Of a DNA stretch of 64,000 bases, positions 1-64,000 are shown in pieces. Position 1 is the stretch's first letter. Every line of letters starts with the position of its first letter. The translations under genes and the position numbers were made by a program. The notes below the pieces were generated by a model, which had not been told where the DNA came from, searched no databases, and was given only the letters and a program-made list of their open reading frames with translations. This DNA comes from Lytechinus pictus (taxonomy: Eukaryota). The stretch spans positions 11,844,001 to 11,908,000 of the forward strand of contig NC_087250.1 of the NCBI RefSeq assembly GCF_037042905.1, written 5' to 3'.

Positions 1-3000
1 ATTTGACATTGTTAGGATTTTTGTAATACTGAACAGGATGCGTAAACAATATTTGATGCGAGCACGAAGCGCCAGCCAAAATTGTGTGATTTTGTAACCT
101 AAAATGTATTGCGTTTTATTTCAAGTTTCAAGAAAGGTATTTCATTTTGAAAAAGGACACATTTTATTTTGGACAAAAAAAGGCAGTTTTCATAAAAAAA
201 TCCTACTATTTTGCCGCACCTGCTCATACTGCACACACTTAAAATATTGGTTGCAGTTATCTGATCTTAACATCAAGTACATTGACCTTGATAAAAAAAC
301 ACCTTTCAAAATTAAGTAAAAATAATATAGACCTATATCAATGGAATATTAAAGAAAAAATTATAAAAAACTGCCCGACTTTTAACACTCAATAAACTCT
401 AAAAATATTGGGTAAGAATGCTCCATGAGAGTGTTATTGTGTCCAAACAACATTGAGCATTTCTTTTGGGCATTTTTATGTATCCAGTGTGATGACAATT
501 TTGCCCATTCTAAAGTAATTGTTGCTTCTTTTTCAACCCTACTGGACAATATGCTTCCCGCATTGGATAAATTTATTTCATTATTTCATTTTTTTTTACA
601 GTATATAATCCATTATTTAATCTCTCATCCAAATAAATTACATGTTGCAGCACTTTTATTAGAAAGATGAAGGGTTGAAAAAGGGCAAGGGGACAAACCG
701 ATCAATGAACTTTGTTCAGTAAAGGGAAAATCCCGCGCCTCCCCCAGAACAATGCCTTTATACAAAGAAGAAAAGTTTATTTCGAAACTATCGAATTGAT
801 CTACCAACGCGAACCAAAAATACCCTATAAAGGTAGATCTATTATTGTGGGATAAAAGGCTGCTCCTAACTGTTACATCAACGACGGTGGTTGTTTGCTC
901 GTTGCGATGTTGACCGTAGGTTGCTTTTCAACTGAATATCATATCAAACGCTTCAATCTAAGGAGCCCGAACACTAAAGCATAAATCAACGCTTATCAAG
1001 TTCAATATGGTTTGGACAGGAATGGTATACTCACGTGTTCATTTTTTAATTATCGGCCACGTCATATCCATGCATTTTTGTGCAGCACTGTGCATTTTTG
1101 GTGCATCATTTTACCCATAGTGCGTAAGAACTGCGACGCCATCTGAGTAAAATTTTACCCAATATTTGGTCAAAAGGGAACATGCATGTTTGCTGGGTAT
1201 TTTTTTTTTACCCCATATTGGGTTATTTCACCGCAGCATTGCCTGAAATTTACAAAATATTTGGTATCTTTTTACCCAGCCAACATACATGTTCCCATTT
1301 TACCCTAAATTGGATAAACTTTTTTTAGAGTGTAGATACACCAGTGAGTCATGTCCTAATAGAAAGCAGGTACGGGTGTGAAATCTTTATCTGTGCGATC
1401 CCTCGAAAACTTCGAACAACCGTTCCACTACAAATTTATACTGCCGACCCGTTTTATAAAACAAATAATGCACATCTTTAAAAATTCGCGATGTTATTGG
1501 CCATGCAGGTACCTCGGGTATTCGCAATAACATGGAAAAGCACTAGGCAAAAACGGCTCGTGTTTTCGCATATTGCAAATACCATCTATTGCGCTGCATT
1601 GCCACATCACACTCATAAATGACTGTGCATTATTTGTACAACATGAAATATGCAGGGTACAGGTGTGGGAAGTTGCCAGCGGTGTGAACTTACACAAAGG
1701 CAAGAAAATTATGTCATGTAGATACCTCGCAAAAGAAGCCATTTATTTGGCCAAGAAAACAATAACACAAAAATCACACTTAAAGTGTGTGGCTAGTTTT
1801 GAAAGAAGGCTAGATCAACTAGAACTTCTAGAAGTCAGAGCAGAAGTCAGAACATAAGTCAGTAAGGGGTAAAGCTTCGAGCAACAAACAATTTTGCATT
1901 TAAGATCTTAACCTTAACTGACATTTTTTTAATCAAATGACGTAGAACTTGAATATCATGAACACGACAACGCTTTATTTTGCTTCTTCCGCTGTCTTGA
2001 AATAGTTCAGTACATTATCATGCTCGTTCTTTTCACGTATAAATGAAATCAGTTACTATCAAAGTTGCCTTTTTAGTGTCGAAGTGCATTTTAAATAGGT
2101 AATTTAACATTTGGAAATTTCGCTTATAATGATAAACTGATATTGTGATCAGCCAACCCTAAATCAGCAATAGGTGGCCAGCGCCTCGTCTTACAAATAG
2201 TTAATCCAATCAATCACAACTATGGAAAGCCAGCAACGGCAACATTTACAATTATACCTGTTTGTTCAAAATATTTTCTAGATATGATGTATATTCATAC
2301 ATCCATTGTTCTCTTGAAGATTCAGTGTAATCTTTTTGTTAAGTAAGTGGATTTTGCATATTTCCTGTAAAAAAATGGTATGGATGGATTTCCATACAGT
2401 TGAGATTGAATGGATCTATCATAACTCTTTGTAAGACGGGATACAGGAAAGGTTCTCGATGAAGGCTTGTACAAAATGGGTGGGTGGCAGCACGTTGCGT
2501 CAGGTTAAGAGGAACCACATCATGCGTCAAAGCTCCCCTCCCCCCGTCAGGAAAACAAAACGGTTGCGTTAACGGGTGGTACCGCAACGCAACACTGAGA
2601 TAGGCCAGCATTAGCGTCCCAGTTTTCTGCGAAAAGGAAAACGGAAAATTCCACGTATTCATTGAATTTAAGCCGGAAAAAAAATTTCTGGAAAAAATAA
2701 AAATCTTGAAAATGAAAATCAAAATCTTCCCCAAAACACCACCTGCCATAAAAAATGTTCCTCGCGTTTAGCGCGTGCATTTGTCTTTACTTTCATGGAA
2801 ATTTGTGTTTTTCTATGGTGTTCATTAAAATAATATCTTTATGACATTCGTTGTACATGTTTTCAACAATACTTAAGAACACAGAATACATATCAGCTAA
2901 CACAGATAGCATAGGATGGGGACATGGTCAAGATGAGCTACCAACCAAGACCGGTGATGATTTTAAACAAGAGCAAAGGAATAGACAAACCGATAAATAA

Positions 3001-4055
3001 ACTTTGGATAGCAACAGGGAAAATCCCATGCCTCTCCCAGAACAGTGGCCCACAAAAAAATGTAGGGACTCCCTCCGAAATTATAGAATTGGAACTACCA
3101 ACGCGAACCAAAACAATTCCAGATTAAACGTCAGACCTATTCATTGTGAGATAAACGGCTACTCATATACGGTTACATGTACATTAACGACCTTGGTTGT
3201 TCAGTCGTTACGATGGTGATCGAAGGTTGCTATTCAACAACGTATTATGACATGCGCTACAATTTGAGAAAGCCCGTACACTACATGTATAGCATAATCA
3301 TGATAAATCAAGGAGTTTAAAGAGATGGAGTGACAACGAAATACCAATTAATTCATGCAGTTTCGAATTTCTAAAGAAATACAAAATAATACAGATGTTC
3401 ACGGTTGGTTGCTTTGGTTGCTAAATGATGCCACCAGTTTCTTGGGGAAGATTGGAAAGTGATTCGTGTTGAAAATATATAGTTGGGAATATTTCCAGTT
3501 TTATTTTATTACAGAATGTAGATTTTAAACGCATTATGAAGTACATGTATATCTGAAAGTCGTATTATTATGACCTGAAATTGTGCATTGTATGATAACA
3601 GTTTCAAAATGTGTGGAGAGATGCTAGCGTACACAAATGTTCAACAATTGTGTGATGTAACCACTTTGTAAGCAAGCCATTTGGTTCGTCAGGGGAAAGA
3701 ACAGGGAAAATCCCTAAGAAAACCCGAATGCCTGGCTCAATATCACACATAACCATGATAACCTTATCGCAAACTGTACGTTTATTGTTGAAAGAAGAAA
3801 ATTGACCAACTCAAAGTCCAGAACAATTAGCTGTATAAGGTAAACCTTCAAACAACAAACAGTTCTACATTTTAGAAAATAGTAACCTTAACTGGCATTT
3901 TTTCCATGAAATAACCCAGAACTTCAACGTCGTGAACATATCTGCGTTTTATTCTTCCTTGTCCCATACCAAAAAATATATCACTATACGAGCATGTTTG
4001 TTCGATTTTACGTTTAAAAAATATGTTATTAGCAATTTAGCAAAGGTGCCTTTAA

Positions 4056-4894
4056 AGGAGAAGTCCACCCCAACAAAAGTTGATTTGAATAAAAGGAGCA
4101 AAATCCAAGGAGCATGATACTGCACTGTAAAAACCGAGGTGTCAAAACTGACACCAATTGGTGTTAATAGAGGACCACACCCTGAGGTGTTAAAATTACA
4201 CCCTAGGGATTGAACATAACACCAAAGGGTGTTGATGTGACAACCAAAGGTGTTGTAATAACACCTATATGTGTTAAACTAACACTGTCAATTTAACATC
4301 GGTGTAAAATAACTGGTGTGGTCCTCTATGTGCACCGGTTAACACCACAGTTTTTGCTGTGTTACAATTTCATCAAAATCGGTTGTAAAATAAGAAAGTT
4401 ATGGCATTTCAAAATTTTGCTTAATATCACAAAACATTTATAATTATGCACATCCTGGTCGGTATGCAGTAGCAGACTGATGACATCACCCACTCGCTAT
4501 TTCTTGTGTATTTTAGTATATGAAATATGAAAAATTATATTCTTCTCATCATTCTCTTGTAAAACAAAATCTAATTCCTCCGTTAACATGTGGAATTATC
4601 ATTATTTTAACAGTTTAGGGTTACGTCAAGTTGGTCCTTATTGTCGAATCTGTGAAAATTGAAATATTCTATAATTCAAACAATAAAAACAGGAAAAAAG
4701 TGAGTGAGGGACACCATCGACTCTCTCATTTGCATATCACTGGGTTGTGCATATATATTTTTGTGAAAAATAAGCGAAACATGAAAATACCATAATTTTT
4801 CTTATTTTACATTCGATTTTGATGAAATTTTCAGCGTTATGCTTGTTTAATTTTTCTCTATCGAATCAACAATTTTCTGGGGTGGACTTGACCT
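4056..4894. mobile_element. Kolobok-like non-autonomous DNA transposon
   Basis: TTAA on both sides; termini AGGAGAAGTCCACCCC...GGGGTGGACTTGACCT; second copy at ~7019-7624; MITE nested at 4123-4361. Confidence 0.75.
4123..4361. mobile_element. CACT-ended palindromic MITE (CACTA/EnSpm-like) nested in the Kolobok-like element
   Basis: CACTGTAAAAAC...GTTTTTGCTGTG imperfect TIRs; internal ACACC/GGTGT subrepeats; absent from the 7019-7624 copy. Confidence 0.7.
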
Positions 4895-5212
4895 TTAAAT
4901 GTCAAATTACATGTGAAATAAGAACTTTAAAACATTTTGGAATTTTAACTGTTTGCTTAATATTTTGTGACCAGCTTCCCCCAAACCGGCGATAAGTGAC
5001 CAAGAAGGTCATCCCTAAATACTCAAAATAGCAAATTGGTACCAAAGAACATATCTAGATCAAAATAAATACAAGTATATTTCATGCTTATCTAAAGGAT
5101 AGATCCCCCTTCTTCTTCATACAATAAAAAACTAAAGCGGTAAACCTGAATAAAAGATGATACTACACTTTACCCCCCCCCTTCTCTCTGTCTGTCTCTC
5201 TCTCTGTCTCTT

Positions 5213-5465
5213 GGTGTGTTAGCTCAGTTGGTAGAGCGTTCGTCCCACAACCGGGAGGTCGGGAGTTCAAGCCCCGCGGACGCGTCAGACCAAAAGGCGT
5301 TAAAAGATAGGAGTTGCTGCTCAATACCCTGTCTGGCGTTCACCAAAAGGGTTTGAGCTACGTCGATCTGGCGCTGCACACTGGCTGAATGGCCCACGAT
5401 CAATTTGGCAAAAATAATTTCGGAGTATTTGTATTTAAAATTTCATTTCGAGTAATAAAATAAAG
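5213..5465 (+). mobile_element. tRNA-derived SINE (family A)
   Basis: A box TAGCTCAGTTGG and B box GAGTTCAAGCC, followed by a non-tRNA body; homologous copy on the minus strand at ~19010-19267. Confidence 0.75.
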
Positions 5466-7018
5466 ATTACTTTTTAATCTATTTTTAGGAGGGGGTGTGA
5501 GAGTTCTCGCTGCTTTATTTCTGCATTCAATTGTCAATTTTGACAAGCCATGTATCATTTTATTGATTAGCCTTTTCAAGTTCAATGAAAAATTCATCAT
5601 CATTATCATCATCATCGCATGTGAATAAGATCCCTTGAATTTTGAGGATCGGAATGTATATAATGAATATATTGATTTCCATTTTTATGTCTTGGTGGTT
5701 TAGCGGGTAGTTTTACTTTACCCACTAGTAGTGTAATTTGTTTTTCTTTCTTAGCTGTAAAATTAAAGAGCTGAGCAAATAAACTTCCTTATTGCATGGT
5801 TTTAATGCATAGCTTATTATATGATTTTCAATTACATGGTTTCACACAAACTTGGTTCAAGAGCTCTGTTTCTACTTTCTATAATATTCCTCATTTTGTT
5901 TTATACAACATTGTACAACATTGTAAACATTGTTGTACAATACAATAATGTAGACAGCATCTTATCAACTTGTATACAAAACGCGTGACGATTCGAATTC
6001 TAGTAATGAAAATGTCGATACCTTATTTATTGAAACATTATCAGGTACACGTGATGAGTCTGCATGTGTTATCGGGATCATTATCTGAGCCATGATTTCC
6101 CTTTTTATTACTAAAGGTTATGTAGGGGAATGTCTGTATCATATGACAAAAAGAATTAAAGCAGCCTAAAAGGTATATCAATATGAATTTCAACACAATT
6201 ACAACATATACCTTTTGCTCATACACTCGCATTTTAGGCCGCTTATTACAAAACCAACACGTGTATCAGCTACCTGTACTTCATTTTCATGCATTAATAA
6301 TATTTTTGCCAATATCTGTAATAAACAAATCGAGCAATTTCAGAGTCTAAAGTACAAGATCAACCTAAAATGAAAAATGCTGAACAAAATTTAGTAGACA
6401 ATATTCTTGATTATTTCTCATCAATTTTGAGCATGCACGATTGGTCTGTTTTTTTTTTCGGGAATTGAAAAATCCATCAGTCTAAAAAAAGGTCGAGTAA
6501 AAACTTTCCCAATATTGTGTACAAAGGGAACATGCATGATTGTTTGGTAATTTTCCCCCATATTGAGCAAAATGCATATTTTAAGGGTAAATTTGAACGC
6601 AAAACTGCGTAAAATTTACAACGTATTTGGTATCATTTTACCCAGCAAATATGTATGTTCCCATTTTATGTAATATTGGTTAAACTTTTTCAGAGTGAAA
6701 TTAATGATATAATGCATTTCTTTGTATTTTCAGGAGCTGTACAATAAATATTAGCCCCTTTAGAATTTTGTAAATCGTTAATGTTTACGATAACCGTGTA
6801 TAACAAGGGCATTGTTAAGTCAATCAAAAAACATAATGAATTATAACGCAGATTTGGAGGGAAAAAAACCCACACTGAAAGAAACAAAGTATGTACATTA
6901 TCCCACCGAAATTGTTTAAAGTAAATCATTAGACACAGCAAGCGACTATCAAAAAGTACTGAATACTGCACATGACGACACAACAAATACTTGTTAACAT
7001 AATAAGCCATACACTTTA

Positions 7019-7624
7019 AGGACAAGTCCACCCCAACAAAAAGTTGATTTGAATAAAAAGAGAAAAATCCAACAAGCATAACAGTGAAAACTTCATCAAA
7101 ACTTGATGTAAAATAAGAAAGTTATGACATTTTAAAGTTTTCTTAATTTCACAATATAGTTATATGTACATCCTGGTCGGAATGCAAATGAGAAGACTCA
7201 TGACGTCATCCACTCTCTATTTCTTTTGTATGTTATCATATGAAATATGAAATATTCTTATGTTCTCCTCAATGTCAAGTGAAACAACGATTAATTCCTC
7301 CCTGAACATGTGGAATTAGCATTGTTGAATACTATCTGGTTCAGTCAATATGGTTCAGTCCTTACCATGCTTACGGTCAAATCTATAAAAAATGAAATGT
7401 TGTATAATTCAAACAATAATAAAAAAAAATGGTGAGTGAGGGACATCACCGACTGTCTAATTTGCATTTCACTGAGTTGTACATATCACTGTTTTATGAA
7501 AAGTAACGAAACTTGAAAATATCTTCTTATTTTACATCCGATTTTGATGAAATTTTCAACATTATGCTTGTCTGATTTTCCTCTATTGATTCAAATCAAC
7601 ATTTTTATGAGGTGGATTTGACCT
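7019..7624. mobile_element. Kolobok-like non-autonomous DNA transposon, second copy
   Basis: Aligns end to end with 4056-4894 minus the nested MITE; TTAA-associated ends. Confidence 0.75.
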
Positions 7625-8283
7625 TAAACAAAAATGCAGGTTCACCTGCTGTGAGCTACATACATGTATAACTCAGTAGTTATGAAACCTATTACAAATA
7701 GAAAATATTTATCTGAATTATTCAATAACGCTTCCTGAATTTCGGTCCAGACCATACCAAAAACATTAAAATCCCCACCAAAATTTTTACCGATTATTCA
7801 AATTAGAACTTACCTAATTTACATGTACGTGTAATGTATGATGTATTTTGTAATTTGGATTGATTTGTAAACTTGATGTGTTTTTAAAGTGATGTGAATA
7901 CAATTGAATTAAAAACTGAATTAAACTAAATATATCCCTACTAATCCCTGCGAAGATATTGATGAAGATCCGATCCTTTATGTTACATTTTGCATGAATG
8001 AATAAATGAATGAATGAATTGACACTTTATTATCAATCACGAGGAAACTTGCCTTTCTTTAATGCATTACAAATACAAATATTTACACAAAATTGAAGTT
8101 TACATGAGATAACAAGGCATAAATTTGTTTGTTTGTTTGTTTTTATTTCCGAATCAGATAAAAAATATACAATATACAAGAGAGATACATACAATAACGG
8201 AGGATCACCCAATTCAGCTGTATTTTCAAAATACCGCTGTTCTTCCTTGGGGTCCTACATTTACCATACAAAGTAATATACAC

Positions 8284-8317
<34 letters not shown>

Positions 8318-8346
8318 GTAATATTGGTGGGGGGGGGGGGTAAATA

Positions 8347-8558
8347 CCCTGCAAAAAATGCCGGTGTTGATTTAACACTAGTCTGGTATCTATTATGTCC
8401 ACACCAGAGAAGTGTTAAACAACACCAGTTTCGTTTTGGTTAAACACCAATTAGTATTAAAACGGCATCGGTTTGATTCCAAACTGGTGTTGTTTCAATA
8501 CTTCTCTGGTGTGGACATTCCGGGCTGGTGTCAAATCAACACCGGAGTTTTAGCAGTG
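8347..8558. mobile_element. CACT-type palindromic MITE
   Basis: Same family as 40536-40777 and 41407-41650 (CCGGTGTTGATTTAACAC...AACACCGGAGTTTT). Confidence 0.7.
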
Positions 8559-8881
8559 AGGGTGCAAAATGAACCATATAAGAAAGGTGCAAATTTTCAT
8601 ATTTTTTATGTCAAATATAATGCGCCTTAACAGGTAAAATTCTGCACCTTTTATGGTGCTAATGCATATTTCTTGGTGCAAATAATAACAAAAATTAGTA
8701 TTTTGCACCATGTTTTATACGTAAAAGGTTGGGACAGGTGTTTCATTTAGGTTAAAACAAAAATCCTTATTGTGTGTCCCCAGTATTATCCCGTGTGTCC
8801 TCTGATCATGCTGATGGGTGAAGACTGTGGTAAGAGAAGTTGCACAGTAAAGTTGTGACGTCATGATGATGATGGGACCGA

Positions 8882-8916
8882 TCATGCGTTCTCCCATGCT
8901 GTTGATCTTGAATTTT
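8882..8916 (-). CDS. Putative terminal coding exon of the ZU5-DD-DD-UPA gene (ENSRSTAWENA*)
   Basis: Pyrimidine-rich acceptor tttccccgtttacatag; phase 1 matches the previous exon; no homology support. Confidence 0.35.
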
Positions 8917-10079
8917 CTATGTAAACGGGGAAATGAAATGATTTAATATATGCTTTTGTGATGAACACCACAGCTCCAAAATTCATCATATACATAGGGT
9001 TCTGTTTCTGAGATACAAGCCAGACTGAGTATTTTAAAGTGCATAATGGTGTATTTTTTTTCCCTCTATCTATTTGTGCTCTAATTATTTTTTCAAAAAC
9101 ACATAAATGATGATATATTTTCTATCTTCAAATCACTTGACAAAAACAATAATTACGTAAGTGTGAGTTCTTTGAACGTCTTATTTTACCAAAAACTTAC
9201 TTCACCGGCTTTATGTAGCCTATACATGTACATCACGTCGCTTACTGACTTTTTACTTATTATTTGAACATTTGAGACATTGATTATTTTTCCCATTTTT
9301 AAGTGAAAAAAATATTTGCTGTAAATTATGTTGATTCTACAAGGGTCCCTTTTCATGCCACTGTTTCTATAGCAAATCTACTATTAGCCAATCGCATTGA
9401 AAGATTTCAGTAGCTTTCAACTGTTATTGCTAATTTGTTAATGTAACAAGCTTTATGAAATGGGCTCGAAATATATAAATTGTGAAACTTACATATTGTG
9501 TGTTCATGAAAATTGCACGATGATTTTAGAAGAAATAATTGTTTAAAATCGACAGTCCAATCAGTGGAATCCTGCCTTCATTGGGGAAGCGAACTAATAC
9601 CTCGGTCATATTTGCTCTACGGCGGCCGTACGGCGAGTCGAAAACAGCCGTTTCAACATTTTTGTACCAGCTTAATATAGGTGGTCTGAATAAAAAAAAA
9701 AAAGTTGTTTTTTACTCGCCGTACGGCCGCCGTAGAGCGAATATGACCGAGGTATTACCAACACTGCGTGGGGTCTATTTGTGACGAAGGGTTATAAATA
9801 GCTTGTCTTATCTCTTGAAATAACTATTCACACAAAACTGCCTACAATCTTAGTTGTTTAAGAGTAAAAAGAATATATAGCGACCTGTTATATTAAGTAT
9901 TGCGATATGAATGTAGTAGTTAATTAGCAAAGTATCACTCAAGTGGTCTTATAATGCAATAATACATTGCTCAGAATGTTAATTATGGGAGAACTGCATG
10001 CCCAGATTTCAGTGCTTGAGTGCTTGAGGTAAATACTATGCTGGTTCGTATTTGCTTTAAGCATCAACCCGTCTTCTCT

Positions 10080-10270
10080 GTACACCACGTATCTTTCTTG
10101 GGCAAGTGTTGGTCCTGAAGAGTTCAGGAGACGACAGTCAAGAACACTCTTGTCGAAACGTCGAGTTTGGGTGGTCCTTTTCAGGACCAACACTTGCCCA
10201 AGAAGGTTACATGGTGTACCGTGAAACCTTTTACACTATACTTCCTCGACATGGAAACCTTCAGAAGTTA
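10080..10270 (+). mobile_element. Penelope-like retroelement terminal-repeat relic with inverted duplication and degenerate hammerhead motif
   Basis: ~40-bp inverted repeat (10080-10119 vs 10180-10219) around CGACAG...TTGTCGAAACGTCGAG. Confidence 0.4.
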
Positions 10271-10328
10271 CAATCCGTTCTCCCCCATCCAAACATAACT
10301 AGACAGTATTCATTTTCACATGCCTAAC

Positions 10329-10479
10329 CTTTCATGTCGACGACAAATATGCTATTCCGGCGTCTTTTCCCATGTGAAATCGTTATTTTTACATTTCCTT
10401 CATTCATTGAGATGTCTGTAAAATCCAAGTCAAAGTCCAGGATGTTTTGGCCGAGATTCAGATCCAGCATGTCGAGGGT
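10329..10479 (-). CDS. ZU5-DD-DD-UPA gene exon, UPA-like C-terminal part (TLDMLDLNLGQNILDFDLDF...IFVVDMK)
   Basis: atgcag acceptor and gttagg donor; phase 0->1; open frame; alternating beta-strand pattern. Confidence 0.7.
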
Positions 10480-10533
10480 CTGCATAATCACGGTAGGTGT
10501 TGTGTTTGTAGAGGAGATTAAAAAGAGAAGGGA

Positions 10534-10901
10534 CACGGACGTGACGGAAATGAAATGGAGTTTTCGCTTTTACTACGAATAAACTCTCTACAACGCTTCG
10601 ATTAATTTTCTTTGAAAATGCAATTGAAATCACATTGGAGAGCTGAGAGGCCTTTGGCGAAAGTTGGTGGACTGGGGCTGCAGATCATCCGAAGATTTGC
10701 CTCGGAAGAACAAGTGGAAATGTGTCGTTGGCCAGAGTAAAGGGATTCCGATTCTGTCCCGGTCCAGCATTTTCGGGACCAACTTTCGACAAAAGCCTCT
10801 CAGCCCTCCATTGTCATGATTGTAATTTTACTTGCATTCTCAAAGGAATTGGTGCGTTGTAGAGAGTTCCTCCTAGGAAATGCAAAAGGTTCGGAACCGT
10901 G
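10534..10901. mobile_element. Degenerate palindromic MITE with CACGG...CCGTG ends
   Basis: Inverted arms (CTCTCTACAACGC/GCGTTGTAGAGAG; GCTGAGAGGC/GCCTCTCAGC); no TSD seen. Confidence 0.5.
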
Positions 10902-11269
10902 TGCCTCATTGAATAAAACGTTGATCAAGCGCCTCGCAGAACTTTTATGTTTTATTTATTGATATTTTTTTATCTACTGACTTACATAATTATATTTTTA
11001 AATTGATGTACTAATTCATTAAAAAATAGTCCGCACGCACAGACCCTTTGTTTTTCGTATTTGCATAGTGCATTAAACACAGTCTGAAGTGGTGAGACTA
11101 GATTCACTATGTACTGTGGCTGGCTCTGCCAATTTATTCGATATTTGACCCAGACAAAACTTGTTTGCGTCTTGACTTCATTCTAGACCTGTTATTGGCT
11201 GAAGTGTAAAAAAATGGTCTGTGCTTACAGACTACATTCAAAAGGTCTCAATCGTAAATGAACACCGTA

Positions 11270-11562
11270 TCACGTCGTGGCCCGGTGTATTAGTCTCTGG
11301 ACTTTCAAACAGAGGGTCGTGGGTTCGAATCCCAGCTATGGCGTAGTTTTCTTCAGCAAGGGATTCATCCACAGTATGCTGCACTCGACCAGGTGAGGTA
11401 AATGGGTACCGGCAGGAAGGAATTCCGTAAAAAGCTGTGTGCACCTGAATAGGTAGCCTAGCTTAGCCGGGGTAATAATAATAACAGGGCCCGCTGGGAA
11501 AACAGTTCTCGGAACTGAAGTGGCTACCCTGGGTAAATATACCGTTATTATTATTATTATTA
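11270..11562 (+). mobile_element. tRNA-derived SINE with Deu/Nin-like central core (family B)
   Basis: B box GGTTCGAATCC; core TGCACTCGACCAGGTGAGGTAAATGGGTACC; (TTA)n tail; copy at 31920-32207. Confidence 0.75.
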
Positions 11563-11579
11563 TATTGCTTTTTTAATAC

Positions 11580-11714
11580 CTCTGTCACGATCTCTTCTGT
11601 TTCATCCAATGAGCACGAAACGTCGAGACCATTCTGAATAGCAGAATCAACTACAAACAACCGCTCAACGTCTCTGGTGACTCGACCCATCATCTCCATT
11701 TCCTCGCACAATCC
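11580..11714 (-). CDS. ZU5-DD-DD-UPA gene exon, UPA-like middle part (GLCEEMEMMGRVTRDVERLFVV...IVTE)
   Basis: ctctctttaccaacag acceptor, gtatta donor; 135 bp; phase 0-0 fits both neighbours. Confidence 0.75.
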
Positions 11715-11894
11715 CTGTTGGTAAAGAGAGTCGAGATTAGTTCCCAGACTTCTAGCACCTCAAAAACCGACACAAAAGGTTGCCCCAAATAAACTTTTAG
11801 GATAATTTTAATGACCATGATAGAGCACAATTTAACCTTTAAAAGAAACCTAGCTTGTCAAAATTGATCGACAATAACCCACGCAAGTCTTTAA

Positions 11895-13644
11895 TACCCC
11901 CATCTCACTAGGAAGGCGATCGTGGCGACCATGGCGATCTGTGTAAATCCCGCAAATCGTAGCAGAATCTTCCTCGAATTCTATTTTTAGCCTGCGAGAC
12001 GATTGCACTGCAACTTCTATGCGACCGACCTGCGGCGAAGGCGATGGTAATACGCTGAAAGTACGACGATGCCACTTTCTTGCGACGATTCGAGGCAGAT
12101 GTGATGCGCTGCTTCTGCGATCAAAGCGATCGTACAACGAGGCTCATACGCTAATTAGGACCTCGGTACGGTGGTGCTACGAATGAAGCGATTATGTTAC
12201 GTTCATGATGGGCTCTTGAAACGATTTCAAGCAATCGGCATACTAATTGCGGCACATGACACATTTTTCAGTCGATTGCCAACCTCCGACCAACATGGAT
12301 GTCCAGAATTTGGTTGGACTTATACATCTTGGCATTCTAAAAGAACATCAGTTAAAAGTTGAATGCGAGGACAGGAGAAGGAGGAGGCCAAAAAGATACA
12401 GGGTCCGATCCTGGCTGTCACCTAAGTCATAATATACAATATTTTAAAAATTTCATTCAAAAGATGTCGATGAGCCTAATAGTTAATATGAGGGATGCAT
12501 CCAAAATTTCATAAAAGAGCATAAAAATCTTTGATATTCTGTTTATTTTTTTCCACAAAGTTTGTCACTCAAAAATATTTGGTAAATTCCTTTCAAATTT
12601 GCTGACAAGAAGTAGTCTACTGATGTGAGAGCACTCATAAAAAGGGAGGGGTAGGGGGCACAATGCCAGAATCTCCCTAAAGATTGCCTTTCCCAATCAA
12701 TACATTAGTGATCGAATCATTAACAAAATTTGATGTTGTCTCCTGTCACTGTGGTTAGAATTCAATTTATTTTCAAAACATAATCAATTTATTTATTTCT
12801 GCAGAGGTAACCCATTTCGTCATCAAGACATGTGAGCGTCTTTTTTCTCTTTCCAGCTGGCTCAGCAGTAAGATTTTCATCCTCCTCCTGTACCCCCTCC
12901 TCTTCCTCCTCTACCTCCTCCTCCTCTACCACCATCATAACCCCTTGATCTTCCTCTTCGACCGCCGGCCTAAGAGGGGTAGCTTGGGCAGCTTTCCCTT
13001 TTCTGGTCCTTTTTCTGGGAGGTATGTTTGAAAACGCCGTGGTATCGCCTCGTAATCTGTTGCAAATATGATAATCCGCCACCATCGGCACGGCGTTTTA
13101 TAGCAGCGCGGACGGTTGTTGCGCAATCGCTGCCCAGTCATCAGCGGCGCAGCAAAAGCGCAACGCGAACGCCTGTAGCGGGCTGAGAACGTGTGCCACA
13201 TGCCACCCAAAGAAGGAAGCGTCGTGGTGGAAGCTGTGTGAAGCGTGTCGAGCGCAAGGCAGTCGCCTTGTAAACGGAAGCAGCGTAGCAGAATTGTCTT
13301 GGGAACGGGCCTGAAAACCACGGGCGATCGGTGCCGCTTTTAATGCGCTTATACTACGCTTTATGCGTTGGGGCTCCGTTACAGCTACGAATATGTCGTT
13401 TGTAATACGCTCATGACTCGATTGTGATGCGCTTTAGCACCTCCGCGATCTCGCTACGTAAGTTTTGAACATGTTCAAAATTTTGTGGCGACCATAAAGA
13501 TGGTGGCGATCCTTGCCGCTTCAGAAAAGATCAAGGTACGACGGAGAAGATTGAAAAGATCAAGGCACGATCAAGCTACGTTATACCACGCTTTGTCGAT
13601 TTTTGACGATCGCAGTGGAATCGCCATCTAGTGAGATGGGGGTA
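11895..13644. mobile_element. PIF/Harbinger-like internally deleted transposon
   Basis: TIR TACCCCCATCTCACTAG at both ends; 3-bp TAA TSD (11892-11894, 13645-13647); convergent remnant ORFs (+12295-12432 RRRRPKRYRVRSWL; -12789-13030 basic/acidic N-terminus). Confidence 0.8.
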
Positions 13645-26212: not shown

Positions 26213-26870
26213 CTCTTCTCTTTCCGTTGGCCTGGCATTATCATCAAGAAATATCTTAAGGTTGACTTTCCTCGCCTGCGGCATGGTTTGGGGCATGAAT
26301 GCCAGTGCTTTGATAGAAATCATCCTGACTTGGTCCTCGCTGAAATGGTTTATTTCAAATTCGTCTAATGCCAATTCGTCAAATTGCCAACTCGTCTACT
26401 ATCATTTGGTCTACAATCAGTTCGTCCACTATCCACTTGGTCTAATTACCAATTCGTCCACTCACCATTTCGTCTAATAACAAGCTGGTCCAATATCCAA
26501 TTAGTCCATATACCATTTCGTCTTATATTGGACTAAATGTTAATTGTGCAAAATGAATGAAATTAAAATTGATATTATTAGACCAAATGGTTATGAGACG
26601 AAATGGTCATAGACGAAATGGTAATTAGACGAAATGATGATTGGACCAAATGGTTGTTAGACGAAATGTTGATAGAGGGAATGGCATCAGACTAAATGAC
26701 TAAATGTGGTTAGTGGACGAGTTGGCAGTAGACGTATTGGTAATTTACCGCTGAAATTTACGGACGTCACCACTACACGTTGCCACCGAACTTCTAAGTA
26801 GTATTGACATGAACTGGTATAGTGGAGTTGACGCTCCGACAAGCGATACAAAGGTTACTTGTAGCAAAGC
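26213..26870 (-). pseudogene. Disrupted ZU5-end/UPA-start exon of the upstream repeat
   Basis: 3' part encodes IKALAFMPQTMPQARKVNLKIFLDD with a phase-0 donor like exon 14525-14754; 5' part has an in-frame TAG and a frameshift; MITE inserted at 26347-26749. Confidence 0.6.
26347..26749. mobile_element. MITE with 8-bp TSD inserted in a coding exon
   Basis: TSD GCTGAAAT (26339-26346, 26750-26757); imperfect GGT...ACC TIRs; inverted arrays of TTCGTCTA/TAGACGAA subrepeats. Confidence 0.85.
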
Positions 26871-28228
26871 CTGTGTTTAACGCTGTACGTCGTCAAATCC
26901 AAAGTACAGTTGCAATATGAAAAGAAATGTTTCATGAGGGTATTTTTTTACCTCACTGTATAATTCGACACATGTATTTACTCACGTTTTGTTCTCTGTC
27001 GTAGATGGCGTGATTTGATTTAGTTTCGGGGTAGGATTTATCAACTGCTGCCGTTGGTAGGACAGAGTTTCTGTTTCTGTTTATGTTCCCGTTGGAACTC
27101 AGCAGGACAGAATTTTTGCTGGTAAATGCCAAGCTGGTATATAACCAAACACGATTGGTCGCTGAATCCGACATAAGAGATACTTCAGCGTCCGATGCAA
27201 GCTTGATGTGAAAGCACATTTCACTCAGCAACCGATCGAAATGCAATGACCCCCCCCCCCCGTACATGCCCATGCGCTATCTCTACTTCCGCTTCCGGCT
27301 AGGTTAGCTATCCAGCGACCGATCGCTCTGGGCCTGACCAAATTTTGAGGGCGGTGTGAAAATACAATTTCTTATATTAAATAAGATAATTTCTCATCTG
27401 CAGTCTTCTCTAGAGTTGTGAACAACCAAAATTTATTAAAGGAAAATAATTTTCATTCTTAGAATTTGTTTATATAGATACGTACATTTGTGCACGCTTT
27501 TCTTTATCCTGCTGATCCGTGAAATTTGCTACGAGTGCCGGGGGGGGGGGGAGGAATCTGGAGACTTTAAATCTCTTATCTTATCATTTTCCTTCTCTTT
27601 GTCTTTTATTTTAATGCACCTTTATTAAATGGTTTCATGGCCAAGTCGTCACGCCGTTTTACTTGTGTTTTTTGTTTTTTGTTGGTTTATACTATCATAC
27701 TTAAAAGATTATATAAATACGAGGCAGCACTCTGTAAACTCTGTTTTCGAAGCAGCATACTACATTCCCAACCCATTTGTACGGTCATCTTGATCATATT
27801 ATTGTACTTAGAAACTTTCTTTATTGTTTATTTTATCAAGATGTACCTGTATAATGTAAATATGTTCGAAATTGAAATAAACGAAATGAAATAAAATGCA
27901 ATAATTTGTTTAAATTCTCGGAATTATCGTGGGTGGCAAATCGATACTTTTATTCAATGAGTGCAAACATTACCATGCGAATTATTTTGCCCGAACTTGT
28001 TTTGTTGCTAGTAATGACGTCTGAAGGGATGAAAAATAACTGTGAGTGATATTTACATATATAGTTCAAGGATACGTTTCACTTACGTTCATGACTATGA
28101 TAGCCTCAAATAGGTTCAAAATGAATAGTGCAAAATTGGCAATTTCATACCGATGCTGCAGTTGATATATTCCATTCCCTGAGTAATTAATTTAAATCAA
28201 TAGGCAGGATATCGTCGGTGATGTATTA

Positions 28229-29212
28229 AGAGCTCAGTTGCAAAAAGGGGTTAGATCCGTTTTTTCATCAAATTTGATTTTTTTTTAATGAATAGACTTT
28301 TAGTAGCTCTATAAGATGATATCAGAGAAACGTTACATTTCAATTAAAAAGTGAACAAAAATTGCAAAGAAAAAATCACTTTTTTTCAAAAGGGCTTTGT
28401 TCCATTTCAGTTTGGTTGAAAAGGGAGTTAGATCCACCAATTTTTTTTTGTAAAAGAATATTTTAAAAATATGAAGACAGGAAGATTTCTTTTGTACCCA
28501 AATTTCAGTTTACGTGGTAAGGCATCGTGAAAATTTAGTTTCGCATAAGAATATTGCAATATGGGAGAATTAAAAAAATATGTTTACACTCTAAAAACTG
28601 GAGTGATGATTTAGCTCTTAAGGAGCGTGTATAGTGACTGCACTTCGGAGTGCTGATTTTCTCGTTCAAATTTGAACTAAAAAATCAGCACTCCGAAGTG
28701 CAGTCATTATACACGCTCTTTAAGAGCTGAATTAGCACTTCGTTTTTTAGAGTGTATGGAGTGGATCTAACCCCTTTTGCAACCAAACTCTTCTGAAGTA
28801 CTCATTTGTCAAAAATGGGTTAGATCCATTTTTCATAAATTTTAATGTTTTTGGTCTCAAAACCTATTTATTTTTAGTCGCTCTGATGATACCAAAGAAA
28901 ATTTGAAATTCACATTATAACGTTGATAAAAGTTGAAAAGAAAAATCACCTTTTAACTAAAAAAGGATTCAATTCATTTAAATTTGGTTGCAAAAGGGGT
29001 TAGATTCACAATGATGATTAAAAAAATGTATGTATTAAAAAAATTGAAGGCTGATAAATATCTTTTATACCCAATTTTATGTTCACATGATAGGGTAGTA
29101 CATCATAACAATTTACTTTCTCATAAGAATATTGCAATATGGGAGAATAAAAAACATGATTTTCTCGGAATGGACCAAAGTGGATCTAACCCCTTTTGCA
29201 ACTAAACTCTTC
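28229..29212. mobile_element. Unclassified modular DNA-transposon-derived repeat (AAAAGGGGTTAGRTCC subunits)
   Basis: Homologous to 31096-31740 and 33252-34067; contains a nested MITE. Confidence 0.7.
28587..28754. mobile_element. CACT-ended hairpin MITE
   Basis: CACTCTAAAAA...TTTTTAGAGTG; TA flanks; near-perfect palindrome; related copy at ~42233-42386. Confidence 0.8.
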
Positions 29213-30364
29213 ATTTGTATAAAAGTGATAATGTGAGTTATGAAATTGATCCTAATCTAGTGAGAGCTCGAAAAATAACGTACCTTTCCATCGCGACTAT
29301 AATTTCATATTCATTACCAACATCAATATTCGAGTCTATTCAGAGATCGTTCTAAGCAATACATAATAGATTTTATTGTAATTAGGAAAAGAGAATTTTC
29401 GCGGCAAAAAATAAAACCCGTTTAATACTCATTTCGAGGTCAATATGAGGACAGGAATAAAGATATGAAGAAAACAGCAACGTAAAAAAAAACGTAAAAC
29501 CATATGAATACATTCATAAATTCACATCATATTACAGAGAGGCTGAAAAGGAGCCAAGAAGATCAATTCCTTTAGGCCTACTTCACTAGGCAGGTTTTAA
29601 TAAGGTGTACGCATTTAACAGCAATAAAATATATAAAAAAATCAAGCTGTCTTTAAATTTCGTGAGATTGGATACTTTTAGTATGAAGCTCGTGCTATAC
29701 AGAAATGTATTCCTGGTCCCCCTTCAGTACAGTACAATGGTGAGAAGGGGTTAACTGTATAATTGCCTTTTAAATAATACCCCCCCCCCCCAAAAAAAAA
29801 AAAAAAAAAAAAAAATGAATAAATAAAAAAAAAATAGGACGATGTTTGATTCTGAATATCAGTTTGGAAGACAGAGACAATAATCGCTTATAGAACAATT
29901 AATAGATCTGTCAAGAATCAATCAATCAACATCAATATTCGAGTTATCTCCACCCCAACCCCATCGGTGACACGACAATTTACTCCGGCGATAATTGCTA
30001 CGGGCTTTATTTTCGTCTAAGACATAGGGTTAGAGTCAGGGTTGCAATAGGGTATTACATGTATGTCAGGTTTATGGTTAGGTTCGGGACGGTATAGTGG
30101 TAAATCCAGGGTTGAAGTTAGTCACTCTAGTAGTGTGTGGGATTTAAAACGGAGCAATTGTCGCTGGAGCCAACGTCATGGGACACCTCCCCCCCCCCCC
30201 CCCCCCCATCAAGCAATATCAACTTCCAATTACACCAAAGTGCAGTCACCTCATACAGGCACGTCCTTGCCAGCTGAAGCCGTATATCAGGTCCTTTTCA
30301 CAAATAATTATATTTCTTGGAATGAAGAGTTTTATATACATATATATATATAAATTTATATATA

Positions 30365-33300
30365 TGAAGAGTTTAGTTGCAAAAAGGGGTTAGGTCCACT
30401 TTGGACCATTCCGAGAAAAAACATGTTTTTTATTCTCACATATTGCAATATTCTTACGAGAAACTAAATTGTCATGATGTACTTCCCTATCATGTGAATA
30501 TAAAATTACTACTCTTAAACAGGGGAGTTAGTACCAAACATCTGGGTGTGTAATTTTGAGACGCGATATACGATTGTTATAATGATATATTATTTTTCTG
30601 TAACATCATTCTGTTGATTTTGTTTCGATTTCCTTTTTTTTTATTGCAAGGCCTTTTCCCTTTGAATAATCGTCTATTTTATTTGTGGAGTCATCCAGTC
30701 CTTAACATTATCATTTTGTTTACTCTTTTGCTATAGGTAAGAACTCATTTATTTTAGATTTAAAACAAAACAATGAACACGTATCAAAAGAGTCTGATGA
30801 TTGTAAACACGTCACTCCAGGAATTTTGTGTGACCGACTGACCGACTGACCGAATAATCGCATTCTACTTTCAGGAATGGGACGAACAAATTATATTTGC
30901 GAGGCCCCACTATTGTGGTATGAGATGAATAGTGTACATACATTCTATCATTAATTTGTAATGATTCACAGTTCATACATCATTGGTTGATATTAAGCTG
31001 AAGTTCATATGCCCCCTCTCTCACACTTTCTCTCTCTCCCCCATCTCTCCCCCCCCCCCTCTCTCTCTCTATGATATATATATATATATATATATGAAGA
31101 GCTCACTTGCAAAAGGGGTTAGGTCCATTTTTCATCAAATTTGATTTGTATGTCTCAATGTATAGACTTGTTGTTGCTCTATAAGATGATACCAAAAAAG
31201 GTTGAAATTCCCATTAAAAAGTGAACTATAATGGCAAAGAAAAATCCCTTTTTTCACAAGGGGTTAGGTCCATTTCAGTTTGGTTGCAAATGGGGTTAGG
31301 TCCACACAGAATTATTTTGGACAAGAATATTTTAAAAAGTATGAAGACAGGTATATTTCTTCTTTACCCAATTTCATGTTCTCGTGGTAAGGTATCATAA
31401 AAATGTGGTTTCGCATAAAAATATTGCAATATGGGAGAATTAAAAAATGATTTTCTTGGAGTGGACCTAACACCTTTTGCAACCAAACTCTTCTGAAGAA
31501 CTCATTTTTCAAAAGGGGATAGGTCAATTTTTCAAAAATTGTATTGTTTTCTGTCTCTAAACCTCTAAATTTTTAGTCGCTCTGATTATACCAAAGAAAA
31601 TTTGAAATTCAAATGAAAAAGTGGCAAAGAAAAATCACTTTTTTAATAAAAAGACATTGGAGTCATTTCAGTTTGCTTGCAAAAGGGGTTAGGTCCGCAA
31701 TGATATATTTTTTTAAATATATAGAAAAAAAGACAGGTAGATTTGTGGGTTTAAGCATTTGCTTGGGTCTTTTTAAGCTCTGTCCGAGCAGCTTGAGCGT
31801 TTGCTTGATCAGGGCGTTCGTGTTTTATAATCATGTTTATGCACATGAGAGAGAACCCCAAGGTACGTGAACATGTTCTCTTCCTAGTAAGTGCAACCCG
31901 AATGCAAACTATATAAATGTGGAGCGTTGTGGCCCAGTGGATTAGTCTTCGGACTCTGAAACAGAGGGTCATGGGTTTAAATCTCAGCCATGGCGTAATT
32001 TCCTTCGGCAAAAAAAATTATCCACATTGTGGAGCACGCGACCCAGGTGAGGTAAATGTGTACCTGGCAGGAATTTATTCCTTGAAATGCCACCGCGCTG
32101 TAAAAGACTGTGGGGCTAAAGACAGGGTAATATCCAATTAATAAGCGCATAGGGACGCATTTGGCAGTGATATGCGCTATAATGAGCATGTTGGTATTGT
32201 TATTATTAAATTTACTGATTATAGACAAGTTATAGAAACAGTTTGACGCCACGTCTAAGGAAACGATGTGACATGACTGAAGTGGCATTTTGCACTGCCA
32301 CACCTCTGCGTTCGAATCCTGCCTTCTGGGGTCGTGTTTTCACCAGCGTAACGTCGCCATTTATTGTTCAAACCGATATCAATTGCTTTCTGAAGGCAAG
32401 AAAGGGTTTAAACCCAAGCGATAGGTTATGCATATGGAATTGTTAAGGATCTTTTGCTTTGCTATCAATTGCTTGTGCTTTAAACAATTGCTTTCCAACA
32501 AATGCTACAGTGGCGTTACAGAAAACTTTAACGTCACTTGTATTTAATAGCCAGTCGATGTAATTACAATTGTGACCAAAGAAAATAAACGCCCGCACAA
32601 TTACTTATCAATAAATACAAGTTCGAATAAACAAAAGTCTTTTTTTTTATTTACATAATACGTACTATTATACCATTATCATAATATTACGATAATAAAT
32701 AATAATGATGATGATGGTGATATTGATAATAATAATGATAGTAAAAATAATGATAATGATGATGATAATATGATTAATGATAATAATAATGATAACAATA
32801 ATATTAATAATAATAATCAATCGTAATAACGTTCTAAGCACTGCATATTTTTACCACGGCATTAGCACGGCTAAACTGGCTTTCGAACATTCAATGACTC
32901 TCTTCCTATTGAGGTAGCCGTAGGGGAGATGTGATTGCACCATTATTTACTAAACGTGGTGGAGAATGGCTGATGTTGATAATAGCATTGGTAGGGTCCA
33001 TGATAATAGGCAGGTCTCTATAAAGTAGCTTCTTCCATCTGTGAAATTCATGACTAGAGAGGGTTTTTCTCATTTTTAATGAGCTTGACCCAAAAATCAC
33101 CTTTTTAAGTCTGTCCTTGCTGCTCTAAATTTATATCAAATTTCACGATTTTTTTTGGTATCATTGTTAAGAAGAATCATTCTTTCTCATCATGTGTTCG
33201 GTTTATTTGAAAATTATGTAACGTAATGAAACTTTTGATATAAAACATGACTGAAGAGCTCACTTTCAAAAGGGGTTAGGTCCATTTTTTATCAAATTTG

Positions 33301-34067
33301 ATTTTTATGTCTTAATGTATAAATTTTTAGTAGCTCTATAAGATGATACCAAAGAAAAGTTGAAATTCCTATTCAAAATTGAACTAAATTAGGCAATCAT
33401 TTTTTTTTCAAAAGGGGTTAGGTCCATTTCAGTTTAGTAGCAAAAGGGGTTAGGTCCACACAGATTTTTTTGGAAAAGAATATCATAAAAAATATGAAGA
33501 CAGGGAGATATCTTTTATACCCAATTTTATGTTATCATGGTAGGGTATCATGAAAATTTAGTTTCGCATAAGAATATTGCAATATAGGAGAATTAAAAAA
33601 AATGATTTTCTTGGAGTGGACCTAACCCCTTTTGCAAACAAACTCTTCTGAAGAGCTCATTTGTCAAAAGGGGTTAGGTCCATTGTTCATAAATTTTATT
33701 GTTTTCTGTCTCAAAACCTGTAAATTTTGAGTTGCTCTGGTGAAAACAAAGAATATTTGAAATTTTCATGAAAACGTGAATAAAAGTGGCAAAGAAAAAT
33801 CACTTCTTCATTAAAAATAGATTGGATTCATTTCAGTTTAGTTGCAAAAGGGTTTATGTCCACAATTATGATTTTTAAAAGAATATATAGAAAAAAATTG
33901 AAAGCAGGTAGATTTCTTTTATACCCAATTTTATGTTCACATGATAGAGTAGTACATCATGACAGTTTAGTTTCTCATAAGAATATTGCAGTAAGTGAGA
34001 ATAAAAAACATCGTTTTTCTCGGAATGGTCTAAAGTGGAACTAACTCCTTTTGCAACTAAACTCTTC
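30365..34067. mobile_element. Composite element bounded by ~140-bp inverted repeats of the same modular family
   Basis: 30365-30507 (TGAAGAGTTTAGTTGCAAAA...) is the reverse complement of ~33920-34067; internal direct copies and a nested SINE. Confidence 0.55.
31920..32207 (+). mobile_element. tRNA-derived SINE (family B), second copy
   Basis: Aligns with 11270-11562; GACCCAGGTGAGGTAAATG core; TTA tail. Confidence 0.75.
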
Positions 34068-35874
34068 AATTTTACAAAATAAATATTTTCATCTGGCAAA
34101 CGTAGTTATTTTTACGCTTTACTTTTGCTTTAGCCCAATTATTTTAGATCATAAAAAAATGTTTTCAAGTGGCATAAGTTTCAAAATAAATACTGAGATT
34201 AATCGGGGCAAGATTACACTTTTGATTGGCCAAGTTAAAAAAGCAGCTTCAAAACAGGAATATTGAACTCTGATTGGTTAAAGAGACAACGCACCCACCC
34301 AAATTCTAACGGTTCCAATGCGGGGGCCCCTCCAAGTGCACACTCCCCATGTGATAATCTCTTCAGATTACCCGCACCTGTTGTTTTGAAACTTTATCCA
34401 GCCAATCAGAACTCTGAATTTAATGCTACTCCAAATTTTTTTTTGAAAGCTCGTCTTGTACCCTGGGAGAAGCGTGACCTTGACCTTAACAAAAGGTGCC
34501 TCATATACGAAAGTGACAGAAGGCAAAGAATTCCAGCTTTGTGGTGATAAAGATATCATTGAGGCTCAATATAAATATTTTTTCACAATTTGCAAAAATT
34601 AAAACAGAGTAAACAAATTCGAGTTTGTGACACATGATCTGGCCTAAAAAATCACTTATTTATCAAAATATTTTATAACAGATATCTTTTGTTTGGCCAA
34701 CATGAAACAGAAACATTTACTCTGCCCAATGGTGCATTGCTATTTATTTTGACTTGTCAATGAGGATAAAGTGGGTATTATTCTTTGAGAAAGAAAATCT
34801 CACGATTCACGAGATTTTGCATAGGGGAAGATTTATCCACGAGAGGATTTGGATGTATCTGGCCATGGACCTATATACTTCTCTGATCTGACCTACTTTG
34901 ATCATTAGCACTAGGACAGTCCTGCGGTCTGACTACATTGTCATTGTTGTATTACCTTGGAAAATTAGGTAAGTCAGACTATGCAATTGTTTTATACAAT
35001 TGTGGAGAAAAGGAGGAGGGGGAGAGAGAGAGTATATATAAGACATGCTAAATTGTAATAACGATTCAAGGACTCGCATTCATTACAAATTAATTGTAGT
35101 CACAATATACAATTTTTCATCCCATAGCAACTATACATATTTTAGTATTACCATCATATCAAGAAGAATGGGGCTCGTAAGTAGTTTGATGAGCTTCTTC
35201 TATTCACAAACACGTGATCGCCCTAATTAAGTATCACGTTAAAACGCCATCATCAGAGTTACTTGACAAAGTTAACGGTTCTATGATATCTCTTCTGGTG
35301 GACATTTAGGTTCATCTTACTTTTTTTTTTTCTGCCGTTGTCCCTAGATCATCTTTGATGTCACGCTACCCCCTCGAGGCCTCACCATCGTCAATTTCAT
35401 ACCATGTCCGCGGCTCATTCAACCGAATTGAACGGGAATTATTGGTTTATTTCGTGTCTTTATCTATTTTCAGCATACAGATCAGAAATTCAGAATGAAA
35501 AATAAAATATATCAAAAGCAAACACGGTTACAAATTGCTATCATCAATGCAAGCAAAATACGATCAATTTGAATTATAATTTGGAAAAATAAAGAATAAA
35601 ACACTCTGAAAAATAGGAATGGATGAATGCATGTTTATACAATTGTAAAAGAGACAAGGGTGATAAACATTAAAGTGATATGCATCAGCGCCGTAGGCGA
35701 CCTTGGCAGTTGATACAAATTAATTTCTTTACTTTTTATGCTGTCAATTTTCATTCCCTAGCAACTAAACATGTAGGTATATCCATCACAACTCTTCGCC
35801 GGGTCTCGCAAATGTCACAGGTTGATACTTTTCTCTATTCGCAATCCACTTCGTGTAGTGAGGTTTAGGAACTG

Positions 35875-36130
35875 CACTCTAAAAAATATTGGGTAAAAAT
35901 GCTCCATGACCGTAATTTATGTGTCTAACCAACATTGGGAATTTCTTTTGGGCATTTTTATTAAACCAGTGTGATGAAATTCTTGCCCATCCTAAAGTAA
36001 TTGCTGCCTATTTTTTAAAACTTACTGGACAATGTGCTTCCCGCATTGGGTAAAATACTGCCCCAAATTAGTTGGACACATAATCACCCTCGTGCTGGTT
36101 AAAGATTTTCCCAACATTTGTTTTGCAGTG
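35875..36130. mobile_element. CACT-ended MITE (CACTCTAAAAAATATTGGGTAAAA family)
   Basis: CACT...AGTG ends; 2-bp TG duplication; copy at ~395-603; relatives at ~1090-1332, ~6480-6696 and 58038-58603. Confidence 0.75.
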
Positions 36131-37029
36131 TGATTTATCTACTTAGTCCTATAGGCCTCTGGGTGTGTGCTTGACTTTCGGAAATGGTAAGTATCTGTCA
36201 AATTGTTCTATAACCATCACTGAATGGTTAGAATCCAAACTTAAGTACTTCTTATTCCTTCTGGTTATTGGTTCAAATGATTATCTTTCTCGAGGTATAC
36301 TTTAGGTTCATTTCAAGAAACTTGCCGACGCTGACGAACCTTTGCTAATAAGTTAATTAAATTCAAGTTGATTTTCTTCAATTTCGTTAAAAAAATGTAC
36401 ATCCAAATGTATAGATTTGTTTATCAAGATAAAGTTACAGATAAAATGGTTGGTGTATGAAACCGTAGAGAATTTAAAACAGTAGCACACACAACGAAAA
36501 TGCGAAAGGTATATGATTGCGGGAGTGGTTTACTGTAAACCATGAGGGGAGTCCTAGAAGGACTAAGCAAGTGGATAGAGTTAAAAGACAAATGGAAAGA
36601 CCAGGAGACCGTTTCATGAAAGTCTTTCTTCAACAGATACCATACTAACAGTCAGAGGCCGGTGCCTTTAAGCCAATCAAAACCAAGGATTTCACTGAAA
36701 TTGTCAGCACTGACAATTTAGTCAGTGCTGACAACTTTCATGAAACACCCACCTGAAGACGATGAATGGAAGGTAGTTTTATTTTCTAAAAATGACTCTA
36801 GTTCTTAAAATAACTGCATATCACAAAAAATTAAAGGATTGGGTAGTTGGCGCGATGGAAGGAGGCTGACTTCAGTCGGCAAGTGGACATGGTGGAGTTG
36901 CAAAGCAGGAGCGCGATAGAAGACTCTGCGGGCAGGTTGACTGTCCATCTTCAGGAGTGAGTGTTCTCTAGACGTGTGTGCGGAGTTCGGGGAACAAGCA
37001 AAGTAGTTTCGAAGAGATTTTTATGATTG

Positions 37030-37228
37030 GTAGTATTTTTTTTTTACCTGATTGCAAAGAAAGCATGAATGCTTGTAAGCCATCAACCAGACGGCCGACG
37101 GGTTCCTCACCGAGGGACCAGGAAATGAGGATTTAAATGCCTTGCCATTCGCACACCAATTGGGAATCGAACCCGGGTCACCAGAATACGAAACTCCCGC
37201 TCTTCCGACTAAGCTATCGCGCGCCTCC
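37030..37228 (-). mobile_element. tRNA-derived SINE (third family)
   Basis: Minus strand: TAGCTTAGTCGG A box, GGTTCGATTCCC B box, non-tRNA body, A-rich tail. Confidence 0.6.
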
Positions 37229-38684
37229 ATCAAGAGACATGATGATTAAGTAGTGTATGTCACCTCTGTCCATCTTTATTCAAACAGTTCATGAAGATAG
37301 CCATCGTGGTATTTTTCCTACTCAACCACCAAGTCAAGGGTAAGTTTTATTTCAATCCGTATCCATTCAGCAATTTCTCCCATTTCGAGGAGTGGGCGCA
37401 AACACATGTGTTACCCCTCCCACGGAGCAATAACTGTCAAGATCATCCAGCGTATAAACCATTCATTTATTGATGAAGCATAGTTTAAATCCGCAAAAAG
37501 TCAGTACACGAAATACATGTACCATTCGGTAATTGAATACCAAAACATACATTAATGAATATCATGACGTCACATCTAAAGAAAAATTAAATTGTACTTG
37601 CTCACCCATGTTATTTTGTTTTTTGTAGTGAAAACATGTTTAAACGGAAATCCGTCGATTTTTGGTCCTAGCATGGCGTGTGAGAGAAATGGGGAAAAAA
37701 GAAAAAAGTGGTGAACGTTTAAAATAATTCCGACAAGCAATAACACCCCTGAGACAAATTGGCAACAGAGTAAGTAATATTATGACAAGAATTATGGACA
37801 ACTTTTCACCATGCCGAGGGCTTTTAGGCTTAATCATCAGGGATATGTGTTTTTTTATGTACATCGCAGAGGAAGTGATCAAAATATAGAGCGAATAGAA
37901 TAGTCTGAAGTTTTTATGAAAAAAATGAGTTAAAAAAATACATTTAACATGTGTCGGCCATTTTGGAGCAAATTTAAGAGTAAACATTGCCCTACCTCAC
38001 TATGGAATCACAGCATTGGCCAACTCGGTGTCTCCATAGATTTAGTGATTACAATAGTTTGTACAATTTCTTTGTGTATCTGTTGCCCGAGTTTTTTTCA
38101 AACTTAAACCCATTTTGCATCTGTGATAACATTTCCAAATTCAAATTCAAAATTAGAATTCGATTTGGTTTAATAGAGTACCGAAGCGATGACGTCAGTT
38201 GCCATGATATCAAGGCGGCCTGGTTCTAAACAAATGAACCCGGAGCGTGTTTCTCATCGAAGAAATTGGCTGCTAACGGAATTTCATCGCTTGCAACCTG
38301 AGAATGATGGTAATTTTGGCAAATACAAGTGTGTGTGTATAGACGATCGTCAGCTGCGACTCTGTTTAGAACCATCGAGTTCCTTGTCATGACAGTGACG
38401 TCACACTTCGGTACTCTGTTAAACTATAGGCTTACATATCAAAAAGTTTTTCCTACGGGGGGATTTTGGAGGGCAAGTGTCCCCATCGCACCCCCCTATT
38501 CCGCCGCCCCTGGTTCTTGTTGTTTTTATTATTATCAGCAGAATTAGCAACAGTAGAAGTATTAACATTTTTATTAGCTTAAGCAATTCTGTATTATGTC
38601 GTCACAATTGAAACTATAAACATCTACCATATATACCTATTATATGCTACTTCCCTTTTCTTCTTCTGATCTATTTTTACCAAG

Positions 38685-38867
38685 ACATTTATTGTGCTGG
38701 AACATGCGCTGATATTCCTAAAGATGTCTGTCCGTATGGAGTTTCTGAGTATACCGGTGAATGGGTGAAATATGTTCCCAAGTACCTAACACGTGATCAC
38801 CCCGAGTACGAAGTCAGAACACCACCGGAAGCAAGTGACAAGATTAACCTATACTGCGCCCATCCAG
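38685..38867 (+). CDS. Cys-containing exon of the EGF/C-type lectin gene (possibly PAN/apple-like)
   Basis: Long pyrimidine tract plus caag; gtacaa donor; 183 bp; phase 1-1; open (DIYCAGTCADIPKDVCPYG...LYCAHP). Confidence 0.6.
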
Positions 38868-39985
38868 GTACAAATCTATGAAATGTGTGTCCGAACGTGG
38901 TAGATATAGAATAATTCATAACATGCTTATAAGCTTTCAAAAAAAATTGGCGAAATTAGGAGCCTTTTCTGAACTTTTTCAGACAAATTTGCGAAGAAGA
39001 AAAAAAGGAAATTGCTCGACCGTTTCATTCCCCTAGAATTATTGTGAAAAATACAGTTGTGTGTATCTAGAAAAACCCTTTTGATAGATGTGCACGAAAG
39101 TGGGGGATGGATGGCTATGCACATGGGCATCAGCACAGATAATTATCTGTTGTGTTTGAGGTGACGCAACAGTAGGTGTTCCCCATCCCCATAAACAAAT
39201 GACAATCCTCTGAGCTTACGGCCACGTCTATGCAAAAAAAAAACAAGAATAATAATGATTTAAAGAAATACTCGGATAGATTTTTTTAGTAGTTTATCGA
39301 CAAAATAAGTTTAATTATAAACCCAATATCTGCCAATATTGTGGAGTCCAATATATTACACAGAGACGGTTCAATATTAAAGTAAAAGAAGAAAACATCA
39401 AGCAGAAAAAAGATGAAAAGAAGAAGGTAAAGAAGAAAAATATTGTTTCCTTTTTTTATGCACTCACGGGTGAACTTTAACATCTTATTGCTTGAAGCAG
39501 CAACTGAATGAAAGAAAAACGTTGAACTACTGTAGTTAGCGCAATTTCGGAGTGCTATACGATTTGGCGAGCATGATGATCAAATCTGACCATTTATTTT
39601 GTCTCAAAAATAATGCATCTGACCTCAAAACTGACAATTTACCATGTAGTTTAATGAGTTTTATTCCTTCATTATCGTTTATTTTCCACAGAAAAAAACA
39701 CCTTTGTATCCCATACGAATTTAAGGAAGGATAATATTGGCTAGCTTGCCTCGTTCCCTTAAACAAATCAGGTAAACTAAGTAAACCCAGCACAATGCAA
39801 GTTATCAAACCATACAGTGTCAACAACTTCGCGACGAATCGTTTTACGATAACCCGCATCAGTGCGGGAGTGCATGGGGGGATAATTGTCAGTGCCATGA
39901 TCTGCGTCATAACACAACATGGAAATTGTATCGATAAGTCGGTTTACAATGTATAGTATTTACGAAATGCAATTTGTGTTTACAG

Positions 39986-40093
39986 ATTGTTACTCCAATC
40001 CGTGTCTTCACGGAGGAACCTGCATGGAAGAACTTGACGGGTTCAGTTGCTCCTGTCCTGGGATCTATTTCGGAATTCATTGTGAACAACATG
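39986..40093 (+). CDS. EGF-like domain exon 1 ([33 protein letters not shown])
   Basis: Six-Cys EGF pattern; tttacag/gtacgt; 108 bp; phase 1-1. Confidence 0.95.
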
Positions 40094-40535
40094 GTACGTT
40101 TTTTTATTGAAAATAGCTGATTTAAGAGTAGCCAAAATTAAAGGGGTATTCAGAAAAATCATAAAGAAAAATGGGGAATTCGTTGTGAGCAACATGATAA
40201 GTTTCGAAATATTAATCACGAAATGACCAGTCGCTATCACGAGAAATTTGGCAGTGTATCCCTTTCATGAATATTGAGAAGTTTAAAGATTAGTAAAATG
40301 TTTGTTCACGTGATTAAAATATATATCTATACTCTTTAATTAGACCACTAAACAGCGCATGCCCAATGAAACAGTTAGCGTCTGCGATATTATATCTATG
40401 TTGATATCAACATACTTCCTACATAGGTATGTTTCAAAACCGAAGGCAATGTTAGTATGATAATGCTATGCAGTCTTGATGTTGACAAGACCGCGTTGAA
40501 ATAATGGCGTCGACACTGGTCACAGTAACCTTTTA

Positions 40536-40777
40536 CACTGCAACAACTCCGGTGTTGATTTAACACCAGCCCGGAATCTATATATGTCCTCACCAGAGAA
40601 GTATTGAAACAACACCAGTTTGGAATCAAACCGATGCTGTTGTAATACTATTTGGTGTTGTATAAACACCTTTCTGGTGTTAGACCAAATCGAAACTAGT
40701 GTTGTTTAACACTTCTCTTGTGTGGACATATATAGATTCCGGGCGGTGTTAAAATCAACACCGGAGTTTTTGCAGTG
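40536..40777. mobile_element. CACT-ended palindromic MITE
   Basis: CACTGCA...TGCAGTG TIRs; TA flanks. Confidence 0.85.
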
Positions 40778-41162
40778 TATAAAGAATTATTTATAAGCAA
40801 TAATTTATAATTTATTATTCACAATTATTTACAAGCAATTTCTATAACCAATTTGTTATCAACCAATGAGAATGAAATATTTCAATAGCTATGAACTGTT
40901 TTTGCAAATTCGTTATTATAAGTTATAAGTACTATAAGTTTCATGAAACGGGCCCCAGATCACGCAAAGTAGTTTTTTTATTTATTAAGTCTAACCTACA
41001 CCAATAACGGAATTGTTCAACGGTAAGTTCCTTCCTCAGTGTGGGCGGGGGATAAAGTAGTCAGCGCCGCCTTGTTCACACTGCAGTCATGGCAGGATTA
41101 ACTTTTTTTACATTCACGATGCATGTTTTTTTACAACTCTTTTTTTTTGTGTGTGTTTACAG

Positions 41163-41270
41163 CATGTGACTCCAATCCTTGTCTTCATGGAGGGACATGT
41201 GTGGAGGAGCTTGATGGGTATAATTGTTCCTGTCATGGAGGCTATGTGGGAATTCACTGTGAGAAGCCTG
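41163..41270 (+). CDS. EGF-like domain exon 2 ([33 protein letters not shown])
   Basis: Six-Cys EGF pattern; tttacag/gtgagg; 108 bp; phase 1-1; not in the ORF track. Confidence 0.95.
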
Positions 41271-41406
41271 GTGAGGTTTTTTTTTTTTTTTTTTGATAAA
41301 AGATAATGCAATAACGGTAAAACAATGAAGGATAAGGGCTGTGTGCAAGGGGTGCACGCTCCATCTTCTGAATATTTCAAGAATCATTCATTCAAAATAA
41401 TTGCTA

Positions 41407-41650
41407 CACTGCAAAAACTCCGGTGTTGATTCAACACCAGCCCGGAATCTATATATGTCCACACCAGATAAGTATTGAAACAACACCAGTTAGGAATCAA
41501 ACCGATGCTGTTTTAATACTTAACTGGTGTGATATAAACACCTATCTGGTGTTAGACCAAAACGAAACTGGTGATGTTTTACACTTCTCTGGTGTGGACA
41601 TAATATAGATTCCGGACTGGTGTTAAATCAACACCAGAGTTTTTGCAGTG
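41407..41650. mobile_element. CACT-ended palindromic MITE
   Basis: Closely similar to 40536-40777; TA flanks. Confidence 0.85.
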
Positions 41651-44600
41651 TACAGCAAAATCTAGGAAAGACAAATCTGTGCACCTTGATTTTTTTCCCA
41701 GATTTTCTCCTTTTTTGTATTTGCATCCTCTGTTTCAGAATCCGGAATCCACCCCTGCGCTGTGATTATAGGGATATTCAGTGGTTGGGAGAAATAATTG
41801 TAGTACATTGACTAATGGTTTGGTTTGGTTTATTCACGATAAAAAAATATATAAATATAAACAAAATATACATTGTTAGATCAAATTAGTATTGTAACAG
41901 AATCATAACATAAATAATGAATATAATACAACATATAAAACTTATACATATCGTAGGGATGACTCGTTTCAGATGGGCTATTAATATAGCCCATCTGTTC
42001 TTCCCCGAGGTCCCTCGGTTACCCCGAGAACATTAGCAGTAGGATAGAACTTCAAAGGTGGAGGAAGTAGTTAAGCACTTTGTGGTAGTGCCGTATGTTC
42101 GAATCACACAGTGGGCTAGCGTCCGTTGGAAAGGCGTCAATCCAAATTTTGCTACTCTCCACCCAGATGCTAAATGGATACCCGGTAGATTGTTTGCGGG
42201 AATGACTGTTCGATCCGATGGCCGGGATAATACACTGTAAAAAATTATGTGCTAATTCAGCACTTAAAGTGCTTGTATAGTGACTGCACTACGAGTGCTG
42301 ATTTTCTAGTTTGAATTTGAACTAAAAAATCAGCACTCGTAGTGCAGTCACTATACAAGCACTTTAACCGCTAAATTAGCACATCATTGCAATAAGTCTG
42401 TGAGCGCTTAGATACATACAATGTATGTCTTAATCACATTATAAATACCCATATTATTGTTATGTAACAGTGGCAGGTAAGTGAATGGTGTAAAAAAAAT
42501 GTCCCAACTTTCTTATTTGAAATCCGATTTTAATGAGATTATCAGGCTTAACGCTTTGCCCGACATGGACACACCCCGTACTACATTCGTTGTAAGGTGC
42601 AACATTAAGAGGGGTTCTATACACTGACTATGATAATTCAATCCACACTAAAGCTAAGTTTATTTTCTGTTTCTATTCAAATCAATTTTTGGGGGCGGGT
42701 AGGTAGACGTTTTATCAAAATTCGCATTCCAGTTGTTTTATCGAACTTTGAAAACAGTATTTTGTCTATTTTCGGCATATTTCAGTTTTTGTTACTAATC
42801 AACATATGATCATGAACTATGTAAGATAAAACAGTTTACAAATATCTTCTTACTCTAACATTCCTACGAACTGGGGTATCCGTAAGAACGCAAAAGACGA
42901 TTTTTTTTTTGTTACCTTCATTTTAGATCCCTCCAAAAACGATTTCCTTACACGCCATTTAAGACACATGCTTTTTTCATACACAGGAAACTGATAATAA
43001 CGCTTAATAACCATTAGGGCCTATGCTAGGAGTATAGACCTAAGGTTTATGTCCATCCATGTTGTATTGTGACGTAACCGTAGAATAATAATGAATGTCT
43101 ATGAGTGCAATGGACAGAATACTTCATGAGGTGAAAGATGAATGGATCATTATTTCATCTTTCACCGAATGAAGAAACATTCATCATTTGGTTTATATGA
43201 CACCTAAAAATTGTTTTTTTTTTCATATGAAATTTATGAATTTCGATGCAAAACATGGTCATGCAGTGCGAGTTCTGTCTGTTGATTGTTACGTCATTAC
43301 AACATGCGCACTGCTGGTGCCGGTGTGGTAGAAAATTTGGACCGGGGCCCGCCAGTCCAAAACGGCTAGTAAATTTGGACTGCCAGTACCAAACGGATAG
43401 CCGATCGGGGCTGCCAGATCCAAAAGACTGGTTGAATTTTTTGCCGATACGAACGGAAAGCCGCCGTTTGGTTCCGTATCGTCAGAAGGTTCGAATGTAG
43501 TAAATATATTTTATAAATATCTGCTTTGGTGAAATGGTTCAATATATATATAGGTGTGATTTTTAATGTAATTTCATCAGAAATATTTCTATAATTCGGT
43601 CTAAAATTAAAAACGTTGGTCTAGGTAGATCTAGATAAGAGGTATTTCAGCCTCGTACGTTACGGACGGTACCCTCGGTACACGATGCGATGAACCGGTA
43701 CCTTTTTTGCGCACGTGCAGCGCTGGACTGCCTGGACAGTTGACACGGTACCGAACTGTACCACGTCTCTTTTTTTGAGTAGGGTCAGGCGCGTAGACAG
43801 AGGGGCGGTGGGAGCGGTCGCCCCCCAAAACGTCCCCAAAAAGAAAAAAAAAAGAAAGAAAGGAGAAAAGAAAAAGCGAAGGGAAGAAAGGGAATAAAGG
43901 TAGCTTTGTGGGTTTTTCTTTTTATTCTTTATTTTATTCTCAAAAGAGAAACTCCTTCACTCTTGCCCTAAATTTATATATATAAATTTTGCTTCCGCGC
44001 TACGCGCGTTTAAATGACAATTGTAGTTCTCCTTTGTTTCCCTCACCCTTTCTCTAACCCTGTTTTTCCACCTCAGCTATGTGTTTCTTGCCAGTTAAAG
44101 TTCAAATGTATATATTAGGGCATGGAATAAGAGTAATATAAGGTTAGGCCGAAGCCAAAGTATATGAAGTTATCTTTTCTTTTCAAATTGATCGCGCAAC
44201 TTAATTTTGTCGGGTCGACTACGGGCGGGTAAAATCTTTATATCAATTTCTGCCGTCACCTCCATACAGGCAATTTCTCCCGCTTTTCAGCTCATTACTA
44301 AACAACCATAATTTGGGGGCAAACACGTTCCTAATTTTAAAAGAGGAAGGTATAAAATTCGTGTTGTATTAAATAAAAAAGTACAATATTTTTTTTAATT
44401 AAATTCTATTAAACTTCATGTCATTTCCCCGCACATTCATCTCCTGTCCTGTTTTTGCGCCCTCAGTTTGAAATTTTGAATGACATTTAAGTTTCTTCAT
44501 CATTCAAAATGAAGCGCTTTAGGATAAGTCAAAGAAATTATACATGATCCTTTTTTTTATATAATTTCAATAAATCAAATTAAAATCCGAATTTATCTTG

Positions 44601-47142
44601 TTGCTAAGAGAAACTGTCGGCAAATGAAAATGCCTGTATTGTTGAAACACCTGAAAAGACATTGTTAAAACACATGTTTAAAGACAATATCCTGTCGTCG
44701 GCTCGTCAGATGGGGTTAAAGCAGGCTGGAACTAAAGCGAAGAGATTCCTATCCTTCCTAACACATCCCTGGTCTGAATATTACGTCAAAATCTATACAC
44801 CACAAAATTTTGCTCGCAACTTTACAAAAAAATACGTTGTACGCCATGTCTGGCCCAAACTTTTGCCTCATTACGCCACTGGGGTAGATAGTATACGATT
44901 TTTTTTTTATTGTTCTTCATATTTTAAGTGCGCATTTTGCCTTTCTCCCCTGTGTCCCTCTCCTACTTTAAAATTTGCCCCACGCTCGTGATTATTTTCC
45001 TCTGTCTTTATATTTCTATAAATTTGGTAAAATATATAGCGTGAGAAATGACTTGCGGACAGAACGTCGCTTGTGTTTCATACTTCAATAATCAGTGAAA
45101 TGACAATACAAATCTTGTAGCTTCTTTCTTGTGCCAAGCTTTGATCGAAAGCTTGGTGCAATTAAATTGATATAAAGAAGCTACATAGGCGACGGAAGCG
45201 GGGGGGGGGGGCGAGGGTCCTGTCCCCCTAGATTTGAGGTGGTTTGTTTTTTTGTTTTTTTTGCTTGTCAAGTTTGTTTCCTGCGTCCCCCCTAAATTCA
45301 GGAGGACCGCTTTAAAATTGTTTTAAATCGTTATGGTCCCCCCTAAAAGTGTGTTTGTTAACCTTTTTTTTTTTTTTTTTTTTCCTTTGTCCAACCATAA
45401 ATTCGAGGTAGACCCCCCCCCCTAATTTTTTGGGCTTCCGCCGCCAATGAGAAGATATACGACCAATGTTGAGTCATTCATTCACTTCTAAATAAAAAAA
45501 ATATATAGGGCCTACAGCTACATGTGTGTTATTAAATGCCAGCCAGGTGCGGATCCAGGAATTTCCAGGGGGCACTTTTGTCCAGAAAAATTTGACAAGC
45601 TAAAATAAAAAAAAAGGGTTAGCACTTGCACATATACGGTACTTTCGACCACTTTTTTGTGGCTCTCAAAAGGGGGGCATGAGCCGGGTGTGCCCCCCCC
45701 CCGGATCCGCGCCAAAGCATCCCCTCCCTCGAGCTTAAGGTCAGTTTGGTGCCCCCTCATAACTGGTGAATGCCCCCTAAGTTTAAGTTCAATTTGCCCA
45801 CCCCCCTCCCCATGTGACACGTGAATGTGCTCCCGGTCAAACATCAAATTGGCACCCCAAAGGTCGAGCATCATTTCTGCTCCTCGCGAGGTCAAACTTC
45901 AAATTGCGGGCGCGCCCATGCACGCTCTTTTATTGTTATTATTATTTCATCTCCCCCTCTTTTTCCCCTTCATTTTCCTTCTCTCCCCCCCCCCCCCCCT
46001 TTATTCCCTCTTCCTTTTTTTCCTTTTCTCATATACTTTTCCCCATTTTTTGCGATCTCTTCTTCCTACGTTTTTTCTCTCCCTTTTATTTTCATATATT
46101 TCCTCCTTTTTCGACTACCTGGGTCCCGTGCCCCAACCCCCCCCCCCAAAAAAAAAAAATAATTAATAAATATGCGCATAGTGTGTGTCTCAATGAGGTG
46201 TCACTGAGAGTTCCCTGTGTGTTTGGCAGCCTTATTGTTAGACTTAGTTTTCTCGTATTGATACATTCATTTTGAATTCTTCTTGATTACTTTGGGGGTT
46301 CGAAGAGCATGCAGCAGTGTTTCCCCCCCCCCCCCCCATCAGCCTAGTCGCAAATCCCATCCTATTTCTTGCTTGGTTATGAAGACCAAGACAAACCAGC
46401 CATATTGGTGGACATATCGAAGTTCACACCCCGAATAGCACAGGTGCACAAAGGGAGCACGCAGTGTGAATAGGGCTTCATGGCTCCACACAGCAGCCGT
46501 CCCCGGATGTTTAATTAATTGGAAGAGTGCTAAAAAATGCATACAACTCCCTAAATAACTTGAGATTCTCAAATCGGCAACTGTATCTGTTATGTGGGTG
46601 TGGTTGACTTGGAGGAGCCCATTGGTTGAAAAGGACGACTGGAATATCACATTCTTGCTGTAGGGGTGATAATGGTGCATGAACAGCGTATTGGAACAAA
46701 TCGCCTGGTCGGAACAAATCGACTATGACGATCGCATCACACAACAAAATTCGGAACTAATCGGCGGGTAAAAGAGCCGCCGATTAGTACCTCCAGCCCC
46801 GATCGGCTGCCCGGTCCAAATCACCTATGACACCTGCAGCTGCAGTCTCGGTGCGCGCGTGCAATGGACAAAATCGTATGGATCCAAAATTGCACGATGA
46901 ATGGATCCAAAATTGCACGGTTGATGACGTCATTGCAAAATGGGCTGAATGAACGATATCAAACAACCAATCAAATCACAAGGATCTATCTAGGTGTCAT
47001 ATAACAATGTTTACACTACATTTACAACAAATTTAATAATGATACTCTACGTGTAAATCAGTAACATCAAAAGTTAGTATAACATAAATTATGATGGGAA
47101 TCTATGTACGGTATATATCTTCTTTCTTGTCTTACATTTAAG

Positions 47143-47433
47143 TTTGTCCAGACGGATGGGTGTATGGAGGAACGAAGTGTTTTCTGGAAGTGGCTGGCCG
47201 ACGATCCAACTGGACGAGTGCGCGTGACTATTGTAACGGTCTGGACGAGGTTGTACTCGGAAACGGAAACAGAGTTCGACCATCTCTACTCCTCATAGAG
47301 AGCGAGGAAGAGTATGATCTTCTCAAACTCAACATAAACGACCCTTGGGACTACTACTGGTTGAACTGTCAGTTTATTGACATGAATATTACTTGCTTCA
47401 CAGACAGAGCCGGAAACACAAGTGACTACCGAA
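47143..47433 (+). CDS. C-type lectin domain exon, N-terminal part (CPDGWVYGGTKCF...NWTSARDYC...LLLIESEEEY...YWL)
   Basis: Long-form CTLD signature; tttaag/gtaagt; 291 bp; phase 1-1. Confidence 0.92.
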
Positions 47434-48867
47434 GTAAGTTTATTTGTATACAGATGGTAGAGAAAATCTACTCTTTCTTCTCATGTGGTTTCAAAACAAT
47501 GAGAGTCTAGTAGAAATGCCCCTTTTCCCAATGGGTGCTCTATGATTTTATTTTTTTTTTTTAAATAGGAATGATAGGGAAAAGGATGGGGTGATGTCGG
47601 AACCCCCTGAAGGGGTAGCTGACGATGTCTTAGCACTTCCGTATAATTATGTAGCTGATAGAGAAAACCATGCTTCTTCTCCAAGTGGTTTAAAAAAATA
47701 GAAATGTCTTTATTACAAAGCAGAAACACCTTCTTTCCTAAATTAGGATACAAAAATTGTAAATTTTCTAAGAAATAGGCAAACTAGGCAAAAAGAGTTG
47801 GGCGATTTCGGCAGCTCCCTGAGGGGGTAAGCTCCAATGTTCCAGGTATTTCTTTATATGTATGTGATAGAGAAAAGCTAAATTGTTCCTCTTCAAGTGG
47901 GGCTCAAAAAAGCACGATATTATAATAGTAGAACTACGTATAGGGGTGGGTTATCTGCGAAGGTACTTGTGGGACTATGCTTTAAGATACCAGAAAGTCA
48001 TTGAATGTAACATGCACAGTAAGACCTCCTCTAATTTTCCAAGAGGTTTCATAAACATAAAATTTGCTTCGGTATAATTTATAGAAAATGCCTTTTGCCC
48101 TTATACCCATCTATGTAATATATACATTTATATTGCAACGTACATAACATGTCACACCAACAGAGACGATGCCAGACCGATTAAGGCTATTGTAGTCTCT
48201 TGTCTCTTAAAATGCATGCCACCGGTCGCATTGTAGTCAATATAATTAATGTGACCAAGACGCGGTGGTTGCATTTTCGTCTCATTTCATCGCAATAAAG
48301 TGTAATTCATTTTTAAAGTATTTGCCCTTTATCTAAGCAAATCAAGACATTAATATTGTCATGAATCATATCGATATTCCCGTTTCTATATCCTCTTTCT
48401 TGTCAATGCTGCATTAGTTGTTGATATTTATGATAAAATAGATAGTTATCAATGCACATGCAAATTTTTGACAAAAAACATGTACATTTGGGCATGAATT
48501 TTTTTAAAAAAATATTATCCGGAATTTCACACACACATACACACACACACACATATATAAATAATATATATATATATATATATATATAAATATAACGCCT
48601 ACCATTGTTCTCTTCATTAATTTCTTTACAATATTTAAAATAAAAAGAGTTGCCAAAGCTGTTGTACATGTATAACTTTACACATTTGTATACTTTCTCC
48701 CATACGTGTACTGTATCAAAGCAATAGCTTTGATCCAGCTGAGGCATGGCGGCTTGTCATTGTTCAAAACCCACCTTCACCCGACAAAGGAAATTATAAT
48801 TGGTATAGTGTCGAAAATCTGTCTATCTGACGGTCAATCGGATCGGGGTCGCCCTAGCCACTAACCC

Positions 48868-48939
48868 GTCTCTGTGGTCTAGTGGTTAAGGCACCGGCGT
48901 TCAAAGCTGGGGGCCCGGGTTCGATTCCCGGCAGGGACA
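48868..48939 (+). tRNA. tRNA-like gene, anticodon TCA (opal-suppressor-like; function unknown)
   Basis: Acceptor GTCTCTG/CAGGGAC, D GTCT/AGGC, anticodon CCGGC-GTTCAAA-GCTGG, T CCGGG-TTCGATT-CCCGG; T6 terminator directly after. Confidence 0.6.
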
Positions 48940-49268
48940 TTTTTTCGGCATCACCAATTTATCCAAAGGGTAGATAGCTCTGGGGAACCTTGATTTAAGC
49001 TACGCCTACCATTGTTCTCTTCATTAATTTCTTTACAATATTTAAAATAAAAAGAGTTGCCAAAGCTGTTGTACATGTATAACTTTACACATTTGTATAC
49101 TTTCTCCCATACGTGTACTGTATCAAAGCAATAGCTTTGATCCAGCTGAGGCATGACGGCTTGTCATTGTTCAAAACCCACCTTCACCCGACAAAGGAAA
49201 TTATAATTGGTATCAAAATCTGTCTATCTGACGGTCAATCGGATCGGGGTCGCCCTAGCCACTAACCC

Positions 49269-49340
49269 GTCTCTGTGGTCTAGTGGTTAAGGCACCGGCG
49301 TTCAAAGCTAGGGGCCCGGGTTCGATTCCCGGCAGGGACA
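49269..49340 (+). tRNA. tRNA-like gene, anticodon TCA, second copy
   Basis: Same as 48868-48939 except one G->A change giving a C-A mismatch in the anticodon stem; T6 terminator. Confidence 0.55.
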
Positions 49341-49615
49341 TTTTTTCGGCATCACCAATTTTTCCAAAAGGTAGATAGCTCTGGGGAACCTTGATTTAAG
49401 CTACGCCTACCATTGTTCTCTTCAGTAATTTCTTTACAATATATATATAAATATATATATATGAATATACGGAAGAGAATATTGTACGCAAAACGGTAAA
49501 ATATCCTCAAAACCTGATATACTTAGCTTTTCAACATGCAATTATCAGACTAAGATGAACGTTGAAACGACGCAATATCATTATAAAAGAACCGACAGAG
49601 ACAATGGACGCTTTA

Positions 49616-50802
49616 AGCCCCTTTCACAATTGACGTACGACCATTTGCGACCTTTTGGTCGTGCGACAGGCTGCAACAGGCATCAATCGCTAGTCATCTC
49701 ATAAGATCGCACAGAAGCTTTCACAGTTGCAACAGCTGTCGTACAACAAAAACAACCAGTAAACCCCGTTGCACGAGTAAGTCGCATATGCTCTTATTGT
49801 GCTCGTGCGATCACATGCGAGTGTTGCACGAGGGATTGCGAGCGGAACGGTCGCATACATGCGAATGAAACGGTAGTGCAATGTTGTAAGCCGTTGCGAT
49901 CGGTCTTGCAACAGTCTTATGGCCCATATTTTTATCGCAACCAGTCGCAAGACAGGTCTCTGTACATGTAGGTCGCTTGCACATGTGCAAGTGTTGCACG
50001 ACCTCCAGTCAAGTAAATGCGACTACTTAGTTGTACCACCTCTCGCACCAAGTCGTACAACGTTGAACAACACTCGCACGATGATCGCCCGACCGATGGT
50101 ACGACCCCGGGTACGGCCTGATGCGAGTGAATCGATCGTATTTGATCGCGTTCGGATTTTGAACATGTTCAAAGTTCAGATGTGACCAGTCACGACCACC
50201 TCGAGTTCGTGCGACCGTCTACAACGACTGCGAGTGCTCGCAAGACACCAAGAGATCGATCGTGCAACAACAAGAAAAAAACTGTTGCAGGCGGTCGTAA
50301 ACTGGTCGGACGTCAATTGTGAAAGGGGCTGAACGGTCGCATACATCCGAATGCAACGGTAGTGGAATATAGTAAGCCGTAATTTCGATCGGTCTTGCAA
50401 CAGTCTCATATTATCGCACCCAGTCGCAAGACTGGTTTCTGTAGGTCTCCAGCACATGTGCAAGTGTTGTACGACCTCCAGTCGACTAAATGCGACTATA
50501 CTTAGTTGTGCCACCTCTCGCACCAAGTCGTACAACGTTGAACAACACTCACACGATGATCGCCCGACCGATGGTACGACATGTTGCGAGTGAATCAATC
50601 GTATTTGATCGCGTTTGGATTTTGAACATGTTCAAAGTTCAGATGCGACCAGTCACGATCACCTCCGACCACATCGAGTTTGTGCGATCGTCTACAACGA
50701 CTGCGAGTGCTCGCAAGACACCAAGGGATCGATCGTGCAACAACAAGAAAAAACTGTTGCAGGTGGTCGTAAACAGGTCGTACGTCAATTGTGAAAGGGG
50801 CT
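49616..50802. mobile_element. Non-autonomous TIR transposon (Harbinger-like) with a duplicated right half
   Basis: TIR AGCCCCTTTCACAATTGACGTACGACC; right TIR occurs twice (ending 50331 and 50802); TTAA context; shares the TTTGAACATGTTCAAA palindrome with 11895-13644. Confidence 0.8.
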
Positions 50803-51095
50803 TAACGGCGAGCTGTGATTTGCTGTCAAGGTGACCAAGTTAGGCTTAGTATTTTGTTTTGTTATTATGTGTTCTTTTACTCAATTTGCTTCAATTTACG
50901 GCTGTTTACTGAGCCTAATTTGTTTACCTTGCCAGCCAATCACTGTTCGTCGTATAGCATCCACTGTGTCAGTCTTGTCTATTTCGGTTTTAGTACTTAG
51001 CGTGCTGTTCATTCAGGCGATTTTAAAATATCAAACTTAAACTTTTGAGGCGATTATTAGGATTTATGTTTTAATATGTCTATACTTTTTTTCAG

Positions 51096-51265
51096 ATTGG
51101 CCTGATTCTTCTTATTCCGGAATCGCATACGAGAGTATTTACTGCGTGGATGTGTTCATGAGTAGTGGCTATTGGGAGACATATCGCTGTTCGAATCAGG
51201 ACGATTTAACCGCTTGTCAAGTAAATGTTTTTGCTTCAAGAAAACACCGACATAGAATGCATTAA
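51096..51265 (+). CDS. C-type lectin domain terminal exon (NWPDSS...YCVDVFMSSGYWETYRCSNQDDLTACQ...*)
   Basis: tttttttcag acceptor; phase 1; completes the CTLD Cys/Trp pattern; TAA at 51263-51265; not in the ORF track. Confidence 0.9.
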
Positions 51266-53370
51266 ATACCCTTCTTTAGTTGTAAAGAACAAGAGAAAGA
51301 AAAAAAATGTACAAGAGTTTCTTTGGCGCAAGTTTTTGCTAATTTTTGAGATTGCACCATGTGCACATCTCAAACTTCAGTGAACCCTAACCTCCACACG
51401 TTGTATTTTCACCATAATATGTTTGAAGTTGTTACTTTGTTTCGTCTGCATTCAATTAAATAATTTTGGTGGTATTCTTGATCAATTTTGACACGATCAT
51501 TTTTTAAGCTTAGAATTACGTCTGATTTCTCAATCAAGGTATTTTATAATCCCATATCATAACTGCTTAAATCAGACCAATATTTTATCAATTTGATTAA
51601 AATAGTGACATTGTTGCGATTAACGAAATTCAAATTTGCGTTTAATGCTTTAATGTGGCACCTTTACCAGGTTGACCTCATGTCAATTAGATTATATTAT
51701 CAATGTCAATTGAGTATGCTATCATATTTTCATTTCTATATCATAGATCTGTCTACCTTAAAGCACACACAGTCTGAGTCAGTCACCGCAGTGTGGTACA
51801 CGATCATACTGTGATAAACTGGAATACGTTTTCACACTCCCGGGGTCCATTGCTTTTAAACGCAAGTCAAAAACTCAATCGCAAGTCCCAAATGCGCGCT
51901 GTTGATTGGTTGAAAATCAAGTTGCGCATAATTTTTTTAAGTTGCGATTGGTTGCAATTCTTTCTGCAACAGGCCCAAGTAGAGAAAACGATTTAAGTTA
52001 TAACCCATAGTGGCCTATCAAAACACGGACTGTGTGACCCATTTCATTGCACTGGAATTGTAGTGTCAAGTAAAGAATGACTGATCAATGTCGTATTTCT
52101 TATTCATAAGTAAGTCATGTAAGTAGTACGTATATATGTGATGTAAAATTCCTAAATAAATAATGGATTGTGGTCTTGAAGTTGAACTGAAAACCTTTGT
52201 CAAAATGGCTTTCTTTATTTTGTGGAAATAATTCCCATTCAAATCAACAACCAGTCGCTATCCGTAATCGATATTCAATATCACGCTTTCTCTAAAACCG
52301 AATGAGGTTTAAAAAAAAAATGACCTCCCTTACCAACGGATGGTGACAATCATACATGTAGAGAACATCAAAATGTGTAGGTAATGTGTTTGTCGCCCTC
52401 TTGAGGGAAACAGGCAAGCTGCTTATAATCAGAAAGATTTATGACTGCAGGATGATCCTTTGCCAATCACGAAGCCTTACAAAAGATAAGGAGGGTTAGA
52501 TCGAGATTCAAGATCAACTCCTGCTATTGCGACAGCCAGGAATTAACGTTAGAGTTAACACCTAATGCTATCTCTGTTCCATGCGTTATTCATGCCACCT
52601 TTGGTAGAGTATTTTGGAGATACCGAATTCATATTACGTCTGGCCTCGCTTATGTTGGAGAAACCCGTGTTTGTTTTTTTTTCTTGCAACGGCGACGCAA
52701 AACAAATTCAAGAATAGAGTCAATGGCAAAACACAGTAAAAAAAAAAAAAACACGTTGTCACGTTGTTTAAGCGTTTCACTCTAACAACAGGTTGTTTAA
52801 ACTTTTTGTAATTTTCAAAACTTTTTAAACAACGTGCTTAAAATTCAAACAGCGTTTTTACAGTGTAAACATGCAGCTTGGGAGGTCTTTGTCGAACATT
52901 GGTTAAACCGGAAGAGCAGTTTCGTTCTCAGTTTCGGAGATGGCGAAATAATTGAAATTTGTCATTTGTCCAGAAAGTGCTGCTTTTATTCACCAAACTT
53001 CGACAAAGGATTCTTGATTGTTGATGTTTTTTTGTGAAGGTATTTGACAATATATTTTCCAGGTTCTTGAAAGCGTTCTTAGTGAATACTCCCCATATTG
53101 TTTTACTTCGGCTTGTTAATATAGTACCGCACCAGTGTGACCTTGCTCCCGAGCATAGCCCCCTCACCGTTTGTCACGTTGCAGACCCGTCGAGCCACCA
53201 GAAACAACCATGCCTCTTAAGAGTTTACCCTTTGAAAAAGTCCAACTACATGTATTTGAACAAAAATACATCATGGGGCTACGTTTTTATCACATATATA
53301 GTTAGGGTTTGGTCCCATCTACCACCATCATGTACACACCCCACACACGTAACATATCACCTCTCACGCA

Positions 53371-55654
53371 TATGGCACGCCCATAGGGAAACAATTAAAC
53401 ATATATTTCACTTGAAAACAGTGGTTCTCTTCCACTAAACCATTTCACTCAAAGAAATATATATTTCACTTTTCCAAAAAATATATTTCACTTTTCAAAA
53501 AATATATATTTCACTTTTCAAAAAATATATTTCACTTTTCAAAAAAAATATATTTCACTTTTCAAAAAAGTATATTTCACTTTTCAAAAAAATATATTTC
53601 ACTTTTCAAATAAATATATTTCACTTTTAAAAATGTATTCCACTTTATCAAAAAAATATATTTCACTTTTCCAAAAAAGTGTATTTCACTTTTCAAAAAA
53701 ATATATTTCACTTATCAAAAAAATATATTTCTCTTTTCAAAAAATACATGTTTCACTTTTTCACAAAAATATAATTCACTTTTCAAAAAAATATATTTCA
53801 CCTTTCAAAAAAAAATATATTTCACTTTTCAAAAATAATATATTTCACTTTTTCAAAAAAATATATTTCACTTTTCAAAAAAATATATTTCACTTAAAAA
53901 AAAAAAAATATATTTCACTTTTCCAAAAAATATATTTCTTTTTTCAAAAACTATATTTCACTTTTCCATAAAAATATGATTCACTTTTCAAAAAAATATA
54001 TTTCACTTTTTCGACGAAGAATCTTTTCAATTGTTACATTTTAATTTTGAGAGAAAACAAATCATTCACTTTTGTTGGATAACATATGTGGCTGCCGTAT
54101 TAGACCGTGCGTAAAATACATCTATCTATCTGTCTATCTACCTACATGATATATATATCTACCTATCTCTCTGCCTATTTTATATCTATCTGTTTAGATC
54201 TTTCTATCTATCTATCCATCTATCTGTCTGTCTATTTATCTATCTATCTGTCGAACTATTTATTTTTCTACCTATCTGTCTAATAATTATCTGTTTAAAT
54301 ATGTCTGTCTATCTATCTACGAATATATATGTCTGTCTGTCGGTCTGTCTCTCTATCTTTCTATCTAATATCTATTCATTTATTTGAATATGTCTGTACA
54401 TTTGTTTATTTATCAATCAATCTATCTATCTTTCTATCTATCTGATGATTTATCTGGCTGTTTAAATGTCTGGATATCTGTCTTTCTATCTATCTGCCTA
54501 TTTATCTTTATCTATCTATCTATCTATCTATCTATCTGCCTAATACATATCTATCTGTTTAAATATGTCTATCTTTCTATCTATCGATCTATCTATCTAT
54601 CCATCTATCTATCCATCTATCTGTCTGTCTTTTTATCTATCTATCTATCTAATATCTATTTATTTCTTTTAATATGTCTGTATATTTGTTTATTCATCAA
54701 TCAATCTATATATCTATCTATCTATCTATCTATCTATCTAATGATTTATCCGGCTGTTTAAATGTCTGTATATCTGTCTTTCTCTTTATCTATCTATCTA
54801 TCTTATGTCTATCTGTTCAAAATATGTATGTCTATCTGTATGTCAATTTTTTATCTTTCAATCTTATATCTATTAATCTGTTTAAATAATCATGTCTGTT
54901 TATTTGACTGTTTATCTATTTAATATGTATCTATCAAATCTGCTTAATATGTTATTCTATCTGTCTATCTATCAATAAATATATCAATATATTTTCTCTC
55001 TATCTATATATCTATCCATCTATTTATCTATCTGCGTATGTACCTATGTATCTATCTGTCTCTGAATATATGTGTATATCAAATATGATATCATAATCAC
55101 CGTTATCATCATCATCATATTTGCCATCAATCATTATCAGCATCATCCTCCTCATCATCGTATTTTTTATCGTCAATCAATATCTATCTAATGTCTATAT
55201 CTGTCTATCTATCTAATACCTATTTATCTGTTTATATCTATCAGACATAATTATTTAAACAAATGAGTGGATATAAGTATGAAAGATAAATAGACAGACA
55301 GATAGACATACATATTTAAACAGAATATAAGAAAGATAGATAAATAGATTGATAGATGGATGGAGAGATAAATGATAGGTGGATAGATTAATAGAAGATA
55401 GATAGATAAATATCAAAAGATAGATAGATATAAACAGATAAATACTATAGTAGGTATATATGGATAGAGAGAAAATAGATCGATATATTTATTGATAGAT
55501 AGATAGAATAACATATTAAACAGATTTAATAGATATTAAATAGATAAACAGACAAATAAACAGACATGATTATTTGCACAGATCAATAGATATTAGATTG
55601 AAAGATAAAAGGTAGACATGCAGATAAACATACATATTTTGAACAGATAGACTT

Positions 55655-55689
<35 letters not shown>

Positions 55690-56320
55690 AGATAAATAGG
55701 CAGAAAGATAGAAATTAAGACAGATATACAGACATTTAAACAGCTGGATAAATCATTAGATAGATAGATAGATTGAATGATAAATAAACATATATACAGA
55801 CATATTAAAAGAAATAAATATATATTAGATAGATAGATAAATAGATAAAGAGACAGACAGATAAATATACAGACATATTTAAACAGATAATTGTGAGACA
55901 GATAGATAGAAAAATAAATAGTTCGACAGATAAATAGATAAATAGGCAGAGAGATAGATAGATAGATATATCATGTAGGTAGATAGATAGATGAATTTTA
56001 CGTACGGTCTAATACGGCAGCAGCATGTGTTATCCAAAAGTGAAAGGATTTGTTTTCTCTCAAAATTAAAATGTAACAAGTGAAATGATTCTTAGTCGAA
56101 AAAAGTGAAAAGTGAAATATATTTTTTATATATTTTTTTGAAAAGTGAAATATATTTTTTTTGAAAAGTGAAATATATTTTTTTGAAAAGTGAAATATAT
56201 ATATTTTGAAAAGTGAAATATATTTATTTAAATTTCTTTGAGTGAAATGGTTTAGTGGAAGAGAAACATATTTTTTCAAGTGAAATATATATTTCATTGT
56301 TTCCCTATGGGCGTGCCATA
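53371..56320. mobile_element. Foldback-type non-autonomous transposon, IS3EU-like ends
   Basis: TIR TATGGCACGCCCATAGGGAAACAAT; 6-bp TSD CACGCA (53365-53370, 56321-56326); kb-long inverted arms built of a ~21-bp minisatellite and (TATC)n. Confidence 0.8.
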
Positions 56321-56914
56321 CACGCACACAGACATCCTTTGATACACCCTGCCACACCCGCACACACACATACACCATCACTAAAACCTACACACTTCAT
56401 ATAGCAGCGTTTACATTTTCCCATTTCCCCCTTATGTCATTGGTATAGTTTTTCGCTGATCATAATGGACAACTGTCCTATTGTTGTACCTAAACCTTCA
56501 GAATGGCTTGCCTGAGTTCGAAGCGGTTAGTGTGTATGTTTAGCCCTTCCCAAGTGTAAGGGGATTTGTGTGTGTGTGGATGGCGATGCGTGTTGGGGGA
56601 AGGTGATGTGTTATGTGTGTGGATGTGGAGACGAGGGTGTGCGTGTGTGTGTTTGTGAGGGTGTGTGTGTATGTGCGTGTGGTAGGTGTCTTTCTGCCTG
56701 CATACAATACATTTTTCACCCTTTGCTTAATTCTTTAGCCATCAACCTTGGCGTAGCTTAGATCTTACCACCCTCTTGAGATCATGCGTGCAAAGATCCA
56801 TATGAAATTGGTACCAGAATATACAGGGAGAAGATTCTAGGAGGGCATATCGATACATCAATAGATGACACATTTTTTTCTGACACACTCTGTAGGATTA
56901 TAGGATTATATTTT

Positions 56915-57610
56915 AATTAATTCTTAAAATGATTTTACTATACTCATGTCGTCTTCCGTAAACTTACATTAGAACATAATGCAACCCCCCCCCCACCCCC
57001 CCCAAAAAAAAAGAGCCCTCCACCAGCTGTGAATTAAAATAAGAAGACATACTGAAATAAATCATAATTATCATTTAAGTTGAATTATATTTCCTCTCCT
57101 ATAACTATTTTAAGAGCAAATTGTAAATAGGGATAGACAAACTTTCGGTTGATCCCAGAGTGGTATATAAAGGAATGATTTGAACGTATTATTTGTTCTT
57201 TTTTATTTTTTTTCTAACAATTATATGCCTTTGTTGTTTTGTTCAGGAGCATCAACTAGTTTTGAGTATCATGAACGCAAATTTCTGACTATAGAATGGC
57301 ACGACTGTATTTGAAATAATTCTTAAAATTGTTTTAGTCTTCAGTAGTCTTTGTATGCATTACAACAGAATAAAAAATCACGATTGTAATTCCTCCACCA
57401 GCAGTAAATTAAAAAGAAGAAGAAATACTTAAATAAATCAAAATCAACGTTATAGTTGAATTATATTTGCTATAATATGACTCTTTTAAGAGCATATTAT
57501 TAAGGAGAATTTCCGTGCTTGTTTGTGATGGCAGAGTGGTATATACGGAGAATGACATCGGCGGATTTTTTTTTCAATCGTTATTTTCTGTATTTGTTGT
57601 TTAGGAGCGG
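56915..57610. repeat. Diverged two-copy tandem duplication, ~375-400 bp unit
   Basis: Colinear motifs CCTCCACCAGC, GTTGAATTATATTT, TTTTAAGAGCA, CAGAGTGGTATATA and AGGAGC each occur twice. Confidence 0.75.
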
Positions 57611-57760
57611 TAGACAGTATTGATCTTTTCCTATTTCATTGAAGGAACTTTTGAAATGTTAATGCTTGACCTTTGACCTTGCGCACAAGGGTGTCAAGAA
57701 GCGCGCTAATCCACTTGACGTAACTCCGAATATGAATTCCACTCTGGCCATTAATCGCTT

Positions 57761-57915
57761 CTAAATCCCTTCCAGGGAGGCAGTTGGGACTCGCTTGTAG
57801 CTGATGTCGGTTGGACGACGGATTAGCTTGACCACGCCCATCAGGGTTGCTACGGCAACCACGGTTGCGACCATTCCAATTAGGAACATCTCAAACGAAT
57901 TGTAGGCAGACAGAT
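57761..57915 (-). CDS. ZP-domain protein terminal exon: transmembrane helix and short tail (MFLIGMVATVVAVATLMGVV KLIRRPTDISYKRVPTASLEGI*)
   Basis: tttcatttctataccatag acceptor; phase 1 matches the upstream exon; hydrophobic helix followed by basic residues. Confidence 0.85.
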
Positions 57916-58037
57916 CTATGGTATAGAAATGAAAATATGATAGCATACTCAATTGATATTGAAAATATAACCTAAACTCTCTTCTGATGTTGATAGGGCA
58001 TGCAAGTTATGTTTAATGCTTCCGGGCCACTTCCTTC

Positions 58038-58603
58038 TTTCCCGTCGACATTTTCTACACTCAAAAAACAGTTTACCCAATATTGGATAAAATGGGAACA
58101 TGTATGCTTGCTGGGTAAAATGATACCAAATAATTTGTAAATTGTGTTGGGGTTGTGTGAATCACCGGCTAAAGGATAATACGTTGAGCCGAGAGCATTT
58201 ATGCGACACTTTCATGAATAGAATGCAATGAAATTCCTGTAAAAGCCCACATTGCTTTTTAACATTGATTTTTGCATTAGAGTTATTTTTCCATATCCTC
58301 AAATAATGTGGTTTTGTGATATTTTTTCTTTTTCACAGACAAATGTCAAACCGGTATAGTAATTTTTGTACGCGTTACTAAGAGTGCTCATAAATACCTT
58401 CACTCCAAAAAAGATTGAGTAAACATTTATCCAATATTGGGTAGAGAGGGAACATGCATGTTTATTATTTGGCAAAATACATGGTTTAAGGGTAAATTTC
58501 AACACGACATTGCGTAAAATTTACAAAGTTTTTGGTATCATTTTACCCAGCAAACATGCTTGTTCTCATTTTACCCAGTATCGGTTAAAATGTTTTTAGA
58601 GTG
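58038..58603. mobile_element. CACT-ended MITE
   Basis: CACTCAAAAAACA...TGTTTTTAGAGTG; TA flanks; inverted TTACCCA/TGGGTAA subterminal motifs. Confidence 0.7.
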
Positions 58604-59109
58604 TAACCATGGTAACGAGGTATTGATATTTTTATGAGACTCTCACTGCCTATTCATAGAGGCCTTCAACCAACAGGTTCTGGTTTTACTTTTGGTTTCC
58701 TTATATCTACATGTCTCATATTCTTTTTGTTTAGTCATTATTTTAGTACCAACTACAAGAATTATTTCTAGTATTATTTTTCTTTTATTGTTTACTTGTG
58801 TATACATTCATATTTTACACTGATATTTATTCATGCCTTTTCTATGAAGATCTCTATCGTCTGTTATTATTTGCATTGAGTTGTTGATACTTAGAAATGT
58901 GAACTGTTGATATGAATAAACCTTGAACCTTCAAATTGTTTGATCTGAAACCTGAATAGAAATGTTCACTCGCGGGACCTAAGCATTAATATCAATTATT
59001 TCATATTTTTCTCGAGAAAAATATGTGTGTGGGGGAGGGGGTCGAGGTGTTCGTACACGCCCGTCCCACCCCTATCCTTTCTGAAAAGAAGGGGGTTATT
59101 TTGATATAT

Positions 59110-59582
59110 AGTGAGTGATTGTATTACCGACCGGCCTTGTATTACCGAACGCGCGCATCATACGCATCAGAAAATAATTTTACGCTCAAAATTTTGCAAC
59201 ATCCTTCCAAAGAGAACTTGAATAGAAAGATGATGAAAAATTGTAAAAAAAACAATTTTCAATGTCTTAATATTCTTAAAATAATCAAATATGGTCAAAA
59301 TAGCTCATCAGTGATTTTGTTGTTTTCTCAACTTTTCCCATAGATAACACACGTTCGGTAATACGATACCTTTTTCAAGTGACCCAAATATTTCACATGC
59401 GAAGAGGGGTCCGATTGGAAGCTAATATCGTAAAAAGGAAAAACGATTTCGGCAAAATGTTTACATATTGATATTTTGTAGTTAATTGTGTATTTATGGT
59501 GAAAGTTTGGTGAATTTCATGAAAATAATGTGTTTGATATGATTGAATTCATGAAAAGTGTTCGGTAATACGATCCACTACC
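59110..59582. mobile_element. Probable MITE
   Basis: Inverted terminal motifs GTATTACCGA / TCGGTAATAC, each repeated. Confidence 0.5.
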
Positions 59583-59932
59583 ATATAGCTCATAGCAAGT
59601 TTTTTTTCTTTCATTTCATTTCATTTCGTTTATTTCCATTTTCAACAATTACAGTTTATTTTGTACATTTTAACATATAAATAACAAAACATATTTCAAG
59701 TATTTCTGTACAAAAATTATATTCAAGATTATTACATATCAGGTTGGAAATGGAGGAGACTGCTAAAAAGCGGAGCTTGTAGAGTGCAGCCTCCTAATAA
59801 ATATTCTTGCAGTTGCATAACATATAAAAATCAAAATAACAACTAGAGCATGAACCAGTTAAGTTAAAAGGAAATAGGGGAAATTAAAATATAAAAGGAA
59901 ATAAGAAAAAAAGAAAAGTTTTTTTTTCTTAC

Positions 59933-60107
59933 CATTAGTAGCCATATCGTTGGTTTGGCGGCGGACACGAATCGGCGCACTACTGATCGTTTGAGTGGAC
60001 AGGAATGAAGAAGATCGACGACGGCGTACTGGAGAGGTACCGGAGCACTCTCGATTCATAATGGCCTCGTCATTTCCACACACCATCACTTCACAGTGAA
60101 TGTATAC
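59933..60107 (-). CDS. ZP-domain protein exon: end of ZP-C, furin site and external hydrophobic patch (VYIHCEVMVC...C...RRRRS...TISSAPIRV)
   Basis: ttttacag/gtaaga; 175 bp; phase 0->1; VYIHC.V.VC is the typical ZP-C ending; upstream exons lie beyond the window. Confidence 0.88.
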
Positions 60108-61392
60108 CTGTAAAATAAATTGATTCTGGAGTGACTTGAAAGTAATAATCAGTCATGTATCTGAGGGAGCTAGGACCTTTTGGGGCAGGATGCGTTAACT
60201 TTTTTTTTTCGCAAAAAAAATCAAAGCGAGAGAGCGAAGCGACCGAGCTTATCATCTGGACGCTTTTCCATTTTTTAAAGTAAAAATTAACGATTTCGTG
60301 CGTACTTTTGCAGAATTTTCTGAAGATTATCGGTAAAAATATTCATTGTTACCCAAAATCTCGCACGGCCATGGGGGGGGGGGGGGAAGGAGAGGAAGGG
60401 ATGGTGAAGAAAAAATACAAAAGGCAAAGAAGATGAAAATGAAGAAAACATAACATCTCCGTAGGATTCTGCCCCCTCCCCCATAATAAACTGAAGTTAT
60501 TTTATCCAAAAACGTCGCAATTATGCTAATATATGACAGATTTTTTTAAAGCTCTATTGCGTTCGTTGCTCTCATGATTCTTCGAAGAATGACAATTTCA
60601 ATCCCTTTTGTATACCTTAGAGTATAGCAATTGATGGCACCAGGATTTTTTAAAACTAGGGAGCAAGCGGGGACCACGGTTGAATTTATTTTTAATATTA
60701 GGCCATACTGACTTGAAAATTTTTCTTTTTATGGAATGTTGCAGTGACTCGGGAACGTACCTCAAGGATTCTGCCCCCCCCCCCATCAAAAACTAAAGAT
60801 AACGCTTCCAAGATGGTCGTAATATAGATATGGGAGCTTTTCGTTCCTCTCATGATTCTTCGAAGAATGATGTATTATCATGCTCTTTTTATACCTATGA
60901 GTATAGCCAGTGGCGGCACCTGGTATTTTTTTAAACTAGAGGGGCAAGCGGGGGACAAATTATTCTGCCTGTTTCAGAAAATCGAACGCGAAGTGCGATT
61001 TAAATTTTTAATATAGGCCCTACTAACTTGAAACGGACCTGTTAAGGACTGTTTGCATTGACTCGTGTACATATTTTACCACATAAAAAATGCAAGCGCG
61101 AAGGGCGAACTGAAAATTTTCAATATCCTGAGAAGATAAATAGACGTTATAAGCATTTTTTTGTAAAGATGAAAACTATTGATGCGCGAGCTGAAGTTCT
61201 TATTTTTAGCACTTTAAACATGAAGGATGCGTATCTCGCTGAAATAATGAAAACTAGAATCATGAGAAAAACCATTGCGTATTGACTTCAACACTCGATT
61301 TTTAGACCCATGTTTTGCTATCAACCAGATCATATATTCATCTCAATCAACAGCCACCGCGAGCGCGAGCGAAAATTTGAATTTTATAGAAT

Positions 61393-63975
61393 CATAGGCG
61401 GATCGAGGTGGGGGCCCGAGGGGCCCAGCTCCCCCCCCCCCCTCCCCCTATTGGCGGAGCAAAAAAAAAAAGGGAAAGAAAGAAAAAAAGGAGAGGAAGA
61501 AGACGAGTGAATAAAATAAGATGAGAGGAAAACTTGGGGAAAAAAATATTTCATGTCACTATATAAAATTTTCGCTCGCGCTTCGCGCTCGCATTGCCTG
61601 TTAATTTATTGGTATTGGTATTGGTATTGGTATTTATTTTCCATATCACAATGTTAAAAACAATACAAGGTAAATGTATGTACATAATAAAATCAAAAGT
61701 ATAGTGAGATGGCTGGATAAACCCACTCAGCTTTGTTAATATAACAAAACTGTTCTTCCCTGGGGTCCAGAGAATATGTAACAACAGTTACTGTACATGA
61801 CATAAAATAGAATTATACATTAGAAATAATTGAGCTAAACAATAATGAAAAACAACAAAAAGAATGCAAGAGAATACATATATACCCTAACGCGACCCCC
61901 CACCCACCCACTTGTAGCTAGTATTCCTTTTAAAGGTCAGGGCAAGACTGAATTATCTGATTTAGATTTTTATAAAAAGAAAATAGGCTATTTAATAATT
62001 TTATTGTAGATGGTAGATCATTATATTCTCGTGATCCTCTATATAAGAACGTTCTTCGACAGCTTTTACTCTTGGGTTTGGGAATTTTAATATTTCCTTG
62101 CGATCGGAGAGAATACGAATAATTACAATATTGGAAAGACTCTTCTAAGTAATTCACATACCTTGTTCAACATGGAGCTTAAATATCAAGTTTGGAATTA
62201 AATAAACAAAACATATTTCTCCTCGGAAACCGAACTTTCATTAATTTGTGTGATTTACAAATTGATTTTTTAACAGTGCTCTGTAAAAATGTCAGTTTTA
62301 TGGTTTGAATATATACATTTTCTGCTCGCGCTGCGCGCTCGCGAATTTTTATTTATCAGGTACCTATTATTTTCATGTATTCCATAAAGTTTTTAAAATA
62401 TCCCTTTTCAGGTCTGATTGCCAAAACGTATCTGCTAGCGCTGCCATGCTTGCATTTTGATTGGCTGGTTATGATGTATCAATATTGATTATGTAACAAA
62501 CTACTTAAAATCCCCTTTTCATGACAGTTTATCAAAAATTTCGGCTCGCGATTTGCGCTCGCATTAATGGTTAAAAATATATCAACTGATTACTCATGCA
62601 TCCTATTCATAATAAAAAAAGTGCTTGAAATGTACAGTGTTTAGGCCATAATATCATCAGATTCCGCGCCCTCATTATGCATTGATAAATAAAATATCAA
62701 TTTAATCATTAAATTGTCCCTTTTGTTTAATCTCGCGCTTAGCAAGATGAATAGGAAGATATATAGTCATCATATTCATATGATAACATGTCCTAAGGAT
62801 GTCACGGTCCTATGTCTCAAACTCAAAGTAATAATGAAATATATCAGCTCTTTATTAAGTGCGATTTATATCCACCTTACAATTTTCCTACAAAGTGTTT
62901 GAAATATAAAGCTGAAATTGACCCCCTTTTTCAGATCGGAATATCAAATATTTTAAGCTCGCGCTTCACGCGCGCTTTAATTTTCATGATAAAAGATGCA
63001 TTCAAAAATCTGAAACACTACACGCGCGCGCATGGTCATTCAGTTATCCAATTTCAGATCACAATGTCAAACATTTTCTGATCGCCCTTTGTGCTCGAAT
63101 TATTAATGTAGGAAGATCCCCCCTTTCTCATCCCTTTCATGATTTACAAAACATGAATAGTGTCCCGTTCTAGGTCTAAATCTCGAATCTTTCCGCTCGC
63201 GCCTCGCGCTCGCATTATTTTATTGTTGAAATATGTAACGTCTTCATGGCTAAGTGCAAGCAGTCCTCAAAAGGCACTTTTCGATAAGTTTAAAACGTAT
63301 GCAAATATTTTCTGCTCGCGCTTTGCGCTCGCATTATTAATGTAGGAAGATCCCCCTTACTCATCCTTTTCATGATTTACAAAACATGAATAGAGTGTCC
63401 CGTACTAGGTCTAAAACTATAATTTTTCCGCTCGCGCTTCGCGCTCGCGTCAATTGTTTAGTTATAAAGCTATCCTGTTCATGATTACGAATATTGATTA
63501 AAATGTTCCTTTCTTTATGTAGAAATGTCAATTTTTTCAGCTCGCGCTTCGCGCTCGCATTATTCGATTGATGAAATATGTAACGTCTTCATGGCTAGCT
63601 GCAAGCAGTCCTTAACAGGTAGGCCTACCTTTCCGATCAGTTCAAAACGTGTATCAAAAATTTCTGCTCGCGCTTCGAGTTCGTAGTTATTATTGCAGGC
63701 ACATCTTTTTTTCAGAATGTTCAAATTTTAGGAAAAAATACATACAATTTCAAAAAAAGTTTGCTCGCGCTTCACGCTCGCATTATAAAATAAGGATTAT
63801 GATATTATATATTTATCTTGATTTAAAGAATAAAGCTAAGAAGTGACTTGTAGGACTACCCCCTTCAAAGGAACAAACAAAAATTCATCTTCGAGCGGCC
63901 GATCGGGGAAAATATGGCTGCAAAAAAAAAATCCGGGCCCCCCCCCCTATTGGCGAAGGCTTGATCCTCCCCTGT
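61393..63975. mobile_element. Large non-autonomous TIR element with many GCTCGCGCTTCGCGCTCGC hairpin subrepeats
   Basis: CATAGGCGGATC...GATCCTCCCCTG imperfect ends; recurring ~100-120 bp modules; related sequence at 60150-61390 and 43787-44880. Confidence 0.6.
61607..62158 (-). mobile_element. 5'-truncated CR1/L2-like LINE 3' end
   Basis: ORF 61930-62157 YSLRS...IPKPK...RRTFLYRG...YNDLP..IK...SL.SF resembles the ORF2 C-terminus; (AATACC)n tail; short TAATT duplication. Confidence 0.8.
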
Positions 63976-64000
63976 ATAATGACCTGAAAATTTTATTGTT

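Follow-up and report, generated by a model that had tools for sequence, protein, structure and literature searches.

Two tRNA-like sequences stand in tandem in the stretch of Lytechinus pictus DNA analysed here (64 kb; hereafter the window), and their anticodon, UCA, matches the stop codon UGA. Do they encode an opal suppressor, as an earlier note on this DNA had proposed, or do they have another origin? We judge, with a probability of about 80%, that both sequences are copies of a pseudo-tRNA module derived from tRNA-Glu and carried in a young, high-copy, satellite-like mobile repeat. The stop-codon anticodon is most likely an accident and no sign of a working suppressor, because the modules are two of about 2,000 near-identical copies in this young repeat.

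ARAGORN called exactly two genes in the 64-kb window, both modules on the forward strand with anticodon tca at position 34: copy 1 at 48868..48939 (anticodon at 48901-48903) and copy 2 at 49269..49340. Both aligned end to end with Rfam RF00005 (model positions 1-71 of 71), at 58.9 bits (E 3.5e-10) for copy 1 and 51.2 bits (E 4.7e-08) for copy 2, and they alone in the window reached the gathering score of 29; for comparison, the genome's true tRNA-Glu genes reach 59.4-62.2 bits. Copy 1 forms an intact cloverleaf with stems of 7/4/5/5 and a variable region of 4 nt in the Rfam alignment. Copy 2 is identical to it at 71/72 positions, the exception being a G>A change at 49310 (tRNA position 42) that breaks the C28-G42 pair of the anticodon stem, a site flagged as a non-canonical pair in the Rfam alignment. 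The cloverleaf is based on covariance-model alignment; free-energy folding alone gave none for the modules and did no better than on shuffled sequences (z -1.35 and -1.20). Two stretches of copy 1 on the forward strand, TGGTCTAGTGG (48875..48885) and GGTTCGATTCC (48918..48928), resemble an A box and a B box, and are identical to the aligned letters of true tRNA-Glu genes. A run of six T, resembling a Pol III terminator, abuts the discriminator base of copy 1 (48940..48945), and a second T6 run follows copy 2 (49341..49346), both on the forward strand. ARAGORN, RF00005 and the sequence itself thus confirm the coordinates and anatomy that the earlier note had given for two 72-nt TCA cloverleaves with an immediate T6.

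Natural UGA readers with anticodon UCA are tRNA-Sec and, where UGA has been reassigned, tRNA-Trp/Cys(UCA). ARAGORN labels the modules tRNA-SeC because of the anticodon only. Unlike tRNA-Sec, which has acceptor/T stems of 9/4 or similar and a long variable arm, the module has the 7/4/5/5 shape and a 4-nt variable region, so the view that it is not tRNA-Sec stands. Unlike tRNA-Trp/Cys(UCA), it has a Glu-type body and a G at position 32, and it is borne by a repeat. Its anticodon loop (G32 U33 U34 C35 A36 A37 A38) has the standard 7 nt, with U33 present and position 37 occupied by a purine, but position 32 is usually a pyrimidine, which makes G32 atypical.

The modules lie in tandem because both sit in a 401-bp repeat. 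The local array, on the forward strand at 48595..49442, comprises two full 401-bp units and the first 43 nt of a third (TRF period 401, 2.1 copies, 97% matches). It is adjoined at its 5' end by an (AT)n microsatellite (48553..48594; TRF period 2, 21.5 copies) and at its 3' end by a (TA)n-rich run found by TRF (49439..49469), which is the usual tail or target in the family. The repeat-borne character suggested earlier was borne out on the scale of the genome: the family has about 2,000 copies in 812 Mb, with a unit of about 401-406 bp. An exact search of the genome with the anticodon arm as anchor gave 1,770 matches, against 0 for the reversed pattern as control, and a looser anchor search gave 2,012. 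T5 or longer followed the module in 1,965 genome copies, a count conditional on an exact match of the preceding 22 nt, and 1,165 copies were letter-identical over a 77-nt string (the 72 nt plus T5). When the genome was searched for the 3' part of the module with T5, the A68 form was found in 1,889 copies and the G68 form in 76; the window modules have the G68 form and belong to this minor subfamily, the G at raw position 68 giving a U4-G68 wobble in copy 1.

Copies of the family range from fragments shorter than a unit to an array of 44 units (17.9 kb, period 406), and all are within 2-3% of the family majority. In the 44-unit array, 30/43 units are identical and the others differ by 1-2 bases, and its end structure is that of other inserts. 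Head-to-tail units of high inter-unit identity, 2.1 in the window and up to 44 elsewhere, place the family with satellite or tandem repeats. Neither this family nor any suppressor-type tRNA repeat of sea urchins turned up in a literature search; the Repbase catalogue may already include the family.

The source of the module was sought among the genome's own tRNA genes, of which a pattern search found 52 of true tRNA-Glu type; all five tRNA-Glu loci scanned with ARAGORN as comparators were called Glu. The module is identical to tRNA-Glu(TTC) at 49/72 positions and to tRNA-Glu(CTC) at 45/72. Identity with tRNA-Glu(TTC) is unbroken at positions 6-21 and 45-66, which include the whole A-box and B-box regions and bear out the resemblance of the D and T arms to tRNA-Glu reported earlier. 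Like the tRNA-Glu genes, the module is 72 nt long, with identical D-arm 5' half, T arm and boxes and similar Rfam scores. Unlike them, it has a rewritten acceptor stem and D-stem 3' strand with pairing kept, and a replaced anticodon arm, and it exists in about 2,000 copies inside a repeat against 52 tRNA-Glu genes. Acceptor pairs 1-71, 2-70 and 5-67 (raw numbering) differ from tRNA-Glu(TTC) on both sides with pairing kept, and all four pairs of the D stem are kept despite three changes. These changes suggest that the founder was not simply decaying: either its ancestor was under structural constraint, or it came from an unsampled tRNA. Judged by its sequence, the module descends from a nuclear tRNA-Glu gene of this genome.

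The anticodon arm reads CCGGC-GTTCAAA-GCTGG in the module and CGTGG-TTTTCAC-CCACG in tRNA-Glu, with UCA in place of UUC. The founder would have retained the tRNA-Glu D-arm 5' half, the T arm and both internal promoter boxes, while its anticodon arm may have been re-registered by about one base, bringing U-C-A (bases 2 and 3 of the Glu anticodon plus A37) to positions 34-36. Such a re-registration would make UCA an accident of the founder, subsequently copied along with the whole unit and presumably with no selection maintaining it in the copies. Older relatives with another anticodon were considered among three odd-looking loci; these share one foreign insertion in the anticodon loop and do not represent an older lineage.

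If the copies were instead genes for a functional opal suppressor, made by Pol III, CCA-tailed, charged and serving the host or an element with in-frame UGA codons, extra conservation of the anticodon and the stems would be expected to accompany the consensus. UCA is indeed the consensus anticodon: TCA was present in 71/74 dispersed rows (the rest being TCT twice and TGT once) and in 48/50 full-length modules. The full cloverleaf, U33 with A37, intact acceptor stem, tRNA-Glu promoter boxes and immediate T run likewise accord with a suppressor. However, TCA owes its place as consensus to the youth of the family alone, and its conservation is uninformative, since copies depart from the majority by 2-3% throughout the unit, with the tRNA part as diverged as its flanks. 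Measured against the majority base, mean divergence was 2.2% in the tRNA part (over the 46 positions free of anchor constraint) and 2.3% in the anticodon loop across 38 dispersed loci (124 HSPs), a non-random sample anchored on the exact anticodon stem and leaving out the G68 subfamily by choice of region. In the rest of the unit the same 38 loci diverged by 2.0% (positions 346-401), 2.7% (99-200), 3.7% (201-273) and 6.1% (1-98). At least one pair was broken in 21/50 full-length modules, and one-sided stem changes in these 50 broke a pair in 30 cases and kept it in 5, with 0 compensatory doubles. Thus, we found no evidence of purifying selection on stems or anticodon among the copies (2.2% against 2.0-3.7% in the flanks; 0 compensated). 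The earlier note had asked whether TCA and stem covariation are conserved genome-wide: the anticodon is, in that the consensus (71/74) is TCA and not a sense anticodon, but stem covariation is not.

Other observations also count against a suppressor. G32 with A38 is an unusual loop context by the pyrimidine-32 rule, the anticodon that Glu-tRNA synthetase would need is lost with no other identity set evident, and more than 1,000 identical, efficient copies against 52 tRNA-Glu genes would be expected to be harmful. The unit has no ORF needing read-through. The 16-nt complement of the module 3' end plus CCA had 0 genome matches on either strand, so that at this stringency no LTR element primes with the module and there is no CCA-tailed retro-copy. 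Precedent points the same way: in Kojima 2024, the 'suppressor' predictions all came from a mobile element (PMC10886601). The opal suppressor proposed earlier is therefore not upheld, lacking extra conservation, compensated stem changes and a CCA-tailed copy or primer site; the alternative in the earlier note, a tRNA-like promoter or processing module, may hold. Given G32/A38, the non-Glu anticodon and the copy number, a charged, decoding role is unlikely, and we regard a functional suppressor serving host or element as extremely improbable.

The way in which the unit is inserted bears on what kind of repeat carries the module. We surveyed 97 inserts in 61 loci. Their 3' ends fell at unit position 40-50 in 40, at 90-98 in 41 and elsewhere in 16, and 66/81 of the canonical 3' ends ran straight into a TA run. 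The window array stops at the family's usual 3' end, in keeping with the 81/97 inserts elsewhere that end at unit position ~43 or ~98. The junction string TTCACACAATATATATATA had 99 exact genome matches, 97 of them with the family's own upstream sequence; the window's 3' junction deviates from it, with the variant ...TTTACAATAT that has no CAC. In contrast to the 3' ends, the 5' ends were scattered across the whole unit, only 5/97 lying within 270-280, where the tRNA part starts, and the others over 1-375. An AT run was present at the 5' flank in 25/97 inserts elsewhere in the genome, and 43/97 insert 5' ends adjoined other unit sequence, mostly an inverted partner, head-to-head pairs being frequent. 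Fixed 3' ends with (TA)n and variable 5' truncation are features of LINE-dependent insertion (TPRT). No autonomous or LINE partner sharing the terminal string TTCACACAATATATATATA was seen, 97/99 genome matches being the family itself. In 22 inserts checked for target-site duplications, the longest shared strings were 4-9 nt and none stood at both junctions, a test weakened by the microsatellite flanks. A larger parent element was also considered; the flanks common to several loci are other repeats, here F1 and F2, in either orientation relative to the unit. F1 is a repeat family likewise adjoining (AT)n, and terminal inverted repeats bound F2, an element of ~1 kb.

Some of these features recall tRNA-derived SINEs (SINE2), which, as described in the SINEBase paper (PMC3531059), share with the family A/B boxes, a repetitive 3' tail, 5'-truncated copies, youth and high copy number. 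In an ordinary tRNA-derived SINE, mobilised by a LINE, the tRNA head drives Pol III transcription of body and tail. A tRNA-derived part with intact boxes, a microsatellite-like 3' tail, 5' truncation and many copies of low divergence would all suit this explanation. Unlike SINE2 as described there, the family has a tRNA part that is internal and complete, is followed at once by T6 and sits in tandem units (PMC3531059). It lies 100-155 nt from the 3' end with 270 nt of conserved unit sequence upstream, the T6 directly after it would prevent reading into a body, insert 5' ends are unenriched at the tRNA start (5/97), and as many as 44 units stand in a row. The family is almost certainly not a SINE, and the earlier statement that the module is not a SINE head, supported by the absence of a 5'-end pile-up at the tRNA start and the T5-T6 that follows at once, agrees with this.

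Tandem arrays could alternatively be LTR-internal-LTR chains of a Helenus-type TRIM. As reported, Helenus/TRIMp3 resembles the family in having up to thousands of copies, tandem arrays and copies that tRNA finders falsely call tRNA genes, 'suppressor' included (PMC10886601). Both preferred 3' ends of the family finish ...CACA, and 5' ends cluster weakly around unit position 145-165, in front of a TG; a TG...CA 'LTR' of ~295 bp with the tRNA-like part inside it would result. However, the 5' ends are not fixed but scattered over the unit, the would-be LTR end is followed by ATATTTAAAT... with no TGG-type primer-binding site, and no target duplications of 4-5 bp were readable in the 22 inserts, where microsatellite flanks weaken the test. 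Neither (TA)n tails nor a choice of two 3' ends separated by 55 nt is characteristic of an integrase. Unlike Helenus/TRIMp3, the family has no LTR architecture, with no fixed 5' end, PBS or PPT found; one of its ends is a fixed ...TTCACACA with (TA)n, the opposite end is variably truncated, and it keeps a whole tRNA with a paired acceptor stem and an immediate T6. The six animal phyla reported for Helenus do not include Echinodermata (PMC10886601). We consider a Helenus-type origin extremely unlikely.

We also weighed the module as a working part, and not a passenger, of the repeat, an idea with three versions. The module could be an internal Pol III promoter or TFIIIC site keeping copies open or transcribed; RNase P and RNase Z could cut the tRNA fold, turning array transcripts into unit-length template RNAs; or unit RNAs could be circular, with rolling-circle reverse transcription giving multi-unit inserts. 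The cloverleaf, both boxes and T run of the 1,165 identical copies and the founder's acceptor changes, compensatory relative to tRNA-Glu, would favour a working part. So would the internal 3' end that inserts of every size share, be they fragments or arrays of 44 near-identical units; a template that is circular or one unit long would account for this. There is precedent in Cassandra TRIMs, which are reported to hold a 5S gene in the LTR (PMC10886601; PMC7215508) and to have conserved Pol III promoters and terminators in a mobile element (PMC10886601).

Coverage of the unit by polyA RNA reads was weak, came from both strands and had no discrete ends, and 20 and 14 reads in two runs crossed unit-to-unit joints, as a working part would lead one to expect; genomic tandem copies predict such reads equally. 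Read ends did not pile up at the tRNA borders in these polyA RNA reads. Twenty entries of a sequencing-run look-up, under three organism labels and of presumed kind, contain all or part of the stretch; none is recorded as RNA, which has no bearing on expression. When 921 nt were scanned with Rfam (E<=5), the unit revealed no ribozyme, nor any other structured or processing RNA, mascRNA reaching 19.8 bits against a threshold of 42.5. In addition, the tRNA part is conserved no better than its flanks, with stem mutations uncompensated; the T6 would halt Pol III before any body; 5' ends have no peak at the tRNA start (5/97); and 3' ends lie 100-155 nt past the tRNA, not at the RNase Z site. A working part is thus rather improbable, and we return to the module as a passenger of the repeat.

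As such a passenger, the module would spread with the whole unit by directional copy-and-paste. Its starting point would be one of two fixed unit sites, each with ...TTCACACA as its end and joined to a run of (TA)n, from which copying would extend a variable distance toward the unit's 5' side. Head-to-head pairs would arise because copying often starts on both strands of the self-complementary (TA)n target. The mechanism we prefer would be reverse transcription of a unit or array transcript primed on (TA)n; an almost equal fit is microhomology-mediated copying of DNA where (TA)n tracts have broken. Since more than 1,000 copies have undamaged A/B boxes, acceptor stem and T run, TFIIIC/Pol III probably binds some of them and a short tRNA-sized RNA results.

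A further role can be envisaged. Hundreds of the 1,165 copies might be transcribed by Pol III, processed by RNase P/Z and CCA-tailed, giving a discrete tRNA(UCA) with a function in trans, for instance in certain tissues or stages: it would either promote UGA read-through under some conditions or serve as a tRNA mimic or decoy. We hold this to be very unlikely; if true, an animal would have a nuclear suppressor borne by a selfish repeat. More immediately, about 2,000 of the calls in any tRNA annotation of the genome would be false 'tRNA-Sec/Sup(TCA)' genes, set against 52 for real tRNA-Glu. The carrier itself fails the structural tests run for SINEs and for LTR-type TRIMp3 elements, and combines a complete tRNA gene and its terminator in a satellite-like unit of very recent activity. 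To judge from their letters, the more than 1,000 Pol III promoter sets that it has kept intact may serve as TFIIIC/Pol III sites on chromosomes throughout the genome.

Two tRNA-like modules of 72 nt lie on the forward strand of the window, copy 1 at 48868–48939 and copy 2 at 49269–49340, and were the only two ARAGORN calls in the 64 kb, each with the anticodon tca at position 34. Both matched the Rfam tRNA model end to end (58.9 and 51.2 bits, respectively; gathering score 29) and were the sole Rfam matches at gathering score across the window. The Rfam alignment gave stems of 7, 4, 5 and 5 pairs with a 4-nt variable region; the anticodon loop is G32-U33-U34-C35-A36-A37-A38, and T6 immediately follows the discriminator base in both modules. 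Thus, the observation in the earlier note of two TCA cloverleaf sequences with an immediate T6 was confirmed, while its interpretation was supported in part. The 7/4/5/5 shape and 4-nt variable region also upheld its exclusion of tRNA-Sec, and ARAGORN's 'tRNA-SeC' label is due to the anticodon only. Copy 2 differs from copy 1 by a single change, G>A at 49310, with loss of the C28-G42 pair. Thermodynamic folding neither returned the cloverleaf nor beat shuffled sequences (z −1.35 and −1.20), so the structural claim rests on the covariance model.

The modules are tandem because both sit in a repeat unit, of which the tRNA-like part forms positions 274–345. Tandem Repeats Finder placed an array of 401-bp period at 48595–49442 (2.1 copies, 97% matches), adjoined by an (AT)n run at 48553–48594 and by a TA-rich run at 49439–49469. 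In the 812-Mb assembly of 368 contigs, where the window is C6:11844001-11908000, we found 40 loci on many contigs at 100% identity to a 78-nt query. Exact patterns gave 1,770 matches when the anticodon stem was anchored and the loop left free (reversed control, 0) and 2,012 when the D arm and variable region were anchored and the anticodon arm left free, bearing out the suggestion that the module is repeat-borne. The T arm, acceptor and T5 matched 1,889 times with A at raw position 68 (a plain count along the module) and 76 times with G, the window's form, so the window copies belong to a minor subfamily, with a U4-G68 wobble rather than the majority U4-A68; the full 72 nt plus T5 matched 1,165 times in the A68 form. 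An array on another contig, C2, holds 44 units of 406-bp period over 17,866 bp. There, 43/44 tRNA-like parts were identical, and among 43 whole units 30 were identical, 12 had one base differing and one had two.

We compared the module with true tRNA-Glu-type genes, identified by a pattern combining the module's T arm with a Glu-type loop (52 genes in the genome: 20 TTC, 32 CTC); ARAGORN called tRNA-Glu at all five comparator loci scanned. The module was identical at 49/72 positions to tRNA-Glu(TTC) and at 45/72 to tRNA-Glu(CTC). Its D and T arms had been likened to tRNA-Glu, and this held: positions 6–21 and 45–66 are unbroken identity, covering both promoter-box regions. In the acceptor stem three pairs were changed on both sides with pairing kept, and the 3′ strand of the D stem carried three changes with all four pairs retained. 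These compensatory changes show a founder that was under structural constraint before amplification, or else was derived from another, unsampled tRNA gene. The anticodon arm reads CCGGC-GTTCAAA-GCTGG in the module and CGTGG-TTTTCAC-CCACG in tRNA-Glu. A one-base shift of the arm aligns TCA with the last two tRNA-Glu anticodon bases plus A37, which suggests that the founder's anticodon arm re-registered, giving UCA.

We investigated selection on the tRNA part among copies. In 38 dispersed loci, taken from the first places listed for the anticodon-stem anchor (1,770 matches) and therefore conditioned on an exact anticodon stem, with G68 copies excluded by the choice of regions, mean divergence from the majority base was 2.2% in the tRNA part (46 unconditioned positions), 2.3% in the anticodon loop, and 2.0%, 2.7% and 3.7% in unit positions 346–401, 99–200 and 201–273; it was 6.1% in positions 1–98, which contain alternative ends. 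Seventeen of 50 full-length modules had the modal sequence; all pairs were intact in 29, and at least one was broken in 21. In these 50, changes to one side of a stem broke the pair 30 times and kept it five times, and no compensatory double change was found among them. Among the 74 matches outside arrays that were listed for the D-arm and variable-region anchor, the arm was canonical in 55 and TCA was kept in 71, the exceptions being TCT (two) and TGT (one). The anticodon changed at about the same rate as the rest of the unit, so TCA is the family consensus, its constancy reflecting a young family and not a constrained anticodon. Of the two properties whose conservation the earlier note had wished to see checked, the consensus TCA was present and stem covariation was not. 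Its proposal of a true opal suppressor, which the consensus TCA would suit, is highly improbable, since the anticodon is only as constant as a young family would make it and the stems are uncompensated.

Two polyA RNA-seq runs from 2026 (X23 and X24) were compared with one unit at ≥93% likeness, and of the roughly 11 million records in each run, 81 and 98 reads matched. Both mate orientations were present, in near-equal numbers in X24 and at roughly two to one in X23. Coverage was unbroken through the tRNA part and flanks, 20 and 14 reads spanned unit-to-unit joints, and in neither run did read starts or ends pile up anywhere on the unit. All reads carried A at 48935, as in the majority subfamily of this genome, with a single exception among the 24 reads of one orientation class in X24. 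Family members thus show low-level read-through transcription; polyA libraries do not capture a Pol III product, and these reads are uninformative on one. In X23, 19 reads exit the unit after window position 48627 into a consensus of CACA, an A run and then (AT)n (agreement 0.77); either insert ends of mixed kinds or copies tailed with A-rich sequence may account for them. A permissive Rfam scan found no ribozyme or non-tRNA RNA family in the array. The 16-nt complement of the module's 3′ end plus CCA had no genome match on either strand, hence neither a retroelement primer site nor a CCA-tailed retro-copy was seen. That the module serves the life cycle of the repeat itself is unlikely, though less so than suppression.

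Mode of spread was analysed in 97 collinear inserts from 61 loci, after removal of seven loci that overlapped or were duplicated and of inserts touching a locus edge. Insert 3′ ends fell at unit positions 40–50 (40/97) or 90–98 (41/97), with 16/97 elsewhere. Both preferred ends read ...TTCACACA in most family copies, the window's own units carrying variants of this motif. Canonical 3′ ends ran directly into a TA run in 66/81 cases and several others into (CA)n(TA)n; the exact junction TTCACACAATATATATATA had 99 occurrences, and in 97 the sequence upstream was that of the family itself. The 5′ ends were scattered across the unit, flanked by an AT run (25), other unit sequence (43, in most cases a head-to-head inverted partner) or unrelated DNA (29). 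Inserts measured 23–1,299 bp (median 301) in the sample, and the C2 array, with the same end structure, reached 17.9 kb. The family's spread is probably directional copying that starts at a defined point and stops at a variable one. Copying would often begin at a (TA)n site, which is self-complementary, and from both of its sides. Reverse transcription that uses (TA)n for priming is a candidate mechanism, and DNA copying through microhomology where (TA)n tracts are broken is also compatible. Target duplications were not readable in 22 inserts (a weak test, the flanks being microsatellite) and no partner element sharing the 3′ end was found among genome matches to the junction string, so we only slightly prefer the RNA route. 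A larger composite element was rejected, the flanks common to several loci being other repeats.

Several repeats neighbour these inserts. Three loci on three chromosomes (C3:80144000-80144800, C5:32723300-32724100 and C16:15238400-15239200; L082, L083 and L084) carry the same foreign insertion starting CACAGTGGGCCGGGGCG... in the anticodon loop, at unit position 305; either an interrupted unit was copied onward or an element with a CACAGTG-type end targets the site. A further repeat family, F1 (L066:874-1433, L050:962-1433, L044:971-1433, L067:923-1420), has internal subrepeats of about 190 bp containing ATGCGAGCGCGAAGCGCGAGCTGAAA. It begins exactly at an (AT)n run adjoining inserts of the unit, which suggests that repeats of several kinds accumulate at the (AT)n tracts of this genome. 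An element of about 1 kb with terminal inverted repeats (L006:330-1305; also L013, L061 and L076), TA-flanked and beside unit inserts, has termini TACAGTGCGTAT... and ...ATACGCACTGTA and looks like a non-autonomous cut-and-paste transposon. Within the window, a direct repeat pair of about 472 bp (50024–50808; pieces 88–98% identical), GC-richer than its surroundings, lies just downstream of the array. A large foldback region (53400–56240) of CTAT/CTGT-type and other short repeats has inverted arms of up to 186 nt, with 74–95% complementarity and about 0.4–2.6 kb apart. A minus-strand open frame at 18573–19022 matches a ZU5 domain (E 9.2e-05; 23.1 bits, cut-off 21).

The nearest described systems are mobile elements bearing small-RNA genes. 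As described by Kojima 2024 (PMC10886601), Helenus elements, TRIMs whose LTR contains a tRNA-like sequence, occur in fungi, plants and six animal phyla, a list without echinoderms; copy numbers reach thousands, zebrafish Helenus forms tandem arrays, and in some rust fungi every predicted tRNA-Sup-CTA gene is Helenus. Like Helenus as so described, the present family is a source of false suppressor-tRNA calls. Helenus identity was rejected because the ends are not of the fixed TG...CA type, there is no PBS or PPT, and no short duplications were readable. A tRNA-derived SINE was rejected on the grounds that the tRNA part does not head the element and runs directly into a terminator; that this is no SINE head agrees with the earlier note, only 5/97 insert 5′ ends lying at the tRNA start (positions 270–280). 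With both identities set aside, the family would belong to the broad, known kind 'tRNA-derived repeat', although a carrier built as a satellite-like unit, its fixed 3′ ends joined to (TA)n, may be uncommon. We consider it likely (probability about 0.8) that the module is a pseudo-tRNA derived from tRNA-Glu and carried as a passenger by a young mobile satellite, its UCA anticodon accidental. In practice the family matters mainly as a caution in annotating tRNA genes and as a lead for mobile-DNA researchers.
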